Shown here: one piece after another, positions 1 to 64,000 of the stretch
Position numbering within the stretch: the first letter of the stretch is position 1
Layout of the letters: every line of letters begins with the position of its first letter
Assembly: GCF_044324875.1 (NCBI RefSeq)
Contig: NZ_CP172185.1
Direction: 5' to 3' (one strand)
Source: Escherichia coli
GTDB taxonomy: Bacteria > Pseudomonadota > Gammaproteobacteria > Enterobacterales > Enterobacteriaceae
Length of the DNA stretch: 64,000 nt
Position numbers and translations under genes: made by a program
The notes under the pieces: generated by a model
Told to the model about the DNA's origin: nothing
Seen by the model: only the letters and a program-made list of their open reading frames with translations
Database searches by the model: none

Positions 1-1221
1 AGTAACCCGAGCGTTATGTTGTTAAGCGCCGCCGTGCTCGGTTTACTCGGCCTGGTGCCTGGAATGCCGAACCTGGTATTTTTGCTGTTCACTGCCGGAT
101 TGCTTGGGCTGGCCTGGTGGATCCGCGGACGCGAACAAAAAGCGCCTGCCGAACCAAAACCGGTAAAAATGGCAGAGAATAATGCCGTTGTCGAAGCGAC
201 GTGGAACGATGTACAACTGGAAGATTCTCTGGGAATGGAAGTGGGTTATCGCCTGATCCCGATGGTCGATTTCCAGCAGGATGGTGAGTTGCTGGGCCGT
301 ATACGCAGTATTCGCAAGAAATTTGCCCAGGAGATGGGGTTTCTGCCGCCAGTGGTGCACATTCGCGACAATATGGATCTGCAACCTGCCCGCTATCGCA
401 TTTTGATGAAAGGCGTGGAGATAGGCAGTGGTGATGCTTATCCGGGGCGTTGGTTGGCGATTAACCCTGGTACCGCTGCCGGGACGTTACCTGGTGAGGC
501 GACCGTCGATCCGGCATTTGGCCTGAATGCTATCTGGATTGAAAGTGCGCTTAAAGAACAGGCGCAGATTCAGGGGTACACCGTGGTTGAGGCCAGCACG
601 GTGGTGGCAACGCATCTTAACCACCTCATTAGCCAGCATGCCGCAGAGCTGTTTGGTCGTCAGGAGGCGCAACAGTTGCTGGATCGCGTCGCCCAGGAGA
701 TGCCAAAGCTGACGGAAGATCTCGTTCCTGGCGTCGTCACGCTCACCACACTGCATAAAGTGCTGCAAAATCTGCTCGATGAAAAAGTGCCGATTCGCGA
801 TATGCGCACTATTCTCGAAACGCTGGCGGAACATGCGCCCATCCAAAGCGATCCACATGAATTAACCGCCGTCGTGCGCGTGGCGTTGGGACGGGCGATT
901 ACCCAGCAGTGGTTTCCTGGCAAAGATGAAGTTCATGTTATTGGCCTCGATACACCGCTGGAACGTTTGTTGCTACAGGCGTTGCAGGGCGGGGGCGGAC
1001 TGGAGCCAGGGCTGGCGGATCGTTTACTGGCGCAAACTCAGGAAGCGCTATCCCGTCAGGAGATGTTGGGTGCGCCGCCAGTTTTATTGGTGAACCACGC
1101 GCTGCGACCATTATTGTCTCGCTTCCTGCGCCGCAGCTTGCCGCAGTTAGTGGTGCTGTCGAATCTGGAACTATCTGATAACCGACATATCCGCATGACG
1201 GCGACAATTGGCGGTAAATGA
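1..1221 (+). CDS. flhA: Flagellar export apparatus protein FlhA, C-terminal part (5' end lies outside the window)
   Basis: ORF 16..1221 is open in frame back to position 1; translation matches the FlhA C-terminal cytoplasmic domain as I remember it; followed by flhE with a 4-nt ATGA overlap. Confidence 0.9.
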   Translation, partial: SNPSVMLLSAAVLGLLGLVPGMPNLVFLLFTAGLLGLAWWIRGREQKAPAEPKPVKMAENNAVVEATWNDVQLEDSLGMEVGYRLIPMVDFQQDGELLGRIRSIRKKFAQEMGFLPPVVHIRDNMDLQPARYRILMKGVEIGSGDAYPGRWLAINPGTAAGTLPGEATVDPAFGLNAIWIESALKEQAQIQGYTVVEASTVVATHLNHLISQHAAELFGRQEAQQLLDRVAQEMPKLTEDLVPGVVTLTTLHKVLQNLLDEKVPIRDMRTILETLAEHAPIQSDPHELTAVVRVALGRAITQQWFPGKDEVHVIGLDTPLERLLLQALQGGGGLEPGLADRLLAQTQEALSRQEMLGAPPVLLVNHALRPLLSRFLRRSLPQLVVLSNLELSDNRHIRMTATIGGK

Positions 1222-1613
1222 TGAGAACCTTATTAGCAATATTATTGTTTCCGCTGCTGGTGCAAGCCGCCGGGGAGGGGATGTGGCAGGCGAGTAGTGT
1301 GGGCGTTACGCTGAATCACCGTGGTGAGTCGATGTCGTCAGCGCCTCTTTCTACTCGACAACCTGCTGCAGGATTGATGACGCTGGTGGCGTGGCGTTAT
1401 CAGCTTATCGGCCCGACACCTGCAGGACTGCGGGTTCGCTTGTGTTCACAATCTCGTTGTGTCGAATTAGAAGGGCAGAGTGGAACCACCGTGGCCTTTT
1501 CCGGTATACCGGCGATAGAACCGTTGCGATTTATCTGGGAAGTGCCTGGCGGTGGGCGGTTAATTCCGCCGCTAAAGGTACAACGGAATGAAGTGATTGT
1601 GAATTATCGTTAA
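1218..1613 (+). CDS. flhE: Flagellar protein FlhE
   Basis: 131-aa ORF with signal-peptide-like N-terminus (MMRTLLAILLFPLLVQA); position after flhA; start overlaps flhA stop. Confidence 0.9.
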   Translation: MMRTLLAILLFPLLVQAAGEGMWQASSVGVTLNHRGESMSSAPLSTRQPAAGLMTLVAWRYQLIGPTPAGLRVRLCSQSRCVELEGQSGTTVAFSGIPAIEPLRFIWEVPGGGRLIPPLKVQRNEVIVNYR

Positions 1614-1652
1614 TGATAAAAAAGCCGATGTCTGCCATGACATCGGCTTTTG
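1614..1652. terminator. Bidirectional hairpin terminator between convergent flhE and argS
   Basis: Perfect stem GCCGATGTC (1624-1632) / GACATCGGC (1639-1647), A-run upstream and T-run downstream. Confidence 0.6.
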
Positions 1653-1665
1653 CCGTATAACGCGA

Positions 1666-3399
1666 TTACATACGCTCTACTGTCTCAATACCCAGCGTAT
1701 CCAGACCCAGTTTCAGCGTCTTCGCCGTCAGTTGTGCCAGTTTCAGACGGCTGTTACGCACTTCTTCGTTTTCTGCGCTGAGGATCGGGCAGTGCTCGTA
1801 GAAGCCAGAGAACAGACCAGCCAGATCGTACAGGTAAGCACACATCACATGCGGCGTGCCTTCACGGGCAACCACGGTGAGGGTTTCTTCAAACTGCAGC
1901 AGGCGAGCTGCCAGTTGCGCTTCACGATCTTCACGGATGATAACCGGAGCTGCAGCCAGTTGCTCTTCGTCAATTTCTGCTTTACGGAACACGGACAATA
2001 CACGCGTGTATGCATACTGCATGTATGGCGCGGTATTACCCTCAAACGCCAGCATGTTGTCCCAGTCGAAGATGTAGTCCGTGGTGCGGTTTTTGGAGAG
2101 ATCCGCATATTTCACCGCACCAATACCAACTGCGTTAGCCAGTTTTTCCAGCTCGTCGGCTGGCATATCCGGGTTCTTTTCTGCCACCAGACGACGTGCA
2201 CGCTCCAGGGCTTCATCCAGCAGATCGGCCAGTTTCACTGTACCACCCGCGCGGGTTTTGAACGGTTTGCCGTCTTTGCCCAGCATCATGCCGAACATGT
2301 GGTGTTCCAGCGGTACGGATTCCGGTACATAGCCTGCTTTACGGACGATAGCCCACGCCTGCATCAGGTGTTGATGCTGACGGGAGTCGATGTAATACAG
2401 CACGCGATCGGCATGCAGTGTTTCATAACGATATTTCGCACAGGCGATATCAGTGGTGGTGTAGAGATAGCCACCATCTTTCTTCTGAATGATCACGCCC
2501 ATCGGTTCGCCTTCCTTGTTTTTGAACTCATCAAGGAATACGACGGTCGCGCCTTCACTTTCTACTGCCAGACCTTTGGCTTTCAGGTCCGCCACGATAC
2601 CCGGCAGCATTGGGTTGTAGAGACTTTCACCCATGACGTCATCGCGGGTCAACGTCACGTTCAGACGATCGTAGGTGATCTGGTTCTGCGTCATGGTGAT
2701 GTCGACCAGTTTGCGCCACATCTCGCGGAAATATTCGTCACCGCTTTGCAGTTTGACTACGTAGTTACGTGCACGCTCGGCAAACTCTTCATCTTCGTCG
2801 TAATGCTTTTTCGCATCGCGGTAGAAACCTTCAAGGTCAGCCAGCTCCATTTCACCGGCGTTTTCTTGCTGCTGCTTTTCCAACCACGCAATCAGCATAC
2901 CGAACTGAGTACCCCAGTCGCCGACGTGGTTCGCGCGAATCACTTTGTGACCGAGGAACTCCAGAGTACGCACTGCCGCGTCACCAATAATGGTAGAGCG
3001 CAGGTGACCGACGTGCATCTCTTTCGCCACGTTCGGAGCGGAGTAGTCAACCACAATGGTCTGTTTTTCTGGCGTAGCAACACCGAGACGATCGGACGCC
3101 AGCGCCTGCTGAACATGATCAGCCAGGAAGGCTGGATCAAGAAAAATGTTGATAAAGCCTGGACCGGCGATCTCAACTTTGCTGGCGATACCGTTAAGAT
3201 CCAGATGAGTCAGCACCTGCTCTGCTAATTGTCGCGGTGCCATACCCAGTTTTTTAGCAACTGCCATCATGCCGTTAGCCTGATAGTCGCCGAACTGAAC
3301 TTTTGCTGACTGACGAACCTGCGGTTCGCAATCCGCAGGCGCGCCTGCCGCAATCATGGCCTGACGGACTTTTTCTGAGAGAAGAGCCTGAATATTCAC
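1666..3399 (-). CDS. argS: Arginine--tRNA ligase
   Basis: 577-aa ORF, translation [21 protein letters not shown]... with HVGH class-I motif; length matches ArgS. Confidence 0.95.
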
Positions 3400-3614
3400 C
3401 GGAATACCTTACATTGATGAAGCGAGCAAAAATTGCCCGCACCAGTTAAAGAAATTAGGGCGGGAGTATACTGCAAATGGCTGTTTTCGTCAGCAACGTG
3501 CGCGTGGCGTATTGCCGTTTTCACTATTGCATCAGAAGCGGCGTGAAATCAGCGGTTGGTTGGCGCAGGGCAACAGGGTAAATTAACGCTTTTACTGAAA
3601 GACGAAGAGTGATT

Positions 3615-4181
3615 ATGGCGAACTGGCAATCTATCGACGAGTTGCAGGATATTGCATCGGATTTACCGCGATTTACCCACGCATTAGATGAACTTTCCCG
3701 CCGTCTGGGGTTGGATATCACTCCGCTGACTGCCGATCACATTTCCTTGCGTTGCCATCAAAACGTCACCGCTGAACGCTGGCGTCGCGGGTTTGAACAG
3801 TGCGGCGAGCTTTTGTCAGAAAATATGATCAATGGCAGACCGATTTGTCTGTTTAAATTGCATGAACCGGTACAGGTTGCGCACTGGCAGTTTTCCATTG
3901 TGGAGCTACCGTGGCCCGGGGAAAAACGTTACCCGCACGAAGGTTGGGAACATATTGAAATCGTTCTGCCGGGCGATCCAGAAACGCTGAATGCCCGTGC
4001 GCTGGCATTGCTTTCTGATGAAGGACTCAGCCTGCCGGGGATCTCAGTTAAAACCAGTTCGCCAAAAGGTGAGCATGAGCGATTACCGAACCCGACGCTG
4101 GCGGTCACCGATGGCAAAACGACCATTAAATTTCATCCGTGGTCCATTGAAGAGATCGTTGCCAGCGAGCAGTCAGCGTAA
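3615..4181 (+). CDS. yecM: YecM, putative metal-binding enzyme
   Basis: ORF 3609..4181; ATG at 3615 chosen to give the remembered 188 aa; synteny argS-yecM-cutC. Confidence 0.8.
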   Translation: MANWQSIDELQDIASDLPRFTHALDELSRRLGLDITPLTADHISLRCHQNVTAERWRRGFEQCGELLSENMINGRPICLFKLHEPVQVAHWQFSIVELPWPGEKRYPHEGWEHIEIVLPGDPETLNARALALLSDEGLSLPGISVKTSSPKGEHERLPNPTLAVTDGKTTIKFHPWSIEEIVASEQSA

Positions 4182-4185
4182 TTAA

Positions 4186-4941
<756 letters not shown>

Positions 4942-4987
4942 TTTTTACCGTTGCATCATGTCGCCCAATATGATGCTTGCTCGTACC

Positions 4988-5021
4988 AGGCCCCTGCAAT
5001 TTCAACAGGGGCCTTTTTTTA
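4988..5021 (+). terminator. Rho-independent terminator after cutC
   Basis: Stem AGGCCCCTG / CAGGGGCCT followed by a T7 run. Confidence 0.6.
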
Positions 5022-5275
5022 TCCCCGAGAAGTATAAAAAACGAACGATTTCGGTGATCAGTTGAGCGCGTGACAGTGCGCATAGCGTTGTGCTAAAAAT
5101 TTTTATACATTCATATTAATTATGTAATTTAAATTACTAAAACTGACAAATATATATTCTAAATAACAACTGGGTTATTCTTTAGCAATTAATGATTACA
5201 TTGTAATAAATCATATTCTTGGTGATGCTGCCAACTTACTGATTTAGTGTATGATGGTGTTTTTGAGGTGCTCCA

Positions 5276-5551
5276 GTGGCTTCTGTTTCTATCAGCTGTC
5301 CCTCCTGTTCAGCTACTGACGGGGTGGTGCGTAACGGCAAAAGCACCGCCGGACATCAGCGCTATCTCTGCTCTCACTGCCGTAAAACATGGCAACTGCA
5401 GTTCACTTACACCGCTTCTCAACCCGGTACGCACCAGAAAATCATTGATATGGCCATGAATGGCGTTGGATGCCGGGCAACTGCCCGCATTATGGGCGTT
5501 GGCCTCAACACGATTTTACGTCACTTAAAAAACTCAGGCCGCAGTCGGTAA
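5276..5551 (+). CDS. insA: IS1 InsA
   Basis: 91-aa [46 protein letters not shown]... identical in character to IS1 InsA (zinc-finger N-terminus). Confidence 0.9.
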
Positions 5552-5973
5552 CCTCGCGCATACAGCCGGGCAGTGACGTCATCGTCTGCGCGGAAATGGA
5601 CGAACAGTGGGGCTATGTCGGGGCTAAATCGCGCCAGCGCTGGCTGTTTTACGCGTATGACAGGCTCCGGAAGACGGTTGTTGCGCACGTATTCGGTGAA
5701 CGCACTATGGCGACGCTGGGGCGTCTTATGAGCCTGCTGTCACCCTTTGACGTGGTGATATGGATGACGGATGGCTGGCCACTGTATGAATCCCGCCTGA
5801 AGGGAAAGCTGCACGTAATCAGCAAGCGATATACGCAGCGAATTGAGCGGCATAACCTGAATCTGAGGCAGCACCTGGCACGGCTGGGACGGAAGTCGCT
5901 GTCGTTCTCAAAATCGGTGGAGCTGCATGACAAAGTCATCGGGCATTATCTGAACATAAAACACTATCAATAA
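5470..5973 (+). CDS. insB: IS1 InsB reading frame (expressed as InsAB' transposase by -1 frameshift)
   Basis: 167-aa ORF in the -1 frame overlapping the insA 3' end; matches IS1 InsB as I remember it. Confidence 0.85.
5525..5533 (+). other. IS1 programmed -1 ribosomal frameshift motif TTAAAAAAC
   Basis: A6C slippery motif sits in the insA/insB overlap, where the IS1 frameshift is known to occur. Confidence 0.7.
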
Positions 5974-6103
5974 GTTGGAGTCATTACCCATATTCTTTAT
6001 CGATTATTTCAGGCAGTGTTGTGCCGAATTATGCAAGCGGTCAATTCGTTGTATATTTAATTATACAATGATTTCGGTGTTCTGGAATTAATTAGAGGAA
6101 TCT

Positions 6104-7204
6104 ATGCGAGGGAAAAAACGCATTGGGTTAATGTTTTTGCTGATAGCGGTTGTGGTTGGTGGCGGCGGGTTATTGCTGGCGCAAAAAGCCTTACATAAAA
6201 CGTCGGATACCGCATTTTGCCTTTCCTGCCACTCGATGAGTAAACCTTTTGAGGAATATCAGGGAACTGTCCACTTTTCGAACCAGAAAGGGATACGTGC
6301 GGAATGTGCCGATTGCCATATTCCAAAGTCAGGGATGAATTATTTATTTGCTAAATTAAAAGCTTCTAAAGATATTTATCATGAATTTGTTAGCGGCAAA
6401 ATAGACAGTGACGATAAATTCGAAGCGCATCGTCAGGAAATGGCCGAAACAGTATGGAAAGAATTAAAAGCAACTGATTCTGCAACGTGTCGTAGTTGCC
6501 ATTCTTTTGATGCCATGGATATTGCCTCGCAAAGTGAATCTGCGCAGAAAATGCATACCAAAGCGCAAAAGGACGGCGAAACCTGTATCGATTGTCATAA
6601 AGGCATTGCCCATTTTCCACCAGAAATAAAAATGGATGACAACGCGGCGCATGAGCTGGAAAGTCAGGCCGCTACTTCAGTTACCAATGGCGCACATATT
6701 TATCCTTTCAAACCTTCCCGCATAGGCGAACTGGCCACTGTGAATCCTGGTACCGATCTCACCGTCGTTGATGCCAGTGGCAAACAGCCGATCGTTCTGT
6801 TGCAGGGTTATCAAATGCAGGGCAGTGAAAGCACGCTCTACCTGGCGGCAGGTCAACGTCTGGCGCTAGCCACATTAAGTGATGAAGGTATCAAGGCGCT
6901 GACGGTAAACGGGGAATGGCAGGCTGACGAATACGGCAATCAATGGCGTCAGGCGTCTTTACAGGGTGTGCTTACCGATCCCGCATTAGCGGACCGTAAA
7001 CCGCTATGGCAATACGCTGAAAAACTTGACGATACCTATTGCGCTGGTTGCCATGCCCCTATTGCCTCCGACCATTACACCGTCAATGCTTGGCCGTCCA
7101 TTGCCAAAGGTATGGGGGCGCGAACCAGCATGAGCGAAAACGAACTGGACATTTTGACGCGGTACTTCCAGTACAACGCCAAAGATATTACCGAGAAACA
7201 GTGA
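6104..7204 (+). CDS. torY: Pentahaem c-type cytochrome TorY (NapC/NirT family)
   Basis: 366-aa ORF with N-terminal membrane anchor and multiple CxxCH haem motifs (CLSCH, CADCH, CRSCH, CIDCH, CAGCH). Confidence 0.9.
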
Positions 7205-7228
7205 TCCTCGTTGATCAGGGAGGAAGTT

Positions 7229-9658
7229 ATGACATTAACAAGACGTGAATTTATTAAACACAGCGGTATTGCCGCTGGGGCGCTGGTGGTGACATCGGCT
7301 GCACCGCTACCCGCATGGGCAGAAGAGAAGGGTGGCAAAATCCTCACCGCGGGCCGTTGGGGAGCGATGAACGTAGAAGTGAAGGACGGCAAGATTGTTT
7401 CTTCGACAGGCGCGCTGGCGAAAACCATACCGAACTCCTTACAGTCTACGGCGGCGGATCAGGTACACACCACGGCGCGTATTCAGCATCCGATGGTGAG
7501 AAAAAGCTATCTCGATAATCCACAGCAACCGGCGAAAGGTCGTGGCGAAGATACCTATGTACAGGTGAGCTGGGAACAAGCATTAAAACTGATTCATGAG
7601 CAACATGATCGTATTCGTAAAGCTAACGGACCATCGGCCATTTTTGCCGGATCTTACGGCTGGCGCTCTTCTGGCGTGTTGCATAAAGCGCAAACCTTAC
7701 TGCAACGTTATATGAACCTGGCGGGCGGTTATTCCGGGCATAGCGGCGATTATTCAACCGGTGCGGCACAGGTGATCATGCCGCATGTGGTGGGTTCCGT
7801 GGAGGTGTATGAACAGCAGACCTCCTGGCCGCTGATTCTGGAAAACAGCCAGGTTGTGGTGCTGTGGGGGATGAACCCGCTGAATACCTTAAAAATTGCC
7901 TGGAGCAGTACCGATGAGCAAGGGCTGGAATACTTCCATCAGCTGAAAAAATCTGGCAAACCAGTGATTGCCATTGATCCTATCCGCTCCGAAACCATCG
8001 ACTTCTTTGGCGATAACGCCACATGGATCGCCCCAAATATGGGTACCGACGTGGCGTTGATGTTAGGGATTGCGCACACCTTGATGGTACAAGGTAAGCA
8101 CGATAAGGCCTTCCTGGAAAAATACACCACCGGCTACCCGCAGTTTGAAGAGTATCTGGCAGGCAAGAGCGATAATACGCCGAAGAGCGCGGCCTGGGCG
8201 GCGGAAATTACTGGCGTACCGGAAGCGCAGATAGTCAAACTCGCTGAACTGATGGCGGCGAATCGCACAATGCTGATGGCAGGCTGGGGAATTCAGCGCC
8301 AGCAATATGGTGAACAGAAACACTGGATGCTGGTGACGCTGGCGGCGATGTTAGGGCAGATTGGTACACCGGGCGGCGGTTTTGGTTTCTCTTATCATTA
8401 CTCCAACGGTGGTAACTCGACGCGTGTTGGCGGCGTGCTGCCGGAAATGTCTGCGGCGATTGCCGGACAGGCCAGTGAGGCCGCTGATGATGGCGGAATG
8501 ACGGCGATTCCTGTTGCCCGTATCGTCGATGCGCTGGAAAATCCTGGCGGAAAATATCAGCATAACGGTAAAGAACAAACGTATCCGAATATCAAAATGA
8601 TCTGGTGGGCGGGTGGCGGTAACTTTACCCATCACCAGGATACTAATCGTCTGATCAAAGCCTGGCAGAAACCGGAGATGATCGTCGTTTCTGAATGCTA
8701 CTGGACCGCAGCTGCTAAACATGCAGATATCGTATTACCGATCACCACATCGTTTGAGCGCAATGACTTGACGATGACCGGTGATTACAGCAACCAGCAT
8801 ATTGTACCGATGAAGCAGGCTGTCGCTGCGCAATTTGAAGCGCGTAACGATTTTGACGTGTTTGCCGATCTTGCTGAATTACTCAAACCTGGCGGAAAAG
8901 AGATCTATACCGAAGGTAGAGATGAAATGGCGTGGCTGAAATTTTTCTATGATGCCGCTCAGAAAGGTGCCCGTGCGCAACGCGTGACTATGCCGATGTT
9001 TAATGCCTTCTGGCAGCAAAATAAACTGATCGAAATGCGCCGCAGCGAGAAGAACGAACAGTACGTTCGTTATGGTGATTTCCGCGCCGATCCGGTGAAA
9101 AATGCGCTGGGTACGCCAAGCGGCAAAATTGAGATTTACTCCAAAACGCTGGAAAAATTTGGCTATAAGGATTGCCCGGCACACCCAACCTGGCTTGCGC
9201 CTGATGAGTGGAAAGGTTCCGCCGACGAGAAGCAGTTGCAGCTTCTGACCGCACATCCGGCACACCGTTTACACAGTCAGCTTAACTATGCGGAACTGCG
9301 TAAAAAATATGCGGTTGCCGATCGTGAACCGATCACTATTCACACCGAAGATGCTGCTCGCTTTGGTATTGCGAATGGCGATCTGGTGCGTGTCTGGAAC
9401 AAACGTGGTCAGATTCTGACAGGCGCGGTGGTGACTGACGGGATCAAAAAAGGCGTGGTATGCGTGCATGAAGGTGCATGGCCAGATCTGGAAAATGGCT
9501 TGTGTAAAAACGGCAGTGCGAACGTGTTAACGGCGGATATCCCCAGCTCTCAGCTGGCAAATGCCTGTGCCGGTAACTCTGCGCTGGTGTATATCGAAAA
9601 ATATACGGGCAATGCACCGAAGTTAACGGCGTTTGATCAGCCAGCTGTTCAGGCATAA
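7229..9658 (+). CDS. torZ: Trimethylamine-N-oxide reductase 2, molybdoenzyme TorZ (BisZ)
   Basis: ORF 7211..9658; ATG at 7229 preceded by GGGAGGAAG; twin-arginine signal (TRREFIK); about 809 aa as expected for TorZ. Confidence 0.9.
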
Positions 9659-9767
9659 GACGTGAAAAGCGCCCGGAAATGGGCGCTGAGGTTATGCAAA
9701 CGTAAAACTGCCTGATGCGCTATGCTTATAAGGCCTACATAGTCCCTGCAATATATTGAATTAGGAA

Positions 9768-9808
9768 GGTTTTGTAGGCCGGATAAGGCGTTCACGCCGC
9801 ATCCGGCA
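9768..9808. repeat. REP (repetitive extragenic palindrome) element
   Basis: GTAGGCCGGATAAGGCGTTCACGCCGCATCCGGCA matches the E. coli REP consensus; a second REP-like copy lies at about 9711-9740. Confidence 0.6.
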
Positions 9809-9822
9809 GTAATACCAGACCT

Positions 9823-11970
<2,148 letters not shown>

Positions 11971-12022
11971 ACAAACTCCCTTTAAAATGGCCGATGGCAC
12001 CTGTCTATGATAGGTGGCAAAT

Positions 12023-12841
12023 TCAGAAAAGAGAAGATTGCTGTGGAATAGCCGGAACTGCTCCGATCTCTGGAAGCGTTTTACGTAAGTCTTCCCACAG
12101 GGTATGTACCAGTTCCGGGGCCTGGGCAATATCTGGCGTATGTAAAAAAAGATAAGGCGTAGTGGTCTGATGCCACTGCGCTAATTTTTGTAACCAGACC
12201 TGAAATAATTCCCGGTTTTGCGTCATATCATCACTACCGATAAAACGGATCAGCGGATTTGTCGCCGTCAGTACAGCATGTACCGGAACCTTAGGTTTTT
12301 TTCGTTGAGCGTCGCGAATAGCTTCACTGTGTGGACGTGCTGCATGAACCGGGCGGCTGTCTAAAATCACCCGATTAACGCCGCGCTGATGTAAACCGCG
12401 ATTAAGTGTTTGTTCCTCTTCCCCTTTGGCGAAAAACTGTGGATGGCGAACTTCCACACCATAATTAAACTCGCCGGGAAGAGAGTCGAGAAAATGCCAA
12501 AGCGCAGGCAGATCCCGTGGGCCAAATGTGGCAGGCAGTTGCAGCCAGTATTGCCCAATGCGCGGCGCTAACGGTGACATGCGGGTCAAAAATTCAGTCA
12601 CTAAATCATCGCAATGCCGTAATGCTGCCTGATGCGAAATGGTCGCCGGAAACTTAAAACAGAAGCGGAAGTCATCTGTGGTCTGCTCACGCCAGCGTAG
12701 GACAACCTCGGATTTCGGCAGGGCGTAAAGCGTGGTGTTGCCCTCCACACAGTTAAAGTGGCGGGCATACTCTTCAAGGCTGGTGATCCCCAACCGCACC
12801 CATTTAGGATGCGACCATTGCGGCAGACCGATGTAAATCAT
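12023..12841 (-). CDS. yecE: YecE (DUF72 family protein)
   Basis: 272-aa [44 protein letters not shown]... Confidence 0.85.
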
Positions 12842-13404
12842 AACGCGTGGAGGATCTCTTCCACACTGCGCACACGGGCGATGCGTGGGTAGATATGGTT
12901 GATGCTGTTATTGTGCTGCTCGGCGCTGGCGGCGCTGCAGGCGTCTTCGGCAATCACCAGATTAAAACCGAGTTCCCAGGCATTGCGGGCGGTGGATTCA
13001 ACACCGATATTGGTCGAGATCCCACATAATACTATTGTATCGATACCCCGGCGGCGTAATTGCAACTCCAGATCCGTACCGTAAAACGCACCCCATTGAC
13101 GTTTGATGATTTCGATATCGCTGTCGGTTGCACCTAATGCAGCAGGATGTTGCCACCAGTTTTCGGGTAACACTTTAGCGGGGGAGGGGACATCAACCGG
13201 CTGTTTTAATGCTTCGGCATAATCGGCAGACCAGCCAACGCGCACCAGAAACACGGGCTGACCGCTCGCGCGAAATTTCGCCGCCAGCTTCCCGGCGCGA
13301 TTAACCACCTCATCGGCAGTATGTGGACCTCCGGCAAAAGGTAAGATGCCTTCTTGTAAATCAATCACCACCAGCGCAGTGGTTTTAGCATTAAGTTCAA
13401 GCAT
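12838..13404 (-). CDS. yecD: Isochorismatase-family hydrolase YecD
   Basis: ORF 12838..13419; start placed at the second Met ([19 protein letters not shown]) for 188 aa; alternative start 13419. Confidence 0.8.
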
Positions 13405-13713
13405 GATGACTCCTGACAAAACAAAATCGTGCCTCTCACCTTAATGCGATTAGCCGATGGCGGAACGACAAATTTTGTTAATTTTTATGAGTTCGGGCAA
13501 CACCTTTATAGCAAACTGGCGTAGAGTCTGATTTCAGGCCCGATATAAAGTGGTAACGAGGTGTTCCAGCGCGGGCCAGGCTCTTACGGTGCGGCAGAAT
13601 TTCCAGTATAATAGCCGCCTTTTTTCATTCAGTTGTGACATACAGCTAACGCTGCGACTTGGTCACCTGCGCAGCAGGGGGCATCCGCCGGCAGCTAAGT
13701 TAAGGGATATCTC

Positions 13714-27585: not shown

Positions 27586-27922
27586 GATGTAAAGAGACTC
27601 ACGGGTAATGACGATTTCCGCACTGAAAGAAATCGAAATGCAGTTTTGTCAGATATTACGCCTGTGTGCTGTGTTAATGACAAAAGCAGATAAAAAAGTT
27701 GTTATTTTTTTTCATAACATGATCAGTGTCAGATTTTTACCCAATGGAATACGATGATTTTTTTATCAGTTTTGCCGCACTTTGCGCGCTTTTACCGTAA
27801 TCGCACGGGTGGATAAGCGTTTACAGTTTTCGCAAGCTCGTAAAAGCAGTACAGTGCACCGTAAGAAAATTACAAGTATACCCTGGCTTAAGTACCGGGA
27901 TAGTTAACTTAAGGAGAATGAC

Positions 27923-29398
27923 ATGGCGGTAACGCAAACAGCCCAGGCCTGTGACCTGGTCATTTTCGGCGCGAAAGGCGACCTTGCGCGTCGTAAATTG
28001 CTGCCTTCCCTGTATCAACTGGAAAAAGCCGGTCAGCTCAACCCGGACACCCGGATTATCGGCGTAGGGCGTGCTGACTGGGATAAAGCGGCTTATACCA
28101 AAGTTGTCCGCGAGGCGCTCGAAACTTTCATGAAAGAAACCATTGATGAAGGTTTATGGGACACCCTGAGTGCACGTCTGGATTTTTGTAATCTCGATGT
28201 CAATGACACTGCTGCATTCAGCCGTCTCGGCGCGATGCTGGATCAAAAAAATCGTATCACCATTAACTACTTTGCCATGCCGCCCAGCACTTTTGGCGCA
28301 ATTTGCAAAGGGCTTGGCGAGGCAAAACTGAATGCTAAACCGGCACGCGTAGTCATGGAGAAACCGCTGGGGACGTCGCTGGCGACCTCGCAGGAAATCA
28401 ATGATCAGGTTGGCGAATACTTCGAGGAGTGCCAGGTTTACCGTATCGACCACTATCTTGGTAAAGAAACGGTGCTGAACCTGTTGGCGCTGCGTTTTGC
28501 TAACTCCCTGTTTGTGAATAACTGGGACAATCGCACCATTGATCATGTTGAGATTACCGTGGCAGAAGAAGTGGGGATCGAAGGGCGCTGGGGCTATTTT
28601 GATAAAGCCGGTCAGATGCGCGACATGATCCAGAACCACCTGCTGCAAATTCTTTGCATGATTGCGATGTCTCCGCCGTCTGACCTGAGTGCAGACAGCA
28701 TCCGCGATGAAAAAGTGAAAGTACTGAAGTCTCTGCGCCGCATTGACCGCTCCAACGTGCGCGAAAAAACCGTACGCGGGCAATATACTGCGGGCTTCGC
28801 CCAGGGCAAAAAAGTGCCGGGATATCTGGAAGAAGAGGGCGCGAACAAGAGCAGCAATACAGAAACCTTCGTGGCGATCCGCGTCGACATTGATAACTGG
28901 CGCTGGGCCGGTGTGCCATTCTACCTGCGTACTGGTAAACGTCTGCCGACCAAATGTTCTGAAGTCGTGGTCTATTTCAAAACACCTGAACTGAATCTGT
29001 TTAAAGAGTCGTGGCAGGATCTGCCGCAGAATAAACTGACTATCCGTCTGCAACCTGATGAAGGCGTGGATATCCAGGTACTGAATAAAGTTCCTGGCCT
29101 TGACCATAAACATAACCTGCAAATCACCAAGCTGGATCTGAGCTATTCAGAAACCTTTAATCAAACGCATCTGGCAGATGCCTATGAACGTCTGCTGCTG
29201 GAAACCATGCGTGGTATTCAGGCACTGTTCGTACGTCGCGATGAAGTGGAAGAAGCCTGGAAATGGGTAGACTCCATTACTGAGGCGTGGGCGATGGACA
29301 ATGATGCGCCGAAACCGTATCAGGCCGGAACCTGGGGACCTGTTGCCTCAGTGGCGATGATTACCCGTGATGGTCGTTCCTGGAATGAGTTTGAGTAA
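27923..29398 (+). CDS. zwf: Glucose-6-phosphate 1-dehydrogenase
   Basis: 491-aa [37 protein letters not shown]... with G6PD active-site motif RIDHYLGKE. Confidence 0.95.
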
Positions 29399-29477
29399 TA
29401 TCTGCGCTCATCCTTTATGGTTATTTTACCGGTAACATGATCTTGCACAGATTGTAGAACAATTTTTACACTTTCAG

Positions 29478-29512
29478 GCCTCGTGCGGATTCACCCACGA
29501 GGCTTTTTTTAT
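29478..29512 (+). terminator. Rho-independent terminator after zwf
   Basis: GCCTCGTG...CACGAGGC stem followed by a T7 run. Confidence 0.6.
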
Positions 29513-29632
29513 TACACTGACTGAAACGTTTTTGCCCTATGAGCTCCGGTTACAGGCGTTTCAGTCATAAATCCTCTGAATGAAACGCGTTGTGAATCAT
29601 CCTGCTCTGACAACTCAATTTCAGGAGCCTTT

Positions 29633-31444
29633 ATGAACCCACAATTGTTACGCGTAACAAATCGAATCATTGAACGTTCGCGCGAGACTCGCTCTGCTTA
29701 TCTCGCCCGGATAGAACAAGCGAAAACTTCGACCGTTCATCGTTCGCAGTTGGCATGCGGTAACCTGGCACACGGTTTCGCTGCCTGCCAGCCAGAAGAC
29801 AAAGCCTCTTTGAAAAGCATGTTGCGTAACAATATCGCCATCATCACCTCCTATAACGACATGCTCTCCGCGCACCAGCCTTATGAACACTATCCAGAAA
29901 TCATTCGTAAAGCCCTGCATGAAGCAAATGCGGTTGGTCAGGTTGCAGGCGGTGTTCCGGCGATGTGTGATGGTGTCACCCAGGGGCAGGATGGAATGGA
30001 ATTGTCGCTGTTAAGCCGCGAAGTGATTGCGATGTCTGCGGCGGTGGGGCTGTCCCATAACATGTTTGATGGTGCTCTGTTCCTCGGTGTGTGCGACAAG
30101 ATTGTCCCGGGTCTGACGATGGCAGCCCTGTCGTTTGGGCATTTGCCTGCGGTGTTTGTGCCGTCTGGACCGATGGCAAGCGGTTTGCCAAATAAAGAAA
30201 AAGTGCGTATTCGCCAGCTTTATGCCGAAGGTAAAGTGGACCGCATGGCATTACTGGAGTCAGAAGCCGCGTCTTATCATGCGCCGGGAACATGTACTTT
30301 CTACGGTACTGCCAACACCAACCAGATGGTGGTGGAGTTTATGGGGATGCAGTTGCCAGGCTCTTCTTTTGTTCATCCGGATTCTCCGCTGCGCGATGCT
30401 TTGACCGCAGCCGCTGCGCGCCAGGTTACACGCATGACCGGTAATGGTAATGAATGGATGCCGATCGGTAAGATGATAGATGAGAAAGTGGTGGTGAACG
30501 GTATCGTTGCACTGCTGGCGACCGGTGGTTCCACTAACCACACCATGCACCTGGTGGCGATGGCACGCGCGGCCGGTATTCAGATTAACTGGGATGACTT
30601 TTCTGACCTTTCTGATGTTGTACCGCTGATGGCACGTCTCTACCCGAACGGTCCGGCCGATATTAACCACTTCCAGGCGGCAGGTGGCGTACCGGTTCTG
30701 GTGCGTGAACTGCTCAAAGCAGGCCTGCTGCATGAAGATGTCAATACGGTGGCAGGCTTTGGTCTGTCTCGTTATACCCTTGAACCATGGCTGAATAATG
30801 GTGAACTGGACTGGCGGGAAGGGGCGGAAAAATCACTCGACAGCAATGTGATCGCTTCCTTCGAACAACCTTTCTCTCATCATGGTGGGACAAAAGTGTT
30901 AAGCGGTAACCTGGGCCGTGCGGTTATGAAAACCTCTGCCGTGCCGGTTGAGAACCAGGTGATTGAAGCGCCTGCGGTTGTTTTTGAAAGCCAGCATGAC
31001 GTTATGCCGGCCTTTGAAGCAGGTTTGCTGGACCGCGATTGTGTCGTTGTTGTCCGTCATCAGGGGCCAAAAGCGAACGGAATGCCAGAATTACATAAAC
31101 TCATGCCGCCACTTGGTGTATTATTGGACCGGTGTTTCAAAATTGCGTTAGTTACTGATGGACGACTCTCCGGCGCTTCAGGTAAAGTGCCGTCAGCTAT
31201 CCACGTAACACCAGAAGCCTACGATGGCGGGCTGCTGGCAAAAGTGCGCGACGGGGACATCATTCGTGTGAATGGACAGACAGGCGAACTGACGCTGCTG
31301 GTAGACGAAGCGGAACTGGCTGCTCGCGAACCGCACATTCCTGACCTGAGCGCGTCACGCGTGGGAACAGGACGTGAATTATTCAGCGCCTTGCGTGAAA
31401 AACTGTCCGGTGCCGAACAGGGCGCAACCTGTATCACTTTTTAA
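29633..31444 (+). CDS. edd: Phosphogluconate dehydratase (Entner-Doudoroff)
   Basis: 603-aa ORF, IlvD/Edd family; synteny zwf-edd-eda. Confidence 0.95.
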
Positions 31445-31480
31445 GACGACAAATTTGTAATCAGGCGAGAGAAAACTCTG

Positions 31481-32122
31481 ATGAAAAACTGGAAAACAAG
31501 TGCAGAATCAATCCTGACCACCGGCCCGGTTGTACCGGTTATCGTGGTAAAAAAACTGGAACACGCGGTGCCGATGGCAAAAGCGTTGGTTGCTGGTGGG
31601 GTGCGCGTTCTGGAAGTGACTCTGCGTACCGAGTGTGCAGTTGACGCTATCCGTGCTATCGCCAAAGAAGTACCTGAAGCGATTGTGGGTGCCGGTACGG
31701 TGCTGAATCCACAGCAGCTGGCAGAAGTCACCGAAGCGGGTGCACAGTTCGCAATTAGCCCGGGTCTGACCGAGCCGCTGCTGAAAGCTGCTACCGAAGG
31801 GACTGTTCCTCTGATTCCGGGGATCAGCACTGTTTCCGAACTGATGCTGGGTATGGACTACGGTTTGAAAGAGTTCAAATTCTTCCCGGCTGAAGCTAAC
31901 GGCGGCGTGAAAGCCCTGCAGGCAATCGCGGGTCCGTTCTCCCAGGTCCGTTTCTGCCCGACGGGTGGTATTTCTCCGGCTAACTACCGTGACTACCTGG
32001 CGCTGAAAAGCGTGCTGTGCATCGGTGGCTCCTGGCTGGTTCCGGCAGATGCGCTGGAAGCGGGCGATTACGACCGCATTACTAAGCTGGCGCGTGAAGC
32101 TGTAGAAGGCGCTAAGCTGTAA
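31481..32122 (+). CDS. eda: KDPG/KHG aldolase
   Basis: 213-aa [54 protein letters not shown]... Confidence 0.95.
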
Positions 32123-32127
32123 AAGTC

Positions 32128-32158
32128 AAAATGCCCGATCCTCGATCGGGCATTTTGG
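32128..32158. terminator. Hairpin terminator between convergent eda and purT
   Basis: ATGCCCGATC-CTC-GATCGGGCAT followed by TTTT; A-rich on the other side. Confidence 0.6.
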
Positions 32159-32176
32159 TAGCGTTTTTCGCCGGGG

Positions 32177-33355
32177 CTAAGCTTGTACTTTTATCTGTGC
32201 TGCGGCGTGCTTTGCGCGCTCAATCGCTTCATCAACACTCTCTGCAGTAGCCAGTGCCACCCCCAGACGACGGCTGCCATCAATTTCCGGCTTACCAAAT
32301 AAACGAATCTGCAAACCTGCGCCTACGGCATTCTGCACATTATCAAACGTGACATTCTCACTGGTCAGTTGTGGCAGGATAACGGCAGAAGCTGCAGGAC
32401 CATACTGACGGATCCCGCCAACCGGAAGTCCGAGAAAGGCTCGCACATGCAGGGCAAACTCCGAGAGATCCTGAGAAATTAACGTCACCATCCCGGTATC
32501 ATGTGGGCGAGGGGAGACCTCACTGAAAATCACCTCATCACCACAGACAAACAGCTCGACACCAAACAGACCATAACCGCCCAGTGCCAGCACCACTTTA
32601 CGGGCAATCTCCTGCGCACGTTCAAGGGCAAGCGGGCTCATTTGTTGTGGTTGCCAGGATTCACGATAGTCGCCATTTTCCTGGCGATGACCTACCGGTG
32701 CACAGAAATGGACGCCATCCACCGCGCTGACGGTTAGCAGGGTAATTTCGAAGTCAAACTTAACGACGCCTTCAACAATTACGCGGCCCGCTCCGGCGCG
32801 ACCGCCTTGCTGAGCGTACTCCCATGCTTGAGCAAGTTGCTCTGCAGAACGAATAAACGTCTGCCCTTTACCGGAAGAGCTCATCACCGGTTTAACAATG
32901 CAGGGATAGCCGATGTCAGCAACCGCCTCGCGGAAAAGGCTTTCGCTATCGGCAAAACGATAAGTGGAAGTGGGCAGCTGCAGCTCTTCTGCCGCCAGGC
33001 GACGGATACCCTCGCGATTCATCGTTAATTTCGTTGCGCGCGCGCAGGGGACAACATTCAGCCCTTCCTCTTCAAGTTGGATCAGCATATCGGTGGCAAT
33101 AGCTTCGATCTCCGGCACGATATAATGTGGTTTTTCCAGTTCAACCACACGGCGTAATGCATCACCATCAAGCATATTAATGACATGGGAGCGATGCGCG
33201 ACATGCATAGCTGGCGCGTCGGCATAGCGATCGACGGCAATCACCTCTACGCCGAGACGCTGACACTCGATTGCCACTTCTTTACCCAGTTCACCGGAGC
33301 CTAATAACATCACGCGAGTTGCTGCCGGACGCAGCGCAGTGCCTAATAACGTCAT
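32177..33355 (-). CDS. purT: Formate-dependent phosphoribosylglycinamide formyltransferase PurT
   Basis: 392-aa [47 protein letters not shown]...; ATP-grasp. Confidence 0.95.
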
Positions 33356-33392
33356 AACGAATATCCCCTGATTAATTCCGCGCGCAGTATAA

Positions 33393-33408
33393 ACGAAAAC
33401 GTTTGCGT
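33393..33408. promoter_or_regulatory. PurR operator upstream of purT
   Basis: ACGAAAACGTTTGCGT fits the PurR box consensus (A-G-AAAACGTTT-C-T palindrome). Confidence 0.6.
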
Positions 33409-33451
33409 GTGTCTTTATTGTTGATGTTGATTTCCCAACCGAGAAGAAATA

Positions 33452-33470
33452 TACTGTATAAAATCACAGT
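33452..33470. promoter_or_regulatory. LexA (SOS) box upstream of yebG
   Basis: TACTGTATAAAATCACAGT with CTGT-N8-ACAG, about 20 bp upstream of the yebG start. Confidence 0.7.
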
Positions 33471-33488
33471 TATTATGAGAGGCTGCAA

Positions 33489-33779
33489 ATGGCGGTTGAA
33501 GTTAAATACGTAGTCATTCGTGAGGGCGAAGAGAAAATGTCGTTTACCAGCAAAAAGGAAGCCGATGCTTATGACAAAATGCTTGATACGGCGGATCTGC
33601 TTGACACCTGGCTGACAAATTCTCCAGTGCAAATGGAAGACGAGCAACGTGAAGCCCTTTCGCTATGGCTGGCAGAACAAAAAGATGTGCTGAGCACCAT
33701 TCTGAAAACCGGCAAATTACCGTCCCCACAGGTCGTCGGTGCTGAATCCGAAGAGGAAGATGCCTCACACGCGGCCTGA
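33489..33779 (+). CDS. yebG: DNA damage-inducible protein YebG
   Basis: 96-aa ORF MAVEVKYVVIREGEEKMSFTSKKEADAYDKMLDTADLL... Confidence 0.9.
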   Translation: MAVEVKYVVIREGEEKMSFTSKKEADAYDKMLDTADLLDTWLTNSPVQMEDEQREALSLWLAEQKDVLSTILKTGKLPSPQVVGAESEEEDASHAA

Positions 33780-33797
33780 AGCAACTTGCGCTCCTGA

Positions 33798-34202
<405 letters not shown>

Positions 34203-34528
34203 TGGCTTCTGATAATTCGATTGACCGTTGGCGGATGCGGCGCGAATGCCTTGTCCGCCCCACAACGCACCACAATCGTAGGCCTGAGAAGACGCAACAG
34301 CGTCGCATCGGGCAATCAGCTTCAAACAGTGCCACTCAAAACGTCAAATTACTTTCACCTAAAATACCCTTATCACCTGATATACAGTGAATACCTTACC
34401 TGGCGCGAATTTCTTTGAATAACGGCCTACCGACCCGCTTATTTGCGCATCTTTTGTCTCGATATACATTTTCTGACATCCTCATCCGCTATGCTACAGG
34501 CACTAAAAATGGTTATTGAGGAGCAAAT

Positions 34529-35188
34529 ATGGCTAACTGGTTAAATCAACTGCAATCCTTGCTTGGGCAAAGCAGTTCTTCTGCCTCCTCGTCTGCGGAT
34601 CAGGGATTGGGCAAACTTTTAGTGCCAGGCGCATTAGGCGGACTGGCTGGGCTGCTGGTCGCAAATAAATCAGCACGTAAACTTCTTACGAAATATGGCA
34701 CCAACGCGTTACTGGTTGGCGGCGGAGCGGTCGCGGGTACGGTGCTGTGGAATAAATACAAAGATAAAATTCGCGCGGCGCATCAGGACGAACCGCAGTT
34801 TGGCGCGCAAAGTACGCCGCTGGATGAGCGTACGGAACGTTTGATCCTTGCGCTGGTCTTTGCCGCTAAAAGTGATGGTCATATTGATGCCAAAGAACGT
34901 GCGGCAATCGATCAGCAATTGCGTGAAGCCGGTGTGGAAGAACAGGGGCGTGTACTCATTGAGCAGGCAATCGAACAACCGCTGGATCCACAACGCCTGG
35001 CTACCGGGATTCGCAATGAAGAAGAGGCGCTGGAAATCTATTTCCTGAGCTGCGCGGCTATTGATATTGACCATTTTATGGAACGCAGTTACCTGAATGC
35101 ACTGGGTGACGCGCTGAAAATCCCCCAGGATGTTCGTGACGGCATTGAACGCGATCTCGAACAGCAAAAACGTACTTTGGCGGAATAA
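34529..35188 (+). CDS. yebE: Inner membrane protein YebE (DUF533)
   Basis: 219-aa [44 protein letters not shown]... Confidence 0.85.
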
Positions 35189-35351
35189 TTCCGCTCTCAG
35201 GATAGCCTGAAGTTGACTATTTCGGGCTATCCAGAACCGCACAGCCATTTGAACAGGCTGATTTTCTCTGTCTGCATAACATTCGATATCCGCGCCATTA
35301 CCTGTCATCATGTGACTGCTCCCCGCCCTGTCGGGCAAGGCTTCCCACTTC

Positions 35352-36521
35352 TTAAGCCGCAACCGTCTGTGCTACGGATTTATGCTGGCCTCCATGGGCA
35401 GAAACGACGAGTCCCGCCGCTTGTAATTCCAGTATGCCCTTGCGTTTGATGTTGAGCGCCGCGTTGATATCGCGGTCATGTTCAACTCCACACTCTGGAC
35501 ACTGCCAGATGCGCTTATGTAATGGCATCTCCGACATTTTGTGACCGCAGCAGTGGCAGGTTTTCGAACTGGCGAACCATTGATCCAGTTTCACCAGATG
35601 CACACCTTTCTCTGTTGCTTTGTATTCCAGTTTTGTGATGAATCCAGACCATCCAGCATCGCCTATCGCACGAGCCAGATGGTGATTTTTCATCATATTT
35701 GCCGTTTTCAATGTCTCGACAATTACCGCTTGGTTTTCGTCAACAATTGCGCGAGATAACTTGTGCTGGAAATCGGCACGGGCACTGGCTACCCGTTCGT
35801 GAACGGCTGCAAGTTGTATTCTGGCTTTGCGCCTGTTTGCGTTCCCTTTTTTCTTACGGGACAGTGCTTTCTGCTTCCGGCGAAGGTTGCGACTTGCATT
35901 GATTAGGTGGCGGGGACTGGCAATTTTATTGCCGTCCGATTTGATGACAAAATGCGCCAGCCCCATATCCAGCCCTGTCACATTTGATATCAGTGCAGGC
36001 TTTGCCGGCGCTTCCATCCCGTCGTCACAAAGTAACGACGCGTAGTATTTCCCGGTTGCGCTGCGGCTCAACGTGATACTTTTCAGCATTCCCGTAATTT
36101 CACGATGTAAACGCGCTTCAATCGGCAAGATTTTCGGTATTTTTATCGCACCATCAAGGACTTTTATGCCAACACAATGATAGCTCGATTGTCTGCCGTG
36201 TTTACTTTTAAAGGTAGGTTTACCTGCTTTCAGTTTCGGATTGAAAAAGTTAGAAAAAGCCACGTCGAGGTTAATTACCGCCTGCTGCAACGCAATAGAA
36301 TCATATTCTTTAAGCCATCCATACCGGCGGGATTTCTTCGCCACTGCAAGCAGTGGTTTGAGGTCTTTACGCGGGTTTAAATTTACGCGGTGCCGCTGGT
36401 AAGAATGTTTCTTGATATGCAGAGCTTTGTTGTACGCAAAACGCACTGCACCGAACTGGGCGTTGATAAATTCAGCCTGTTCTGGTGTCGGGTAGATGCG
36501 TACTTTTGTTGCTCTTAACAT
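35352..36521 (-). CDS. tnpB: TnpB (OrfB_IS605) RuvC-like putative RNA-guided nuclease
   Basis: 389-aa ORF; RuvC-like motifs TGLDMGLAHF, AVIVETLK and EHDRDINAALNI plus zinc finger CHCCGHK...CPECG; architecture typical of IS605/IS607 TnpB. Confidence 0.85.
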   Translation of the reverse strand: MLRATKVRIYPTPEQAEFINAQFGAVRFAYNKALHIKKHSYQRHRVNLNPRKDLKPLLAVAKKSRRYGWLKEYDSIALQQAVINLDVAFSNFFNPKLKAGKPTFKSKHGRQSSYHCVGIKVLDGAIKIPKILPIEARLHREITGMLKSITLSRSATGKYYASLLCDDGMEAPAKPALISNVTGLDMGLAHFVIKSDGNKIASPRHLINASRNLRRKQKALSRKKKGNANRRKARIQLAAVHERVASARADFQHKLSRAIVDENQAVIVETLKTANMMKNHHLARAIGDAGWSGFITKLEYKATEKGVHLVKLDQWFASSKTCHCCGHKMSEMPLHKRIWQCPECGVEHDRDINAALNIKRKGILELQAAGLVVSAHGGQHKSVAQTVAA

Positions 36522-36577
36522 AATCAGCGCTCATTGATATAATGCTTTTATTTTAACACTTTAGGTAAATATATCAA

Positions 36578-37003
36578 TTGAGTAATCATGATGATTTACT
36601 GGCGGGATTTCTCCGCAAACGACACAGTGTCAGTAAGCTGGTTGTGCACCTTATTTTTACGACAAAGTATCGACGCAAACTATTCGACAGTCAGATGATC
36701 GCTCAGTTGCGTGAGGCTTTTGGCTCCGCTGCGGCAAAGCTTGAATGCGAAATTATTGAGATGGACGGGGAGCCAGACCATGTACACCTGCTGGTTGCCT
36801 ACCCGCCAAAACTGGCGGTCAGTGTGATGGTCAATAATTTAAAATCGGTATCATCACGTTTGCTACGCCAGCAGAACGCGCATTTACGTATGCAGAGTAA
36901 AACGGGGCTTTTGTGGTCGAGATCGTACTTTGTCTGTAGCACCGGAGAGGCAACGATTGAAACGCTCAGAGCCTACGTTCAGAGTCAGTCAACACCTGAT
37001 TGA
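36578..37003 (+). CDS. tnpA: IS200/IS605-family Y1 (HuH) transposase TnpA
   Basis: 141-aa ORF with HuH motif HVHLLV and C-terminal Tyr region SRSYFVCSTGEATIE; ORF-track first codon is TTG and no in-frame ATG precedes the conserved N-terminus. Confidence 0.75.
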   Translation: MSNHDDLLAGFLRKRHSVSKLVVHLIFTTKYRRKLFDSQMIAQLREAFGSAAAKLECEIIEMDGEPDHVHLLVAYPPKLAVSVMVNNLKSVSSRLLRQQNAHLRMQSKTGLLWSRSYFVCSTGEATIETLRAYVQSQSTPD

Positions 37004-37132
37004 TCTTTAAAGCCCTGCGGGCTTTTCGCCTTATATCCCCGCCCGCATTGGGCGAGGGTTTACGGCGTTTTTCGCTAAGCAATGACTACCCTGTTTCGCT
37101 TGCATCTCCGGTGAGTTTTGCCACCCTTATAA

Positions 37133-39879
<2,747 letters not shown>

Positions 39880-39902
39880 GGCATGCTCCAGGCCGAAAAA
39901 GC

Positions 39903-40559
39903 CTAGCGTAATGGAATGATATCGCCTTGCCAACCCTGTGATGAACGCTGACCGACTAACAATAATGAACCACGATCGGCGCGAACGATGAGACGACCAT
40001 GTTCATCCCATAGTGCACTGTTACCACGGGCATTTGCCATCAGCACGGCAATCGAGTACTGATGTGAAAAAAATTGTAAGCGACGGGCCGACGCCAGCAG
40101 GTCGGGTTCTCCCAGACATTGCCCTGTCGTAAACAGTGAACAGGTCGGGTCCATATCCATACCTTGCGGTTGTTCATCGACCACCGTGATGGTTCTGGAA
40201 CGACGGCCCAGACATGCACCATGACTCTGATGGTAGATCCCAGGCGTTTTTCGCCACGGTGCGAACACCGCAATTCCACGAATAAAGCGATCGTTATATT
40301 CAACGGGAAGGCCGGCAATGATGGTCATTCGCCAGGTCGTTGCAGCATAACAAAGCGGGTCTAACAGCGAGAGATCGGGTGGGGCAGGAAGGGCACGTCG
40401 CGAATAATCACACCCCAGTAAAGAAAGCGATGGAAAAACTAACAGCTGACATTGTTGCCTGGCGGCGGCCCTCACAAACTCCAGATGATGAGCTACCTGT
40501 TCGGTCAGTGAGGTTTTACGAGGCTCATATTGCGCTGCTGCAACTTTCCAGAACGACAT
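39903..40559 (-). CDS. yobB: YobB (carbon-nitrogen hydrolase family protein)
   Basis: 218-aa ORF MSFWKVAAAQYEPRKTSLTEQVAHHLEFVRAAARQQCQLLVFP... Confidence 0.8.
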   Translation of the reverse strand: MSFWKVAAAQYEPRKTSLTEQVAHHLEFVRAAARQQCQLLVFPSLSLLGCDYSRRALPAPPDLSLLDPLCYAATTWRMTIIAGLPVEYNDRFIRGIAVFAPWRKTPGIYHQSHGACLGRRSRTITVVDEQPQGMDMDPTCSLFTTGQCLGEPDLLASARRLQFFSHQYSIAVLMANARGNSALWDEHGRLIVRADRGSLLLVGQRSSQGWQGDIIPLR

Positions 40560-40660
40560 AATGACTTCCTTTTCAAAATGACTGCAAATTATGGGTGCGG
40601 TTTAGAAAATACTCATAATTTAGCAGGCGTTATGTAAGAAAGTGTAACTCTGTATAAGTT

Positions 40661-40891
40661 TTATTTAAGTTTGGGCTCGTAAGGTAAACGTGACAGATTG
40701 ACCGAAGCCAAACGGTGGGCGATAAGCCGCTCGCGAAACCAGCTGCGCAAATGTTCAGGCTGTTCACGTTCAACCGCTTCAGCGATCACCGGCATATTGT
40801 AGCGTTCTTTAAATGCCACCCCGGCCGCCGCCAAATCGACATTCACTTTATCCATTTCTGTTTGATCCAGTTTAGCCAGATTCTTCAGCAT
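40661..40891 (-). CDS. holE: DNA polymerase III theta subunit
   Basis: ORF 40661..40978; internal Met at 40891 gives 76 aa [35 protein letters not shown]... Confidence 0.85.
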
Positions 40892-41029
40892 TCTTAATCT
40901 CCTCATCATTCGCGGGCAAAAGTTACTAAGAGTGAGCCTGGATGGCAAGCCGGAATTGATGATCCTCGACTCAGACATTAGACAAGGTTATGCTCTGTAA
41001 AAAAGTTATTACAAAAAGGAATAGATAAT

Positions 41030-41404
41030 ATGGCTTCAACTGCACGCTCCCTTCGCTACGCGCTGGCAATCCTGACCACTTCGTTGGTGACACCTTCCGT
41101 CTGGGCACATGCGCATTTAACGCATCAGTATCCTGCGGCAAACGCGCAAGTGACAGCTGCCCCGCAGGCAATCACTTTAAACTTCTCGGAAGGCGTTGAA
41201 ACAGGATTCAGTGGTGCAAAAATCACGGGGCCAAAAAACGAAAATATTAAAACATTACCGGCGAAGCGGAATGAGCAGGACCCAAAGCAACTGATTGTTC
41301 CACTGGCCGATTCGCTGAAACCCGGAACCTACACCGTTGACTGGCATGTTGTTTCGGTGGACGGGCATAAAACGAAAGGACACTACACCTTTAGCGTGAA
41401 ATAA
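41030..41404 (+). CDS. yobA: Periplasmic copper-binding protein YobA (CopC family)
   Basis: 124-aa ORF with signal peptide and mature N-terminal HAHL. Confidence 0.85.
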   Translation: MASTARSLRYALAILTTSLVTPSVWAHAHLTHQYPAANAQVTAAPQAITLNFSEGVETGFSGAKITGPKNENIKTLPAKRNEQDPKQLIVPLADSLKPGTYTVDWHVVSVDGHKTKGHYTFSVK

Positions 41405-41407
41405 ATC

Positions 41408-42280
41408 ATGCTGGCGTTTACCTGGATCGCGCTGCGATTTATCCATTTCACCTCGCTGATGCTGGTCTTTGGCTTCGCAATGTACGGTGCCTGGCTGGCT
41501 CCCTTAACGATTCGTCGCTTGCTGACGAAGCGTTTTCTGCGTTTACAACAACACGCTGCCGTCTGGAGTTTGATCAGTGCCACGGCAATGCTCGCCGTTC
41601 AGGGCGGGTTAATGGGAACGGGATGGACAGATGTATTTTCGCCAAACATTTGGCAGGCTGTTTTGCAAACGCAGTTTGGTGGCGTCTGGTTATGGCAAAT
41701 TGTTCTCGCCCTCGTAACGTTGATCGTCGCCCTTATGCAACCGCGGAATATGCCACGTTTGCTGTTTATGCTCACTACCGCGCAATTTATTCTGCTGGCG
41801 GGAGTCGGCCATGCGACGCTGAATGAAGGGGTAACGGCGAAAATCCATCAGACTAATCACGCGATTCACCTGATTTGTGCGGCGGCGTGGTTTGGGGGAT
41901 TACTGCCGGTGCTCTGGTGTATGGAACTCATCAAAGGCCGTTGGCGACACCAGGCTATTCAGGCGCTGATGCGTTTTTCCTGGTGCGGGCATTTTGCGGT
42001 GATCGGCGTACTGGCAAGCGGCGTGCTTAATGCATTGTTGATTACCGGATTTCCCCCCACGCTTACGACTTACTGGGGCCAACTCTTATTGCTCAAAGCC
42101 ATCCTGGTGATGATTATGGTGGTCATTGCGCTGGCTAATCGTTATGTTCTTGTACCGCGCATGAGGCAGGATGAAGATCGTGCGGCACCCTGGTTTGTGT
42201 GGATGACTAAACTCGAATGGGCGATAGGTGCGGTAGTGCTGGTGATCATCAGCCTGCTTGCGACTCTCGAACCTTTTTGA
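41408..42280 (+). CDS. yebZ: Inner membrane protein YebZ (CopD family)
   Basis: 290-aa polytopic membrane ORF immediately after yobA. Confidence 0.85.
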   Translation: MLAFTWIALRFIHFTSLMLVFGFAMYGAWLAPLTIRRLLTKRFLRLQQHAAVWSLISATAMLAVQGGLMGTGWTDVFSPNIWQAVLQTQFGGVWLWQIVLALVTLIVALMQPRNMPRLLFMLTTAQFILLAGVGHATLNEGVTAKIHQTNHAIHLICAAAWFGGLLPVLWCMELIKGRWRHQAIQALMRFSWCGHFAVIGVLASGVLNALLITGFPPTLTTYWGQLLLLKAILVMIMVVIALANRYVLVPRMRQDEDRAAPWFVWMTKLEWAIGAVVLVIISLLATLEPF

Positions 42281-42292
42281 TGGATTACGAAA

Positions 42293-42634
42293 ATGATGAA
42301 AAAAAGTATTCTGGCGTTTCTGTTACTCACCAGTTCTGCAGCGGCGCTGGCGGCACCGCAGGTGATTACCGTCAGCCGTTTTGAAGTGGGTAAAGACAAA
42401 TGGGCGTTTAATCGCGAAGAGGTGATGCTGACTTGCCGACCGGGTAATGCTTTGTATGTCATCAACCCAAGTACCCTCGTGCAGTATCCTTTAAACGATA
42501 TCGCACAAAAGGAAGTTACCAGTGGGAAGACTAAAGCCCAGCCCATTTCGGTGATTCAGATTGATGATCCTAACAATCGCGGCGAAAAAATGAGTCTGGC
42601 ACCGTTTATAGAACGAGCTGAAAAACTCTGTTAA
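42293..42634 (+). CDS. yebY: YebY (DUF2511 periplasmic protein)
   Basis: 113-aa ORF with signal peptide [22 protein letters not shown]. Confidence 0.8.
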
Positions 42635-42667
42635 TTACCTAAAATAACCTTTTGATTTCCAATAAAA

Positions 42668-42706
42668 AAACCGCCTCAGTTCTTTCACCAGAACGGGCGG
42701 TTTTTA
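42668..42706. terminator. Hairpin terminator after yebY, probably bidirectional (also ends RyeA)
   Basis: A-run, CCGCCTCAGTTC...GAACGGGCGG imperfect stem, T-run. Confidence 0.5.
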
Positions 42707-42792
42707 ACATTTAAGCTGATGACCACCGCGCTTTTTATTGACCATTTTGCACGCAAACTGGAAAACCTGGCGTCGTCATCTATTCTTAAAGG

Positions 42793-42896
42793 GCAAGGCA
42801 ACTAAGCCTGCATTAATGCCAACTTTTAGCGCACGGCTCTCTCCCAAGAGCCATTTCCCTGGACCGAATACAGGAATCGTGTTCGGTCTCTTTTTA
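42793..42896 (+). ncRNA. sdsR: sRNA SdsR (RyeB), RpoS-dependent Hfq-binding sRNA
   Basis: GCAAGGCAACTAAGCCTGCATTAATGCCAACTTTTAGCGCACGGC... ending in terminator hairpin ACCGAATACAGGAATCGTGTTCGGTCTCTTTTT; matches my memory of SdsR and its yebY-pphA location; ends approximate. Confidence 0.6.
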
Positions 42897-43029
42897 TCTG
42901 TTAAAAGCCAGAAGCATTCCCTTCGCTGACTTTATAGTCAACCATAACACACACTCTACTGTCTGAGTCCAGCGTTTTTTAACATTCTTGTTAAGATTAT
43001 GTGATCTTTAGCGCGGGAGGAAAATATTG

Positions 43030-43686
43030 ATGAAACAGCCTGCGCCCGTTTATCAGAGAATTGCGGGTCATCAATGGCGACATATCTGGCTTTCAGGCGA
43101 TATACACGGTTGTCTTGAGCAGTTGCGCCGCAAATTATGGCATTGTGGTTTTGATCCGTGGCGAGATTTACTTATCTCAGTGGGAGACGTTATCGATCGT
43201 GGGCCGCAAAGTTTACGTTGCCTGCAGTTACTGGAACAACATTGGGTTCGTGCGGTAAGAGGCAATCATGAACAGATGGCGATGGATGCGCTGGCATCCC
43301 AGCAGATGTCTTTATGGTTGATGAATGGCGGCGACTGGTTTATTGCGCTGGCAGATAATCAACAGAAACAAGCGAAAACGACGCTGGAAAAATGTCAGCA
43401 TTTGCCCTTTATTCTTGAAGTACACAGTCGCACCGGCAAACATGTTATTGCTCATGCCGATTATCCAGATGATGTTTATGAATGGCAAAAGGACGTTGAT
43501 TTGCATCAGGTCTTGTGGAGCCGCTCGCGATTAGGTGAACGCCAAAAAGGGCAGGGAATTACAGGTGCTGATCATTTCTGGTTTGGTCATACACCGTTGC
43601 GCCATCGCGTGGATATTGGCAACCTGCATTATATTGATACAGGTGCTGTCTTTGGGGGCGAACTGACTGTTGTGCAATTGCAATAA
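43030..43686 (+). CDS. pphA: Serine/threonine protein phosphatase 1 (PrpA/PphA)
   Basis: ORF 43027..43686; ATG at 43030 gives 218 aa; metallophosphatase motifs GDIHG, GDVIDRG, GNHE. Confidence 0.85.
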   Translation: MKQPAPVYQRIAGHQWRHIWLSGDIHGCLEQLRRKLWHCGFDPWRDLLISVGDVIDRGPQSLRCLQLLEQHWVRAVRGNHEQMAMDALASQQMSLWLMNGGDWFIALADNQQKQAKTTLEKCQHLPFILEVHSRTGKHVIAHADYPDDVYEWQKDVDLHQVLWSRSRLGERQKGQGITGADHFWFGHTPLRHRVDIGNLHYIDTGAVFGGELTVVQLQ

Positions 43687-43878
43687 TTAAAAATCACCGT
43701 ACTCCTGTGCAGGTCGCCAGAAACCATCTATAAAATCCTCAATCGGAAAACAACCGCCATGGCGGATCCGTTGATCGCTCATAGAATAAAGACACTGCTG
43801 TTCCGTGTTGTAGACATCCACAACAATATCTTCACAACCGCCATCCAGGTAGCAAACAAAAAGTACCAGCGCGAACAT
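43687..43878 (-). CDS. yebW: Small protein YebW
   Basis: ORF 43687..43962; internal Met gives 63 aa MFALVLFVCYLDGG...; length and position match the remembered yebW. Confidence 0.7.
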   Translation of the reverse strand: MFALVLFVCYLDGGCEDIVVDVYNTEQQCLYSMSDQRIRHGGCFPIEDFIDGFWRPAQEYGDF

Positions 43879-43982
43879 TTCATCCCCGAAGTGTGGTGCC
43901 GTACCGTTAAGTTTAGGAGAGATTTTACAACGGGGGAATAACCAGGACAAATAACCCGCCATGCCGACGGGTTCTTTTTGGA

Positions 43983-44219
43983 TTAGGCAAGACGCATAAT
44001 CCAGGCATCAGATTGTTGATCGTAACGGGTACGGTAAAGGACAGAGTGTTCGCCATTTAGCAGGGCAGGAATACTGGTTTCAGCATCCCAGGCATCCAGT
44101 TGCATACATAAATCGGGGTCTGATTTACAAGGAATGGTTAACGTTCGATCACCCGGCGATTCGCCGTGTAATTCGCCGTCGTCGATTTCAAAAGCGCCTA
44201 TGCGCACACTGGTTTTCAT
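43983..44219 (-). CDS. yebV: Small protein YebV
   Basis: ORF 43983..44234; Met at 44219 gives 78 aa MKTSVRIGAFEIDDGELHGE... Confidence 0.8.
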   Translation of the reverse strand: MKTSVRIGAFEIDDGELHGESPGDRTLTIPCKSDPDLCMQLDAWDAETSIPALLNGEHSVLYRTRYDQQSDAWIMRLA

Positions 44220-44336
44220 CTTCGTGCTCTCCATTTAGCTGCCGATTGTGGTACGACCAGTCCGATCGCACCATTTTTCAGCCTAGTTGAGGCAGCCGAA
44301 TGTGCCAGTCAAAAAGTGCGCTTTTTTTGTGCGCTG

Positions 44337-45782
44337 TCAGGCGTTACCGGTAAAAAGTTTCCCGTCTCGCACCAGTTCACGCGGGTAGCTGTTTTTCAGT
44401 CGCGAACCAATTCGTTTGGCTAAACCAATCGGCTGATGCTGGAAAGTAACCAATACATCATCCGCTACTGGCGCGGCTTGCGGGTAAACATCGCGCCCGC
44501 GATACCACTCTTCCGCTTCCTGCGGTGTCAGTTCAAAAGCGTTCACATTGTCGGGGGAGGCAAGGGCAATAACCGCTTCATGCTGCCAGCGATAACCTTT
44601 GTTGTGCGTTTCGGCAAGTTTAATCCCCAGGCGAGAAAATCGGACTTTACCGATCAGGGCTTCAATGTCTACCGGAAACAACCACACTTCTTTGTCGCGC
44701 TGCCAGAGTCGCAGGTTTTCATCCCAGTTTAAGCCAACACCTGCAGCCGCCTGACGAATTTGTCCAGCTTCGCGATCTTTCACCGGGCTGAACGGGAAAT
44801 TGCCCACTTTGTATTTTGGAGCGGGTAAGGCGGGAATCGCCTGAGTTTTACGCAGACGAGCAACGAAGAAGCCTTCGCAGTCGTAAATTTGTGGGAAAAC
44901 ATGCAAAAAGCCTTCCTCGGTCAGCGCCTTGTTTGCACCAGGGAAGAGATCGCCAAGCGGTAAAAACTCTACTGCGTCGGGGTAAGTCTCTTTCAGCCAC
45001 CGGCAGACGGCTTCATTTTCTTCCTGGTTTAAGGTACAGGTCGAGTAAACCAGCGTACCGCCAGGGCGTAATGCATGAAAGGCGCTGTCGATCAGTTCCC
45101 GTTGGGTAGCTGCGATTTCCTGATTGCTTTCGGGTGACCAGTTTTTTAGCGCATCGGGATCTTTACGCACCACGCCTTCGCCGGAGCAGGGAGCGTCCAG
45201 CAAAATGGCATCGAACATTTCTGGCAATGCCGCACCAAACACGCGGCCATCAAAATGTGTGAGCGCAACATTACGGATACCACAGCGGCTGATATTGGCA
45301 TGTAACACTTTTACCCGACTGGCGGAAAACTCATTGGCAAGGATAGCCCCTTCGTTATTCATCCGCGCGGCAATTTGCGTCGTTTTGGAGCCTGGCGCAG
45401 CAGCGACATCCATCACCCGCTGTGGTGCATTACCGTCAGCAAACAAGGCGGCGACGGGCAACATTGAACTGGCTTCCTGAATATAAAACAGGCCACTTAA
45501 ATGCTCGGCGGTACTACCCAACGGCAATGCATCTTCATCGTCGCGTTCAATCCAGAAACCTTCTTCACACCACGGAATTGGCGTAAGCGTCCAGCCATAA
45601 GGAGCGGTTAATTGCAGGAAATCAGCAACGGAGATTTTCAGCGTATTAACGCGAATGCTGCGGCGCAACGGGCGCTGACAGGCGGCAAGAAAATCATCAA
45701 AAGAGAGCGTCGAAGGCATCGCTTCGCGCATTTGCGTCAGAAAGGCGTCCGGGAAATAAACGGTGTGTTGGGCCACGAGCAT
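44337..45782 (-). CDS. rsmF: 16S rRNA m5C1407 methyltransferase RsmF
   Basis: 481-aa ORF; the remembered protein is 479 aa, so the real start may be the GTG at 45776. Confidence 0.9.
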
Positions 45783-45855
45783 ATACCACTGGCAAAAAAA
45801 CAGGCGCGCAGTTTAGCATAAACGCTCCGGCGCAGGCACGCCGGAGCAGTGGGCA

Positions 45856-48489
45856 TTATTTGGGAAGCGCAGTACCCCATTCACGCCACTCTTTCGGTTC
45901 ACTTTCCTGCAACAGGAAGTGCTTGCCTTCCTGGGCTTTCGGTGCCAGTGGCGTACCTGGAGGCGTGGCGAAGGCGATGCCGCCACGGATAAACTGGTTA
46001 AAGGTGCCGGTTTTCACGACGCCGCCCGTCAGACCAAAGTCCAGACTGTAACCCGATGCCAACCAGAAGACGGAATTGTTACGCACCAGGTGTTGATAGC
46101 GTTTACTGATGCGCATCGCAATCATCACGCGATCTGACAATGTCCCCAGCGTCATTCCGGTAACCGTACCGACTTCCAGACCACGGAACAGCACAGGCGT
46201 ACCGATGCCTAACGAACCGGCTTCCGGCGCTTCAACAATAATGCTTAAGCCATCCAGGTAACGCGAATCAGTTATGGTGGCCTCTTGTAATTCAAAGTCG
46301 CGGCGAGGATTGCCCCGGCCTGGTTCGACGTTGATATACGGCTGGAGGATAGTATCAAGATGCTCAACGCCAGCTGCCGAAATTTGCGGTGTGACCACTG
46401 AGAAGCGTGTACCACCGCGTGCAAAGGTCTGGACATATTCCGGGTAAAGTACCGCCTTTGCCTGTACTTCATTGCGCGCGGTAATCAGATCCAGCGTCTG
46501 GATTTGCCCGATATCAATACCGAGATAGCGAATTGGCATCCCGACCGCCAGTTTTCCGGCATCGAAAGCGTGAAGCGTAATTTGCCCTCCAACCGCACGG
46601 GCCGCTGTTTCGGAAGCATACAGAATACGCTTGTCGCCTTTACGCTGACTGGCGCTGGCACCGCTGAGGTTATCGAAGCTAATAGCCCCCTTTAATGCTC
46701 TGGAGAGCGGAGATGCCTGTACGGTTAGGCCGCTGCCATTCAGCTGAACTTTCGCCCCACCTTCTGCCCAGAACACGCTGTTGCTGGTCAGAAGGTTGCG
46801 ATACTCCGGCTTAATATGCAGATCGATATCAAACGCGTTAGCTCGCGGACGCACAGTAATAACTTCACCAACTTCAAATTTACGGTACAGCACTACCGAT
46901 CCTGCCTGCACATCCGGCAGCGTCTCTGCACTCAAACTCACGGTTGTGGTGGGTAAATCGCTAAGGCTGTTCTCCAGCGCTTTTTCCAGATTGGCATACA
47001 GTGGATAGCTGGCTTTCATCTCGCCTTTATCGCCTGGCAGAATACGTATCCCGCCGTTAATCCATTCTGAGGCGCTGGCACCGAGAAACTCAACGCCATC
47101 CAGCCCCACCTTCACGTCGACACGGCTGTTGACGACAAATTTGCTATCGCCTTTTACCAGTTCGCGATGCTGAGGCTCGATGGCGACGGTAAAGGTGACG
47201 CCTTTGCTGGTGAGTTTACGATCAATAACCTGGCCTACCTGCACGCCGTGAAGAATGAGCGGCTGACCAGCATCAATGCCGTAACTTTCCGGCGCGGTCA
47301 GGGTCAGCGTCAGAACATCCGGCTCATGGAGCAGGGCTTTTTCACCTGGCACAACAATAAACTCTTTACGTGGCTCGCCATCGCCGGGCACCAACTCAAA
47401 GGTTTTTCCGGTCAGCAGGGCACTGAGATTGGCATCGCTAAGGGATAATTTCGGGTTGCGTAATTCGATGCGGGTATTTTCACGAAGCAGGGTGACGACG
47501 CTGGGATCAACGGTCATTTCCCCAGTGACTTTACCACCAGGATTTAAATCCAGTTTAGTCAGCTGTCCGACTTCCAGCCCCTGATACATTAACGGCGTCG
47601 AGTCGGCGGTTAATCCGGCCCCACTCGGCAGTTCCAGTTTTATTATTACGCCACGCTGGCTGTGGGCGAGATCTTCATACAGACCAAAGGTATCTTCCGC
47701 CTCGGCAGGTTTCGACTCTTCAGGTGAATCGAAGGCAATCGCACCGTTAACCAGTGCCGCCAGACTTTCCAGTTTCACCTTCGCGCCACTGATACTGACG
47801 TTGGCATCAACGCCAGAAACGTTCCAGAAACGGCTACCTTTTTTCACCAGGTCGGTAAAACGCCGCTCGATCAGGACATCAATCACCACGCCTTGCTTGT
47901 TGGGATTGATGGCATAGTCGTAGACTTTTCCGACCGGGATCTTGCGGAAATAGACCAATGAACCGCTGTTCAGCGAACCGAGATCGGGGGCTTGCAGGTG
48001 GATCATCAGATCGCCGTTATCCAGCCGATACTTCGGTTGGGTATCGAGTGCGACAAAGTGATCCTGCTCCTTACCTTTACCTGGCATCATGCCGATATAG
48101 TTACCACCGACGAGGGCGTCCAGTCCGGAGACACCTGCCAACGAGGCCTTTGGCGTCACCAGCCAGAACTGTGTCTCTTCGCGCAGCGCATCTTTCATAT
48201 CGGACTTGATGCTGACCTTGACTTCAATCTTACGAAGATCGTCGCTCAGGCTGATATCCTGCACAGTTCCGACTTCAACGCCCTGATAACGAACAGGGGT
48301 GCGGCCCGGGACAATGCCATCCGCCGACATAAAGTCGATGGTGACGGTATTACCCCGGTCCTGATAACTATCCCAAATCAGCCAACCGGCAATCATTAGC
48401 GCGATGAACGGCAGCAGCCAGAAAGGTGAGATACGGCGTTTATTTTTAATCTGCGCTTCAGTCGTCGAAGCGGGCGTTTCCTGACTCAT
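45856..48489 (-). CDS. letB: Lipophilic envelope-spanning tunnel protein LetB (YebT), multi-MCE-domain protein
   Basis: ORF 45856..48531; start at [28 protein letters not shown] (877 aa); repeated MCE-like segments. Confidence 0.9.
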
Positions 48490-49741
48490 GTGCATCCCAA
48501 AGTAAGCGGCTGTCCAGCCATTCCACAGCAAGAATAGTCAAAATTACCGCTGCGCCGAAATAAAACGCAGCCGGTCCCATAGTAAAAGCGAGGATCTGAT
48601 CGCGATTAATCAGCGACATGGTTAAAGATATGACAAACAGGTCGAGCATCGACCAGCGACCAATCCAGGTCACCATCCGCAGTAACAGAATGCGTGTGCG
48701 TAAACCTTGCTGGCATTTAAAATGAATACTCAACAGTAAAGTGAACATGACGATCACTTTAGTAAACGGTACCAGAATACTGGCGATAAACACGATTCCC
48801 GCAACGGCAATGTTGCTACTTGCCAGCGACATAATTCCGGAAAGAATTGTATCTTCCTGCCGGCCACCATTCAGATAAATGATAGAAATAGGCAACAGGT
48901 TGGCAGGTAACAATAAAACGATTGACGCTAACAGCGCCGCCCAGCATTTTTGCAGACTATGACGGCGACGCAGGCGTAGCGGGATATGGCAACGCGGGCA
49001 GCGACCACGCTGATCAGGATAGCCGGTAAAATGGCACCCAAGACAGACACGGAGTTTCTCGTCTCTACGCGTAGCGGGGCGCTGTGGATAAAATCGCTCC
49101 CACAGTTCTTCGACATTGAGATGTGACAACGTCACCGTCGTTAAAATCACTAACGCCACAAAAGAGAACAAGCCGACACCCGCCTGGATATGGGCATAAT
49201 CCTGTACCTTTATAGAAGCAACGCCAATGCCGACCAGGTAGATATCGAGCATTACCCACTCTTTCAGTCGCTCAAGCATCAGCAATACCGGACGTAAATT
49301 CATTCCCAGTCGGTTACCAAACCATAAATAAGCTATGGAGGTCACCAGAATGAGGGGGGCACCAATAACGCAAAAAAAGACCATTGATCCCGTTATCGCA
49401 TCGCCCTGTTTGGTCATTTGCCAGATGCCTTGCATGACGTTGGCGTCAATACGAATGCCTAACAGCCAGATATGCAACAGCGGTTCGCCCCAGGCAAACG
49501 GCATAAGCAACAGCATAGCGAACGCCATTGCCGCCAGGCGCGTCAGCGACCAGTCGCGCCCGTCACGAATTTTTGCCTGACAGCGCGGACAATAGGCACT
49601 TTGATGAGAATTTATCTCAGGCAGGCTAAACAGCATGTCACATTGCGGGCAACGTTGGTAATCACCACGCGGCAGTTCCTCGCCCATTGCCCTCACTGTT
49701 ATCTTTTTTGTCGGCGTAATTTGTGGTGTGTTAAGAGCCAT
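48458..49741 (-). CDS. letA: LetA (YebS), PqiA-like inner membrane protein
   Basis: 427-aa ORF with two CxxC zinc-ribbon-like pairs; overlaps the letB start by 32 nt. Confidence 0.9.
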
Positions 49742-49870
49742 GACGTGCCAAATGTAATAAGAATTAACATTAATCTTAACCCATGATGGGAATGATCTTG
49801 AGCATTAACGCATTTAATGCTTATTTTAATAGGCTGGCAGTTCCAGGTAAGACAACCAAGTGATTATATA

Positions 49871-50368
49871 ATGAACAAAACAGAATTTTACGCGGATTTA
49901 AATCGCGACTTTAACGCGCTGATGGCAGGAGAAACCAGTTTTCTGGCAACGCTTGCTAACACCAGTGCGTTGTTATATGAGCGTCTCAGTGACGTTAACT
50001 GGGCAGGTTTTTATTTGCTTGAGGACGATACACTGGTGCTCGGACCATTTCAGGGCAAAATTGCCTGTGTCCGGATACCCGTCGGGCGCGGCGTGTGCGG
50101 CACTGCGGTTGCCCGCAATCAAGTGCAGCGTATCGAGGATGTTCATGCGTTTGACGGGCATATTGCCTGTGATGCGGCGAGTAATTCTGAAATTGTTCTG
50201 CCGCTGGTGGTGAAAAATCAGATTATTGGTGTTCTCGACATCGACAGTACCGTCTTCGGTCGCTTTACAGACGAGGACGAGCAAGGCTTACGTCAGCTTG
50301 TGGCACAGCTTGAAAAGGTGCTTGCAACGACGGATTACAAAAAATTCTTTGCGAGCGTCGCAGGATAA
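49871..50368 (+). CDS. msrC: Free methionine-(R)-sulfoxide reductase MsrC (GAF domain)
   Basis: ORF 49817..50368; Met at 49871 gives 165 aa MNKTEFYADLNRDFNALMAG...; alternative start 49817. Confidence 0.85.
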   Translation: MNKTEFYADLNRDFNALMAGETSFLATLANTSALLYERLSDVNWAGFYLLEDDTLVLGPFQGKIACVRIPVGRGVCGTAVARNQVQRIEDVHAFDGHIACDAASNSEIVLPLVVKNQIIGVLDIDSTVFGRFTDEDEQGLRQLVAQLEKVLATTDYKKFFASVAG

Positions 50369-50464
50369 TCAACGGATAACGTAGCATTTACTGATAGCGT
50401 CATTATAATGACGCCTGTTCATGCCTGCGCTTGTTGGCTACGTCCGTTGTAATCAGGAAATTTC

Positions 50465-51163
50465 ATGGAAAATCAACCTAAGTTGAATAGCAGTAAAGAA
50501 GTAATCGCGTTTCTGGCCGAACGTTTTCCCCACTGTTTCAGTGCGGAAGGTGAAGCGCGTCCGCTGAAAATCGGTATTTTTCAGGATTTGGTCGATCGTG
50601 TTGCCGGGGAAATGAACCTGAGCAAAACGCAATTGCGATCCGCTTTACGTCTCTACACTTCTAGCTGGCGTTATCTTTACGGTGTTAAACCCGGCGCAAC
50701 GCGTGTCGATCTTGATGGCAACCCATGCGGTGAGCTGGACGAGCAACATGTAGAGCATGCTCGCAAGCAGCTTGAAGAAGCGAAAGCGCGTGTTCAGGCA
50801 CAGCGTGCTGAACAGCAAGCGAAAAAACGCGAAGCTGCCGCAGCTGCTGGTGAGAAAGAAGACGCACCGCGCCGTGAACGCAAGCCACGTCCGACCACGC
50901 CACGCCGCAAAGAAGGCGCAGAGCGTAAACCACGTGCGCAAAAGCCGGTAGAGAAAGCGCCAAAAACAGTAAAAGCACCTCGCGAAGAACAGCACACCCC
51001 GGTTTCTGACATTTCAGCTCTGACTGTCGGACAAGCCCTGAAGGTGAAAGCGGGTCAAAACGCGATGGATGCCACCGTATTAGAAATCACCAAAGACGGC
51101 GTCCGCGTCCAGCTGAATTCGGGTATGTCTTTGATTGTGCGCGCAGAACACCTGGTGTTCTGA
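50465..51163 (+). CDS. proQ: RNA chaperone ProQ
   Basis: 232-aa ORF with FinO-like N-terminus, basic Ala/Lys/Arg-rich linker and C-terminal Tudor-like domain. Confidence 0.95.
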
Positions 51164-51182
51164 AACGGAGGCCGGGCCAGGC

Positions 51183-53231
51183 ATGAACATGTTTTTTAGG
51201 CTTACCGCGTTAGCTGGCCTGCTTGCAATAGCAGGCCAGACCTTCGCTGTAGAAGATATCACGCGTGCTGATCAAATTCCGGTATTAAAGGAAGAGACGC
51301 AGCATGCGACGGTGAGTGAGCGCGTAACGTCGCGCTTCACCCGTTCTCATTATCGCCAGTTCGACCTCGATCAGGCATTTTCGGCCAAAATCTTTGACCG
51401 CTACCTGAATCTGCTCGATTACAGCCACAACGTGCTGCTGGCAAGCGATGTTGAACAGTTCGCGAAAAAGAAAACCGAGTTAGGCGATGAACTGCGTTCA
51501 GGAAAACTCGACGTTTTCTACGATCTCTACAATTTGGCGCAAAAGCGCCGTTTTGAGCGTTACCAGTACGCTTTGTCGGTACTGGAAAAGCCGATGGATT
51601 TTACCGGCAACGACACTTATAACCTTGACCGCAGCAAAGCGCCATGGCCGAAAAACGAGGCTGAGTTGAACGCGCTGTGGGACAGTAAAGTCAAATTCGA
51701 CGAGTTAAGCCTGAAGCTGACAGGAAAAACGGATAAAGAAATTCGTGAAACCCTGACTCGCCGCTACAAATTTGCCATTCGTCGTCTGGCGCAAACCAAC
51801 AGCGAAGATGTTTTCTCGCTGGCAATGACGGCGTTTGCACGTGAAATCGACCCGCATACCAACTATCTTTCCCCGCGTAATACCGAACAGTTCAACACTG
51901 AAATGAGTTTGTCGCTGGAAGGTATTGGCGCAGTGCTGCAAATGGATGATGACTACACCGTTATCAATTCGATGGTGGCAGGTGGCCCGGCAGCGAAGAG
52001 TAAAGCTATCAGCGTTGGTGACAAAATTGTCGGTGTTGGTCAAACAGGCAAGCCGATGGTTGACGTGATTGGCTGGCGTCTTGATGATGTGGTTGCCTTA
52101 ATTAAAGGGCCGAAGGGCAGTAAAGTTCGTCTGGAAATTTTACCTGCTGGTAAAGGGACCAAGACCCGTACTGTAACGTTGACCCGTGAACGTATTCGCC
52201 TCGAAGACCGCGCGGTTAAAATGTCGGTGAAGACCGTCGGTAAAGAAAAAGTCGGCGTGCTGGATATTCCGGGCTTCTATGTGGGTTTGACAGACGATGT
52301 CAAAGTGCAGTTGCAGAAACTGGAAAAACAGAATGTCAGCAGTGTCATCATCGACCTGCGTAGCAATGGCGGTGGGGCGTTGACCGAAGCGGTATCGCTC
52401 TCAGGTCTGTTCATTCCATCTGGTCCGATTGTTCAGGTCCGTGATAACAACGGTAAAGTTCGTGAAGACAGCGATACCGACGGGCAGGTTTTCTATAAAG
52501 GCCCGCTGGTGGTGCTGGTTGACCGCTTCAGTGCTTCGGCTTCAGAAATCTTTGCTGCTGCCATGCAGGATTACGGTCGTGCGCTGGTTGTGGGTGAACC
52601 GACGTTTGGTAAAGGCACCGTTCAGCAATACCGTTCATTGAACCGTATTTACGATCAGATGTTACGTCCTGAATGGCCAGCGCTGGGTTCTGTGCAGTAC
52701 ACGATCCAGAAATTCTATCGCGTTAACGGCGGCAGTACGCAACGTAAAGGCGTAACGCCAGACATCATCATGCCGACGGGTAATGAAGAAACGGAAACCG
52801 GTGAGAAATTCGAAGATAACGCGCTGCCGTGGGATAGCATCGATGCCGCGACCTATGTGAAATCGGGAGATTTGACGGCCTTTGGACTGGAGCTGCTGAA
52901 GGAACATAATGCGCGTATCGCGAAAGATCCTGAGTTCCAGAACATCATGAAGGATATCGCGCGCTTCAACGCTATGAAGGACAAGCGCAATATCGTTTCT
53001 CTGAATTACGCTGTGCGTGAGAAAGAGAATAATGAAGATGATGCGACGCGTCTGGCGCGTTTGAACGAACGCTTTAAACGCGAAGGTAAACCGGAGTTGA
53101 AGAAACTGGATGATCTACCGAAAGATTACCAGGAGCCGGATCCTTATCTGGATGAGACGGTGAATATCGCACTCGATCTGGCGAAGCTTGAAAAAGCCAG
53201 ACCCGCGGAACAACCCGCTCCCGTCAAGTAA
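51183..53231 (+). CDS. prc: Tail-specific periplasmic protease Prc (Tsp)
   Basis: ORF 51135..53231; Met at 51183 gives 682 aa with signal peptide MNMFFRLTALAGLLAIAGQTFA. Confidence 0.9.
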   Translation: MNMFFRLTALAGLLAIAGQTFAVEDITRADQIPVLKEETQHATVSERVTSRFTRSHYRQFDLDQAFSAKIFDRYLNLLDYSHNVLLASDVEQFAKKKTELGDELRSGKLDVFYDLYNLAQKRRFERYQYALSVLEKPMDFTGNDTYNLDRSKAPWPKNEAELNALWDSKVKFDELSLKLTGKTDKEIRETLTRRYKFAIRRLAQTNSEDVFSLAMTAFAREIDPHTNYLSPRNTEQFNTEMSLSLEGIGAVLQMDDDYTVINSMVAGGPAAKSKAISVGDKIVGVGQTGKPMVDVIGWRLDDVVALIKGPKGSKVRLEILPAGKGTKTRTVTLTRERIRLEDRAVKMSVKTVGKEKVGVLDIPGFYVGLTDDVKVQLQKLEKQNVSSVIIDLRSNGGGALTEAVSLSGLFIPSGPIVQVRDNNGKVREDSDTDGQVFYKGPLVVLVDRFSASASEIFAAAMQDYGRALVVGEPTFGKGTVQQYRSLNRIYDQMLRPEWPALGSVQYTIQKFYRVNGGSTQRKGVTPDIIMPTGNEETETGEKFEDNALPWDSIDAATYVKSGDLTAFGLELLKEHNARIAKDPEFQNIMKDIARFNAMKDKRNIVSLNYAVREKENNEDDATRLARLNERFKREGKPELKKLDDLPKDYQEPDPYLDETVNIALDLAKLEKARPAEQPAPVK

Positions 53232-53238
53232 TATCAAT

Positions 53239-53268
53239 CAGGCACAAGAAATTGTGCCTGATTTTTTA
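53239..53268 (+). terminator. Rho-independent terminator after prc
   Basis: CAGGCACAA-GAAA-TTGTGCCTG followed by a T6 run. Confidence 0.6.
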
Positions 53269-53422
53269 ACAGCGGCAAGATGCCGTAAATCAGATGCTAC
53301 AAAATGTAAAGTTGTGTCTTTCTGGTGACTTACGCACTATCCAGACTTGAAAATAGTCGCGTAACCCATACGATGTGGGTATCGCATATTGCGTTTTGTT
53401 AAACTGAGGTAAAAAGAAAATT

Positions 53423-54304
53423 ATGATGCGAATCGCGCTCTTCCTGCTAACGAACCTGGCCGTAATGGTCGTTTTCGGGCTGGTACTGAGCCTGACAGGG
53501 ATACAGTCGAGCAGCGTTCAGGGGCTGATGATCATGGCCTTGCTGTTCGGTTTTGGTGGTTCCTTCGTTTCGCTTCTGATGTCCAAATGGATGGCATTAC
53601 GATCTGTTGGCGGGGAAGTGATCGAGCAACCGCGTAACGAAAGGGAACGTTGGCTGGTCAATACTGTAGCAACCCAGGCTCGTCAGGCGGGGATCGCTAT
53701 GCCGCAAGTGGCTATCTACCATGCGCCGGACATCAACGCTTTTGCAACCGGTGCGCGCCGTGATGCCTCTCTGGTTGCTGTCAGCACCGGTTTGCTGCAG
53801 AACATGAGCCCGGATGAAGCCGAGGCGGTAATTGCTCACGAAATCAGCCACATCGCCAATGGTGATATGGTCACCATGACGCTGATTCAGGGCGTGGTGA
53901 ACACCTTCGTTATCTTTATTTCCCGTATTCTGGCGCAGCTTGCCGCGGGTTTTATGGGCGGAAATCGTGATGAAGGTGAAGAGAGCAACGGCAACCCGCT
54001 GATCTACTTTGCGGTTGCAACGGTTCTGGAACTGGTGTTTGGTATTCTGGCGAGCATTATCACCATGTGGTTCTCGCGTCATCGTGAATTCCACGCCGAT
54101 GCGGGTTCAGCAAAACTGGTTGGTCGCGAGAAAATGATTGCTGCATTGCAGCGCCTGAAAACCAGCTATGAACCGCAAGAAGCAACCAGCATGATGGCTT
54201 TCTGCATTAACGGTAAGTCGAAATCGCTCAGTGAGTTGTTCATGACTCACCCGCCGCTGGATAAACGTATTGAAGCTCTGCGTACGGGTGAATACCTGAA
54301 GTAA
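53423..54304 (+). CDS. htpX: Membrane zinc metalloprotease HtpX
   Basis: 293-aa ORF with HEISH zinc-binding motif ([11 protein letters not shown]). Confidence 0.9.
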
Positions 54305-54320
54305 TATGAAGTAAATACTA

Positions 54321-54352
54321 AAAAGCGCGTCCTGATCGACGCGCTTTTTTTG
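54321..54352 (+). terminator. Rho-independent terminator after htpX
   Basis: GCGCGTC...GACGCGC stem followed by a T7 run. Confidence 0.6.
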
Positions 54353-54354
54353 TG

Positions 54355-55070
54355 CACAGAAAACCCCCAGCTAGGCTGGGGGTTCCGGAAAGCTTTCAGC
54401 TTTGAGCCAGTTATTAAAACCCCTTTTGATTTGTTAAAACACCTTGCGGTCTGGCAACTGCAAGTGTCAAACAAGTGTCAAACAAGAAATCAAAAGGGGG
54501 TCCCAATGGGGAACGAAAAGAGCTTAGCGCACACCCGATGGAACTGTAAATATCACATAGTATTTGCGCCAAAATACCGAAGACAGGTGTTCTACAGAGA
54601 GAAGCGTAGAGCAATAGGCTGTATTTTGAGAAAGCTGTGTGAGTGGAAAAGTGTACGGATTCTGGAAGCTGAATGCTGTGCAGATCATATCCATATGCTT
54701 GTGGAGATCCCGCCCAAAATGAGCGTATCAGGCTTTATGGGATATCTGAAAGGGAAAAGCAGTCTGATGCTTTACGAGCAGTTTGGTGATTTGAAATTCA
54801 AATACAGGAACAGGGAGTTCTGGTGCAGAGGGTATTACGTCGATACGGTGGGTAAGAACACGGCGAAGATACAGGATTACATAAAGCACCAGCTTGAAGA
54901 GGATAAAATGGGAGAGCAGTTATCGATTCCCTATCCGGGCAGCCCGTTTACGGGCCGTAAGTAACGAAGTTGGATGCAAATGTCAGATCGTGTGCGCCTG
55001 TTAGGGCGCGGCTGGTAAGAGAGCCTTATAGGCGCATTTGAAAAACCTCCGGCTATGCCGGAGGATATTT
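54355..55070 (+). mobile_element. IS200 insertion sequence (about 710 bp); ends approximate
   Basis: Left-end perfect hairpin CCCCCAGC-TAG-GCTGGGGG (54364-54382), tnpA ORF matching IS200 TnpA, right-end hairpin CCTCCGGC-TAT-GCCGGAGG (55047-55065); size matches IS200. Confidence 0.8.
54506..54964 (+). CDS. tnpA: IS200 transposase TnpA (Y1 HuH)
   Basis: 152 aa from ATG at 54506: MGNEKSLAHTRWNCKYHIVFAPKYRRQVFY... with HIHMLVEIPP HuH motif; ORF track extends upstream through the leader (54350). Confidence 0.9.
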   Translation: MGNEKSLAHTRWNCKYHIVFAPKYRRQVFYREKRRAIGCILRKLCEWKSVRILEAECCADHIHMLVEIPPKMSVSGFMGYLKGKSSLMLYEQFGDLKFKYRNREFWCRGYYVDTVGKNTAKIQDYIKHQLEEDKMGEQLSIPYPGSPFTGRK

Positions 55071-55071
55071 A

Positions 55072-56445
55072 TTATGCCCAGGCTCGTGGCTGAGTGATAC
55101 GTAAACCACTGACACAGGCAGCAATTACTGCCAGAATAGCCGCAGCCATCAGCGAGACGTGCGTACCATTATCACCAAACTGATTTAGCATCAGCGCCAC
55201 CAGCGCCGCGCCACTACTCTGACCCAATAGACGAGCCGTCCCTAACATGCCACTGGCCCCACCGCTACGTTCGCGCGGAGCGGAGGTTATAATGGTGTGG
55301 TTATTGGGTGACTGGAATAAGCCAAATCCAGCGCCACATAAGATCATCGGCCAGATAATATTGATATCCGCAGGTGACGCGGGCAGCAGAACCAGGGAAA
55401 AAAGCCCCGCAGCCATGATGAACAACCCTAAAGCACCCAGCAATCCTGCATGTACGCGTTCAATCAAATAGCCTGCCAGCGGAGCCATCACCATCGTTGC
55501 TAACGGCCACGGTGTCAGAAGTAAACCTGTTTCGACTTCACTACGCCCGAGCACGGTTTGCAGGTAAAAGGGCAGGGAAACCATTGCCAGCATTTGTGCG
55601 CAGAAAGAGCAAACAGATGTGCAAATAGAAAGTGAAAACAGCGGGATACGCAGTAAATCCACCGGTAGCAGCGGTACGGGAAGAGAAAGCTGGCGGCGAA
55701 TAAAGAAAATACCAACGACAACCATTACCACCAGTTCCGCACCAATCAATGTCAGCGATTGCCCCTGAGCGAAACCACTCAACGCAGTGATAAGCAGGCC
55801 GAAGGTTAACGCGTTCATCACGGCGCTGGGCAGGTCGAAACGGGGTTTACTGGCGCGAGAACCATTGGGTGGCAGAAAACGCATTGCCAGAAGCAGGGCG
55901 ATAATACCCAACGGTACGTTGATTAAAAATAACCATTTCCAGGATGCGATGGAGAGGATTGCTGCAGCAATTGTCGGCCCGGCAGCAGAAGAAACGGCAA
56001 CAATAAACGAGTTTATGCCCATCCCTCTACCCAGAAAACGTTGTGGATAGATCAGGCGGATAAGTGCGGTATTAACGCTCATCAACGCTGCACCGCCGAA
56101 ACCTTGTATGACACGCGCAAGGGTGAGCATTTGCAGCGAATCAGAAAGGGCGCAGAACAGTGAAGACAACAGAAAAACGACCAGACCGCATTTATAAATA
56201 CGTCGATAGCCAAACATATCGCCCAGAAACGAAAACGAGAGCAGGGAGATGACAATGGCGATTTGATAGGCGTTCACTACCCAGATGGAACTGGCTGGCG
56301 TGGCATGAAGGTCCGTGGCGATTGTTGGCAGGGCGACGTTGGCGATTGCGCCGTCAAGGACAGCCATCGAAATACCAATCACAATGGTTAATATCGCACC
56401 GTATCGCTGGGGCAATGGCAGGCCGTCGGCCTGAACTTTTGGCAT
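55072..56445 (-). CDS. yebQ: MFS transporter YebQ
   Basis: ORF 55072..56556 (494 aa); internal Met MPKVQADGLPLPQRYGAILTIVIG gives 457 aa; 14-TMS MFS-like. Confidence 0.85.
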   Translation of the reverse strand: MPKVQADGLPLPQRYGAILTIVIGISMAVLDGAIANVALPTIATDLHATPASSIWVVNAYQIAIVISLLSFSFLGDMFGYRRIYKCGLVVFLLSSLFCALSDSLQMLTLARVIQGFGGAALMSVNTALIRLIYPQRFLGRGMGINSFIVAVSSAAGPTIAAAILSIASWKWLFLINVPLGIIALLLAMRFLPPNGSRASKPRFDLPSAVMNALTFGLLITALSGFAQGQSLTLIGAELVVMVVVGIFFIRRQLSLPVPLLPVDLLRIPLFSLSICTSVCSFCAQMLAMVSLPFYLQTVLGRSEVETGLLLTPWPLATMVMAPLAGYLIERVHAGLLGALGLFIMAAGLFSLVLLPASPADINIIWPMILCGAGFGLFQSPNNHTIITSAPRERSGGASGMLGTARLLGQSSGAALVALMLNQFGDNGTHVSLMAAAILAVIAACVSGLRITQPRAWA

Positions 56446-56621
56446 AGGAATTTTATATCTTTGGTGAATAATCAACAGGGGTATGATTCTAGCACTGATA
56501 TTCACGGTGGATGTCGCAGAATTGTAACTAACCGGCAAAAGATGGATTGCGACCACCCAGGTGCGAAATTATAATAAAAAACAGTTCTGATTTTTATAAA
56601 ACACTCGCAATGAGGTGATAA

Positions 56622-57413
56622 ATGGCTAACGCAGATCTGGATAAACAGCCTGATTCTGTATCTTCCGTGCTAAAAGTTTTTGGCATTTTGCAGGCGCTGG
56701 GTGAAGAGCGCGAAATAGGGATAACCGAGCTGTCGCAGCGCGTCATGATGTCAAAAAGCACCGTTTATCGCTTTTTACAGACCATGAAAACCTTAGGTTA
56801 TGTGGCGCAGGAAGGGGAGTCGGAGAAATATTCCCTGACCCTGAAATTGTTTGAACTGGGCGCTCGCGCGTTACAAAACGTCGATTTAATTCGTAGCGCA
56901 GATATCCAGATGCGTGAGATCTCCCGCCTGACCAAAGAAACTATCCACCTCGGCGCACTGGACGAAGACAGTATTGTTTACATTCACAAAATTGACTCTA
57001 TGTACAATTTGCGCATGTATTCACGGATTGGGCGTCGTAATCCGCTGTACAGCACCGCGATTGGTAAGGTACTGCTGGCATGGCGCGATCGCGATGAAGT
57101 GAAGCAAATTCTTGAGGGCGTGGAGTATAAACGCAGTACCGAGCGGACCATCACCAGTACAGAAGCGTTATTACCCGTTCTGGACCAGGTGCGTGAGCAG
57201 GGGTATGGCGAAGATAACGAAGAGCAGGAAGAAGGACTGCGTTGCATTGCGGTTCCGGTATTTGATCGCTTTGGCGTGGTCATTGCCGGTCTTAGCATCT
57301 CCTTCCCGACGTTGCGTTTCTCTGAAGAGCGTTTACAGGAATATGTCGCAATGTTGCATACCGCGGCGCGCAAAATTTCTGCCCAAATGGGTTATCACGA
57401 CTATCCATTCTGA
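56622..57413 (+). CDS. kdgR: IclR-family transcriptional regulator KdgR
   Basis: 263-aa ORF MANADLDKQPDSVSSVLKVFGILQALGEEREIGITELSQRVMMSKSTVYRFLQTM... Confidence 0.9.
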   Translation: MANADLDKQPDSVSSVLKVFGILQALGEEREIGITELSQRVMMSKSTVYRFLQTMKTLGYVAQEGESEKYSLTLKLFELGARALQNVDLIRSADIQMREISRLTKETIHLGALDEDSIVYIHKIDSMYNLRMYSRIGRRNPLYSTAIGKVLLAWRDRDEVKQILEGVEYKRSTERTITSTEALLPVLDQVREQGYGEDNEEQEEGLRCIAVPVFDRFGVVIAGLSISFPTLRFSEERLQEYVAMLHTAARKISAQMGYHDYPF

Positions 57414-57422
57414 TGAGAGTAA

Positions 57423-57458
57423 GAACCTGTCTGAATATCAAACAGACAGGTTCTTTAT
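57423..57458. terminator. Hairpin terminator after kdgR
   Basis: GAACCTGTCTG-AATATCAAA-CAGACAGGTTC followed by TTTATT. Confidence 0.55.
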
Positions 57459-57556
57459 TGAGCATGAGAAAAATAAAGTTGAAGGTGGCGTTATATTAAA
57501 CGCACTTGCGATAAGAATATTTTACTCATGAGTGAGAATCTGGTTATTTATTACCC

Positions 57557-57796
57557 TTAACCATTATCGACCACAATATTGCTTTTACGTAACAACGGGC
57601 AATCTGTTATCCCCAGAAAACCACTTTTAGTGTGCAGGTATTGTACCGTGCTGGTGCCTCTGGCGGTCAGATAGGTACATTGCAAACCTAATCCCGCGGC
57701 ATTCTCTTTGCTTCCAATCAAAACGCCATATCCGCTGAGTAATAATCCTATCCATACCAGTGCTATCAGCATAACTGTGCGAATGATGAATCGCAT
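57557..57796 (-). CDS. yobH: Small membrane protein YobH
   Basis: 79-aa ORF MRFIIRTVMLIALVWIGLLLSGYGVLIGS... Confidence 0.8.
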   Translation of the reverse strand: MRFIIRTVMLIALVWIGLLLSGYGVLIGSKENAAGLGLQCTYLTARGTSTVQYLHTKSGFLGITDCPLLRKSNIVVDNG

Positions 57797-57954
57797 TACA
57801 ACCTCTTCTCTTTTTATGTTCGCTTAATCGTAGCGGCAATATGCGCTGAAGCAAGCGACTCATTCTGAAAAAGCACGAATATCGACATAGTTAGGCGCTG
57901 TTTAACTAACGCATGCTAGTTTAATGACATAAGGTAGGTGAAACGGAGATTGGA

Positions 57955-58098
57955 GTGAAAAAGTTTCGATGGGTCGTTCTGGTTGTCGTGGTGTTGGCTT
58001 GCTTGCTGCTTTGGGCGCAGGTATTCAACATGATGTGCGATCAGGATGTACAATTTTTCAGCGGAATTTGTGCCATTAACCAGTTTATCCCGTGGTGA
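57955..58098 (+). CDS. mgrB: PhoQ-inhibiting small membrane protein MgrB
   Basis: Not in the ORF track (under 60 aa); GTG start, 47 aa (M)[46 protein letters not shown] read directly from the sequence. Confidence 0.85.
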
Positions 58099-58172
58099 TA
58101 TCATTTTTTCAGCACTAGATTTTCTTCCTCTCCAGCAGTGGTAGAATAGCGCCTCTACTCAGAGGTGGTGAA

Positions 58173-58460
58173 ATGAACGAAGTTGTAAATTCAGGCGTGA
58201 TGAACATTGCGTCTTTGGTTGTATCGGTGGTGGTTCTTTTTATCGGGCTTATCTTGTGGTTTTTTATCAATCGTGCCAGTTCACGGACTAACGAACAGAT
58301 TGAACTGCTTGAGGCGTTGCTGGATCAGCAAAAACGTCAAAATGCTCTGTTACGTCGTTTGTGCGAAGCAAACGAACCTGAGAAAGCAGATAAAAAGACC
58401 GTTGAGAGTCAAAAATCGGTTGAAGACGAAGATATTATTCGTCTGGTCGCCGAACGATAA
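58173..58460 (+). CDS. yebO: Small membrane protein YebO
   Basis: 95-aa ORF with N-terminal TM helix. Confidence 0.8.
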   Translation: MNEVVNSGVMNIASLVVSVVVLFIGLILWFFINRASSRTNEQIELLEALLDQQKRQNALLRRLCEANEPEKADKKTVESQKSVEDEDIIRLVAER

Positions 58461-59129
58461 TCCTTCCTCAATCTTGAGTAACCCCGTCGTTGAAGGGTTA
58501 CTCAATTCATCCTGATTATACGCACTGTCATGGTGCAACTGCTTCAAATTAAAACTCTGGTCTGACTTCAAATAATTATCATATTATTTATTTGCGTAAC
58601 GGGATATCAGAAAAAGATATTTAGCCCATTAATTTATTAGGATGTTTACATCGGATTTGTGATTAAGCGTGGTATTATTTATTAGCGAAACGTTTCTCTC
58701 TTGATTTTTTTGCGCATTTATCAATTTTTCTTATTTTAAATTTACAATACCTTTGGCGATTGACTTCTCTTTGGGGTGATCTATAGCCGTTAACTGACTG
58801 TTTTATGAGAAAAAGTGATATAACTTTTTATTCATTGCATAGCAGAAAATGTGATATTGCACGCACTATGTAATAACTTCTCCCACTGGCCTGGAACAAC
58901 TGAACTTATTGAACTATGTTAGAAAATACGTCAGTTTAAGTATCTGCCTGAACTGGCAAGGTTAAGCACAATGATATATCGGCGCGTATTCCGTTGCATA
59001 AGTGTGCAAAAAAAGTGGAAGACGTATCGAGATTTGTGCGTCTGATCGAGACATGTTTAAAAATGGCTTGCCATAATTAACGTTGTATGTGATAACAGAT
59101 TTCGGGTTAAACGAGGTACAGTTCTGTTT

Positions 59130-59273
59130 ATGTGTGGCATTTTCAGTAAAGAAGTCCTGAGTAAACACGTTGACGTTGAATACCGCTTCTCTGCCGAGCC
59201 TTATATTGGTGCCTCATGCAGTAATGTGTCAGTTTTATCTATGTTATGCCTGCGGGCGAAGAAAACAATCTAA
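59130..59273 (+). CDS. yobF: Small protein YobF
   Basis: Not in the ORF track; 47-aa [50 protein letters not shown] read from the sequence, immediately upstream of cspC. Confidence 0.8.
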
Positions 59274-59285
59274 GGAATTTTTCAA

Positions 59286-59495
59286 ATGGCAAAGATTAAA
59301 GGTCAGGTTAAGTGGTTCAACGAGTCTAAAGGTTTTGGCTTCATTACTCCGGCTGATGGCAGCAAAGACGTGTTCGTACACTTCTCTGCTATCCAGGGTA
59401 ATGGCTTCAAAACTCTGGCTGAAGGTCAGAACGTTGAGTTCGAAATTCAGGACGGTCAGAAAGGTCCGGCAGCTGTTAACGTAACAGCTATCTGA
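59286..59495 (+). CDS. cspC: Cold-shock-domain protein CspC
   Basis: 69-aa ORF with RNP motifs KGFGFI and VFVHF. Confidence 0.95.
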
Positions 59496-59541
59496 TCGAA
59501 TCCACTGATCTGAAGTGTGAATACGCTTCAATCTCGCTATA

Positions 59542-59568
59542 AAGCCTCGTCGAATGCGAGGCTTTTTA
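59542..59568 (+). terminator. Rho-independent terminator after cspC
   Basis: AAGCCTCG-TCGAATG-CGAGGCTT followed by a T-run. Confidence 0.55.
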
Positions 59569-59660
59569 CTTTGCTTTATCTTCGCTCCAGTCGTTCGGAT
59601 ATTTGCCCGCCGCGTGATTCGCGTTACACTTGCGGCCTTTAGTGTCCTGCCGGAGTTGTC

Positions 59661-60470
59661 ATGTCGTTTTCCTGTCCACTTTGCCATCAGCCTCTTTCGC
59701 GTGAAAAAAACAGCTATATCTGTCCCCAGCGACATCAGTTTGATATGGCGAAAGAAGGGTATGTCAATCTGCTGCCCGTTCAGCATAAACGGTCTCGTGA
59801 TCCGGGGGACAGCGCGGAAATGATGCAAGCACGCCGCGCATTCTTAGATGCCGGACATTATCAGCCGCTGCGTGATGCAATTGTCGCTCAACTGCGGGAA
59901 CGGCTTGATGAAAAGGCCACAGCGGTGCTGGATATTGGCTGTGGTGAAGGGTATTACACACACGCATTTGCCGATGCGCTGCCCGAAATCACCACGTTTG
60001 GCCTGGATGTCTCGAAGGTAGCGATAAAAGCGGCGGCGAAACGCTATCCGCAGGTCACTTTTTGTGTTGCTTCCAGCCACCGTTTGCCGTTTTCCGATAC
60101 CAGTATGGACGCCATAATACGTATTTACGCGCCGTGTAAAGCAGAAGAATTAGCGCGAGTAGTGAAGCCTGGCGGTTGGGTCATTACTGCCACGCCGGGA
60201 CCGCGACATTTGATGGAGCTGAAGGGGCTGATTTACAATGAAGTACATCTTCATGCACCACATGCAGAACAACTGGAAGGTTTTACATTACAGCAGAGTG
60301 ATGAGTTGTGTTATCCGATGCGTCTTCGCGGTGATGAAGCCGTCGCATTATTGCAGATGACGCCGTTTGCCTGGCGTGCGAAGCCAGAAGTCTGGCAAAC
60401 ACTGGCAGCAAAAGAAGTGTTCGACTGCCAGACGGACTTTAATATTCACCTCTGGCAGCGTTCTTATTAA
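59661..60470 (+). CDS. rlmA: 23S rRNA m1G745 methyltransferase RlmA
   Basis: 269-aa ORF with N-terminal Cys4 zinc finger (CPLCHQ...CPQRH) and SAM-binding motif [10 protein letters not shown]. Confidence 0.9.
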
Positions 60471-61033
60471 CCGTGGAAGTGCGTCCAGAGGATCTGGACG
60501 CCGATGCCGATCAGCACCAGCCCGCCGAGAATTTCCGCTTTTTTCCCAATAATTGAGCCGATAAAGCGACCAACCATCATCCCTAATGTCGACATAATCA
60601 AGGTTGCACAACCAATGGCCAATGCGGTCGCGATAATGTTGACCTGAAGGAAAGCAAGACCAACACCCACAGCCATGGCATCCAGGCTGGTGGCAATCGC
60701 GGTGGTTACCAGTAGCCAGAAACCGTGCCGACGGCGCGGCTCTTCATCTTCATCATCAGCGCCACGAAAACCCTCAATAATCATTCGCCCGCCGAGGAAT
60801 ATCAGCAGCACAAACGCAATCCAGTGGTTCCATTCAAGGACAAACCGGCTGGCTAACATGCCCATTCCCCAGCCGATCAGCGGCGTCAGGGTTTCGACAG
60901 CACCAAAAATAAGGCCGGTTCGCAACGCTTCAGAAAATTTCGGTTTATGGAGGGTGGCACCTTTACCGATTGATGCAGCAAATGCATCCATCGACATACC
61001 AAACGCAAGAAGAATAGTAGCAGTGATATTCAT
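60467..61033 (-). CDS. mntP: Manganese efflux pump MntP
   Basis: ORF 60467..61087; internal Met [25 protein letters not shown] gives 188 aa; stop overlaps rlmA stop. Confidence 0.85.
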
Positions 61034-61039
61034 GACAAC

Positions 61040-61258
61040 GTCCTGACCGGGGTATCCATAAAACACATCATCGCCCCCAGCAAACATGCATACATGAACG
61101 ACAAACCGCGATGGTTTTCGCGTTCATGCAGGCATAGCGATTGATGTGCATATGGTCTCGCCTGACTGAAAGTGTTCAGTCCGTACGTGCCACGTTTTGC
61201 AACGAGTATGTTGACACGTACATTTCCGGAATCTGGAAATCGGCTACTCCCCAAATGA
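61040..61258 (-). ncRNA. yybP-ykoY manganese riboswitch in the mntP 5' leader; ends approximate
   Basis: Minus-strand sequence contains GGGGAGUAGCCGAUUUCC near the 5' end, typical of the yybP-ykoY aptamer; the E. coli mntP leader is known to carry this riboswitch. Confidence 0.65.
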
Positions 61259-61461
61259 GGGCGCAACCTTAACATATTTTGAGAATATAAAACAACTGTT
61301 GGAATATATTATTTCATTGCTTTATTGATAACGATTTTCATTTAGATTTATATATCAATGAAACGTTAAAATAAATAACAAATAAGGGAAGGGGTAATAT
61401 AGCCTAAGCTATGTCTGATTATTAAAAATACACTAAACATAGCTTTGGCTAAATTGATAAC

Positions 61462-61920
61462 TTATTGAGTTGAAACGAGAAGCTTATAAATTTTTTCCAG
61501 ATCGTCGATATTTCGAACGCGGATTAACAGCCGACGCTGTTCTAATTGCATCACCAACACGCCATCTTCCGACAAGTTCATCGCTTTGATTCGGCTATAT
61601 TCAATCCAGACATTGGCGAAGAAAAAACCTTTTTGTTTAAAGATGATCTTCGGAACGCGGATCCAGAATATATAAAAACCCATCAGAGCCAGTGCACTTA
61701 ATAACCATGTTGTTATTAGCGCGCCATGATTCGTGACGTTGTTATAGATAAGAATGACAATCAATCCGACGAAGATAACGCTATCGATGCGACCACGCCG
61801 GAGCAAAGGAATTGCCAGCAGAGTGAGGCCGTTACGGCGGGGCATGATGAACTGATCGTAGATCGCGAAGGCCAGGAGTGCGGCGATGAAAAGAATCAGT
61901 ACCAGGTCCGTGATTGTCAT
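61462..61920 (-). CDS. yobD: Inner membrane protein YobD (DUF986)
   Basis: 152-aa [34 protein letters not shown]... Confidence 0.8.
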
Positions 61921-61930
61921 TAATCCTCCA

Positions 61931-61960
61931 GATAAAAAAACGGGGCCAAAAGGCCCCGGT
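61931..61960 (-). terminator. Rho-independent terminator after manZ
   Basis: Minus strand reads CGGGGCC-TTTT-GGCCCCG followed by a T7 run. Confidence 0.6.
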
Positions 61961-61974
61961 AGTGTACAACAGTC

Positions 61975-62835
61975 TTACAGTCCCAGCAGGCCGCAAGCGT
62001 AACCAGCGATACCGATGACGAAGAAGCCAACGATGATCCACAGCGGGTTAACTTTTTTGCGCAGTAGCCACATACAAGCAAAGGTCAGCAGCAGTGGTAC
62101 CAGGCCTGGCATTAACTGGTCCAGAATAGTCTGGACAGTGGTAACGTGTTCTTTGCCCGTCTGGTCAGTAATGCGAGAGACCACCAGCGGGATGTTGACA
62201 TGTGTCCACTTGTTAACCAATGCCCCCATGACAAACAGGCCGAGGATAGACGCCCCTTCCGTCAGTTTTTGCAGGAAGCCACCACCCATATCTTTAACGA
62301 TATCGATACCTTTGGAGTAACCATACGCTACGCCGTAGTAACGGGTTGCCAGACGCACCAGGTTAAACAAGATGAAGAACAGCAGCGGACCTAACAGGCT
62401 GCCGCTCATTGCGATACCGGCACCCAGCGCTGCAAATACCGGACGTACGGTTCCCCAGAAGATCGGGTCGCCTACACCAGCCAGCGGCCCCATCAAACCG
62501 ACTTTGATACCGTTGATAGCACCGTCATCGATCTCTGCGCCATTAGCACGCTGTTCTTCCAGCGCCAGGGTTACGCCGAGAATCGGCGCAGCCACGAACG
62601 GCTGGGTGTTAAAGAACTCCAGGTGACGGCGAATAGCTTGTTTACGAGCTTCGTTGTTCTCAGGGTAGAGGCGACGAATTGCCGGTACCATAGAGAAGCA
62701 GAAACCCAGTGCCTGCATACGTTCGAAGTTCCATGAACCCTGGAAGAGGTTAGAACGCAGGAAGACGCCACGAATATCACTTTGAGTGAGTTTTTTCTCG
62801 GTGGTAGTTTGAGTTGTATCAACCATTTCGCTCAC
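61975..62835 (-). CDS. manZ: Mannose PTS EIID component ManZ
   Basis: 286-aa ORF MSEMVDTTQTTTEKKLTQSDIRGVFLRSNLFQGSWNFERMQALGF... Confidence 0.9.
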   Translation of the reverse strand: MSEMVDTTQTTTEKKLTQSDIRGVFLRSNLFQGSWNFERMQALGFCFSMVPAIRRLYPENNEARKQAIRRHLEFFNTQPFVAAPILGVTLALEEQRANGAEIDDGAINGIKVGLMGPLAGVGDPIFWGTVRPVFAALGAGIAMSGSLLGPLLFFILFNLVRLATRYYGVAYGYSKGIDIVKDMGGGFLQKLTEGASILGLFVMGALVNKWTHVNIPLVVSRITDQTGKEHVTTVQTILDQLMPGLVPLLLTFACMWLLRKKVNPLWIIVGFFVIGIAGYACGLLGL

Positions 62836-62838
62836 CTG

Positions 62839-63639
62839 TTAGTCCAGTTCGTTATCGAGATCGTTGTTACCAGCTGCCTGAGCAGGCGCACCGGCTACGC
62901 GGTTGTATTTCGGGCTAAGTTGGATGTAGAGGACTGCCATAACAGTACCAATCACACCCAGAGCAACCAGGTTAAAGTTGGTGAATGCTGCGGTTACGAA
63001 GCCGAGGTAGAAGAACGGCATCAGGTAGCCAGCACGCATCATGTTGATAACCATCGCATAACCAACCACCACGATCATGCCACCGGCGATATTCAGACCA
63101 TTGGTCACCACTTCCGGAATCGCGTTCAGCATGTTCTGTACTTCGCTGGTACCAACAGACAGCGCAACGATGACGGCCGGAATAGCCACACGCATTGCTT
63201 GCAGGAACAGAGAAGAAACGTGGATCCAGGAAATCGCTGTCAGGTTGCCGTTATCAGCAGCCTTATCCGCAGCGTGCTGGAAAGCAACGGTAATAGTACG
63301 AACGATGATGGTCAGTACCTGGCCCGCAGCGGCCAGAGGGATTGCCAGTGCAATACCTGCACCAATGCTCTGATGACCTGCGATAACCAGAATGGTAGAA
63401 ATGATGGAAGCCAGAGCGGCGTCAGGCGCAACTGCAGCACCGATGTTCATCCAGCCCAGCGCGATCATTTCCAGCGTACCACCGATAATAATACCGGTTT
63501 TCATATCGCCAAGAACGATACCCACCAGGGTACACGCGATTAGCGGACGGTGAAACTGAAATTCATCGAGGATTGATCCCATACCTGCGATACAGGCTAC
63601 GATAAATACCAGCACAATTTGAAGAGTGGTAATCTCCAT
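62839..63639 (-). CDS. manY: Mannose PTS EIIC component ManY
   Basis: 266-aa ORF MEITTLQIVLVFIVACIAGMGSILDEFQFHRPLIACTLVGIVLGD... Confidence 0.9.
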   Translation of the reverse strand: MEITTLQIVLVFIVACIAGMGSILDEFQFHRPLIACTLVGIVLGDMKTGIIIGGTLEMIALGWMNIGAAVAPDAALASIISTILVIAGHQSIGAGIALAIPLAAAGQVLTIIVRTITVAFQHAADKAADNGNLTAISWIHVSSLFLQAMRVAIPAVIVALSVGTSEVQNMLNAIPEVVTNGLNIAGGMIVVVGYAMVINMMRAGYLMPFFYLGFVTAAFTNFNLVALGVIGTVMAVLYIQLSPKYNRVAGAPAQAAGNNDLDNELD

Positions 63640-63701
63640 TGTACTTCTCCTGTTTACGTAAGACTAAAGTGTGAAAACTGAGTGATAATCAACACAATAC
63701 G

Positions 63702-64000
63702 TTACTTATCGATTTTGCTGATCAGATCCATCATTTTCAGTTTCGGATCGGTGGAAACCTTACGGACTTCCAGCTCAATACCGCGCGCATTCAGTTTCTT
63801 GAACGCCTCGATATCTTTTTCATCAACCGAAACCGCGTTATTCACCTGGGTTTTACCCTGACGGAATGCCATACCACCGACGTTAACAGAGGTGATTTTC
63901 ACGCCGCCTTCAACGAGACGCTCTACATCTGTTGGATTGGTAAATAACAGCATTACGCGTTCGCCAGCATATTTCGGGTTGTTGTAGACGCGAATCATTT
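63702..64000 (-). CDS. manX: Mannose PTS EIIAB component ManX, C-terminal part (5' end outside the window)
   Basis: ORF 63702..63998 translation ends ...RVYNNPKYAGERVMLLFTNPTDVERLVEGGVKITSVNVGGMAFRQGK... (IIB domain); runs off the window end. Confidence 0.9.
   Translation of the reverse strand, partial: MIRVYNNPKYAGERVMLLFTNPTDVERLVEGGVKITSVNVGGMAFRQGKTQVNNAVSVDEKDIEAFKKLNARGIELEVRKVSTDPKLKMMDLISKIDK

Follow-up and report, generated by a model that had tools for sequence, protein, structure and literature searches.

Which sequence separates the flagellar gene flhE from argS in this E. coli, and why is the small gene yecT missing from it? An earlier note on the same DNA had described the two genes as converging on one shared hairpin and had attributed the absence of yecT to a strain-level indel. 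We addressed the question in the window, i.e. the whole analyzed stretch of 64 kb, which begins inside flhA (ORF 16–1221). The comparisons described here make it quite likely that Escherichia has two long-standing alleles of the flhE-argS interval, of which the window carries the "short" one, and that the sole functional element of this allele is a Rho-independent terminator hairpin. The interval and its neighbors comprise the following features:

1221–1613, plus strand: flhE coding sequence, last gene of the flhBAE flagellar operon, with the stop codon TAA at 1611–1613 (ORF list; Pfam FlhE, PF06366, E = 3e-41).
1666–3399, minus strand: argS (arginine--tRNA ligase) coding sequence with a GTG start codon and the stop codon TAA at 1666–1668 (ORF and RefSeq annotation of the matching strain).
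1614–1665, no strand: flhE-argS intergenic region of 52 bp, the "short allele" (sequence and alignment with the K-12 type and Nissle).
About 1611–1662: allele-specific part of the interval; the last three nucleotides (CGA, 1663–1665) are common to the K-12-type allele.
1618–1623: A6 run, the U6 tract of the putative argS-sense terminator and the A-tract upstream of the hairpin in the flhE sense.
1624–1647: core hairpin with the 9-bp stem GCCGATGTC / GACATCGGC, six G-C pairs and the 6-nt loop TGCCAT (1633–1638).
1648–1651, plus strand: T4 run, the short U-tract of the putative flhE-sense terminator.
1652–1665: spacer of 14 nt from the hairpin and its T-run to the argS stop codon.

The anatomy of the gap can be read directly from the sequence. 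As the earlier note had it, the flhE stop (1613) and the argS stop (1666) are 52 bp apart with no gene between them. These coordinates are exact, and the RefSeq annotation of a strain that is identical to the window over 1300–2000 likewise shows a 393-nt flhE followed by argS with nothing between. The gap consists of TGAT, AAAAAA, GCCGATGTC, TGCCAT, GACATCGGC, TTTT and GCCGTATAACGCGA, in this order. The ORF list contained no plausible reading frame within the 52 bp; the two ORFs of at least 30 amino acids that touch the gap (1531–1638 on the minus strand and 1650–1781 on the plus strand) lie mostly within flhE or argS.

At the end of flhE, two in-frame stop codons stand in tandem at window positions 1611–1616 in the E. 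coli short-allele strains, TAA and then TGA (1614–1616). In E. albertii and in a divergent genome labelled E. coli SCPM-O-B-8794 (L005) the first of these codons is CAG or CAA. FlhE is there one residue longer and ends at the TGA.

The statement in the earlier note that K-12 carries yecT between argS and flhE agreed with the MG1655 annotation, where the gene order is argS (b1876), yecV (b4778), yecT (b1877) and flhE (b1878); the additional gene yecV had not been mentioned. The distance between flhE and argS amounts to 784 bp in the K-12 derivative NEB10-beta versus 52 bp in the window. The pair of yecT and yecV that marks the K-12 type is not present in the ORF-free 52-bp gap, and a tblastn search with YecT gave no match in window 1–8000. 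The ArgS proteins of the window and of the K-12 type are 100% identical (tblastn). Homology between the two alleles ended at the last flhE codon, which is followed by the stop TAA in the window and by TGA in K-12, and resumed 3 nt beyond the argS stop. The yecT/yecV cassette fills exactly this interval, from the flhE stop to 3 nt past the argS stop. The argS-proximal hairpin also differed by allele, being GCCGATGTC...GACATCGGC in the window versus GCCTGATC...GATCAGGC in the K-12 type (written in full, AGCCTGATC-loop-GATCAGGCT). The only stretch common to both alleles was the 11-nt ATAAAAAAGCC (BLAST, word size 7). A resemblance of K-12 AAAAAGGCTCGATGTCTTG to AAAAAAGCCGATGTCTG of the short allele was judged to be due to chance; E1V33 and E. 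whittamii differ more at this place.

A simple insertion or deletion was ruled out by a three-way alignment and by junctions that are non-homologous across the whole gap. The indel proposed in the earlier note thus has to be given up: alignment with the K-12 interval revealed that the whole intergenic sequence is replaced, and neither the hairpin nor the flhE stop codon is the one found in K-12. That yecT and yecV stand in the K-12 interval but not in the window would agree with a recent loss of yecT by deletion next to the flagellar genes, but we consider such a strain-level event highly improbable. The K-12 interval does not contain the 52 bp of the window; the two share only an 11-mer, so that no deletion of K-12 sequence can yield the window sequence. 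Moreover, the same junction was found in 1,782 of 5,426 genomes, and E. albertii and L005 likewise have this junction and stem, which have diverged there about as much as their flanks.

The frequencies of the two forms were determined in 5,426 complete E. coli genomes. With at least 80% coverage of a 111-bp junction-spanning query as the measure, 1,782 genomes carried the short form, and the yecT/yecV cassette was matched in 3,642. The two numbers add up to 5,424 of 5,426. Therefore, the two forms constitute a species-wide two-allele polymorphism. The absence of yecT is hence not a strain-level trait, and both forms were encountered in other Escherichia species too. Strains with the short form include CFT073, Nissle 1917 and IHE3034, all of which we take to belong to phylogroup B2. 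The long form was found in K-12, a BL21(DE3) derivative, O157:H7, O55:H7, O111:H8 and O103:H2. The single conserved junction argues against many independent origins of the short form.

About 150 of 5,425 matching genomes matched only the argS half of a 701-bp query, beginning at query position 364. This position corresponds to window position 1663, the exact argS-side boundary of the allele. These genomes have flhE either deleted or moved; in one case the query also matched at another site of the chromosome.

Further downstream the window contains an IS1 element at 5200–6000, with an insA-like ORF (5276–5551) and an insB-like ORF (5470–5973), placed between cutC (4195–4941) and a torY-like ORF (6104–7204). 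Strain CFSAN061763, which is identical to the window over 1300–2000, lacks IS1 at this place. An IS1 in the interval between cutC and the torY-like ORF was detected in 11 of 5,426 complete E. coli genomes, the best of which was only 97.6% identical over the query. The insertion looks strain- or lineage-specific.

The distribution outside of E. coli was followed with an FlhE-anchored scan of one genome per species, which yielded 59 loci. The short allele was present in E. albertii and L005, and the long allele with yecT in E. whittamii and Escherichia sp. E1V33. Divergence was determined from comparisons within the same allele only; short-versus-long identities, in which 52 nt are spread over 784, were discarded. 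Between K-12 and E1V33 the cassette showed 94.5% identity, and flhE and argS 93.8%. Between K-12 and E. whittamii the values were 91.8% for the cassette and 90.0% and 93.9% for the flanks. Similarly, the gap of the window was 86.5% identical to that of E. albertii, with 87.4% and 93.8% for the flanks. The flanks followed the species, not the allele. Because each allele has diverged about as much as its own flanks, the data fit an old dimorphism, in which the alleles would predate the species splits or would have been exchanged long ago, as judged from four non-E. coli Escherichia genomes that include neither E. fergusonii nor E. marmotae.

Citrobacter, Enterobacter, Leclercia, Pseudescherichia and other genera have about 3 kb between flhE and argS, with genes for an MFS_2 sugar transporter and a GH88 hydrolase. 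Searches with blastn-short and tblastn detected no remnants of this MFS/GH88 block in either Escherichia allele beyond the argS coding end. Consequently, both Escherichia states appear to be derived. The short form may have come first, with a later gain of the cassette, or the cassette may have come first and been replaced. A conserved box, AGAAACGCTGTTTTATAAA, lies ahead of the MFS_2/GH88 pair in most Enterobacteriaceae outside Escherichia, about 60–100 nt downstream of flhE (L008–L062; e.g., L008 3940–3980). This box has the appearance of an operator site of a sugar-acid regulator and may resemble KdgR-type sites.

The hairpin of the short allele was then characterized by folding. Positions 1620–1651 form a perfect inverted repeat with two arms of 13 nt (1620–1632 and 1639–1651), which are 100% complementary, and a 6-nt loop. 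The core, GC-containing stem comprises 9 bp (1624–1632 with 1639–1647), and the outer four pairs join the A-run with the T-run. In a context of 71 nt, minimum free energies of −25.4 kcal/mol (plus strand, z = −4.3) and −25.5 kcal/mol (minus strand, z = −4.4) were calculated, and none of 200 shuffles of this context folded as well. Folded alone, the hairpin reached −15.4 and −16.0 kcal/mol. The single symmetric hairpin with an A-run and a T-run, as claimed in the earlier note, was thus found as a perfect hairpin; its symmetry is only rough, with A6 versus T4, i.e. six U after the stem in the argS sense and four in the flhE sense.

The 64-kb window contains five perfect stem-loops with a true loop and arms of 12 nt or more, the flhE-argS hairpin included, and three of the five, again including this one, have the A-run/T-run build. 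The other two of this build are located at 32127–32157 (CAAAATGCCCGATC/GATCGGGCATTTTG) and 54320–54349 (AAAAAGCGCGTC/GACGCGCTTTTT) and are likely further bidirectional terminators.

The palindrome could in principle derive from a repeated or mobile element, such as a REP/BIME-like unit or the end of a transposon, or be bound by a protein as DNA rather than form an RNA hairpin. A stem that is invariant and not covarying would fit a constraint at the DNA level as well. Elements of the REP/BIME type are defined by many palindrome copies per genome, but no second copy of the hairpin was detected within the 64-kb window with up to three mismatches allowed, and the 111-bp junction query matched at a median of one place per genome in 3,514 matching genomes. 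A binding site would hardly explain the A-run and T-run flanks and the place directly after two stop codons, which suit a terminator, nor a loop that is free to change in sequence and length. We therefore give very little credit to this explanation and retain the hairpin as an RNA structure. It had no credible Rfam match. A match to SgrS inside argS reached 15.8 bits, below the gathering score of 37, and was dismissed as noise.

In order to describe the conservation of the hairpin, 12 short-allele sequences were aligned (10 from E. coli, L005 and E. albertii). The A6 run and the core stem (18 columns) together make up 24 columns, of which only one was variable, versus 14 of 31 in the rest of the gap (Fisher p = 0.0007). 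The A6 run was invariant in all 12 sequences, and the single variable column belonged to the 18 of the stem. In the loop, seven of nine columns varied and the length was either 6 nt or 9 nt; in the spacer (1652–1665) five of 14 columns varied. In the T-run on the flhE side, E. albertii agreed with the window type (TTTT); L005 had CTTT, and CFT073, Nissle, IHE3034 and AZ153 had TGTT. The alignment gave no obvious compensation for TGTT in the B2-type strains. As the stem is invariant and not covarying, its conservation is equally consistent with a DNA-level constraint.

From this structure we infer termination, with unequal strength in the two directions. In the sense of argS, the hairpin has a stable stem-loop of the expected dimensions (stem about 5–14 bp, loop 3–8 nt; −15.4 kcal/mol alone, z = −4.4), a U-rich tract 3' of the stem (UUUUUUAUCA directly after the core stem) and a position close to the stop codon, with the core stem 18 nt past the argS stop. 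A consensus terminator scan with a threshold of at least 5 T in 8 called a terminator on the minus strand, with 13 pairs, six of them G-C, and the tail TTATCATTAA directly after the stem, the last four T of which were already counted as paired. On the plus strand no terminator was called: the core stem begins 10 nt past the flhE stop codon, and UUUU followed by GCCG stays below the threshold. A discriminant combining hairpin energy and U-tail (after d'Aubenton-Carafa et al. 1990; all values are approximate) gave +22 to +31 for argS in every lineage. For flhE, the window and E. albertii reached a marginal +5.9, and B2-type strains and L005, where the T-run is broken, scored −18 to −36. Because the stem and the argS-sense U6 are nearly invariant and the loop, the spacer and the flhE-sense T-run are variable, the hairpin would be a strong terminator of argS and only a marginal one of flhBAE. 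The conservation pattern suggests that argS termination is the function kept by selection.

The two sides of the locus would then work as follows. An RNA polymerase leaving argS on the minus strand would transcribe an 18-nt spacer, a GC-rich stem of 9 bp (13 bp with the A-U extension) and UUUUUU, which together would represent a canonical strong terminator. A polymerase leaving flhE on the plus strand would meet the same stem 10 nt past the stop, followed only by UUUU and then GCC. Part of the flhBAE transcription is probably stopped at the hairpin with the help of pausing and of head-on encounters with argS polymerases; such encounters could offset the weak flhE-sense U-tract. As a net effect, the housekeeping argS and the flagellar flhBAE transcripts would be kept from running antisense into each other.

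It is possible, if somewhat doubtful, that the hairpin terminates argS only and that flhBAE transcription ends in another way: through Rho, acting on untranslated RNA antisense to argS, through collisions with argS polymerases, or with low-level read-through. The terminator scan passed the minus-strand site alone, and the flhE-sense scores are marginal to negative. In line with such an explanation, the flhE-sense U-tract has just four nucleotides, which other short-allele lineages do not keep intact (TGTT, CTTT), and the argS-sense U6 is invariant; the K-12-type argS hairpin has no U-tract at all on its other side. However, the hairpin of about −16 kcal/mol is immediately followed by four U in the window, and its stem can be lengthened by the upstream A6, which is the usual build of a bidirectional terminator. 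The TTTT of the window type is also kept in E. albertii, and between flhE and argS no other hairpin is available for the flhE side. We therefore prefer a terminator that is strong for argS and marginal for flhBAE. The "shared" hairpin of the earlier note is plausible by its placement, but the sharing is unequal: the argS side is strong and conserved, the flhE side marginal and degraded elsewhere. Since termination in the flhE sense would be marginal in the window strain and is not conserved, "shared" may overstate this direction.

The allele that is not present in the window was examined as well. The cassette of 784 bp (L001 1809–2592) has a G+C content of 39% versus about 53% for flhE and argS. 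YecT (L001 1931–2416) belongs to the LprI/DUF1311 family (PF07007), and YecV consists of 14 amino acids. Judged by eye, the N-terminus of YecT (VFKFLVLTLGIISCQAYA, then EDT) looks like a signal peptide, and on this basis YecT looks like a periplasmic LprI/DUF1311 protein. No solved structure related to YecT was found. BglJ-RcsB activates the gene, and loss of H-NS/StpA derepresses it somewhat (PMC3950696).

Close relatives of YecT were restricted to Escherichia and Shigella. Four homologs with about 60% identity were examined. Two of them (L071, L072) lie inside T6SS clusters at the place of the immunity gene: they are preceded by an effector gene that is linked to VgrG and has a predicted domain for peptidoglycan hydrolysis (CHAP, or a weak pesticin match), and followed by a PAAR gene. 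The other two (L074, L075) are stand-alone genes outside T6SS clusters. DUF1311 proteins have been documented as T6SS immunity proteins (PMC12135965, PMC12981562). The flhE-argS interval might accordingly represent a long-lived trans-species presence/absence polymorphism for an orphan T6SS immunity gene, in which the yecT allele would protect against a muramidase-type effector from competing cells and the short allele would leave the cell without protection. We regard this as rather unlikely, the support being circumstantial; an orphan-immunity role of yecT is a reasonable lead. The family membership, the putative signal peptide, the homologs in T6SS clusters, the AT-rich cassette, the influence of H-NS/StpA and the divergence of the alleles at the pace of their flanks speak for it; the two of four homologs that stand alone outside T6SS clusters were counted against it. 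The T6SS locus L072 had no megablast match in E. coli genomes; its distant matches were on Enterobacter plasmids, annotated as a pesticin-like muramidase.

YecT and its T6SS-linked relatives (L072 4465–4836 and 5001–5483) gave weak matches, far below threshold, to the NCBIfam "UmoC family flagellar biogenesis regulator". With 36 bits against a cutoff of 120, membership of YecT in the UmoC family was rejected. The match is curious in that yecT adjoins the flagellar flhBAE and L074, one of the relatives, has flgD and flgE in its vicinity; a shared LprI/DUF1311 fold is probably all that it reflects.

A hairpin of this kind is a textbook terminator, and differences in the presence of small genes between E. 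coli lineages are routine. The locus is of little importance in itself and of modest importance in practice: terminator and 3'-end maps of K-12 are not applicable here to the third of E. coli with the short allele, including CFT073, Nissle 1917 and IHE3034. In these strains flhBAE and the essential argS are parted by one hairpin with a weak or degraded flhE-facing side, so that antisense read-through into argS or flhE would be possible. If yecT were an orphan T6SS immunity gene, the dimorphism would carry ecological meaning.

According to 10.1101/2022.10.23.513370, which cites Ju et al. 2019, bidirectional terminators between convergent gene pairs are prevalent in E. coli; the same source states that head-on polymerase encounters contribute to termination. 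The build of such terminators, a convergent pair tens of bases apart with one hairpin between an A-tract and a T-tract, is also that of the flhE-argS gap, where A6, the stem-loop and T4 follow each other at 1618–1651. The role of the hairpin is presumably the same, namely to provide defined 3' ends for both transcripts without antisense read-through. In contrast to such terminators, the tracts are unequal here, with A6 versus T4. A further difference is the degraded T-side in other short-allele lineages, which makes bidirectionality doubtful outside the window-type strains. The transcript-end maps come from K-12 and hence from the other allele, and termination at the short-allele hairpin is predicted from its sequence.

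In the other Enterobacteriaceae, as in the window, flhE and argS are neighbors with opposite orientation, and a hairpin with a U-tract of its own comes after argS. This hairpin, AAACCCGGC...GCCGGGTTT, is unlike either of the two Escherichia hairpins. A close counterpart is the argS terminator of K-12. Its inner stem, loop and spacer differ from those of the window, with only ATAAAAAAGCC in common, and its far side faces yecV and has no U-tract, which would make it unidirectional. The terminator scan did not call this hairpin in the K-12 interval, whereas folding showed it clearly. Like the hairpin of the window, it starts about 20 nt past the argS stop and consists of an AAGCC...GGCTT outer stem followed by U6. 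Its energy is similar (−16.8 kcal/mol versus −15.4 kcal/mol in the window), and it displays the same evolutionary pattern, with a stem that is conserved across three species and a loop that is free to vary.

Follow-up and report, generated by a model that had tools for sequence, protein, structure and literature searches.

The cutC-torY spacer of the Escherichia coli DNA analysed here (a stretch of 64 kb, hereafter the window) is interrupted by a copy of the insertion sequence IS1 placed directly upstream of the torYZ operon. The question that this locus raises is whether the copy is an ordinary product of IS1 transposition or an event that altered the expression of torYZ. We consider it very probable that it is a routine, recent and strain-specific IS1 insertion at a favoured target, with a neutral or mildly polar effect on torYZ.

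The IS1 copy and its genetic context

As judged from its sequence, the element is an intact IS1A-type copy (Table 1). An earlier sequence-only reading of the window had described a complete 768-bp IS1 with intact insA and insB and the A6C motif, and this description is confirmed by the sequence, the reading frames, the Pfam domains and the comparison with the IS1A copy of K-12. Of the 23 positions of the left terminal inverted repeat (IRL), 18 agree with the reverse-complemented right end of IS1, and the insB frame extends to 5973. All three Pfam domains of IS1 (Zn_ribbon_InsA, HTH_Tnp_IS1 and DDE_Tnp_IS1; PF03811, PF12759 and PF03400) were found far above their cut-offs in InsAB', where DDE_Tnp_IS1 reaches 260.7 bits; InsA carries Zn_ribbon_InsA and HTH_Tnp_IS1. 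The hexamers of the weak promoter overlapping IRL are identical to those listed for the insAB-1 promoter by Shimada et al. (PMC3946193). At the nucleotide level, the copy is about 99.7% identical to IS1 copies of many E. coli genomes.

The same reading had placed the element at an AT-rich site, inside a perfect 9-bp direct repeat, with its genes oriented toward torYZ and 115 bp upstream of torY. Each of these points held: the two copies of the repeat agree to the base, the block 5100-5199 to the left of the insertion point (5220/5221) has 18% G+C over 100 bp, IS1 and torY share the same strand, and IS1 ends at 5988, the torY ATG being at 6104. Apart from the two copies that adjoin the ends of IS1, the 64-kb window contains one further CATATTCTT, and the left end of IS1 was found only once in the window with up to three mismatches allowed. 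As there is a single IS1 left end in 64 kb and the empty alleles described below align colinearly with both flanks, a composite IS1 transposon (Tn9-like) was ruled out and no rearrangement is involved.

Table 1. Coordinates of the IS1 copy and of the neighbouring features (positions in the window)
Feature	Position	Strand	Details
MicL sRNA	4713-5020	+	3' part of cutC and just downstream; Rfam RF02654, 362 bits, full length
Predicted torYZ sigma-70 promoter, GTGACA-18-TAAAAA	5070-5099	+	Best match in K-12 (PMC3946193 Table 2)
Left target-site duplication copy, 9 bp, CATATTCTT	5212-5220		Adjoins IS1 left end
IS1, IS1A type, 768 bp	5221-5988	+	Starts GGTGATGCTGCCAACTTACTGAT, ends ATCAATAAGTTGGAGTCATTACC
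Left terminal inverted repeat (IRL)	5221-5243	+	
IS1 own weak promoter, CTGCCA-16-TATGAT	5228-5255	+	Overlaps IRL; consensus scan
insA, 91 aa	5276-5551	+	GTG start; repressor and DNA-binding protein
insAB' transposase, 232 aa	5276-5973	+	Conceptual product after -1 frameshift
A6C slippery site, -1 frameshift	5527-5533	+	Within TTAAAAAAC at 5525-5533
Right terminal inverted repeat (IRR)	5966-5988	-	
Right target-site duplication copy, 9 bp, CATATTCTT	5989-5997		Adjoins IS1 right end
torY, 366 aa, intact	6104-7204	+	Pfam Cytochrom_NNT; identical protein widespread in public assemblies
torZ, 809 aa, intact	7229-9658	+	Identical product in public assemblies

On the other side of the insertion, cutC is intact in the window. 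The sigma-E-dependent sRNA MicL, for which the K-12 annotation gives the same location, ends with a terminator hairpin (about 4986-5020), and no other feature lies between this hairpin and the AT-rich tract entered by IS1. As MicL is full length and ends 200 bp before IS1, it is untouched by the insertion.

Three further features of the window were recorded. A 133-bp segment between torZ and cmoB (9688-9820), which looks like a REP pair (BIME), is present in the window and in one other genome (L028) and absent from three genomes (L029-L031) that otherwise align across it. At the start of the window (1-1662), the K-12 genes yecV and yecT, downstream of argS, have no counterpart; the order here runs from the 3' part of flhA (FHIPEP domain, ORF 16-1221) to argS (1666-3399) and leaves too little room for yecT. 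Finally, Rfam identified elsewhere in the window the RyeA/SdsR sRNA pair, STnc490 and a cspA-type thermoregulator (yobF-cspC), at 42755-42899, 54362-54496 and 59110-59570, all of which are normal E. coli content for this region.

Empty sites and age of the insertion

The sequence-only reading regarded an IS1 at this spot as not known from K-12, proposed that alignment with the K-12 cutC-torY region would reveal a clean empty site with one CATATTCTT, and took the flanking 9-mers for a target-site duplication. The comparison upheld all three statements. The K-12 record holds no mobile element in the 387-bp spacer between cutC and torY, and the alignments of K-12 to the window stop at 5220 and restart at 5989, with an overlap in K-12 of exactly 9 bp. 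An empty site with a single CATATTCTT is also found in ST2747. A draft contig with a TorZ allele identical to that of the window (L033, GCA_044689285.1) has likewise an uninterrupted spacer with one CATATTCTT, and it differs from the window by a single mismatch in 10.4 kb. This TorZ allele is present in 259 index blocks, of which 42, with a longest torZ contig of only 2-5 kb, may be bounded by IS1. Since CATATTCTT is single-copy at these empty sites, the flanking 9-mers do not belong to any larger native repeat and the duplication is genuine. Because K-12, ST2747 and the near-isogenic L033 retain the empty site, the insertion appears to be derived and recent, and young relative to the divergence of the window's lineage.

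The window's exact IS1 junction is absent from the 5,426 complete E. coli genomes, and it was likewise not found in the one-genome-per-species collection or in the JGI metagenomes. The complete E. coli genomes nearest to the window reach only about 99.0-99.4% identity across 24-25 kb of adjoining sequence, each aligning as one colinear piece without another IS. A Shigella-like origin was also considered, but a single IS in 64 kb is not the picture expected of Shigella. As a lineage marker, the insertion is clean and useful for strain typing, with little importance beyond that.

Draft assemblies break at IS copies, and one of them is relevant to the age of the event. The first base of a 263-kb contig (L032, DAJLVL010000001.1 of GCA_025523695.1) corresponds to window base 5989, the first one after IS1. 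This contig is identical to the window over 1.6 kb and then shows 39 differences, the first at 7628 in torZ, up to the end of the 4.2-kb locus at 10162. Given where draft assemblies break, a repeat probably adjoins this start, with IS1 the likeliest candidate; it would occupy the identical base in a background that is different or recombinant. From this start and the differing torZ it follows that the insertion may not be confined to a single strain and may have a greater age and spread, or that CATATTCTT may have been hit repeatedly. A draft contig ending at the left junction was sought through the window's CutC protein, a very common allele (25,155 blocks), and the matches listed contained empty sites only.

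The cutC-torY spacer as a recurrent IS1 target

The segment 4200-7200 of the window (3 kb, from cutC to the end of torY, with IS1 as observed) was used as a query against the 5,426 complete E. coli genomes. In this 3-kb stretch, IS1 is present in the + orientation in 19 genomes and in the - orientation in 51, the latter being counted with a synthetic query bearing the reversed IS1. An apparent orientation bias toward torY, considered as a possible sign of selection for read-out transcription, arose because the search joins pieces on one strand only and was dropped when the reversed-IS1 query matched its 51 genomes. With a 385-bp empty-spacer query, 5,486 places were found in 5,424 records, so that the spacer is split in about 62 of the 5,424 genomes; at least 80% of the spacer lies in one uninterrupted piece in 5,393 of them. 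Overall, roughly 1% of complete E. coli genomes carry IS1 in the cutC-torY spacer. As about 58,500 chromosomal IS1 places exist in 5,425 genomes of about 5 Mb, uniform placement would put some 4-5 IS1 copies in a 387-bp stretch where at least 43 are observed, a rough comparison in which both figures are inflated by shared ancestry.

We placed 25 sampled insertions on K-12 coordinates. They define, with the window, 16 distinct spacer positions (at least 15 besides the window) spanning -287 to -39 from the torY ATG, 10 in the + and 6 in the - orientation, and they involve at least four IS1 sequence variants with 92-99.9% identity to the window copy. Sampled insertions also lie within the genes, at six sites in torY and one in torZ, and torZ pseudogenes occur in several IS1-bearing genomes. 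Two genomes show IS1-adjacent deletions that remove the torY start, without duplication: in L015 (NZ_CP126343.1) and L014 (NZ_CP122517.1), an IS1 starting in the spacer abuts torY codons at +419 and +309, junctions that have the apparent signature of an IS1-mediated adjacent deletion of the torY start.

The window's 9-mer is the target of none of the 25 sampled insertions, the nearest sites being those of L007, 15 bp upstream, and of L005, 11 bp downstream. Other 9-mers are used more than once. The genomes L002 and L016, which have 46 flank differences, share one 9-bp target (-245..-237) with the same IS1 orientation, and L021 and L022, whose IS1 copies are 8 bases apart, share another (-216..-208), again with the same orientation. 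Exact site reuse therefore occurs, and the repeated 9-mers suggest either base-level hot spots or transfer by recombination.

Some insertions and the spacer itself have additional particularities. The divergent IS1 variants of L009 (NZ_CP046416.1, 92% identical to the window copy) and L018 (NZ_CM142689.1, 96%) are flanked by apparent duplications of 11 and 10 bp, respectively, in place of 8-9 bp, and L009 contains two IS1 copies of different variants, both inside torY. The spacer (window 4942-6103 without IS1) is unusually diverse, 4,832 complete-genome records being only 90-95% identical to that of the window; the K-12 spacer is about 94% identical to it, and the flanking genes 97-99%. Two records, 118UI and NZ_OZ546993.1, have a spacer 100% identical to that of the window, and over the neighbouring 24 kb the identity of complete genomes stays at or below about 99.4%.

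Proposed origin of the insertion

We propose that an IS1A-type copy entered the AT-rich cutC-torY spacer by simple insertion. The DDE transposase InsAB', made through the -1 frameshift at the A6C site, would have cut CATATTCTT with a 9-bp stagger, and the repair of this staggered cut would have duplicated the 9-mer. The choice of the site may reflect both the liking of IS1 for AT-rich DNA and the low cost of disturbing torYZ. Indeed, torYZ is expressed at a constant low level, and Shiga et al. reportedly described an AT-rich target preference of IS1 and an involvement of H-NS in its transposition. In K-12, genomic SELEX located an H-NS site and in vitro binding of RNA polymerase holoenzyme in the cutC-torY spacer (PMC3946193).

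As IS1 is found there in both orientations, inside torY and torZ and beside deletions, the locus would be a tolerated target rather than one of selected activation; the spacer pattern appears to fit an AT-rich target preference combined with tolerance of torYZ loss. The element is known, its behaviour is known and the site is one that it often enters; the insertion adds one more data point for the cutC-torY spacer as a recurrent IS1 landing site. A literature search on torY and IS1 found no relevant paper.

Expected effect on torYZ

The sigma-70 promoter predicted for torYZ, the only one proposed for the operon in the sources consulted, occurs in the window at a distance of 121 bp from the insertion point, on its upstream side, and IS1 now lies between it and torY. 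Because IS1 separates torY from this sole predicted promoter, torYZ expression is most likely unaffected or mildly reduced by polarity. IS1 is classically polar; if the promoter prediction is right, the element sits in the torYZ leader and should for this reason lower an already low expression. Read-through from the predicted promoter into insAB' might also raise the activity of this IS1 copy somewhat. If the expression of torYZ were changed, a slight shift in TMAO and S-/N-oxide reductase capacity could be expected, and nothing here indicates such a change.

The sequence-only reading had suggested that IS1 could change torYZ expression by displacing the promoter or by read-out transcription; the scans of the junction and the distribution of IS1 in other strains do not favour activation. 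A hybrid promoter at the right junction of IS1 was considered. The consensus scan gave no match there, such scans being weak evidence either way, and a relaxed scan of the same junction reached at best 7 of 12 matches. The candidate TTGGAG (5975-5980)-17-TATCGA (5998-6003) was rejected, as its second hexamer is without the invariant final T and neither scan supports it. Downstream of IS1, a perfect 7-6-7 palindrome (TTGTATA-TTTAAT-TATACAA, 6049-6068) is located 36-55 bp before the torY ATG; it is conserved in K-12 and may be a regulator binding site.

Alternative explanations

The insertion might instead be adaptive and activate torYZ, either by breaking H-NS silencing or through a read-out or hybrid promoter at the right end of IS1. 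The H-NS site of the K-12 spacer (PMC3946193) and an IS1 directed toward torY, with its end 115 bp away, would suit this view; the ends of IS1 can form fusion promoters, according to Prentki et al. (1986) as listed in PMC9330008, and PMC9678765 describes an IS insertion that switches on the H-NS-silenced bgl operon. However, the scans offer no promoter at the junction, the own promoter of IS1 is extremely weak and repressed by InsA (PMC12428005), and what happened in other strains points the other way: their spacer copies face both directions, IS1 interrupts torY and torZ themselves, two adjacent deletions extend into torY and several IS1-carrying genomes have a torZ pseudogene. We thus regard activation in this strain as very unlikely. 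A broader form of the idea makes the spacer a selected "IS1 switch", in which the insertions and the reuse of 9-mers rewire the H-NS silencing of torYZ, an operon responsive in its expression to oxidative and copper stress. It would make torYZ a third natural example beside bgl and flhDC, and we regard it as very unlikely too.

Two other readings concern the history of the site rather than its function. IS1 could be ancestral at this position, the empty sites of the relatives resulting from precise excision, and the contig L032, which starts exactly at 5989 in a different torZ background, could then reflect an insertion that predates the split. Yet the spacer is largely unbroken in 5,393 of 5,424 complete genomes, the exact junction is in no complete genome, the near-isogenic L033 has one clean copy of the 9-mer at its empty allele, and precise excision of IS1 is, as well established, rare. 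Moreover, since other 9-mers of the spacer have been hit again in different backgrounds (L002/L016) or by different IS1 variants (L021/L022), independent reuse of the window's site is plausible, and an ancestral IS1 seems to us extremely improbable. That the assembler misplaced IS1 while resolving a repeat is conceivable in that IS1 is a multi-copy repeat and a frequent cause of misjoins, but a misjoin would not produce the perfect 9-bp repeat around IS1, whose sequence the empty sites hold only once, and an independent draft assembly (L032) breaks at the identical base; we give practically no credit to such an artefact. The reading that we retain is the routine recent insertion at a favoured target.

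Comparison with known systems

The IS1A copy of K-12 (NC_000913.3 19796-20563) is also 768 bp long and shares 765 of 768 bases with the window IS1. The three substitutions, at window positions 5482, 5664 and 5781, leave InsA without differences and change InsAB' at one residue (S130R); the terminal inverted repeats, the A6C site and the layout of the 232-aa InsAB' are common to both copies, which differ in chromosomal location. The description of IS1 given in PMC12428005 (768 bp, weak promoter over the left repeat, A6C frameshift, 232-aa InsAB' and a duplication of 8 or 9 bp) agrees with the window IS1 on all these features, its duplication falling in the 8- or 9-bp class. According to the same source, the activity of K-12 IS1 copies is raised by their flanking context. 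Other spacer insertions (NZ_CP088131.1, NZ_AP042519.1, NZ_CP062853.1 and NZ_AP023230.2) belong to the same family, lie in the same 387-bp spacer and have duplications of 8 to 10 bp.

The closest functional parallel is the activation of bglGFB and flhDC by IS1 or IS5, where an IS likewise lies in an AT-rich, H-NS-bound region upstream of a poorly expressed operon. For bgl, activation has been shown experimentally. Insertions at torYZ do not cluster upstream while sparing the coding sequence, and the consensus scans, weak evidence either way, gave no promoter that points outward from the torY-facing end of IS1 or is formed across it. With both orientations, hits in coding sequence and deletions, the pattern at torYZ does not resemble selection for activation.

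Follow-up and report, generated by a model that had tools for sequence, protein, structure and literature searches.

The promoters of ilvY and ilvC stand back to back, diverge, and are coupled to each other through supercoiling. The spacer between the divergent genes purT and yebG of Escherichia coli resembles divergent promoters of the ilvY/ilvC type in that its start sites are less than 100 bp apart and its -35 regions adjoin. In contrast to them, it lacks both a shared regulator and an overlapping operator and shows no evidence of coupling, each of its two promoters having its own repressor and its own regulon.

We analysed a stretch of 64,000 nucleotides, here called the window, from a non-K-12 E. 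coli. Its gene order from flhA to manX agrees with the annotation of strain MEI003, to which it is 100% identical over a 701-bp query (33100-33800). Reading the ORFs of the window places the purT/yebG spacer at 33356-33488 (133 bp), between two divergent genes:

32177-33355, minus strand: purT coding sequence (formate-dependent GAR transformylase), a 392-aa ORF annotated purT in E. coli genomes
33489-33779, plus strand: yebG coding sequence (DNA damage-inducible protein), a 96-aa ORF identified from E. coli annotation

Of 5426 complete E. coli genomes, 5425 match the 701-bp query across both ORFs, and their annotation names the genes purT and yebG (b1849 and b1848, respectively, in K-12). An earlier reading of the window made from its sequence only had described the two genes as divergent and about 130 bp apart, and the annotation and the length of the spacer both agree with it.

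The locus can also be compared with the K-12 purT promoter and with the SOS promoter of yebG as known from E. coli. Three SNPs (33421, 33435 and 33443) separate the spacer of the window from that of K-12, all of them outside the two operator boxes and the promoter hexamers described below. As no SNP falls in a box or a hexamer, K-12 results on both sites transfer directly to the window. At purT, the 16-mer of the PurR operator, the -35 and the -10 are identical in the two strains and are placed alike with respect to the ATG and to the mapped start, and there is no functional difference between them, the window strain having an ISEc46-like element nearby. At yebG, the 20-mer TACTGTATAAAATCACAGTT is identical, lies 17 bp upstream of the ATG and overlaps the -10, and no difference was found. 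The ISEc46-like element, a member of the IS200/IS605 family, occupies 35352-37003 between yebE and ptrB. It carries, on the minus strand, a gene for a 389-aa TnpB/InsQ RNA-guided endonuclease (35352-36521) and, on the plus strand, tnpA (about 36578-37003). K-12 is without it, and ptrB there comes directly after yebE. An Rfam scan of the purT/yebG spacer returned no RNA family, and an inverted-repeat scan returned the PurR palindrome only, apart from trivial GC or AT palindromes. In the neighbouring yebF-yebE spacer, 34184-34260 and 34281-34332 gave weak Rfam naRNA4 matches of 29.4 and 26.3 bits, which fall short of the gathering score of 59.5 and are probably REP-type repeats.

Both operators, both promoters and both regulators of this exact spacer are already known and published, and the significance of the present analysis beyond correct annotation is small. 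We are highly confident that the 133-bp spacer holds two self-contained sigma-70 promoter/operator modules, set back to back and switching independently. They share the spacer only because purT and yebG are neighbours.

The purT promoter and its PurR operator

A promoter consensus scan of 33250-33900 gave exactly two sigma-70-like promoters, and the RpoD-holoenzyme genomic SELEX of Shimada 2014 reports the same hexamers as the scan for both. On the purT side, the elements are as follows:

33410-33415, minus strand: purT -35 hexamer AAGACA (promoter scan; Shimada 2014)
33386-33391, minus strand: purT -10 hexamer TATACT (promoter scan; Shimada 2014, which lists AAGACA-18-TATACT)
33379, minus strand: purT transcription start site (G), giving a 24-nt leader (Kim 2012 TSS table)
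33393-33408, unstranded: PurR operator ACGAAAACGTTTGCGT, covering 16 of the 18 bases between the purT -35 and -10, its centre at -21.5 from the mapped start

The start was taken from the Kim 2012 TSS table, in which it stands at K-12 v2 coordinate 1928881 with 17 reads and with an upstream sequence that reads ...AAGACACACGCAAACGTTTTCGTTTATACTGCGCGCG and ends ...TATACTGCGCGCG. For the conversion of coordinates, the K-12 v3 position equals 1964236 minus the window position, a relation which returns exactly the coordinates given for the PurR box in Cho 2011. The purT start lies seven bases past the -10 TATACT, and the -35 and -10 are separated by 18 bp. Because the start is mapped at 33379, the centre of the PurR box at -21.5 falls inside the purT promoter; the comparison with mapped K-12 start sites that the sequence-only reading had proposed as a check is thereby answered in its favour for purT.

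That reading had described 33393-33408 as a near-consensus PurR operator, and the description holds. The box departs from the perfect palindrome ACGCAAACGTTTGCGT (central CG) at a single position, and it is the only match to that palindrome at up to one mismatch in the 64 kb, where 0.01 would be expected. With a PurR matrix built from the 27 ChIP-chip motifs of Cho 2011 and applied leave-one-out, the box scores 24.5 bits, which is above all 27 training sites (range 12.0-23.2), is the top match in the window and exceeds the best score found in 200 random 64-kb sequences (22.9 bits). The exact 16-mer ACGAAAACGTTTGCGT lies under the PurR ChIP-chip peak at purT in Cho 2011 (PMC3159470), where the PurR occupancy of purT is 2.00 with adenine and 1.02 without, and where purT is among the genes that PurR represses directly.

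Both promoters of this spacer were also studied with Sort-Seq and mass spectrometry in Belliveau 2018 (PMC6003448, Fig. 5). That paper describes, for purT, the -35 and the -10 with a repressor site between them, which was seen only with adenine and fits the PurR matrix. According to the same work, this site enriches PurR in mass spectrometry with hypoxanthine and is lost in delta-purR. The box is a palindrome, overlaps the core promoter of a purine-metabolism gene and is conserved together with purT, and the site itself, the binding of PurR to it and the repression that follows are all grounded on data. Loaded by hypoxanthine or guanine, a PurR dimer bound between the purT -35 and -10 would exclude RNA polymerase, a case of simple repression.

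With the other operators of the pur regulon (purF, purL, purMN, purHD, purC and others), the purT site shares the 16-bp palindrome, the central CG and the overlap with the promoter. It differs from them in being among the closest to the consensus, outscoring all 27 other ChIP sites, and in sitting exactly in the spacer between the -35 and the -10.

The yebG promoter and its LexA box

On the yebG side, the elements are as follows:

33427-33432, plus strand: yebG -35 hexamer TTGATT (promoter scan; Shimada 2014), its TTGA about 70% conserved in 57 species
33450-33455, plus strand: yebG -10 hexamer TATACT (promoter scan; Shimada 2014), with a predicted start near 33462
33452-33471, unstranded: LexA (SOS) box TACTGTATAAAATCACAGTT, overlapping the yebG -10 and the predicted start, 17 bp upstream of the yebG ATG
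33477-33482, plus strand: yebG Shine-Dalgarno sequence GAGAGG, read from the sequence; GAGGCTGCA is conserved

The sequence-only reading had placed a LexA box at 33452-33470 (TACTGTATAAAATCACAGT). The box is confirmed, with the canonical LexA 20-mer reaching one position further, to 33471, and with a CTGT-N8-ACAG core, CTGTATAAAATCACAG, at 33454-33469. A bare CTGT-N8-ACAG core occurs once in the window against 0.60 expected, which is not significant alone, and the idealised LexA 20-mer at up to three mismatches has no match in the window. The idealised 20-mer misses the yebG box because the two differ at five positions; four of these belong to the degenerate spacer, and the fifth is the flanking base at the end. 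As these core and 20-mer tests left the LexA box undecided, they were replaced by leave-one-out matrices. With the LexA matrix, built from 17 motifs given in PMC3009722, the box scores 22.1 bits, about the training median (21.9), and is the top match in the window; the best score in 200 random 64-kb sequences was 18.2 bits. Position-weight-matrix scoring, the other check that had been suggested, thus ranks both boxes as the top matches of the window and above the best of the 200 random sequences.

The second-best LexA matrix match in the window, at 20.9 bits, is the known ruvAB SOS box CGCTGGATATCTATCCAGCA at 18191-18210, 47 bp upstream of ruvA (18257-18868), which was in the training set. Two further LexA-like matches, one at 1678-1697 inside flhA (14.7 bits) and one at 34535-34554 in the first codons of yebE (13.2 bits, without the CAG arm), lie within the maxima of the random sequences (13.1 +/- 1.9 bits) and were rejected as chance.

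The SOS promoter of yebG is documented in Lomba 1997, in Courcelle 2001 as cited in PMC11228462, in PMC3009722 and in Belliveau 2018. PMC3009722 gives the 20-mer as the LexA motif of yebG and reports that yebG is UV-induced together with yebF. In the literature, yebG is induced 4.4-fold by AZT and shows 9.7-fold lexA dependence, and a heterology index (HI) of 6.3 is given. Sort-Seq in Belliveau 2018 (PMC6003448) identifies RNAP and LexA sites at yebG and shows induction by mitomycin C. The box of Salmonella yebG likewise lies 17 bp from the ATG, a SNP swap inside it alters expression, and the gene is induced 41-fold by nalidixic acid. In the window, the core is embedded in a 20-bp A/T-rich, palindrome-like site that is conserved together with yebG, and this site and the LexA dependence of yebG are grounded on data. 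The earlier statement that a purine-repressed and an SOS-induced promoter stand back to back is upheld by the hexamers of the scan and by published experiments on this spacer.

The yebG -35 and -10 are separated by 17 bp, and the LexA box opens with the last four bases of the -10. Immediately before the LexA 20-mer, an alignment of 57 species shows the TA at 33450-33451 to be conserved to 90% or more. Judging from the sequence, the LexA box would span about -10 to +10 of the predicted yebG start near 33462. The Kim 2012 TSS table, which covers uninduced cells, holds only a distant 2-read signal for yebG. Belliveau 2018 places the yebG RNAP site 9 bp downstream of the Lomba 1997 prediction, which leaves an ambiguity of +/-9 bp in our reading. 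This 9-bp remark is compatible with TTGATT/TATACT if Lomba picked TTGCTG at 33418-33423. An alternative -10, TAAAAT at 33459-33464, fits one reading of "9 bp downstream" and was judged less likely: conservation is absent from its -35 position but present in TTGA and TATACT, which also match Shimada 2014. With either -10, the LexA box overlaps the yebG core promoter. A LexA dimer lying over roughly -10 to +10 would block initiation at yebG, and under SOS conditions RecA-stimulated self-cleavage of LexA would free the promoter, with induction of yebG-yebF as the expected outcome.

The Kim 2012 TSS table also lists a 10-read start at 33588 (K-12 v2 1928672), inside yebG, that is assigned to yebF. 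This suggests an internal yebF promoter downstream of, and separate from, the LexA-controlled promoter of yebG.

In one of the 5426 genomes, that of E. coli MS 21-1 (L083, 3600-3625 and 5485-5510), the ISL3-like element ISEc53 interrupts the yebG LexA box within its A/T spacer. The element carries a ClbS/DfsB-family gene and is accompanied by an 8-bp target duplication, ATAAAATC. The operator is destroyed in this strain, and yebG now lies about 1.9 kb from its promoter.

The two operators across enterobacterial species

A PurT search gave loci from 80 species of Enterobacteriaceae, Erwiniaceae and relatives, 79 of which were scored, the remaining one being cut 60 bp upstream of purT. In 57 of the 79 species, yebG is divergent from and adjoins purT, across spacers of 126-163 bp (mostly 130-139 bp). 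The other 22 have no adjacent yebG, and purT there usually faces yebE across 161-183 bp; these species, in which yebF is usually absent from this place as well, include Enterobacter, Kluyvera, Lelliottia, Trabulsiella, Pseudocitrobacter and others (L017, L025, L030 and L033 among the loci).

Whatever the neighbouring gene, all 79 species have a PurR box of at least 18.8 bits at a distance of 33-44 bp from the purT ATG, and the identical 16-mer is found in 63 of 80 regions (the 79 loci and the window). The same set of 80 upstream regions has TATACT or TATAAT as the purT -10 in all but one (79/80) and AAGACA as the -35 in 53, with or without an adjacent yebG. The resulting cassette, AAGACA-n-PurR box-n-TATACT (or TATAAT), does not change with the gene that faces purT, be it yebG or yebE, and its distance to the ATG is the same in the 22 species that have neither yebG nor the LexA box at this place. 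All 57 species with an adjacent yebG have the LexA box, which scores at least 16.6 bits and stands 13-19 bp away from the yebG ATG. No comparable box was found in the 22 species without one, the best match there reaching 15.9 bits and the median being 4.2 bits. Each operator follows its own gene, and the purT and yebG modules have been gained and lost independently of each other. This evolutionary independence, itself grounded on data, lends modest support to the view of bacterial promoter/operator units as portable and autonomous, even in tight back-to-back arrangements.

Within the alignment of the 57 spacers, four blocks are conserved, namely the purT -10, PurR box and -35; the TTGA of yebG; the run TATACTGTAT...ACAG; and the yebG ribosome-binding site. 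Conservation between the blocks is poor, and one such segment lies between the two promoters:

33416-33426, unstranded: 11-bp gap between the two -35 hexamers, not conserved in sequence and largely conserved in length

The distance between the centres of the PurR and LexA boxes is 59-63 bp in 53 of the 57 species, which sets the -35 hexamers about 9-13 bp apart in those species; the outliers have 55, 71, 71 and 93 bp.

Coupling and other readings of the spacer

The two boxes, said in the sequence-only reading to be about 45 bp apart, are separated by 43 bp edge to edge and by 61 bp centre to centre, and both -35 hexamers fall between them. Counted from the predicted yebG start, the PurR box is at about -61.5, outside the core elements of yebG; counted from the mapped purT start, the LexA box is at about -82.5, outside the core elements of purT. 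Neither operator touches the core of the other promoter, and the two promoters have no regulator in common. The suggestion that they may influence each other sterically finds no support in this layout, in the promoter-specific features obtained by Sort-Seq or in the independence of the two modules. In Belliveau 2018, the features reported from Sort-Seq across the spacer are only such promoter-specific ("directional") ones. Meta-analyses of stress responses have purT falling with the other pur genes and yebG rising with repair genes. From the absence of reported cross-features, together with the comparative data, we infer that there is no cross-talk between purT and yebG.

The opposing view would be that the purT and yebG promoters are functionally coupled, so that purine status and SOS status modulate each other's outputs, and we regard it as improbable. 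A polymerase or a repressor sitting at one promoter would then alter the activity of the other, and the possible routes are competition for upstream alpha-CTD contacts, bending by PurR at -61.5 of yebG, and supercoiling from divergent transcription. In its favour is the geometry: 11 bp lie between the -35 hexamers and about 83 bp between the start sites, and nominal polymerase footprints of -55 to +20 would overlap by about 28 bp and cover each other's -35. The operator spacing of 59-63 bp in 53 of 57 species, kept despite unconserved bases between the -35s, could hint at a constraint on spacing, and three of the four outliers exceed it by about 10, 10 and 32 bp, which is near whole helical turns. 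However, constant spacing could simply reflect few indels in a short segment that is mostly filled by the two promoters, and four outliers are too few for a test of helical phasing. We hold it very doubtful that the fixed spacing records selection for the mutual arrangement of two polymerases. Further against coupling, the Sort-Seq features reported over the spacer are promoter-specific, the purT cassette keeps its distance to the ATG where yebG and its LexA box are missing, expression surveys put purT with the pur regulon and yebG with the SOS genes, and yebG is missing from the main text of the PurR regulon paper. If coupling were real, SOS-driven firing of yebG would change the output of purT, or PurR occupancy would tune the basal leakiness of yebG, and nucleotide supply would be linked to the DNA-damage response at one intergenic region; nothing here indicates so.

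Still less credible, to the point that we give it almost no weight, is the idea that one or both boxes are functionless chance matches and that purT or yebG is regulated from elsewhere. It could draw on the minimal CTGT-N8-ACAG core being expected 0.6 times per window and on the five positions at which the yebG box departs from the idealised 20-mer. Nevertheless, the matrix scores of the boxes beat all 200 random 64-kb sequences, both boxes are conserved across families of the Enterobacterales, and both sites are backed by direct evidence from in vivo and in vitro work, with published ChIP-chip, Sort-Seq and expression data refuting the idea. We retain the reading of two promoter/operator modules that switch independently.

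Because binding of H-NS and of RpoS holoenzyme has been reported, regulation of the spacer extends beyond the two repressors. The H-NS binding is that marked within it by Shimada 2014. Shimada 2017 reports an RpoS-holoenzyme SELEX peak of 63-fold in the yebG/purT spacer and, in the 5' end of purT, the highest such peak of the genome, at 390-fold. These peaks (K-12 v2 1928846 and 1928972) correspond to about 33288-33414 of the window, and our scan of 33250-33355 gave no extra sigma-70-like promoter.

Follow-up and report, generated by a model that had tools for sequence, protein, structure and literature searches.

The question raised by the yebE-ptrB interval of this Escherichia coli genome, which lies within the 64,000-nucleotide stretch of DNA that was analysed (hereafter the window), is whether the extra DNA between the two genes is an intact mobile element, possibly with a working RNA-guided nuclease, or a decayed relic. 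An earlier note that was made from the sequence alone had placed an IS605-type element there at 35300-37080, described as about 1.8 kb of non-core DNA, and had taken K-12 to have no IS at this position. The alignment with the K-12 interval bore this out and sharpened it: K-12 does not have the sequence and carries an empty site, and the window has a scarless insertion of 1763 bp at 35312-37074. The alignment with the K-12 spacer stops at 35311|35312 and resumes at 37074|37075 with no duplicated, common or ambiguous junction bases, which means that the initial span was right to within 12 bp. In the ORF listing, the host neighbours are yebE (34529-35188) and ptrB (37160-39220), with both ORFs of the insertion in between. 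The same 1763 bp, with its ends unchanged, recurs at other loci, and it is on these identical ends and the clean K-12 breakpoints that the delimitation of the whole copy (35312-37074, minus strand) is based.

The best explanation of the whole is, with high probability, that it is a full-length copy of ISEc46, a member of the IS200/IS605 family with divergent tnpA and tnpB genes, whose mechanism would follow by homology with IS608 and ISDra2. The divergent order of tnpA and tnpB is the IS605 layout. The characteristics of the family were found together in this element, namely a Y1 transposase, direct subterminal hairpins without terminal inverted repeats (a repeat search detected none between the two element ends) and insertion 3' of a fixed tetranucleotide without duplication. 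The identity with ISEc46 is supported by proxies that agree with one another, namely the name assigned by RefSeq PGAP to copies 99.2-99.9% identical, the length of TnpB, the TTAG/TCAC pair of cleavage sites and the abundance reported in the supplement of PMC9956272. The RefSeq product on these copies is 'IS200/IS605-like element ISEc46 family transposase', and the partner gene is named 'RNA-guided endonuclease InsQ/TnpB'. A survey of elements with TnpB from 2023 (PMC9956272) assigns ISEc46 to subgroup IS605c in its supplement, with a TnpB of 389 aa and the cleavage sites TTAG/TCAC, and gives 196 copies for it, spread over 191 of 2467 E. coli genomes, about one each.

The orientation of the element was determined from its flanks. 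Read on the tnpB-sense strand, TTAG, which is usually part of YTTAG, adjoins the tnpA-side end at seven independent insertion sites, while the flank beside the tnpB-side end differs at every site compared (the window, L003, L004 and the viral-contig relatives L007, L011, L012 and L013-16). Because the flank on the tnpB side differs from site to site and TTAG is constant on the tnpA side, the active ('top') strand is the minus strand of the window, i.e., the tnpB-sense strand, with 37074 as the left end and 35312 as the right end. The target TTAG (37075-37078 on the minus strand, CTAA on the plus strand) lies outside the IS; according to the seven sites and the supplement of PMC9956272, it is the left TnpA cleavage site, and it is also the predicted TAM of TnpB. 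Two empty sites, the yebE-ptrB interval and yfaX of K-12, were aligned and showed no target duplication at either.

Both ends carry the structures that are expected of the family. The left end (37037-37074, minus strand), which occurs once in the window and is conserved in relatives including derivatives that lack tnpA, starts on the top strand with the 16 nt CGAAAAACGCCGTAAA, which contain the presumed guide tetranucleotide, and continues with the imperfect palindrome IP_L at 37037-37058, CCC(T)CGCCC-AATGC-GGGCGGGG. When folded as DNA, the 80-nt left end reached -19.4 kcal/mol (z = -3.7). The right end (35312-35340, minus strand) contains IP_R at 35321-35340, which reads CCT[T]GCCC-GACA-GGGCGGGG on the top strand (left arm CCTCGCCC) and is followed by 9 nt. 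The right cleavage site TCAC, which is also given in the supplement of PMC9956272, corresponds to 35312-35315, and across the sites compared the right end always closes with GTCAC. In addition to folding, the IP_R hairpin is supported by compensatory changes in relatives, in which a C-G pair became G-C in L011 and A-U in L018. On the minus strand, IP_L and IP_R share CC(C)TCGCCC...GGGCGGGG, in agreement with the similar imperfect palindromes in direct orientation that had been noticed near both ends. In the L008-10 lineage, TCAG replaces TTAG, and the sequence immediately 5' of the left hairpin reads GAGAAC in place of GTAAAC. The left end of this lineage is thus a natural variant with joint alterations of the target and of the presumed guide bases, and this joint change is consistent with a guide-based choice of target as in IS608.

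Profile searches placed both proteins in the families that had been proposed for them, a divergently encoded TnpA-like Y1 HuH transposase of 141 aa and a TnpB-like protein of 389 aa, and thus upheld the IS200/IS605-type placement. The tnpA gene (36578-37003, plus strand) has a TTG start, and its product matched the full model of Pfam Y1_Tnp (1-121/121, E = 6e-39) and NCBIfam transpos_IS200 with 141.8 bits against a cut-off of 55. The alignment with the TnpA of IS608 (E = 5e-19, to IS608 residues 10-132) showed that the catalytic residues are conserved: H68 and H70 form the HUH motif, and Y133 is the catalytic tyrosine in Y133-x3-Q137. In PMC9956272, the Y1 protein of ISEc46 was described as N-terminally truncated and listed as 102 aa, which is the count from M40, i.e., that of an annotation with an ATG start. 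The TTG at 36578 is the earliest start codon following an in-frame stop, and the ORF that begins there spans the full Pfam domain. Compared with a relative that is 87% identical, the first 39 codons differ by roughly twelve synonymous substitutions and a single amino-acid replacement; since these changes are almost only synonymous, the upstream part is translated and the protein is complete. Judged by its codons, the ISEc46 transposase is not N-terminally truncated and begins at TTG, which corrects the description in PMC9956272.

A perfect 7-bp hairpin, AAAGCCC-TGC-GGGCTTT, was found by folding right after the tnpA stop (37009-37025, plus strand) and is retained in the relatives L008-L016. It may be the tnpA terminator and/or a part of the 73-bp left end that is kept by the tnpA-less derivatives. 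A simple terminator scan did not flag this hairpin because of its weak T run. Between the two genes, a consensus scan of the 56-bp tnpB-tnpA spacer (36515-36577, both strands) gave back-to-back sigma-70-like candidate promoters, TTAACA-17-TATAAT towards tnpA on the plus strand (11/12 consensus) and TTGATA-16-TAAAAT towards tnpB on the minus strand (10/12 consensus), both of which are consensus matches only.

The tnpB gene (35352-36521, minus strand) encodes a homologue of the RNA-guided nucleases, as was determined by profiles and by alignment with the TnpB of ISDra2. The Pfam domains HTH_OrfB_IS605, OrfB_IS605 and Cas12f1-like_TNB were present, the NCBIfam guided_TnpB model scored 339.7 bits against a cut-off of 100, and the solved ISDra2 TnpB was matched over residues 4-380 with E = 9e-74. 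The three RuvC motifs that the earlier note had named correspond to D185, E269 and D351, which stand opposite D191, E278 and D361 of ISDra2 TnpB; both CxxC pairs of the C-terminal zinc finger that it had also pointed out (C322/C325/C341/C344) align as well. In ISDra2 TnpB, D191 is needed for cleavage (PMC8612924). All 15 of the tnpB copies examined are 1170 nt long and undisrupted, and dN/dS was 0.06-0.07 against relatives that are 81-87% identical and 0.15-0.3 among near-identical copies. By this measure, TnpB is under strong purifying selection. In the assay of PMC10055086, HpyTnpB from IS608 showed no activity, which means that intact motifs are no guarantee of it; an active ISEc46 TnpB is plausible but cannot be taken for granted.

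The RNA partner of this protein is probably encoded where the 3' end of tnpB adjoins the right end of the element. The 3' part of the predicted omega RNA scaffold (35312-35446, minus strand) overlaps with the final ~95 nt of tnpB and extends over the right end, with conserved helices that span 35315-35433. The RNAalifold consensus of the last ~120 nt of 11 sequences consisted of 38 pairs in six helices with 98% of cells paired, and compensatory changes were found in 10 of the 38 pairs. None of 500 shuffles matched the observed values, and sliding the partners lowered the pairing from 98% to 39-52%. The evidence that this conserved 3' structure represents the omega RNA scaffold is good but not conclusive because a single distant relative, L018, contributes most of the covariation. 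An Rfam scan of 34000-38000 (E <= 1) found no family within the element. The same scan gave sub-threshold naRNA4/REP-like matches upstream of yebE only. In ISDra2, the last ~16 nt of the reRNA derive from the flank (PMC8612924), and on this model the DNA flanking the right end at 35296-35311 (minus strand) would supply a 16-nt guide, 5'-AUGAUGACAGGUAAUG-3'. In the alignment, the empty K-12 allele has TTAG followed directly by ATGATGACAGGTAATG, and the predicted guide AUGAUGACAGGUAAUG would thus equal the sequence after TTAG in that allele. The suggestion that this may be a working OMEGA-type unit and not a relic is therefore supported by the intact catalytic residues, the dN/dS of ~0.06, the conserved 3' RNA structure and a predicted guide that matches the empty allele after TTAG, and it is as a prediction that we retain it.

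The copy in the window differs from its nearest genome at three positions across 2051 bp, and these private substitutions all fall within 37 bp (35337-35373). Among complete E. coli genomes, the best match to the 89-bp variant stretch was 96.6%, and the three substitutions were shared by none. The first, 35337 G>A, lies in IP_R, where it changes a C-G pair to T·G and weakens the DNA hairpin from -8.4 to -6.1 kcal/mol. The other two, 35372-35373 TG>CT, lead to T383A in TnpB and break the closing pair of a conserved RNA stem, which is weakened from -6.8 to -3.1 kcal/mol. The loss of stability in these two stems counts against a functional unit in this particular copy. The three changes may be genuine features of the strain or may stem from errors of the assembly; if genuine, such a right-end variant may affect mobility.

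A search for presence or absence among complete E. coli genomes, which used a 140-bp junction query and demanded a full match, found the left junction at yebE-ptrB in 400 of 5426 genomes (~7%), including strain 042. A count of 448 occupied genomes from a whole-region search was rejected, as the IS makes up 86% of that query, and was replaced by the junction recount. The interval was empty in about 5,000 of the 5,410 genomes that have the locus. Full-length ISEc46 was present in 455 genomes; among the genomes with any match, the median was one place. Relative to the copy in the window, those at yebE-ptrB show up to 13 differences in 1763 bases (up to 0.7%), which indicates that the insertion is not recent. 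The family occupies at least seven sites on chromosomes, plasmids and phage contigs, among them the regulator gene yfaX (L003, a clean insertion compared with K-12) and an integrase remnant beside tRNA-Arg/yfdC (L004); derivatives without tnpA but with a conserved TnpB exist on phage-plasmids. An IS-adjacent deletion in L003 was considered and rejected, since the rhmD deletion is 327 bp off and unrelated to the junction. An 18-nt inverted repeat was also observed between the yebE-side flank (35251-35268) and the 5' part of tnpB (36465-36482), and was treated as a chance match with a BLAST expectation of 0.11 in a 2.4-kb comparison.

With the work on IS608 (PMC3201880), ISDra2 (PMC8612924) and the Geobacillus elements (PMC10055086) as precedents, the following mechanism can be proposed. 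By homology with IS608, TnpA would bind both hairpins on the single-stranded top strand and would locate TTAG on the left and TCAC on the right via a short stretch of guide bases that lies 5' of each hairpin; in IS608, four such bases recognise the cleavage sites (PMC3201880). In this 'peel and paste' scheme, it would then excise the strand as a circle and insert that circle 3' of another TTAG. Transcription across the 3' end of tnpB and on through the right end would yield the omega RNA, the last ~16 nt of which, AUGAUGACAGGUAAUG, would come from the yebE-side flank. TnpB and the omega RNA may then cut the empty allele TTAG-ATGATGACAGGTAATG, as it is regenerated by excision and carried by K-12, and recombinational repair from the sister copy would restore ISEc46 at the cut allele. 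Excision of such elements is disfavoured when the active strand sits on the leading-strand template (PMC5027513). Given the strands of the genes in K-12 and a location in the left replichore, we infer that the top strand of the window copy belongs to the template of the leading strand, hence to the disfavoured orientation, which fits a rarely moving copy. Regarding replication-strand bias, one of the three chromosomal sites fits the expectation of a lagging-strand template, and no consistent orientation emerged.

A further extension of this mechanism, which we regard as rather unlikely, is that the insertion behaves as a selfish allele locked to its locus: it would be excised rarely, and TnpB with its omega RNA would target the empty yebE-ptrB allele that ~92% of E. 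coli carry, so that an empty allele that enters the cell, or one that is left by a rare excision, would be cut and converted back. If true, this would help to explain the persistence of one insertion across 400 genomes, and the three private substitutions would be a natural loss-of-function or tuning variant of the system. A less active role is somewhat easier to envisage, although we still doubt it: the element could be structurally intact but functionally frozen, a vertically inherited and practically immobile passenger whose TnpA, TnpB and omega RNA have ceased to act at this locus and in which the right-end mutations are the first signs of decay. Such a passenger would be compatible with the median of one place per carrier genome and the single site common to 400 genomes, with the divergence of up to 0.7% among same-site copies, which suggests long residence, with the weakening of IP_R and of one RNA stem by the clustered substitutions, and with the inferred leading-strand placement that would disfavour excision. 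However, both ORFs are full length with all of the catalytic residues, dN/dS is 0.15-0.3 even among near-identical copies and 0.06 at a greater distance, the weakened IP_R hairpin still forms via the T·G pair, and the family has clearly moved, being found at no fewer than seven sites that include chromosomes, plasmids and phage contigs.

That same spread over several TTAG sites, as is typical for a transposon, also bears on whether TnpB has been domesticated as a regulator or a defence factor (TldR-like or Cas12-like) and is no longer a transposon part. This is very improbable: weak NCBIfam similarities to C2c8/Cas12f2 lie far under their cut-offs, and the tnpA-less derivatives with a conserved TnpB on phage-plasmids point in this direction, but the protein has kept its RuvC triad, the element retains a complete tnpA as well as its two transposon ends, no CRISPR array lies in the vicinity, and the guide is not fixed but differs at every site. 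Finally, the presence/absence polymorphism in itself would also arise if the 1.76 kb were ancestral and had been deleted in K-12. We find this scarcely credible, as the breakpoints coincide with the exact ends of the element at unrelated loci, about 5,000 of the 5,410 genomes with the locus are empty, and the empty allele corresponds exactly to the TTAG donor joint. The reading as a full-length ISEc46 that was inserted at TTAG is the one that we retain.

The finding is real and was correctly read: it is a known IS that, by its sequence, would work like its well-studied relatives. The element, its family, its target site and its general mechanism have all been published already, and there is little significance beyond a correct annotation and a modest practical value. 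In the literature that was searched, no data on the expression, excision or cleavage of ISEc46 were found, and, by their titles and abstracts, the 23 papers that name it seem mostly to list it in genome surveys. The practical value lies in boundaries that are exact to the base and in a predicted TAM (TTAG) and guide for a TnpB that is native to E. coli, as well as in the corrected TTG start of the ISEc46 transposase, the natural left-end variant with TCAG and the strain-specific variant of the right end. The empty-site target is present in most laboratory strains, which makes retention or interference easily testable in the natural host.

In comparison with known systems, the window element and the published ISEc46 are alike in the TnpB of 389 aa, the TTAG/TCAC sites, the length of ~1.77 kb, the occurrence of about one copy per genome and the presence in 7-8% of E. 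coli; the two do not differ in kind, and what sets the window copy apart is its three private substitutions in the right end/omega RNA region. With IS608/IS605 of H. pylori (PDB 2a6m, 2vjv), it shares a Y1/HUH TnpA, direct subterminal imperfect hairpins and the lack of a target duplication. The geometry is the same: the left cleavage site, which is outside the element, lies 16 nt 5' of IP_L compared with 19 nt 5' of the left hairpin for TTAC of IS608, and the right cleavage site, which is inside, lies 9 nt 3' of IP_R compared with 10 nt 3' of the right hairpin for TCAA of IS608 (PMC3201880). The two elements differ in their target (TTAG here, TTAC in IS608), in their right site (TCAC here, TCAA in IS608) and in the left guide, which is presumed to be AAAC (or TAAA) here and is AAAG in IS608. 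Compared with ISDra2 (PDB 8exa, 8h1j; PMC8612924), the catalytic triad and the zinc finger of TnpB are conserved. As in ISDra2, a structured RNA that reaches from the tnpB 3' end into the right end is predicted for ISEc46, its guide would be derived from the flank, and the TAM is expected to be the same as the TnpA target. The predicted TAM is TTAG here and TTGAT in ISDra2, and tnpA, which is divergent here, is co-directional and overlapping in ISDra2.

Derivatives of about 1.34 kb that lack tnpA were found on viral contigs (L008-L010 and L013-L016) and on E. coli plasmids with P1-like genes (L022 and L023). In these derivatives, the region upstream of tnpB is fused directly to the 73-bp left end, the right end is kept, and the 389-aa TnpB is intact, with a dN/dS of about 0.06. 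One insertion site, whose right-end flank is AAACTGACCATTAAAG, is common to L013-L016 and L023; it is located on phage-plasmids, where it adjoins either lytic-replication/Icd-like genes or methylase genes. In the L008-L010 lineage, the flanking target TTAG is replaced by TCAG and, on the 5' side of the left hairpin, GTAAAC has become GAGAAC, a new combination of target and guide that mirrors TCAC with GAAG, the pair at the right end of the element itself. Two further plasmid-borne relatives are decayed, unlike the intact chromosomal copies. In L021 (plasmid p24AR0180A), tnpB is frameshifted and tnpA is truncated next to a gene for an IS91 transposase, and in L024 (a plasmid of strain ET979), tnpB is truncated by IS1B near hokD.

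The window copy of ISEc46 has three private substitutions, at 35337 and 35372-35373, which fall within 37 bp in the right end/omega RNA region. They were found in none of the 471 E. coli genomes that have this stretch, and they may be either real or an assembly error. The start codon of tnpA is a TTG at window position 36578; the published 102-aa "truncated" Y1 transposase of ISEc46 looks like an annotation artefact that results from a start at an internal ATG (M40). Between yebF and yebE, two minus-strand matches to the Rfam family naRNA4 were observed at 34184-34260 (29.4 bits) and 34281-34332 (26.3 bits), both below the gathering score of 59.5; these stretches look like palindromic repeats of the REP/BIME type.

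Compared with K-12, strain S163-2, which carries ISEc46 in yfaX (L003), has a 1.7-kb deletion to the left of the IS that removed rhmD and part of yfaX. This deletion is 327 bp away from the right end of ISEc46 and not at the IS junction. The window copy (35312-37074) corresponds to approximately 1.93 Mb in K-12 coordinates, in the left replichore, and we infer that its active strand is on the leading-strand template, an orientation in which the excision of IS200/IS605 elements is reportedly disfavoured (PMC5027513). The yfaX copy has the opposite orientation, i.e., the favoured one.

Follow-up and report, generated by a model that had tools for sequence, protein, structure and literature searches.

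A probable omega-RNA scaffold overlapping the 3' end of tnpB in an intact ISEc46 element between yebE and ptrB of Escherichia coli

The 64-kb stretch of Escherichia coli DNA analysed here (the window, to which all positions refer) contains a complete ISEc46-type element of the IS200/IS605 family in the intergenic DNA between the plus-strand host genes yebE (34529-35188) and ptrB (37160-39220). The element is 1763 bp long (35312-37074), and its top strand is the minus strand of the window. yebE lies on the side of the insertion where tnpB has its 3' end and the element its right end, and ptrB lies on the other side. The element carries an intact tnpB gene for an RNA-guided endonuclease of 389 aa (36521-35352, minus strand) and, divergent from it, a tnpA gene for a Y1 HUH transposase of 141 aa (36578-37003, plus strand), beyond which is the left end (37004-37074, minus strand) with a subterminal hairpin at 37058-37037. 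A promoter-like site upstream of tnpB (TTGATA, 16 nt, TG-TAAAAT; 36550-36577, minus strand) was recognized by its consensus match, which extends to 10/12 positions and includes an extended -10. The same locus is present in E. coli MEI003 (99.8% identity), where the RefSeq annotation is that of an ISEc46-family element, and strain FDAARGOS_1288 carries the insertion as well. Across 5426 complete E. coli genomes, 400 are occupied between yebE and ptrB, and the rest (>5000) display the empty site.

The borders of the element were defined by comparison with empty sites, together with the RefSeq annotation of the MEI003 locus. Two empty sites read ...CCTGTCATCAT followed directly by CTAAGCAATGAC... 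at the insertion point, and the minus strand of the empty site has ...GCTTAG followed directly by ATGATGACAGG. The earlier note on this DNA had proposed that the right-end junction be located in this way, and the comparison placed it at 35311/35312, only 40 nt after the tnpB stop codon, which is a TAA on the minus strand exactly where that note had positioned it (35354-35352). The right, tnpB-proximal end of the element, ...GAGCAGUCAC, is thus at 35312, and relatives agree on this border. We took 80 relatives from other genera, including Photorhabdus, Xenorhabdus, Serratia, Halomonas/Vreelandella, Idiomarina, Shewanella, Vibrio and others, and in about 70 of them homology in the tnpB 3' region ends at the same base (...GGGGAGCAGTCAC); these copies have ...AGTCAC in common and then diverge, each into a different flank. 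At the opposite end, 50 of 53 left-end junctions in other genomes read TTAG and then, across the junction, C(A/G)AAA...CGTAAACCC. E. coli also has a second, independent insertion, located in a gene of the IclR family, where ...TTCTTAG stands immediately before the left end and CCTTGATCACC, a different flank, immediately after the right end. The presence of TTAG at the left-end junctions indicates that insertion occurs 3' of this tetranucleotide on the tnpB-sense strand. ISEc46 has neither a target-site duplication nor terminal inverted repeats; its two ends carry similar subterminal hairpins on one strand, the left-end hairpin (CCCUCGCCC-AAUGC-GGGCGGGG) matching that of the right end, and a fixed tetranucleotide 5' of the insertion.

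Both proteins of the element are full length. TnpB contains the Pfam domains HTH_OrfB_IS605, OrfB_IS605 and Cas12f1-like_TNB, scores 339.7 bits against NCBIfam NF040570 (RNA-guided endonuclease TnpB; cutoff 100), and aligns over residues 4-380 with ISDra2 TnpB in the structures 8bf8, 8exa and 8h1j (E = 9e-74). In the alignment with ISDra2 TnpB, whose catalytic triad is D191/E278/D361, D185 falls at D-V-G, E269 at E-h-L and D351 at HDRD, and the RuvC acidic residues and the zinc-finger cysteines are conserved between the two proteins. TnpA, whose product is named 'ISEc46 family transposase' in RefSeq, scores 141.8 bits against NCBIfam NF033573 (cutoff 55) and covers profile positions 3-125 of 126. 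Judged by this profile coverage, TnpA is a complete IS200/IS605 Y1 transposase. A published claim that ISEc46 TnpA is N-terminally truncated was found to be unsupported, given the coverage of positions 3-125 of 126 with a TTG start.

To locate the RNA, a covariance model (R1) was built on 63 relatives, with the window copy and its near-identical twin from Kluyvera excluded. Applied to the entire 64-kb window, R1 gave a single match, at 35312-35426 on the minus strand (118.6 bits, E = 2.3e-23), spanning model positions 1-115. Among 80 further relatives on viral contigs R1 found 35 matches, all but one of which are on the tnpB strand and overlap the 3' end of that gene, and these include matches beside TnpB proteins just 33-45% identical to that of the window. 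A covariance-model search had also been suggested in the earlier note; in addition to the R1 result, a search of 34000-38000 against Rfam (E <= 1) returned weak naRNA4 matches elsewhere and none in 35190-35500, which shows only that no curated model covers that interval. Taking the R1 match together with the structural evidence described below, we consider it probable, at roughly 85%, that 35312-35426 on the minus strand is the omega-RNA (right-end RNA) scaffold of an intact ISEc46 and that the adjoining guide is at 35311-35296.

The scaffold is 115 nt long (35426-35312, minus strand), ends in ...GGGGAGCAGUCAC at the right end, and covers the final 24 codons of tnpB together with its stop codon, on the same strand. 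About 72 nt of it (35355-35426, roughly two-thirds) lie within the tnpB open reading frame and hold stems 1, 3a and 3b together with the 5' strand of a pseudoknot and the 5' arm of stem 2; 40 nt follow the stop codon. A structured scaffold does remain between tnpB and the flanking DNA, since those 40 nt contain stem 4 along with the 3' arm of stem 2 and the 3' strand of the pseudoknot; the earlier note had named the absence of such a scaffold as grounds for rejecting an omega-RNA. That note had proposed a candidate omega-RNA region at 35190-35360. The kind of RNA that it described, one made from the tnpB 3' end through the right end with a guide read from the flank, holds up, but the extent does not. 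About 70% of the interval (35190-35311) is host flank, consisting of the guide and then unrelated yebE-ptrB intergenic DNA, and about two-thirds of the scaffold (35355-35426) is upstream of the flagged interval, inside tnpB.

The fold of the scaffold was derived from an alignment (A2) of 65 distinct sequences, each covering the final 185 nt of the element. The RNAalifold consensus on A2 contains 36 pairs, of which a core of 31 was put to test. In the 65 sequences, 98.3% of the cells of this core form a standard pair, and changes on both sides were found at 19/31 pairs (168 cells). When partner columns were slid by 1-3 positions as a control, just 37-57% of cells were paired, and 0/500 shuffles reached any of the five observed measures. 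Stem 1 pairs AAGCGGC (35422-35416) with GUCGUUU (35408-35402) around the loop GGGACUC (35415-35409); 97-99% of its cells are paired and compensatory changes occur at 4/7 pairs. Stem 2 is a long-range helix of CCCAU (35398-35394) with GUGGG (35348-35344) that encloses stems 3a and 3b as well as the tnpB stop codon, with 99.7% of cells paired and compensatory changes at 4/5 pairs (CCCA/UGGG, CUUA/UAAG, CCAA/UUGG). Stem 3a is formed by GGCCAGC (35390-35384) and GCGGCU (35360-35355), and stem 3b by CCGUA (35377-35373) and GACGG (35367-35363); together they are 98-99% paired, with compensatory changes at 8/11 pairs. The stop codon itself falls in the internal loop that separates the 3' arm of stem 3a from that of stem 2. 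All of these helices are on the minus strand.

The palindrome that the earlier note had marked past the tnpB stop, at 35322-35341, is real and corresponds to stem 4 (CCUUGCCC-GACA-GGGCGGGG; arms 35340-35333 and 35328-35321, minus strand), the subterminal hairpin of the right end. It begins 12 nt past the stop, has 6 Watson-Crick and 2 G.U pairs, and is conserved in the 65 relatives, where it is 96.9% paired and its closing pair is GC in 34 sequences and CG in 25. After stem 4 comes the tail AGCAGUCAC (35320-35312, minus strand). As DNA, stem 4 is presumably the TnpA recognition hairpin, and, as it is also a DNA signal for the transposase, its conservation alone is no proof of a role in RNA.

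The minimum-energy fold of the window sequence taken singly contains the same helices, with z of only about -1.9, a value that would be unconvincing without the comparative data. Some further candidate pairings were not retained. A terminal ACUG/CAGU helix in the 189-nt single-sequence fold was dropped, relatives having ACAG and similar sequences at this position. RNAalifold also drew a long-range GAC/GUC helix (A2 columns 22-24/201-203), but here the GAC is an Asp codon in which C and U pair with G either way, and the helix, which also competes with the pseudoknot, has no support. An all-against-all column scan for Watson-Crick covariation was swamped by G.U-compatible pairs driven by relatedness, and only the helices already predicted stood out.

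The pseudoknot joins GACU in the loop of stem 1 (35413-35410, minus strand) to AGUC (35317-35314, minus strand), which ends 2 nt before the guide. In the window copy 4/4 positions are paired, and in the close family 93.5% are. The 3' strand is invariant in the close family, and we therefore pooled the close family with distant model matches and with ISDra2. In this set all four pairs form in GACU:AGUC (60 sequences), GGCU:AGUC and GAAC:GUUC (5 each), GAAU:GUUC (3, including ISDra2, whose pairing has been seen by cryo-EM), GGCA:UGUC (2), and GACA:UGUC, GGAU:AUUC and GGUU:AGUC (1 each), while 17 of 99 relatives have other combinations of loop and tail with 1-2 mismatches in the 4 bp. Across the pooled set, pairs 3 and 4 of the predicted pseudoknot covary from clade to clade, and their register is that of the solved ISDra2 structure. 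This adds covariation support for a guide-proximal pseudoknot that had earlier been seen in solved structures only.

The overlap with tnpB is also visible in the codons. Where the open reading frame and the scaffold coincide, the entropy of codon position 3 falls from 1.07 to 0.73 bits and that of positions 1 and 2 rises, which is the pattern that would be expected where RNA constraints overlie coding constraints.

The omega-RNA (reRNA) of ISDra2 TnpB from Deinococcus radiodurans was reportedly characterized by Karvelis and colleagues in 2021. The term 'reRNA' does not occur in the paper that calls ISEc46 TnpA truncated, a paper that names both ISEc46 and TnpB. The ISDra2 scaffold resolved by cryo-EM is 116 nt long, with stem 1 at -116..-111 and -91..-86, a pseudoknot between -105..-103 and -5..-3, stem 2 at -84..-81 and -35..-32, stem 3a at -77..-71 and -48..-42, a flexible, disordered stem 3b, and a stem 4 whose tetraloop is at -20..-17 (Nakagawa 2023, PMC10097598). 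Counted alike, the ISEc46 scaffold has stem 1 at -111..-105 and -97..-91, stem 2 at -87..-83 and -37..-33, stem 3a at -79..-73 and -49..-44, stem 3b at -66..-62 and -56..-52, and stem 4 at -29..-22 and -17..-10 with its tetraloop at -21..-18. The order of helices is the same, and the positions of stems and pseudoknot from the 3' end agree within a few nucleotides; the ISDra2 RNA sequence used in our alignment was machine-read from the PDF of Supplementary Table 1 with indexing 1-2 nt off the paper, so that positions in this comparison are approximate. Adding ISDra2 by MAFFT --add --keeplength mangled stems 1 and 4, and a fresh alignment with manual indexing was used instead. In that alignment GCUCAUGGAGGCU of ISDra2 corresponds to GCCCAUGGAGGCC of the ISEc46 family, and GAAGUGAGA to GAAGUGGGA, with shared sequence evident as GCxCAUGGAGGC and GAAGUGxGA. 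Stem 2 reads CUCA/UGAG in ISDra2 and CCCA/UGGG in ISEc46 in the same columns, a compensatory difference.

The two systems are thus alike in having an RNA made from the tnpB 3' end and the right end, a guide derived from the flank, a scaffold of about 115 nt, a stem-1 loop that forms a pseudoknot with nucleotides 3-6 ahead of the guide, and a stem 4 with a tetraloop. They differ in the target motif (TTAG in ISEc46, TTGAT in ISDra2), in the right-end tail (GUCAC as opposed to UUCAA), in the pseudoknot (GACU:AGUC as opposed to GAA(U):(G)UUC) and in the stem-1 loop, which at 7 nt is much shorter in ISEc46. Unlike in ISDra2, tnpA of ISEc46 is divergent from tnpB, an IS605-type layout, and its hosts are Enterobacterales rather than D. 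radiodurans. On these comparisons the predicted ISEc46 omega-RNA is an ordinary member of a well-known system and a clear structural homologue of the ISDra2 RNA.

The predicted guide consists of the first flanking bases past the mapped right end, AUGAUGACAGGUAAUG (35311-35296, minus strand), its length of 16 nt being the ISDra2 value carried over to ISEc46, and the flanks after the right end differ in every independent copy. The predicted TAM is TTAG, a choice based on the conserved TTAG at left-end junctions, and in the window this tetranucleotide is in the host DNA directly 5' of the left end (37075-37078, minus strand). TTAG followed by the guide is found at no other place in the 64-kb window, and the only approximate match is the right-end junction, which has TCAC instead of TTAG.

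This arrangement, in which TTAG flanks the left end and the guide flanks the right end, is the geometry of the homing model that Meers and colleagues are said to have put forward in 2023 for TnpB of the IS200/IS605 family. In ISEc46, transcription from the tnpB promoter would run through the open reading frame and the right end into the flank. As covariation and homology to ISDra2 show, the last ~115 nt fold into stem 1, the long-range stem 2, stems 3a and 3b and stem 4, with a pseudoknot between the stem-1 loop and 4 nt ahead of the guide. As in ISDra2, TnpB would bind this scaffold, process its 5' end and trim the transcript to a mature RNA with about 16 nt of flank. By analogy with published work on IS200/IS605 TnpB proteins, the complex may cut DNA that bears 5'-TTAG followed by ATGATGACAGGUAAUG, a sequence that, by the logic of the junctions, exists only at a yebE-ptrB site resealed after excision by TnpA. 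The occupied site would be spared because the right end reads TCAC at the TAM position. Given the TAM and guide geometry, only the excised, resealed donor site would be a target, and recombinational repair after cleavage may then restore the element; excision, cleavage and restoration are all steps carried over here from the published TnpB work.

We also considered whether the conservation described above might reflect nothing more than a DNA signal for TnpA combined with coding conservation, with no functional RNA. The match between stem 4 and the left-end hairpin on the same strand is as expected for TnpA recognition, and the upstream two-thirds of the scaffold is indeed coding sequence. However, neither TnpA binding nor coding explains compensatory changes in four helices that are partly or wholly inside the open reading frame, and the flattened codon-position periodicity in the overlap, the covariation of the pseudoknot between clades and a layout that matches the RNA seen by cryo-EM on a homologous protein all argue against this explanation, which we regard as very improbable. 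Somewhat less remote, though still unlikely, is that an omega-RNA gene is present but that the window copy is an inactive relic, as a result of private substitutions or of a silent promoter. Only three positions of the element (35337, 35372 and 35373, where the window copy has A, C and T on the plus strand) separate it from the closest E. coli copy. All of them are in the scaffold, and the substitution at 35373 replaces the top pair of stem 3b with an A.G mismatch. On the other hand, this pair caps a stem whose ISDra2 equivalent is disordered and whose removal (the trim2 variant) raised editing activity (PMC10097598), the change at 35337 merely converts a C:G pair of stem 4 to U.G, and that at 35372 falls in a loop. 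We expect the three substitutions to have little effect. The window copy moreover still scores 118.6 bits against R1, both of its genes are full length and code for intact catalytic residues, and a near-consensus promoter-like site is present.

A different layout, in which the scaffold would be downstream of the tnpB stop and reach as far as a perfect 8-bp stem near yebE, with the right end close to that gene, has next to no likelihood. The stem itself (GGATAGCC...GGCTATCC; 35200-35207 and 35225-35232) exists, although it starts one base later than the 35199 given in the earlier note, and it is very stable. It is also found in genomes without the ISEc46 element and is therefore host DNA outside the transposon; the suggestion that it belongs to the RNA fails, as the stem is present in empty sites. 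Indeed everything from the stem to 35311 is found in element-free genomes, so that the empty-site comparison refutes this layout, and relatives have no homology beyond 35312. The stem also folds far better on the plus (yebE) strand (-24 kcal/mol, z = -4.55, 0/200 shuffles as stable) than on the tnpB strand (z = -1.74), and in the simplest reading it is probably a 3' hairpin of yebE. A terminator scan found no intrinsic terminator downstream of the right end and none at this hairpin.

For the preferred reading, an omega-RNA scaffold at 35312-35426, the new information is of a descriptive kind: the ISEc46 lineage gains an exact scaffold, a guide and the TTAG motif, together with a fold supported by covariance and the covariation of the pseudoknot. 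The current understanding of TnpB systems is unchanged by it. Genome annotation gives the TnpB protein a name and leaves out its RNA partner; for this TnpB lineage, which has spread widely through Enterobacterales and other Gammaproteobacteria, the scaffold, the predicted guide and TAM and the fold are now defined, and R1 is a ready-made model for annotating such RNAs. We think it reasonably likely, with less assurance than for the scaffold itself, that the ISEc46 clade represents a natural, E. coli-resident TnpB system that is closely related to ISDra2 but differs from it in its shorter TAM (5'-TTAG), and whose scaffold is a compact 115 nt. If active, ISEc46 would actively maintain the yebE-ptrB insertion in about 7% of complete E. 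coli genomes, and it might be useful as a model in a native host or as an editing tool whose TAM is new. The prediction, TTAG followed by a 16-nt guide, can be tested in the best-studied bacterial host.

A broader resemblance can be seen to the sgRNA of Cas12f and to other type V guide RNAs, which likewise have a pseudoknot directly before the guide and act with a nuclease built on a RuvC and zinc-finger core. Unlike those systems, ISEc46 has no CRISPR array, its single guide is set by the insertion site, and its RNA overlaps the open reading frame of the nuclease.

The ISEc46 copy in the window differs from the closest copy in E. coli, that of strain MEI003, at only three positions across the 1763-bp element (35337, 35372 and 35373, the last two adjacent), and all three fall within the 115-nt RNA scaffold. 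The difference at 35373 also alters residue 384 of TnpB, which is Ala in the window copy and Thr in MEI003. The packing of these three differences into 37 nt is not what random drift would lead one to expect. Upstream of tnpB, the 56-bp spacer separating it from the divergent tnpA contains a perfect 9-bp inverted repeat, ATTGATATA/TATATCAAT (36533-36541 and 36570-36578), a possible operator shared by the two genes. It also contains a pair of promoter-like sites (within 36515-36577) that overlap and point in opposite directions; they match the consensus at 11/12 and 10/12 positions, and both have an extended -10.

Among the loci from other genomes compared with the window copy (L-numbers), many Photorhabdus copies lack tnpA entirely and consist of just the left end, tnpB and the right end (L011, L016, L019, L021, L023, L024, L026, L027, L030-L033 and L036). 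The left end of these copies begins approximately 154 nt 5' of the tnpB ATG, and all of them retain the scaffold and the junction with the TTAG target. Each genome holds many of them, and P. thracensis DSM 15199 contributes at least 12 loci.

The terminal hairpins are themselves altered in some lineages. In several Photorhabdus copies, foreign sequence with the ends GAGGGTGTCGCAAAAG... and ...CTTTTGCGACACCCTC interrupts the left-end or right-end hairpin at its loop. Interrupted left-end hairpins were found in L008, L013, L028, L029, L034 and L037, an interrupted right-end hairpin in L052 (3650-3665), and a further interrupted hairpin in L022 (2262-2390). The hairpin loop looks like the target of another small element or of a recombination event. 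In Halomonas, Vreelandella and Marinospirillum copies (L067, L068, L073, L075, L077, L078 and L083), a 13-16-nt insertion lengthens stem 4, the right-end hairpin, and pairs with itself as an extension, GUGGCGC...GCGC (columns 170-184 of A2, the alignment of the element's last 185 nt in 65 sequences).

In the host DNA beside the insertion, a 14-bp stem on the plus strand (35200-35232) starts 12 nt past the yebE stop codon. This hairpin is very stable (-24 kcal/mol, z = -4.55), has no U-run 3' of it on that strand, occurs in every E. coli empty site examined, and is probably the 3' hairpin of the yebE mRNA, unrelated to the transposon. The yebF-yebE intergenic region holds two weak minus-strand Rfam matches to naRNA4, a REP-derived nucleoid-associated RNA, at 34184-34260 (29.4 bits) and 34281-34332 (26.3 bits); neither reaches the gathering score of 59.5, and both resemble repeats of the REP type.

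Other copies bear on how the element travels and how its hosts are assigned. The copy on the E. coli ET979 plasmid (L085), which is cut off by IS1, shares its right-end flank, GGATCATGTTTGCTGCAACA, with a Kluyvera cryocrescens chromosomal contig (L070), which suggests that one insertion has been carried about on a plasmid. A 1960-bp contig in a 'Collinsella sp.' MAG (L004) bears the window's own insertion with identical yebE-ptrB flanks and is therefore mis-binned E. coli DNA; the 'Paceibacterota' assignment of another MAG contig (L006), whose element copy is 88% identical, is likewise suspect. Finally, L100 carries a lone right-end-like piece without tnpB (3251-3356, minus strand), comprising stem 4 and the tail ...GGGGAGCAGTCAC; it lies downstream of, and in the opposite orientation to, a complete copy approximately 600 nt away.

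Follow-up and report, generated by a model that had tools for sequence, protein, structure and literature searches.

The stretch of DNA analysed here (the window) comprises 64,000 nucleotides of an Escherichia coli chromosome, in which the gene order yebE, insertion, ptrB, exoX was found. Alignment with the empty yebE-ptrB site of a K-12-type genome delineated an insertion of 1763 bp (positions 35312 to 37074, minus strand) that is bounded by ...CATCAT and CTAAGC... and lacks a target duplication. Identical 1763-bp boundaries recur at two other E. coli insertion sites. The insertion is a complete copy of ISEc46 with standard IS200/IS605 anatomy. The element name is that of RefSeq, where the identical protein is designated "IS200/IS605-like element ISEc46 family transposase". 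Orientation was set by tnpB and the TTAG target, which places LE at the high-coordinate end. Among 5426 complete E. coli genomes, 449 carry tnpA at 99% identity or more, and the yebE-ptrB insertion site is occupied in about 400. A literature search for ISEc46 returned genome-survey mentions only, with no functional study found.

The element carries two divergent genes separated by 56 bp. tnpA (36578 to 37003, plus strand), supported by the ORF list, RefSeq and profile matches, spans 426 nt, ends with a TGA stop at 37001-37003 and encodes 141 aa. tnpB (35352 to 36521, minus strand) starts with ATG and encodes 389 aa; it was identified from the ORF list, Pfam and NCBIfam. Its product matches the Pfam families HTH_OrfB_IS605, OrfB_IS605 and Cas12f1-like_TNB as well as NCBIfam guided_TnpB (339.7 bits, cut-off 100), as expected for the second ORF of the IS605 group. 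No Rfam family, whether of a guide (omega/re) RNA, an antisense sRNA or another kind, matched 35000-37300 at E≤1. Three substitutions private to the window, at 35337 and 35372-35373, lie in the 3′ end of tnpB and the RE region, which is expected to hold the scaffold of the TnpB guide RNA; the TnpB C-terminus reads ...KSVAQTVAA in the window, and all four further E. coli copies in the comparison have KSVTQTVAA.

DNA folding and alignment of LE with RE located a subterminal imperfect hairpin at each end. The RE hairpin (35321 to 35340, minus strand; top strand CCTTGCCC-GACA-GGGCGGGG) lies about 10 nt from the RE end (...GCAGTCAC|), and the LE hairpin (37037 to 37058, minus strand; top strand CCCTCGCCC-AATGC-GGGCGGGG; z = -3.6 for the LE region) lies about 22 nt from the element end. 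The two hairpins, CCCTCGCCC..GGGCGGGG in LE and CCTTGCCC..GGGCGGGG in RE, are related and on one strand; subterminal imperfect palindromes in place of terminal inverted repeats are characteristic of IS200/IS605 elements. Comparison with the empty site placed the target, TTAG (CTAA on the plus strand; 37075 to 37078, feature on the minus strand), directly 5′ of LE, with no duplicate at the other end. The bases adjacent to LE at three independent sites were CTAAG, CTAAC and CTAAG, and the RE-side sequences were unrelated. The presence of CTAA(G/C) beside the tnpA-side end indicates that the element inserted 3′ of TTAG as read on the sense strand of tnpB; the empty site, CATCAT|CTAAGC, thus shows the duplication-free insertion 3′ of a tetra- or pentanucleotide that typifies this family. 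A further, GC-rich hairpin, AAAGCCC-TGC-GGGCTTT (37009 to 37025, plus strand; read from the sequence and the DNA fold), follows the tnpA stop by a few bases and precedes the LE hairpin. A terminator scan did not detect it; it may possibly serve as a tnpA terminator or form part of LE function.

The tnpA frame opens at a TTG (36578 to 36580, plus strand), which is indicated as the initiation codon by the sequence, the ORF list, RefSeq and the alignment of relatives. The nearest in-frame stop on the 5′ side is the TAA at 36566-36568. Since ATA TAT CAA are the sole triplets between this stop and the TTG, no in-frame ATG or GTG is available upstream, and a preliminary description of the locus was correct on this point. 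It had also noted an ATGATG at 36588-36593 in another frame, terminating after about 33 codons; the frame assignment (+1) holds, and the ORF is 36 codons long (36588 to 36698, plus strand). On the evidence of the ORF list and of relatives, in which the underlying codons vary, this ORF is incidental. RefSeq/PGAP annotates the same 426-nt TTG-start CDS (WP_000064873.1) with no pseudogene flag. Genome-wide, E. coli start codons are about 83% AUG, 14% GUG and 3% UUG, and GUG and UUG belong to the class of codons that initiate at 10-100% of the AUG level, with efficiencies below that of AUG (10.1101/063800). TTG is therefore an uncommon yet canonical bacterial start codon and no anomaly per se.

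The protein encoded from this TTG has the features of a full-length transposase of its family. It is a Y1 HUH protein within the size range of IS200/IS605 TnpA (about 130-155 aa) and has no DDE domain. Residues 17-137 cover Pfam Y1_Tnp end to end (1-121 of 121; E=5e-39, 133.5 bits, cut-off 23), and NCBIfam transpos_IS200 (NF033573) matched with 141.8 bits (cut-off 55). The HUH motif is H68-V-H70, in the context ...PDHVHLL.... The full catalytic set expected of the family, comprising the HUH histidines, the tyrosine and the C-terminal-helix glutamine, is present as H68, H70, Y133 and Q137; these residues align with those of solved TnpA structures (2EC2, 2A6M and 2VHG), the comparison including IS608 (...KQYIENQ), ISDra2 and Sulfolobus TnpA. 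In an alignment of 30 homologues (from Providencia, Proteus, Hafnia, Klebsiella, Salmonella, Serratia, Photorhabdus, Xenorhabdus, Yersinia, Vibrio, Shewanella and Endozoicomonas), H68, H70 and Y133 were invariant and Q137 was at least 90% conserved. At the N-terminus, L8, H16 and S17 were invariant, and residues 12-15 and 18-20 nearly so.

Conservation of the N-terminus operates on the protein. From E. coli to Vibrio and Shewanella, residues 8-20 are kept as amino acids and their codons change synonymously (for example, GGA TTT CTC CGC AAA CGA CAC vs. GGG TTC CTC CGT AAA CGG CAT); Leu8 alone is encoded by six kinds of codon among relatives (CTG, CTT, CTC, CTA, TTG and TTA). Because residues 8-20 are conserved as amino acids with varying codons, translation must begin 5′ of codon 8. 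In the tnpA frame the ATGATG at 36588 reads AAT-CAT-GAT-GAT (N-H-D-D), within a variable part of the N-terminus where relatives have, for instance, CAT CAG CAT GAG, AAT CAT CAT GGA or AAA CAC AAT GAA. Codon-by-codon comparison across 67 loci revealed no frameshift in the window tnpA, and none of the related loci compared has an ATG-initiated N-terminus in the +1 frame.

These comparisons bear on two alternatives to initiation at the TTG. The preliminary description had offered either weak TTG initiation or a frame disruption, in which a 1-nt indel near 36585-36595 would have put an ancestral ATG (the ATGATG at 36588) out of frame, making tnpA a pseudogene and leaving tnpB orphaned. The sole support for a disruption is the ATGATG itself, 10 nt 3′ of the TTG and in another frame. 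The peptide from the TTG to the Pfam domain (MSNHDDLLAGFLRKRHS), however, keeps its frame across dozens of genera, in which its codons have changed synonymously; the ATGATG is missing from relatives such as those with CAT CAG CAT GAG or AAA CAC AAT GAA, no relative starts at an ATG in that frame, and PGAP places no pseudogene flag on tnpA. With an intact frame, no indel, and the ATGATG accounted for as N-H-D-D, the disruption branch falls away and its probability is negligible; the TTG branch stands, as this start is annotated by RefSeq, the N-terminal peptide is kept across genera, and TTG is found in all 13 loci with at least 82% identity. Alternatively, the TTG might lie in an untranslated leader, with initiation at a downstream in-frame codon (CTG at codon 8 or GTG at codon 23). 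The NCBIfam and Pfam profiles begin at residues 13-17, so that the first dozen or so residues form a subfamily-specific extension, which speaks for this alternative. Yet residues 12-20 are nearly invariant, L8 is kept as a residue and not as a start codon, GTG23 falls inside the first beta strand as aligned to solved structures, and NTG-AGT is fixed at the homologous position family-wide. A downstream start thus appears very improbable, although not to the same degree as a broken frame. We consider it highly probable, from these sequence comparisons, that the TTG at 36578 is the real initiation codon and that the gene encodes an intact, frameshift-free Y1/HUH ssDNA transposase whose non-ATG start was inherited within the subfamily.

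An in-frame ATG 8 codons 5′ of the start in some relatives was considered and rejected as an initiation site, as it is the G-extended -10 box TATAATG and probably precedes the transcription start. Gene callers extend the ORF to this ATG in P0006, P0060, P0069, P0077 and P0087; in the window, the ATG derived from TATAATG meets a stop after 3 codons.

The distribution of start codons was determined in 80 related tnpA loci taken from one-genome-per-species contigs, by reading the codon aligned to position 1. In the 67 relatives with the N-terminus present, this position was occupied by GTG in 42, TTG in 13 and ATG in 9; the remaining 3, which are degenerate copies, had a non-start triplet. The motif CAA-NTG-AGT was fixed at the start. 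TTG was found in 13/13 loci with at least 82% protein identity to the window TnpA (Pluralibacter, Photorhabdus, Proteus, Serratia, Xenorhabdus and two MAGs labelled Collinsella and Paceibacterota), and GTG in most of the remoter relatives. Intact ORFs of 137-150 aa numbered 60 (59 relatives and the window copy) and formed 46 clusters at 95% identity, of which 38 have a non-ATG start (30 GTG and 8 TTG) and 8 start with ATG. GTG and TTG account for about 85% of tnpA loci vs. about 17% of genes genome-wide. Judged by this alignment, the non-ATG start is a conserved trait of the subfamily and not a lesion of the window copy, the ISEc46-like enterobacterial clade having TTG and the majority of the marine gammaproteobacterial relatives GTG. 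ATG is tolerated, as the 9 relatives attest. Start-codon types cluster phylogenetically with few independent switches, and their conservation could partly be inheritance.

Several relatives are decayed. Premature TGA codons occur at codon 7 or 8 in L009 and L054, L059 is out of frame, and the start codon is mutated to GAT or GTT in L051 and L064. Real tnpA pseudogenes therefore exist among the relatives, and the window copy is not one of them. The two MAG loci (L002, JAIJJM010000608.1, and L007, JAHEOE010000054.1) are short contigs with ISEc46-like elements whose TnpA proteins are 99% and 91% identical to that of the window. Their assignment to Collinsella sp. and Candidatus Paceibacterota far more probably reflects mis-binning of enterobacterial DNA than a true occurrence in those phyla.

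Consensus scans of the 56-bp spacer predicted a near-consensus sigma-70 promoter for each gene. The predicted tnpA promoter (36515 to 36543, plus strand) is TTAACA-17 nt-TATAAT with a TG extended -10 (11/12 consensus), and its -35 overlaps the tnpB start codon. The predicted tnpB promoter (36550 to 36577, minus strand) is TTGATA-16 nt-TAAAAT, also with a TG (10/12 consensus), and its -35 hexamer (36577-36572) directly adjoins the tnpA TTG. Promoter-like boxes are found at equal distances in relatives, the GTG-start clade having TTGAAA-16-TATAAT for tnpB. The predicted transcription starts, at about 36550 (plus strand) for tnpA and about 36543 (minus strand) for tnpB, are divergent and only a few bp apart, so the two polymerase footprints would overlap. 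A Shine-Dalgarno-like AGGT, read from the sequence, lies 11 nt 5′ of the TTG (36563 to 36566, plus strand), and GG or AGG at -10 to -15 is conserved in tnpA relatives.

This arrangement suggests how little transposase might be made. From TTAACA-17-TGaTATAAT, tnpA would be transcribed efficiently into an mRNA with a leader of about 28 nt. Its translation would be poor, since the start codon is the near-cognate TTG and the SD (AGGT, 11 nt upstream) is both short and distant. Strong transcription with weak initiation would keep the transposase scarce relative to TnpB, which would fit the general low-expression strategy of transposases. It is likely, as far as the spacer can be read, that the transposase is kept low by the combination of a near-consensus promoter, a weak start codon and a weak RBS. 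IS200 of Salmonella follows a comparable logic by another route: a stem-loop conceals its AUG and near-perfect SD, these are also targeted by the antisense sRNA art200 and Hfq, and TnpA translation is very low (PMC4513863). IS200 and the window element share the transposase family and the logic of low TnpA translation; the mechanism differs, as IS200 is without tnpB and the window element has a weak start codon itself, no conserved sequestering structure being found and no Rfam match obtained. A hairpin was predicted at 36563-36600 in which the SD-like AGGUAAAU pairs with AUUUACU and encloses the UUG (-18.3 kcal/mol, z = -1.7), and in Pluralibacter (L003) one pair looks compensatory (A-U to G-C). 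An IS200-like stem-loop sequestering the SD and start is nonetheless missing in most TTG-clade and GTG-clade relatives, and is hence not claimed.

Near-identical TTG-start copies of ISEc46 are present at three E. coli sites: yebE-ptrB, an IclR-family regulator gene next to yfaY, and plasmid pEF7-18-51_1. The IclR-family gene is split by the element, both halves being annotated as fragments, and on the plasmid the element lies inside a hypothetical gene; the yfaY-side and plasmid copies differ by 1 nt in 1763. As near-identical TTG-start copies interrupt genes at two other sites, TTG-start elements appear to have transposed. There is thus good genomic evidence of transposition by elements with a TTG start. 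In genomic terms it answers to the observation that the preliminary description had named as refuting its proposal, namely intact elements with the same TTG-initiated frame and an active transposase. This evidence, read from insertion sites and copy numbers, concerns the G124 allele only.

The window copy belongs to a different allele. Compared with the other-site copies it carries G124E (36948) and a change of the SD from AGGTGA to AGGTAA (36567). Codon 124 (36947 to 36949, plus strand) is GAG (Glu) in the window and GGG (Gly) in related elements and in the multi-copy E. coli allele, as established by alignment and allele comparison; AGGTGA, with G at 36567, is found in the copies examined at other sites and in the closest relatives. 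Both window changes are derived relative to other genera (relatives L003, L022 and L008), and G124 is at least 90% conserved in the TnpA subfamily. Alleles were counted with 55-mers centred on the SNP, a design in which mismatched copies offer no 28-nt seed. The E124 allele was found in 368 genomes at 369 places; AGGTAA, never on a plasmid, was found in 340 genomes at 340 places; G124 was found in 85 genomes at 115 places, with up to 5 copies per genome and three on plasmids. It is the G124 allele that multi-copy genomes carry; the allele of the window is present as one copy per genome in essentially every case. These counts are suggestive of an E124/AGGTAA allele that is static.

Two further readings accept the TTG as the start and differ over its meaning. 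According to one, the allele of the window is impaired by G124E together with the change of AGGTGA to AGGTAA, so that TnpB would effectively be without a cognate transposase, the biological conclusion of the preliminary description arrived at along another path. The derived state of both changes, the conservation of G124 and the contrast in copy number all point this way. The genomes are not independent, however, and the single-copy pattern may reflect clonal inheritance in few lineages; the Sulfolobus TnpA structures (2EC2, 2F4F) have Asn at position 124, which shows that Gly is no universal requirement there; and the catalytic residues and both element ends are intact. Impairment is possible on this evidence, but we regard it as the less probable state of the allele. 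We also considered G124E as a knockout of a hinge glycine and rejected this; given the Asn in the solved Sulfolobus homologues, the substitution cannot be called inactivating. According to the other reading, the non-ATG start is conserved as a side effect of the constraint that the overlapping, divergent tnpB promoter imposes, and not in order to limit translation. The CAA that precedes the start codon is complementary to the TTG in the predicted tnpB -35 (TTGATA/TTGAAA), and the entire 56-bp intergenic layout is conserved. The start codon itself, however, lies at -36 to -38 of the tnpB promoter, outside the hexamer, where no strong sequence preference is known, and TTG, GTG and ATG are all found with the same flanks. 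A by-product of promoter constraint is accordingly unlikely, more so than an impaired allele.

A broader proposal can be put forward tentatively, with odds that we would place below even. The subfamily-wide GTG/TTG start, set against the tnpB -35, would be a selected translational throttle that, together with mutually exclusive polymerase binding, fixes a low TnpA:TnpB ratio. The mobile AGGTGA/G124 and static AGGTAA/E124 alleles would then record a stepwise silencing of the transposase with retention of the RNA-guided nuclease. The GTG/TTG preference of the subfamily would illustrate in compact form how a transposase is tuned down through its start codon, and the two natural E. coli allele classes offer a ready comparison for studies of TnpA/TnpB balance in IS605-type elements.

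With respect to known systems, the window element shows no substantial difference from ISEc46 (WP_000064873.1, WP_000064874.1). Its TnpA is identical to WP_000064873.1, and the TTG-start CDS, the divergent tnpB and the yebE-ptrB site are the same; it represents the E124/AGGTAA variant with a few private substitutions at the 3′ end of tnpB. The TTG start was thus already publicly annotated in a catalogued IS, and the gene is an ordinary and not a broken one. What appeared anomalous is a correctly annotated TTG start, and no claim of a pseudogene or an orphan TnpB should rest on the window tnpA. In IS605 and IS606 of Helicobacter pylori, tnpA and tnpB are divergent. These elements have in common with the window element the divergent genes, subterminal hairpins and duplication-free insertion by a short specific sequence, but their sequences are only distantly related to it, and its target is TTAG. 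The TnpA proteins of IS608 (2A6M, 2VHG and others) and ISDra2 (2XM3) belong, as judged by sequence (E about 5e-19), to the same Y1/HUH fold family; their HUH, Tyr and Gln residues align with those of the window TnpA, and the LE/RE hairpin geometry is similar. tnpA and tnpB are co-directional in IS608. About 12 additional, conserved residues at the N-terminus set the ISEc46 subfamily apart from IS608 and ISDra2, and the window TnpA has Glu at position 124.

Copies of tnpB without tnpA were also encountered. The IncY plasmid NZ_LR890538.1 (L087, positions 1501-2870) carries a tnpA-less derivative that retains RE, tnpB (98% identical) and a portion of the spacer; these run straight into the terminator-like hairpin and the hairpin of LE. 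This is the sole tnpA-less copy read through to LE. Further plasmids, about 87-121 kb in size, show the same 1248-bp match, which covers RE, tnpB and part of the spacer and includes no tnpA. Hundreds of plasmids from Salmonella and E. coli also have tnpB-only matches of greater divergence. Such plasmid copies are the true "orphan tnpB" relatives of ISEc46.

Follow-up and report, generated by a model that had tools for sequence, protein, structure and literature searches.

An sdsR/ryeA antisense small RNA locus between yebY and pphA in an Escherichia coli genome, and its conservation across Enterobacterales

The small RNAs SdsR (RyeB) and RyeA (SraC) have been known since 2001, and in Escherichia coli K-12 the promoters, ends, targets and mechanism of the pair have already been mapped. 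In this strain, sdsR is transcribed by the sigma-S holoenzyme and ryeA by the sigma-70 holoenzyme, RyeA being a sigma-70-dependent transcript of the exponential phase whose abundance is reciprocal to that of SdsR, and the mRNA of the neighboring gene pphA is made mainly by read-through of the sdsR terminator (PMC6610125). The hallmarks of a sigma-S promoter are a -13 C, a 16-nt spacer and an A/T-rich discriminator (Frohlich et al. 2012, PMC3333887), and sraC, which is less conserved than sdsR, occurs in roughly half of the enterobacteria (PMC3333887). Overexpressed SdsR arrests or kills K-12 cells and RyeA rescues them, as reported by Choi et al. 2018 and summarized in PMC8610362. The pair has been labelled a type VIII toxin-antitoxin system by some authors and reviews (PMC8610362), whereas PMC3333887 regards SraC as dispensable for the control of SdsR.

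The window considered here, the whole 64,000-nt stretch of E. coli DNA that was analysed, carries between yebY and pphA a locus which, judged by its sequence, is almost certainly the E. coli sdsR/ryeA pair. The feature is already known and curated, the allele is an ordinary E. coli one with nothing new about it, and no sequence evidence was found against this reading. At the sequence level, the architecture consists of two convergent promoters, a complete antisense overlap and two terminators (Table 1).

Location of the locus and its identity with K-12

The spacer between the yebY stop codon and the pphA ATG measures 395 bp (42635-43029). A sequence-only reading of this DNA had put it at 390 bp, and had recognized within it, at 42665-42940, SdsR on the plus strand overlapped by RyeA on the minus strand. 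Both checks which that reading had proposed were run. Scanned against Rfam at the gathering threshold, the whole window gave matches to both families: RF00111 (SdsR_RyeB, gathering score 38) at 42796-42895 (+) with 114.4 bits (E 1.8e-21, model positions 1-100 of 100), and RF00101 (SraC_RyeA, gathering score 37) at 42755-42899 (-) with 175.1 bits (E 2.9e-40, model positions 1-145 of 145). The alignment with K-12 ryeA and ryeB was gapless from yebY through pphA (1394 nt, 25 substitutions), and both genes transferred, sdsR to 42792-42895 (+) and ryeA to 42933 to 42662 (-). In the curated K-12 MG1655 record, the two genes lie between pphA and yebY, ryeA at 1923066-1923337 (+, 272 nt) and sdsR at 1923104-1923207 (-, 104 nt).

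The SdsR sequence is 100% identical to K-12 sdsR (b4433) over all 104 nt, and it is placed directly 3' of yebY on the same strand (yebY ends at 42634, SdsR starts at 42793). RyeA differs from its K-12 counterpart by three substitutions, at 42919 (+15), 42728 (+206) and 42713 (+221), all of them outside the SdsR overlap. With full-length Rfam matches on both strands and the K-12 transfer, the antisense pair of the sequence-only reading is borne out, far beyond chance, together with its strands, order, length and terminators. RyeA does run across SdsR on the minus strand, enclosing it and terminating beside yebY. The plus-strand SdsR of about 104 nt with a strong terminator hairpin also stands, its start being refined to the mapped 42793. 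The interval first given was right to within a few bases, with the RyeA ends now at 42933 and 42662/42664, and only the spacer length had to be corrected.

Over the segment 42600-43060, many complete E. coli chromosomes are 100% identical to the window, and a match was found in 5425 of 5426 E. coli genomes. In that search, the match covered under 80% of the query in 237 genomes, two places were found in some genomes, and one place was on a plasmid; these partial, double and plasmid matches suggest that the locus may occasionally be interrupted or duplicated. E. coli 118UI, the sole PGAP genome checked, is 100% identical over the segment, and its RefSeq/PGAP record lists no feature between yebY and pphA. 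For annotation use, records of the 118UI type should gain the sRNA pair, and the 63-aa open reading frame of the spacer should stay uncalled.

Elsewhere in the window, the Rfam scan returned a full-length match to the MicL sRNA at 4713-5020 (+; 362 bits, E 2.7e-109), which is the known sigma-E-dependent sRNA encoded within cutC. A full-length match to the STnc490 Hfq-binding RNA at 54362-54496 (+; 126 bits) lies 58 nt 3' of a 293-aa ORF (53423-54304), which corresponds to htpX by K-12 synteny and length; the match has an 11-nt insertion relative to the model, resembling a local duplication (AACAAGUGUCA). Additionally, a match to the "cspA thermoregulator" (59110-59570, +, 139 bits) extends over yobF (59130-59273) and cspC (59286-59495), and is the mRNA of a paralogous cold-shock protein, not cspA.

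Table 1. Features of the yebY-pphA region, in window coordinates
Feature	Position	Strand	Basis and details
yebY, upstream flanking gene	42293..42634	+	ORF list; Pfam DUF2511, E 6.7e-44; K-12 annotation
Bidirectional Rho-independent terminator, yebY/RyeA	42664..42706	both	stem CCGCC 42671-42675 / GGCGG 42697-42701
RyeA (SraC)	42662..42933	-	272 nt, start 42933; transfer of K-12 ryeA (b4432), RF00101
63-aa TTG ORF	42738..42929	+	ORF list; chance open frame, not a gene
sdsR -35 element TGGAAA	42759..42764	+	TGG invariant in 109/109; 16-nt spacer to -10 box
sdsR sigma-S promoter, -13 C (42780) and -10 box TATTCT (42781-42786)	42780..42786	+	published mutagenesis primer; conservation
SdsR (RyeB)	42793..42895	+	RF00111, K-12 identity; start G42793, 3' ends 42892-42894
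SdsR target-pairing region, nt 20-43	42812..42835	+	conserved, single-stranded; G26 = 42818, nt 31 = 42823, C38 = 42830
SdsR terminator	42861..42895	+	terminator scan, fold; 11-bp stem-loop 42861-42889, U-run 42891-42895
ryeA sigma-70 promoter, extended -10 TGTTATGGT (42949 to 42941) and -35-like TGGACT (42971 to 42966)	42941..42971	-	K-12 identity; mutagenesis primer
pphA (phosphoprotein phosphatase 1)	43030..43686	+	ORF list; Metallophos, E 8e-15; K-12 annotation

SdsR, its promoter and its conservation

A scan of species-representative genomes with an SdsR core pattern gave 120 loci, nearly all of them in Enterobacterales. The conservation profile was drawn from the 109 sequences with sufficient flank, and the other counts were made over 113-115 loci. 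The stretch 42827-42855 was set by the search pattern, to which the invariance of 42827-42840 and 42846-42855 is due, while the flanks are unbiased. An exact SdsR core was also met on contigs labelled Chryseobacterium sp. (L085) and Flavobacterium psychrophilum MAG (L086); the downstream flank of the latter resembles Kosakonia and Phytobacter loci (L093, L112), and both are probably contaminated or mis-binned assemblies.

Among the 109 sequences, identity to the window was 0.91-1.00 over 42807-42896 and 0.88-0.89 in the two promoter blocks, dropping to 0.2-0.45 directly past the SdsR U-run and just outside the block. The conserved block is delimited on one side by the -35 element of sdsR and on the other by the U-run of SdsR. 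The placement of both promoters was taken from published mutagenesis primers and not from a generic sigma-70 promoter scan, which detected neither the sdsR nor the ryeA promoter; both are atypical, the former being of the sigma-S type and the latter an extended -10 promoter with a 19-nt spacer. The TATTCT hexamer is the one swapped for an XhoI site in a K-12 sdsR promoter mutant (primer PM_SdsRR, PMC6610125), and it is intact in the window. C42780, T42781, A42782 and T42786 are invariant in 109/109 sequences, and the discriminator is A/T-rich (TAA at 42787-42789), so that the -13 C, the -10 box, the 16-nt spacer and the discriminator all agree with the sigma-S description of PMC3333887.

The mapped K-12 start lies 1 nt downstream of the older annotation, at G42793 in the window, and the 3' ends fall at +100 to +102 (Choi et al. 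2019, PMC6610125). This revised start is supported by conservation, since G42793 is kept in 107/109 sequences while 42792 is variable. The mapped K-12 5' and 3' ends coincide with predicted hairpins and U-runs in the window. The RNA is predicted to fold into three hairpins (-34.8 kcal/mol, z -4.05), its terminator hairpin scoring -15.8 kcal/mol (z -3.7) and being followed by a short and interrupted U-run, CUUUUUA. The target-pairing region is unpaired or weakly paired in the predicted fold, and its columns 42816-42826, which lie beyond the search pattern, are identical in at least 108/109 sequences. It contains functional positions known from Salmonella, namely G26, an RNase E site at nt 31 and C38 (PMC5137417), and processed SdsR 5' ends have been mapped at +31, +32 and +34 in K-12 (PMC6610125).

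Base pairing in the fold was followed through 49 distinct sequences of SdsR. Within the terminator helix, 100% of cells pair and three of the pairs are changed on both sides, and over all helices 90.9% of cells are paired, versus 21-45% in slid controls. The 5' hairpin reaches 65%, its variable-length loop being misaligned by MAFFT; by eye, and not as a formal test, its stem shows the compensatory pairs GGC/GCC, GGT/ACC and GAC/GTC. Helix 2 is invariant, partly forced by the search pattern, and is uninformative on covariation.

These data bear on the 63-aa ORF, which the sequence-only reading had explained as non-coding RNA. It could be asked whether this frame, or a shorter one from the ATG at 42816, encodes a small protein, SdsR then possibly being a dual-function RNA, given that no species examined has a stop in this frame across the SdsR core and that the ATG (42816-42818) is conserved in 108/109 sequences. 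The frame is open, however, merely where the nucleotides themselves are invariant, and the changes seen in the terminator compensate one another so as to keep the RNA paired. Its N- and C-terminal ends vary, the stop-to-stop length across species ranging from 27 to 122 aa, and the 12 nt preceding the 42738 and 42816 starts show no Shine-Dalgarno motif. A Pfam search of the ORF gave no match. Identity by codon position in its frame is 0.97/0.96/0.98 and 0.95/0.95/0.87, with 0.66/0.70/0.69 in the N-terminal part, the third positions being as conserved as the first and second, unlike yebY, whose 0.78/0.84/0.44 in the same loci is a coding signature. The chance that a protein is made from this frame is, in our judgment, practically negligible, and the non-coding explanation holds. 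The coding potential of a minus-strand 38-aa ORF was rejected along with that of the 63-aa ORF, on the lack of a Pfam match, the variable ends and the absence of codon periodicity compared with yebY.

The same profile speaks to a second possibility, that the conserved element is a cis-acting leader in the 5' UTR of pphA and not an independent sRNA. Read-through from the sdsR promoter does supply pphA mRNA in K-12 (PMC6610125), and the short, interrupted U-run of the SdsR terminator would be in keeping with it. Yet a pphA homologue lies downstream of SdsR in 10/114 species loci, while SdsR and its promoter are near-invariant in all, and a yebY homologue lies upstream in 106/113; SdsR is therefore more than a leader of pphA. 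In K-12, moreover, SdsR accumulates as a separate RNA of roughly 100 nt, whose 3' ends are set by the terminator and which acts in trans via Hfq, and RNA-seq of a K-12 sdsR promoter mutant found more than 100 genes affected (PMC6610125). A pphA leader is thus a very improbable account, and we retain SdsR as an independent small RNA.

RyeA and the variable antisense promoter

RyeA is antisense to all of SdsR (42793-42895) and to the sdsR promoter, and it ends at the hairpin adjoining yebY. Three starts of RyeA are known in K-12, the most downstream of which (42933 in the window) is the mature 5' end, and the K-12 3' ends at +261 to +270 correspond to 42673 to 42664 (PMC6610125). The ryeA promoter, start and terminator sequences are identical to those of K-12. 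The -35-like TGGACT lies 19 nt upstream of the -10 box, and TATGGT, the hexamer that gave way to an XhoI site when the ryeA promoter of K-12 was mutated (primer PM_RyeAF, PMC6610125), is intact at 42946 to 42941 (-). At the other end, the A-run at 42664-42670 is the RyeA U-run on the minus strand, and the T-run at 42702-42706 is the U-run of the yebY mRNA. This yebY-side hairpin (about 42666-42705) folds with -20.6 kcal/mol on the minus strand and -19.8 on the plus strand (z -5.0 and -6.9, respectively), and its stem is kept in relatives with differing inner sequences.

RF00101 has 145 positions, about 100 of which complement SdsR, and the remainder covers the conserved sdsR promoter. Since most of the model is thus SdsR in reverse complement together with the sdsR promoter, a match alone is not evidence of a ryeA gene. 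RF00101 matches at full length, with 127-169 bits, in loci of Yersinia (L009), Serratia (L019), Dickeya (L039), Hafnia (L025) and Brenneria (L036), five loci in which no recognizable antisense promoter was found; the match was accordingly rejected as proof of RyeA. The assignment of the predicted RyeA in this window rests on base-for-base agreement with the promoter, start and terminator mapped in K-12, and in any genome a Rfam SraC_RyeA match by itself does not establish RyeA.

The antisense -10 box was counted over 115 loci with two patterns, TGnTATGGT and TG[GA]TATAA[CG], against shuffle controls. The former occurs in 26/115 loci (0.5 expected from shuffles) and the latter in 25/115 (0.7 expected), while the longer pattern TGGAY-N17-21-TGnTATGGT is present in 23/115 versus an expected 0.005. 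A recognizable extended -10 box is thus present in 51/115 species loci, and neither motif in the other 64. Across species, the RyeA-only segments are at background identity and are poorly conserved beyond close relatives. Given that the RyeA-specific sequence is poorly conserved and the antisense -10 box is present in 51/115 loci, RyeA is of less general importance than SdsR, and PMC3333887 argues likewise.

It may be proposed from this that RyeA, although truly transcribed, is a lineage-specific fine-tuner or a by-product of antisense transcription and not a dedicated antitoxin, and that the toxin-antitoxin label is overstated. Conservation does not extend past SdsR and its promoter, leaving the RyeA-only segments at background, and two types of -10 box share the loci that have one. 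SdsR changes about 1.5-fold without SraC, which is not essential for its control (PMC3333887), and the toxicity of SdsR was shown by ectopic overexpression (PMC8610362). Against this, -10 mutants of ryeA in K-12 shift the expression of SdsR and pphA, and the transcriptional interference was reproduced in vitro (PMC6610125); overexpression of RyeA relieves SdsR-induced death (PMC8610362); and the extended -10 box stands at a conserved distance in those 51 species, far from the 0.5-0.7 expected per motif. We regard the fine-tuner proposal as possible but rather doubtful, and keep to RyeA as a regulator of SdsR.

The two -10 types are distributed unevenly. That of E. coli (TGnTATGGT with an upstream TGGAC) is common to Citrobacter, Enterobacter and Leclercia, while E. 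albertii (L005) and Salmonella (L116) carry the other type, TGTGATATAAC. Because E. coli shares its -10 type with Citrobacter and not with E. albertii, the region downstream of SdsR departs from the species tree.

A further element was observed in the relatives, between 30 and 75 nt 3' of the SdsR terminator and before the antisense promoter (for example in L031, L019, L017, L053 and L116). A unit of about 10-11 nt built on the core CGAAW is repeated there 2-4 times in tandem, as in GTCCGAAAATGTCCGAAATTTGTCCGAATTCTAATATTCGGTCTTT, and a small hairpin and a T-run close the array. Two or more units are present in 40/115 species loci, including Yersinia, Serratia, Dickeya, Salmonella, Citrobacter and Enterobacter, and none were found in the E. 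coli window over 42896-42940. We found no description of this repeat element in the SdsR/RyeA literature examined. When folded as RNA, the array gave no clear structure on either strand (z -1.3 to -2.0), and since this folding is not significant, the array may act at the DNA level. One could speculate that the array is a protein-binding site or a back-up terminator, and that the E. coli locus derives from the ancestral arrangement by shortening, loss of the array having enabled read-through into pphA; we consider this unlikely. If it were true, loss of the array would also shorten the RyeA 5' end.

Proposed working of the locus and comparison with known systems

The elements of the locus, their identity with K-12 and their conservation were found here, and the account of expression, Hfq binding, targets, decay, interference and read-through that may be fitted to them is carried over from K-12 and Salmonella. 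The sigma-S promoter would give rise to SdsR, an Hfq-binding sRNA of the stationary phase with a length of about 102-104 nt. By analogy, its conserved single-stranded region would base-pair with and repress many mRNAs, among them tolC, yhcB and mutS in E. coli and ompD, crp and stpA in Salmonella, and the RNA would bind Hfq at two sites. A cut by RNase E at nt 31 (42823), as in Salmonella, may release a form of about 70 nt with its own set of targets.

On the opposite strand, the sigma-70 extended -10 promoter (TGTTATGGT) would drive the 272-nt RyeA across SdsR and the sdsR promoter, as it does in K-12. From the behavior of K-12 and Salmonella, RyeA is expected to keep SdsR low in exponential growth in two ways. 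The paired RNAs would be subject to decay by RNase III, and convergent transcription from ryeA would interfere with the sdsR promoter, and thereby with pphA. Transcription from sdsR would partly pass the SdsR terminator, as in K-12, supplying pphA mRNA.

Compared with relatives, the antisense -10 box of E. coli lies 45 nt from SdsR, about 20-40 nt closer than the 63-85 nt of Citrobacter, Enterobacter and Salmonella, which is consistent with the SraC size differences in PMC3333887. Set beside K-12 itself, SdsR/RyeB (RF00111, b4433) has the same sequence, position, sigma-S promoter, three-hairpin fold and terminator, with no difference detected, and RyeA/SraC (RF00101, b4432) has the same strand, 272-nt span, promoter, start and terminator, the three substitutions being the difference. 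Type I toxin-antitoxin systems such as hok/sok likewise employ an antisense RNA of the same locus, the antitoxin RNA neutralizing the toxin transcript by base pairing and then RNase III cleavage; the type I toxin, however, is a translated peptide, whereas the plus-strand RNA here is non-coding and represses other mRNAs. A pair from Campylobacter described in PMC8687705 follows the same logic of a trans-acting sRNA held in check by an antisense RNA via RNase III, although its sequences and organism are unrelated. In type VIII, for which sdsR-ryeA is the founding locus, an RNA toxin is neutralized by a fully complementary antisense RNA (PMC8610362). The present locus has the corresponding structure, namely non-coding RNAs on opposite strands with full complementarity by their coordinates, and by analogy with K-12 it would operate as a member of that type.

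Follow-up and report, generated by a model that had tools for sequence, protein, structure and literature searches.

Our analysis of a 64,000-nt stretch of Escherichia coli DNA (the window) has shown that letB starts 32 nt inside the 3′ end of letA (48458-48489, minus strand). A first-pass annotation, made from the sequence alone, had given exactly this geometry, and both RefSeq and K-12 agree with it. Chance does not account for the overlap. We consider it likely that letA/letB and a second pair in the window, flhA/flhE, are genuine conserved overlaps in known operons, that the letB start is anchored in a coding motif of letA, and that the flhA/flhE junction is a 1-nt overlap at position 1221. 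The 32-nt overlap itself is already known, both from the reference annotation and from a 2026 paper on the structure of LetAB, in which the two genes are said to “overlap by 32 bp” (PMC13017536). The flhA/flhE stop/start overlap is likewise annotated in every RefSeq record examined. The overlaps had been described as expected biology, and they are indeed ordinary and already known. Their discovery value is small, as the central facts are all annotated or published. The anchoring of the letB start in the LetA motif DSRLLWD and a frozen synonymous block of about 90 nt around it are modest additions, possibly useful for engineering the operon.

The identity of the genes was established by several approaches. 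A 1-kb query around the letA/letB junction matched, at 95-99% identity, 5,424 of the 5,426 complete genomes of E. coli, where the genes are annotated as yebS/yebT, the current letA/letB. On the minus strand, letA (yebS; 48458-49741) encodes a 427-aa protein of the PqiA family and ends in a TGA at 48460-48458. This assignment comes from translation, RefSeq and Pfam, where PF04403 matched LetA in two stretches (E=1e-81). The letB gene (yebT; 45856-48489, minus strand) starts at an ATG whose A is position 48489 and encodes an 877-aa protein with seven MCE (MlaD) domains, as judged from translation, RefSeq and seven stretches matching PF02470. The pair has the organization of a letAB MCE lipid-transport operon, in which a PqiA-family double-module membrane protein lies directly 5′ of a protein with six to eight MCE domains. 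Its surroundings are syntenic with those in E. coli K-12, with msrC/proQ/prc on one side and rsmF on the other. On the plus strand, the 3′ part of flhA (1-1221, stop TGA at 1219-1221; FHIPEP family, PF00771) is followed by flhE (1221-1613; 130 aa), which begins at a conserved ATG at 1221 and was assigned from RefSeq, from junctions compared across genera and from a match to PF06366. This order, a FHIPEP-family FlhA and then FlhE, a Sec-secreted periplasmic protein, is that of the flhBAE operon.

The letA/letB overlap and the letB start codon

The shared 32 nt encode LetA (H418)E419-D427 plus the stop codon and, in a frame offset by one base, LetB residues 1-11. The letB frame is open from 48531, and the A of the annotated ATG is at 48489. 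The same geometry is found in the RefSeq annotation of a 99.3%-identical genome and in K-12 MG1655, and no difference between the window and MG1655 was seen over positions -45..+45 of the junction. K-12 letAB (PMC13017536) thus has the same junction over this interval, the same 32-nt overlap and the same proteins, although outside the junction the strain of the window is 1-5% divergent from most E. coli. Conservation was examined in 80 orthologous letA/letB loci from the Enterobacteriaceae, one per species. The two genes are an overlapping co-directional pair in 80/80 species, and the letB ATG at 48489 was kept in every one. The overlap measures 32 nt in 76 species and 44 nt in the other four, where the letA TGA has been lost and the frame continues for 12 nt to a TAA.

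Two in-frame ATGs stand in tandem at this junction (ATGCACATG). The second lies two codons 5′ of the annotated start, at 48495 (48493-48495, minus strand), and its use would give a 38-nt overlap. This codon is missing in about 23 of the 80 species, mostly through GAT>GAC, which is synonymous in letA, or through A417T, and an in-frame TTG at 48531 is missing in three. Calculation of duplex energies pointed to a weak Shine-Dalgarno (SD)-like element, UGGGAU (48494-48499, minus strand; -4.0 kcal/mol), which lies 4 nt from the letB ATG and consists of the codons for Trp-Asp in a conserved LetA motif, DSRLLWD. Among the candidate letB starts, ATG 48489 is the only one with such an element at usable spacing. 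In the 52 nt 5′ of this ATG, variant types read in the letA frame are 12 synonymous vs 6 nonsynonymous; read in the letB frame, 14 are nonsynonymous (radical) vs 4, and one lineage carries an in-frame stop. Conservation, the frame-specific pattern of substitutions and SD spacing all spoke against the two upstream candidates, ATG 48495 and TTG 48531, which were rejected. Further downstream, no start codon was found between ATG 48489 and the conserved SPFWLLP transmembrane segment of LetB. Since the letB ATG is invariant and no later start precedes the transmembrane segment, the overlap is unavoidable and 48489 is the right start for letB.

A search of representatives yielded five distant orthologues with LetA identities of 51-37%, four of them syntenic (proQ-prc and/or rsmF) and the fifth on a short contig. 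In three of these (L093, L094 and L097), the letB ATG lies two codons after the LetA motif DSRL(L/I)W(D/K), as it does in the Enterobacteriaceae. The Trp-Asp/Lys codons of the motif supply UGGGAU in L093 and L097, at the same spacing, and UGGAA in L094. Beyond the motif, the LetA tail of the three runs for 2 to 18 codons, giving overlaps of 11, 38 and 56 nt; of the two remaining loci, one has an 8-nt overlap and one has none. Both protein tails at the overlap differ in the distant orthologues. The overlapped letA codons of E. coli encode residues 419-427, which are the same residues that lack cryo-EM density, and LetB residues 1-13 were left out of simulations as absent and low-confidence (PMC13017536). 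Inside the overlap, letB is the better conserved frame; in the letA frame, 12 variant types are nonsynonymous, among them Ala>Pro (20 sequences) and stop>Gly (four), and 3 are synonymous. With the position of the letB ATG fixed and the length of the LetA tail variable, the overlap length would have drifted as a side effect of a LetA tail that is dispensable.

Based on these comparisons, we propose that the ribosome-binding region of letB sits within the codons of the last conserved LetA motif, DSRLLWD, with the ATG 4 nt further on. The disordered LetA tail would then be read, in the other frame, across the first 11 codons of LetB, which would specify a disordered cytoplasmic N-terminus. The length of this tail would set the overlap, at 32 nt in the Enterobacteriaceae and 11-56 nt elsewhere. 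The paralogous pqiABC genes of E. coli resemble letAB in gene order, with the gene for a PqiA-family membrane protein preceding that for an MCE protein, and are related in function. In contrast to letA and letB, pqiA and pqiB do not overlap but are separated by a 4-nt gap, while pqiB and pqiC overlap by 4 nt. The long overlap is therefore peculiar to the letAB lineage and not a family-wide trait.

The conserved block around the letB start

In the alignments, synonymous change is strongly suppressed over a block of about 90 nt around the letB start (48454-48541, minus strand; -52..+36 relative to the ATG). Third-position entropy in the conserved letA codons of 77 species averaged 1.14 bits and fell to 0.12 bits at -19..+28, the lowest windows in the gene. 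This roughly 10-fold suppression sets in 50-70 nt 5′ of the letB ATG, where the DNA encodes letA only, and it also takes in letB codons 11-12, past the letA stop. Because both tails are disordered and unlike in distant taxa, the nucleotide conservation points to an RNA-level constraint. We infer that the block represents the translation initiation region of letB, lying within letA. The predicted cost of opening the native -18..+13 region is 9.4 kcal/mol vs 12.4-12.9 kcal/mol for synonymous letA recodings, and the native letB site is more open than 92.5-96% of such recodings; it is also more open than 92% of mRNA positions. The gain in accessibility is modest, in that 4-7.5% of recodings are equally open. 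The block is most simply read as the outcome of selection that keeps an internal initiation region accessible. Synonymous changes at the 3′ end of letA may shift LetB levels, which matters when the operon is recoded, mutated or subjected to deep mutational scanning.

The block could also be a separate cis-regulatory RNA element within letA (for example a target of an sRNA or of an RNA chaperone such as ProQ or Hfq, a translational enhancer or a standby site) that tunes the LetB:LetA ratio. The extent of the suppression fits such an element, covering as it does about 50 nt that encode letA alone as well as letB codons 11-12, and with both tails disordered and unconserved in distant orthologues, protein constraint does not explain the conservation of the nucleotides. 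However, no Rfam family matched the junction at E<=1, neither folding nor covariation was significant there, and no promoter-like (sigma-70-like) site for letB was found at the junction. Terminator-like hairpins numbered five vs 2.1 +/- 1.8 expected, which is not significant. Moreover, the block may be sufficiently explained by what an internal ribosome-binding site ordinarily requires, together with dual coding and the conserved codons for DSRLLWD. We regard a separate element of this kind as unlikely, and equally doubt that 48454-48541 is a dedicated control element which sets a several-fold excess of LetB from one mRNA, perhaps with an sRNA or with ProQ, which is encoded nearby. Such an excess would match the 6:1 composition of the LetAB complex.

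Overlap and translational coupling

Both overlaps had been taken in the first-pass annotation to indicate tightly coupled co-expression. Co-expression from one mRNA is a sound conclusion for both pairs, which are co-directional overlapping genes in known operons. Tight coupling, however, does not follow from the overlaps alone and, as the main mechanism at letAB, is doubtful. The LetAB complex consists of six LetB and one LetA (PMC13017536), and at this 6:1 stoichiometry an overlap should not be taken to mean 1:1 coupling. Given that each LetA requires six LetB, we infer that LetB would be made mainly by direct ribosome binding at the open, conserved initiation region; ribosomes finishing letA would possibly help. 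The stoichiometry of a complex need not equal the ratio of synthesis, and a weak SD-like element such as that of letB is typical of coupled downstream genes. In one proteome table, YebT was quantified from seven peptides and there was no row for YebS at the adjacent locus. As multi-pass membrane proteins are hard to detect, this lends weak support to an excess of LetB over LetA. No entries for initiation or synthesis values of letA, letB or flhE were found in the supplements of TRAINSPOTTER, Mori et al. 2021 and Burkhardt et al. 2017.

Termination-reinitiation would offer a different route to LetB. A ribosome would end letA at 48460-48458, back up about 30 nt and restart at the letB ATG, a mechanism known from the coat-lysis pair of phage fr, and LetB output would be tied to LetA output. 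The presence of an overlap together with a weak SD is in keeping with this mechanism, as are precedents at -34/-38 and -50 nt, where the start nearest to the stop is used (PMC12548453, PMC10666635), and subunits of heteromeric complexes are over-represented among overlapping pairs. However, reinitiation cannot yield more LetB than LetA, and the complex is 6:1. The short overlaps that make up the termination-reinitiation class are of the -4 (NTGA) and -1 (TGATG/TAATG) types (PMC6728339, PMC10666635, PMC12548453), and letA/letB (-32) falls outside this class, as its stop lies 29 nt downstream of the letB ATG. More than 80% of overlaps are shorter than 30 bp, with -4 and -1 nt dominating and longer ones rare (PMC12548453, PMC10666635), and the efficiency of reinitiation is reported to drop steeply with stop-start distance (PMC10666635). 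Nor is this distance conserved, since the stop lies 12 nt further on in four species and the stop-start distance varies between 8 and 56 nt in distant orthologues. A plasmid refactored to carry non-overlapping letA and letB ORFs is functional and served as the wild-type background for deep mutational scanning (PMC13017536). The overlap is thus dispensable under plasmid expression; native levels are a separate matter. We think it improbable that reinitiation accounts for LetB synthesis, while ribosomes that terminate at letA may contribute alongside direct initiation.

The coat-lysis junctions of phages fr and MS2 are similar to letA/letB in that the downstream start lies tens of nucleotides before the upstream stop (-34/-38 in fr, -50 in MS2) and a weak ribosome-binding site sits inside the upstream coding sequence. 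In contrast, output of the phage lysis gene is a small fraction of that of coat, whereas LetB is needed six-fold over LetA. In addition, letB has no evident inhibitory structure, unlike the unfolding type of coat-lysis junction. Under RNA unfolding, the letB site would be locked in structure and freed only during translation of the 3′ end of letA. Three small hairpins could form near the start (-82..-60, -31..-18 and +18..+36), with 95.5% of cells paired across 71 distinct sequences (81 sequences tested). Helix 1 contains one covarying pair, helix 2 is invariant across the alignment, and the freezing of synonymous sites for about 50 nt upstream of the letB start would also be compatible with a structural role. 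The third is a candidate 7-bp hairpin, CGCUUCG-N5-UGAAGCG (48454-48472, minus strand), with 98.6% of cells paired and the letA stop in its 3′ arm. Most of the variable sites fall in its loop, and the changes seen in the hairpin are one-sided, with no compensatory ones.

Other results argue against unfolding. No stable fold was found at the junction, where the single sequence folded no better than its shuffles (z = -1.34 over 130 nt and +1.31 over the local 81 nt), and with RNAalifold the covariation term was -0.16 and compensatory pairs numbered 0. In helix 1, one pair is disrupted in 21 of the 71 sequences and another in 17. Both the SD and the letB ATG lie outside all three hairpins, and the SD/start region is easier to open than in most recodings (92.5-96%). 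At letB, a stable and conserved sequestering structure of the MS2 coat-lysis type was not seen, and we consider control of LetB by unfolding to be quite unlikely.

The flhA/flhE junction

At the flhA/flhE junction the window reads ATGATGA, with two tandem ATGs (AAATGATGAGA in full). The ATGA string described in the first-pass annotation is present at 1218-1221, but its placement of the flhE start at 1218 did not hold, as the conserved and annotated start is 1221. In each of the seven E. coli RefSeq records examined, including that of K-12, flhE begins at 1221 and encodes 130 aa, with a 1-nt overlap. The window and three other E. coli strains share the junction AAATGATG. K-12, one ST131 strain and two other E. 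coli strains have AAATAATG and no ATG at the position equivalent to 1218. Salmonella and Citrobacter share the AAATAATG junction, also with no ATG at that position (longer reading GGAGGnAAATAATG), and the junction in Enterobacter is AACTGATG (longer reading GGAGGGAACTGATG). The extra in-frame ATG (1218-1220, plus strand) is created by a TAA>TGA variant of the flhA stop and occurs in 4/8 E. coli, the window counted, and in 0/3 other genera. A weak SD-like element, GGCGG (1210-1214, plus strand), lies upstream of both ATGs, 6 nt from 1221 and 3 nt from 1218; its equivalent is GGAGG in Salmonella, Citrobacter and Enterobacter.

From the sequences compared, the conserved flhA/flhE junction is T(A/G)ATG with a 1-nt overlap. 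The 4-nt ATGA overlap at 1218-1221 is lineage-specific and incidental, as ATG 1218 occurs only where the flhA stop is TGA. A conserved start at 1218 was rejected because the codon is absent in half of the E. coli compared and in the other genera, and a flhE start placed there is probably one codon too early; the start is corrected here to 1221. The flhA/flhE pair belongs to the termination-reinitiation class (-4/-1) as a textbook -1 junction (TGATG at 1219-1223 in the window, TAATG in K-12 and Salmonella), while the -4 reading rests on the non-conserved ATG. The real junction would be a 1-nt stop/start overlap, the second most common coupling-type arrangement. The overlaps had further been held to confirm the chosen start codons. 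The choice for letB is backed by phylogeny and that for flhE is contradicted. As proof of a start codon, an overlap fails where in-frame ATGs stand in tandem, as they do at both junctions (ATGCACATG; ATGATG), and overlap motifs are unusable for confirming starts in such cases.

FlhE is Sec-secreted (PMC13344023), and its N-terminus is signal-like; from these two observations, the signal peptide is presumably cleaved. The mature N-terminus would therefore be the same for either start, and N-terminal proteomics cannot resolve the two at flhE.

Initiation of letB at ATG 48495 or TTG 48531 and of flhE at ATG 1218, at least where these codons are present, is very unlikely: all three are in frame in the window, some gene callers output FlhE with an MM start (P0009, 62 member sequences) and ATG 1218 forms a legitimate ATGA motif in TGA-type strains, but the two letB codons are lost in about 23/80 and 3/80 species and lack an SD at usable spacing, a letB-frame stop occurs in one lineage, and ATG 1218 does not occur in K-12, ST131, Salmonella, Citrobacter or Enterobacter and lies just 3 nt from the SD-like GGCGG. 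Strains that carry an extra ATG may show minor dual initiation there, and low-level use of ATG 1218 is possible in TGA-type strains.

Overlaps of the short kind also occur elsewhere in the region. Counted from the annotation of its first 50 kb, 5/32 co-directional neighbour pairs overlap, by 1 nt once, by 4 nt three times (cmoA/cmoB, yecD/yecE and znuC/znuB) and by 32 nt once, with letAB as the sole long overlap.

Start codons of letA and letB

At the letA start codon (49741, minus strand), a Shine-Dalgarno match was undetectable in the region 49742-49763, where the best pairing reached -1.5 kcal/mol. The start region is open, with an opening energy of 7.5 kcal/mol. These features of the letA start would be consistent with LetA output that is low relative to that of LetB. 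An A417T variant of LetA (GCA>ACA) was found at two of the compared loci, L004 from E. coli SCPM-O-B-8794 (5247-5249) and L024 from Salmonella arizonae. This variant abolishes the in-frame ATG located upstream of letB at 48495, and it leaves the annotated letB start (48489) untouched.

Within letA, 60-82 nt 5′ of the letB start, lies a candidate hairpin of the form GCUGCG-N11-CGCAGC (window 48549-48571, minus strand). When the hairpin was checked against an alignment of 71 distinct sequences, one base pair was seen to truly covary between species (UA, AU, CG, GU and UG), and two other pairs were disrupted in approximately one quarter of the sequences.

The flhA stop codon and other overlaps

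The flhA stop codon (window 1219-1221) is polymorphic in E. coli, being TGA in the window and three sampled strains and TAA in K-12, ST131 and two other E. coli. It is the TGA allele that creates a spurious additional in-frame ATG for flhE. Ordinary 4-nt co-directional overlaps occur at three junctions of the same region, cmoA/cmoB, yecD/yecE and znuC/znuB (9884-9887, 11931-11934 and 19915-19918 in L098, the corresponding region of the related strain WP4-S18; about +777 to +907 is added to obtain window coordinates). The convergent genes ptrB and exoX have 4 nt of their 3′ ends in common (L098 38312-38315).

Insertions and gene content

In the window, argS directly follows flhE (1613-1666), and yecT and yecV are missing. 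K-12, like many other E. coli, has both genes between flhE and argS; presence or absence of this ~730-bp segment varies by lineage.

An IS1 copy (window 5221-5988, plus strand) sits between cutC and torY. Positions 5221-5243 match the IS1 terminal repeat exactly, and two ORFs of the InsA/InsB type span 5276-5551 and 5470-5973. The otherwise near-identical WP4-S18 is without this copy, and the 777-nt coordinate offset between window and WP4-S18 is the sum of the element's 768 bp and a target duplication of 9 bp.

Between yebE and ptrB, WP4-S18 carries an IS200/IS605-type ISEc46 tnpA and a TnpB/InsQ RNA-guided endonuclease gene (L098 34447-36098). Since the L098/window offset is constant, the window is suggested to have both genes as well, probably at ~35350-37000.

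Follow-up and report, generated by a model that had tools for sequence, protein, structure and literature searches.

An IS200C element between htpX and yebQ

The window, a 64,000-nucleotide stretch of Escherichia coli DNA, contains the convergent genes htpX and yebQ with a mobile element lodged between their ends. htpX (53423-54304, + strand, 293 aa) is identified from the open reading frame list and the RefSeq htpX annotation of matching loci. yebQ (55072-56445, - strand), encoding an MFS transporter of 457 aa by homology, is placed by the open reading frame list, the RefSeq annotation of homologous loci and alignment of the junction. Directly downstream of htpX lies an intrinsic terminator (54320-54351), an inverted repeat with a GC stem (54325-54331/54338-54344), the loop CTGATC and a T-run at 54345-54351. 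The same terminator is present unchanged in K-12, where the yebQ stop codon follows it directly, and a terminator scan flags it on the minus strand; in the empty site it is a bidirectional terminator shared by the two convergent genes. In K-12 W3110 only 45 bp separate the htpX and yebQ stop codons, and the site reads ...GACGCGCTTTTTTT followed by ATGCCC.... The corresponding spacer in the window measures 767 bp, which is the K-12 spacer plus 722 bp.

Alignment with the empty K-12 site and with the occupied site of strain EcPF15 delimits the insert at 54352-55073 (+ strand), with an ambiguity of 2 nt (T/T) in its boundary. It begins with GTGCACAGAAAACCCCC and ends with GGAGGATATTTATT. The T-run at 54345-54351 is the IS200 target, and the htpX terminator was left untouched by the insertion. 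Relative to the K-12 empty site there is no target-site duplication and no flank repeat beyond the 2-nt T/T ambiguity. The termini GTGCACAG... and ...GGAGGATATTTATT are constant across at least eight independent insertions. Terminal inverted repeats are absent, since neither of the termini GTGCACAG... and ...ATATTTATT is the inverted repeat of the other; instead, subterminal hairpins are found at both ends. W3110 matches at a single place, the empty site, and only through the flanks.

The insert is an intact, already-known and annotated IS200C element of the IS200 group in the IS200/IS605 family. Its 722 bp consist of the 711 bp of the standard element plus an 11-bp duplicated unit, and eight other loci carry this 711-nt sequence, bounded by the same ends, at 99.3-100% identity. 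Once the duplicate unit is taken out, the remaining 711 nt are 100% identical to one of these copies (L005), while 4 SNPs separate the window copy from the EcPF15 copy at the same htpX-yebQ locus. The isoform label is assigned by proxy. The TnpA at the same locus is called 'IS200/IS605-like element IS200C family transposase' by RefSeq/PGAP, the window TnpA is identical to it at 151 of 152 residues, and copies that bear this name match the DNA at 99.3-100% identity. The element also has the format of the group: a length of about 0.7 kb, tnpA as the sole gene with no tnpB, and a single 152-aa open reading frame with family support.

A preliminary description of this DNA, made from its letters alone, had proposed that an IS200 copy fills the htpX-yebQ gap and that IS200 is missing from K-12. 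Both proposals are borne out: Pfam and NCBIfam recognize the transposase, Rfam recognizes the leader as STnc490 (125.8 bits), RefSeq annotates IS200C at the same locus, and the suggested comparison with the K-12 intergenic region returned the empty 45-bp site with the insert missing. The 152-aa TnpA and the right-end hairpin that it listed were likewise recovered. Its limits for the element (about 710 bp at 54355-55070) have to be moved outward by about 3 nt at each end, and the left-end hairpin, which it correctly called perfect, has a stem of 10 bp rather than 8.

Anatomy of the element and its leader

To place features within the element we mapped the published anatomy of IS200 onto the window copy with nt 1 at 54352 (PMC4513863). 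IS200 carries a terminator hairpin at nt 12-34 and a stem-loop at nt 69-138 that occludes the Shine-Dalgarno (SD) sequence (PMC4513863). The left-end hairpin of the window copy (54362-54384, + strand) has a perfect 10-bp stem, AACCCCCAGC/GCTGGGGGTT, closed by the loop TAG, and is seen both as an inverted repeat and as the first helix of Rfam STnc490. It corresponds to nt 12-34, described as a bidirectional terminator that blocks read-through into tnpA (PMC4513863), and presumably also serves as the left-end structure bound by TnpA. Downstream, the leader stem-loop (54420-54499, + strand) has lower-stem arms at 54420-54435 and 54484-54499; it is supported by an inverted repeat, by the Rfam structure and by RNA folds with z-scores of -4.6 and -6.0, and its function is taken from published work (PMC4513863). 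The tnpA SD, AAGGGGGT (54494-54501, + strand), was read from the sequence, occurs as the same motif in the published element (PMC4513863), and is paired in the lower stem.

As a whole, the leader matches Rfam RF01405 STnc490, the IS200 leader/art200 family, at 54362-54496. The hit scores 125.8 bits (gathering score 56) and extends over the whole model, 1-124, interrupted by a single 11-nt insertion. art200 is an antisense RNA of 90 nt whose 5' end lies at IS200 nt 153/154 (PMC4513863). Mapping the published ends onto the window copy predicts an art200 (STnc490) gene at 54415-54516 on the minus strand, with a product of about 101 nt rather than 90. Sequence homology to the experimentally characterized Salmonella/E. 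coli system suggests that this RNA may be expressed, and may repress tnpA, in this strain.

tnpA is intact (54506-54964, + strand) and encodes a 152-aa Y1 HUH transposase that matches Pfam Y1_Tnp (1.7e-37) and the NCBIfam equivalog transpos_IS200 (145.9 bits, cutoff 55). Residues 5-133 align to solved TnpA structures, with PDB relatives 2ec2, 2f4f, 2a6m (IS608) and 2xm3 (ISDra2), and the HUH motif H61-I-H63 and Tyr125 can be read from the protein sequence. The exact protein is widespread, and it shares 151 of 152 residues with the RefSeq IS200C TnpA WP_000526135.1. A longer open reading frame of 204 aa (54350-54964), an in-frame extension of tnpA, was rejected as a by-product of mechanical ORF listing; its start lies before the point where tnpA transcription is published to begin (about nt 40), and it crosses the terminator hairpin and is without a ribosome-binding site.

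The right end of the element (54993-55073, + strand) comprises an imperfect inner hairpin (54993-55036), the right-end hairpin with its 8-bp stem (55046-55064) and the terminal ATATTTATT, identified as inverted repeats and by a terminator scan of both strands. The element reaches into yebQ: two of the three bases of the yebQ stop codon TAA (55072-55074, - strand) come from the element's terminal TT, leaving the reading frame unchanged. Read on the minus strand, the right-end hairpin and its TTTTTC tract are terminator-like in the terminator scan and now stand directly after the yebQ stop.

The same insertion in other E. coli genomes

The element is a known insertion that leaves htpX and yebQ intact and is common to a sizeable E. 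coli lineage. The same-site htpX-yebQ insertion was found in 170 of 5,426 complete E. coli genomes. IS200 itself is more common, with at least one IS200 leader in 2,465 complete genomes (~45%) and 9,524 places in all (median 2 per genome, up to 35). The complete E. coli genome closest to the window is 99.0% identical over 20.3 kb of flank, and the window's lineage lies outside the collection.

A tandem duplication private to this copy

What sets the window copy apart is an exact tandem duplication of CAAGTGTCAAA in the leader (54461-54471 and 54472-54482, + strand), followed by a further CAAG. Tandem Repeats Finder reports a period of 11 with 2.4 copies and 100% matches at 54461-54486, so the duplication was correctly located in the preliminary description, which had left open whether it is canonical for IS200. 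By our own arithmetic, about 2e-4 exact tandem repeats with a period of at least 11 would be expected by chance in 722 bp. Because of this low expectation, and because removing one unit leaves a perfect (100%) match to another IS200C copy, we regard the duplication as genuine rather than a chance resemblance. It appears as an 11-nt insertion against both the Rfam consensus and the EcPF15 copy.

Comparison with other IS200 copies, the check proposed alongside the original observation, answers the question: the duplication is non-canonical and was found in no other copy that we examined. A 161-bp probe had no full match to the duplicated leader among the 9,524 IS200 places in E. coli, and its best full-length match, at 93.2%, has the value produced by one 11-nt gap alone. 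A 36-nt probe that can be seeded only by the duplicated sequence had no match in the E. coli genomes or in 72,556 plasmids. The low-complexity filter of BLAST could in principle mask a tandem repeat; seeds overlapping the repeat did work with a 60-nt probe. That 60-nt probe across the duplication was otherwise uninformative, since in single-unit copies its two pieces were joined over 49 bases of the record. An exact 26-mer of the duplication had 0 matches in 100,044 species-representative genomes. In a metagenome collection it had only two matches, neither of them IS200; both are unrelated minisatellites in low-complexity contigs.

Leader length tells the same story. Of 46 measured IS200-type leaders, 39 have the ATG 131 nt from the left-end hairpin and 3 have it at 130 nt, and the value of 142 nt occurs only here; the window leader is also the only one of the 46 with a tandem repeat. 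The window holds a single IS200 copy. We rejected an ancestral two-unit state that was lost elsewhere, since all other copies, whether from E. coli or from other genera, contain the unit once. The duplication is thus derived, non-canonical and private to this genome.

The normal leader reads CAAG-TGTCAAA-CAAG, that is, with CAAG on both sides of TGTCAAA, and replication slippage between the two CAAG tetranucleotides would give exactly this 11-bp product. Judging from the sequence, the duplication therefore most likely arose by slipped-strand mutation at this microhomology. We also considered a new promoter created by the duplication. On the minus strand the unit reads TTTGACACTTG and holds a perfect -35 element, TTGACA, but no suitably spaced -10, and a promoter scan of 54352-55073 returned no promoter-like site, so the idea was discarded.

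Predicted consequences for tnpA control

In IS200 coordinates the duplication covers nt 110-131, or positions -45 to -24 of tnpA, which places it in the 3' arm of the upper stem and inside art200. Predicted minimum free energies change little: -36.1 kcal/mol with versus -37.2 kcal/mol without the duplicate for the mRNA leader, and -34.4 versus -35.5 kcal/mol for art200. The duplicate leaves the predicted architecture of both RNAs as it was, the extra unit forming a bulge. The probability that the SD is unpaired is 0.089 in both cases. The energy needed to open the 8 nt of the SD is 13.3 kcal/mol with and 15.3 kcal/mol without the duplicate, and for a larger footprint the values are 20.5 and 24.0 kcal/mol. 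This fall of 2-3.4 kcal/mol across the ribosome-binding region could raise translation somewhat. Pairing between the mRNA and its cognate art200 keeps full complementarity, and pairing with the canonical art200 of another copy loses little, with a duplex energy of -169 versus -176 kcal/mol.

Both the lower stem and the kissing contact between the upper terminal loops are needed for repression of tnpA (PMC4513863). Because the lower stem that hides the SD, the terminal loops and the complementarity in cis are all unchanged, the folding models suggest that the effect of the duplication is most likely neutral, or mild derepression at most. The strong conservation of leader length suggests that indels in this region are not freely tolerated, which speaks against taking neutrality for granted.

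Two other accounts of the duplication deserve consideration. It could be a gain-of-function regulatory allele, in which the bulge loosens the SD-occluding stem-loop or alters the pairing or stability of art200, leading to more transposase and a more active IS200. The predicted opening energy of the SD region does drop by 1.9-3.4 kcal/mol; the duplicated positions -45 to -24 fall within the -60 to -23 region footprinted by art200 (PMC4513863); and, in the view of Ellis et al., a lack of bulges may restrict how far antisense pairing spreads down the stems (PMC4513863). The otherwise high conservation of leader length also implies function. Even so, the pairing probability of the SD is the same in both versions and opening it still costs 13 kcal/mol, with lower stem, terminal loop and cis complementarity intact. 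An advantageous allele should moreover have spread, and this one was found nowhere else and in one copy in the window, so we consider a regulatory gain quite improbable. The other account is a sequencing or assembly artefact, with a canonical 711-bp IS200C in the true genome. It would fit the uniqueness of the duplication among all the collections searched, as well as the multi-copy nature of IS200 in many E. coli genomes (median 2, up to 35), given that repeats are error-prone in assembly. Against it, the rest of the element perfectly matches a known copy, and biological slippage classically produces exact tandem duplications of this kind, 11 bp long with a 4-bp microhomology at the borders. 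Typical base-calling and assembly errors tend to be homopolymer indels or collapsed repeats instead. An artefact is accordingly the more remote of the two accounts, and we judge it very improbable.

The 11-bp duplication is useful mainly as a strain-specific marker. It also provides a natural mutant in which to test how the spacing between upper and lower stem contributes to translational and antisense control by the IS200 leader.

IS200-group elements land at the end of terminator T-tracts

The position of the element directly behind the htpX terminator is the usual pattern of the IS200 group and not a coincidence. All nine E. coli IS200C insertions that we fetched lie directly after a GC-rich hairpin and T-run, and each fits the strict hairpin and T-tail definition applied below. 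For a wider sample, we scanned 100,044 species-representative genomes with the 19-mer of the left-end hairpin, which recovered more than 120 stretches from very distant phyla. In 82 of 104 unique left-end contexts (79%), a strict terminator-like hairpin has a T-tail that ends at the element boundary; several of the misses show imperfect or long-loop hairpins by eye, so the true fraction may exceed 79%. Control positions gave 31/5,000 (0.6%) for random positions in the same loci, 135/5,000 (2.7%) for positions ending in TT and 187/3,000 (6.2%) for T-rich positions. Among the contexts listed, TT nearly always closes the left-end flank, most often as TTTTT or TTATT, and the element's own right end finishes in TTATT. 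The elements have a fixed orientation, in which tnpA runs in the direction of the terminated transcript, as it does here with htpX. The association is known in outline and is not new here: a 2025-26 preprint reports that the over-representation of terminator-like sequences is strongest upstream of IS200/IS605 elements.

Two features of the element bear on how such sites might be chosen. Its right end, a hairpin followed by ATATTTATT, resembles the target, and head-to-tail tandem copies exist in which one copy sits directly after the right end of another. The replication context also follows the family pattern. Measured on the + strand, GC skew takes positive values in 12 of 15 intervals along the stretch, including those around the element, which indicates that the tnpA-sense + strand is the lagging-strand template; in this family the active (top) strand prefers the lagging-strand template (PMC5027513). 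The right-end resemblance and the tandem copies are suggestive of a mechanism wherein IS200-group TnpA picks its targets by structure. On a single-stranded lagging-strand template, a terminator, with its GC hairpin and T-tract, would mimic the element's right end, with its hairpin and ATATTTATT, and integration would take place at the end of the T-tract. We give this mechanism an even chance of being correct.

Purifying selection could in principle produce the same adjacency without any recognition of structure, if any T-rich site were used and only harmless insertions behind terminators survived. Intergenic sites past terminators are indeed the least disruptive, the authors of the preprint read the enrichment as persistence combined with limited transposase expression, and the known target in the family is a short tetra- or pentanucleotide rather than a structure (PMC5027513). 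Selection by itself sits poorly with the exact register of the insertions, nearly all of which begin at the final T of the T-tract, and with the fixed direction in which they face the terminator. Even when T-rich positions are the reference, the enrichment is about 13-fold (79% versus 6.2%), and the right-end hairpin with ATATTTATT, together with the head-to-tail tandems, suggests that a terminator is recognized as a mimic of the right end. For these reasons we find it rather doubtful that selection is the whole explanation.

If targets are chosen by structure, terminators would constitute a programmed 'safe harbour' for these elements that also shields tnpA from read-through, with the htpX-yebQ insertion as one instance. 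Targeting would then be a property of the whole IS200 group and not of this locus, and the private 11-bp duplication an incidental mutation on top of it. The single-nucleotide precision with which IS200-type elements of many phyla land at T-tract ends explains both the frequency with which they abut terminators and the rarity of harm.

A proposed history of the locus

Taken together, the evidence leads us to a history that we hold with high confidence as the best overall explanation: peel-and-paste insertion of IS200C at the terminator, followed by a slippage duplication with neutral or mild effect. IS200C would have entered the site through 'peel and paste' transposition of a single strand, the tnpA-sense strand lying on the lagging-strand template. 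It would have landed immediately 3' of the T-run of the bidirectional htpX/yebQ terminator, the normal site for its group. Such an insertion would spare the htpX terminator and keep the yebQ stop codon by way of the element's TT end, and the right end would supply yebQ with a substitute terminator-like hairpin. The spared terminator, the retained stop codon and the substitute hairpin probably account for the persistence of the insertion throughout an E. coli lineage. After insertion, the copy in the window would have gained the 11-bp duplication by replication slippage between the flanking CAAG tetranucleotides, and the extra unit is predicted to bulge out at the foot of the upper stem in the tnpA leader and in the complementary art200.

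Comparison with related elements

The closest relatives of the window copy are the other IS200C elements of E. coli, which have the same 711-bp sequence, the same 152-aa TnpA and, in 170 complete genomes, the same htpX-yebQ insertion. The window copy alone has the extra 11-bp unit at 54472-54482. IS200 of Salmonella enterica (Lam and Roth) has the same layout, from the left-end terminator hairpin at nt 12-34 to the SD-occluding stem-loop at nt 69-138 (PMC4513863). It carries a near-perfect SD, AAGGGGGU, and its art200/STnc490 antisense RNA covers the 5'UTR plus codons one to three (PMC4513863). The Salmonella element is 707 bp long as opposed to 711 bp here, to which the window copy adds its 11-nt insertion in the upper stem's 3' arm. 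In the window copy the promoter and ends of art200 are putative.

IS1541 of Yersinia pestis and Y. pseudotuberculosis is a close relative of IS200 with the same left-end hairpin 19-mer. Its first 12 nt are slightly different, GTGCCCAG compared with GTGCACAG in the window copy. It expresses STnc490 and is present at about 30-40 copies per genome (PMC4513863). Probable IS1541-type copies in our sample (L108-L134), which start with GTGCCCAGAAAA, show the same terminator-adjacent pattern. IS1541 is located between pheL and pheA in Yersinia, a position that would be consistent with insertion after the pheL attenuator terminator.

More distant are IS608 of Helicobacter pylori and ISDra2 of Deinococcus, whose Y1 HUH TnpA proteins are homologous to that of the window copy (2a6m, 1.1e-18; 2xm3, 4e-16). 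They share with it subterminal hairpins, the lack of inverted repeats and of target duplication, a left end placed 3' of a short target, and a bias toward the lagging-strand template (PMC5027513). Both differ from the window IS200C in having tnpB and in inserting at the short targets TTAC and TTGAT, respectively, whereas IS200C has no tnpB and its target is the end of a T-tract beside a hairpin.

The htpX-yebQ site and its flanking sequences

Across 5,426 complete E. coli genomes, no counterpart of the 20.3 kb of conserved core genes at window positions 34001-54300 (ptrB to prc and htpX) exceeds 99.0% identity, despite full synteny, and the lineage of the window is without a close representative among these genomes. 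The RNA features detected elsewhere in the window, all gathering-level matches to Rfam, are ordinary for E. coli: the MicL sRNA (4713-5020, +), the RyeA/SdsR (SraC/RyeB) antisense pair (42755-42899, - / 42796-42895, +) and a cspA-type thermoregulator leader (59110-59570, +).

Downstream of the IS200C copy, the yebQ C-terminus (55074-55090) reads ...PRAWA* in the window and in EcPF15, a strain in which the site is also occupied, and ...PRSRA* in K-12, where it is empty. A metagenome scaffold (L014) pairs a K-12-like yebQ 3' allele with IS200C at the same site, which means either that recombination has crossed the locus or that this terminator has received independent insertions. At the right IS junction, EcPF15 (L001, 4013-4014) carries one T more than the window (55073/55074), giving 1,311 nt against 1,310 nt in most genomes with an occupied site; this extra T is a difference in homopolymer length at the insertion point.

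The 11-bp insertion in the tnpA leader displaces the upstream frame and thereby leaves the frame of tnpA without a stop as far back as a TTG at 54350, yielding a mechanical ORF of 204 aa (54350-54964, +). Lacking a ribosome-binding site and beginning ahead of the tnpA transcription start given in the literature, this extended ORF is probably meaningless.

IS200 ends as possible targets and as conserved elements

Three IS200C copies (L008, L009 and L012; GCA_900149875.1, LT903847.1) are each interrupted precisely within an end hairpin, at IS nt 18 on the left or nt 698 on the right. The interrupter is an IS4-family element with a 457-aa transposase (Tnp_DNA_bind/DDE_Tnp_1) and IS50-like ends, CTGTCTCTTGATCAGATCT / CTGTCTCTTATACACA, for which IS200 hairpins may be preferred targets. 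In three probable IS1541-type loci matched in genome contigs (L109, L110 and L112), IS200-type copies lie in head-to-tail tandem, and the right end ...GGAGGATATTTATT is followed directly by the next copy's left end, GTGCCCAGAAAA..., a junction consistent with the right end acting as a mimic of hairpin plus T-rich target.

The 19-nt left-end hairpin, CCCCCAGCTAGGCTGGGGG, recurs without change in IS200 relatives of widely separated taxa (L015-L134, from a scan of species-representative genomes): Oxalobacter, Mailhella/Desulfovibrio, Peptococcaceae, other Bacillota MAGs, Saccharibacteria and Elusimicrobia, as well as Vibrio ruber, Brenneria and Dickeya. The same hairpin occupies a right-end-like context in certain elements from Firmicutes MAGs (L041, L097-L107). 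Its exact retention in such distant taxa suggests broad horizontal spread or a strong constraint imposed by TnpA binding.
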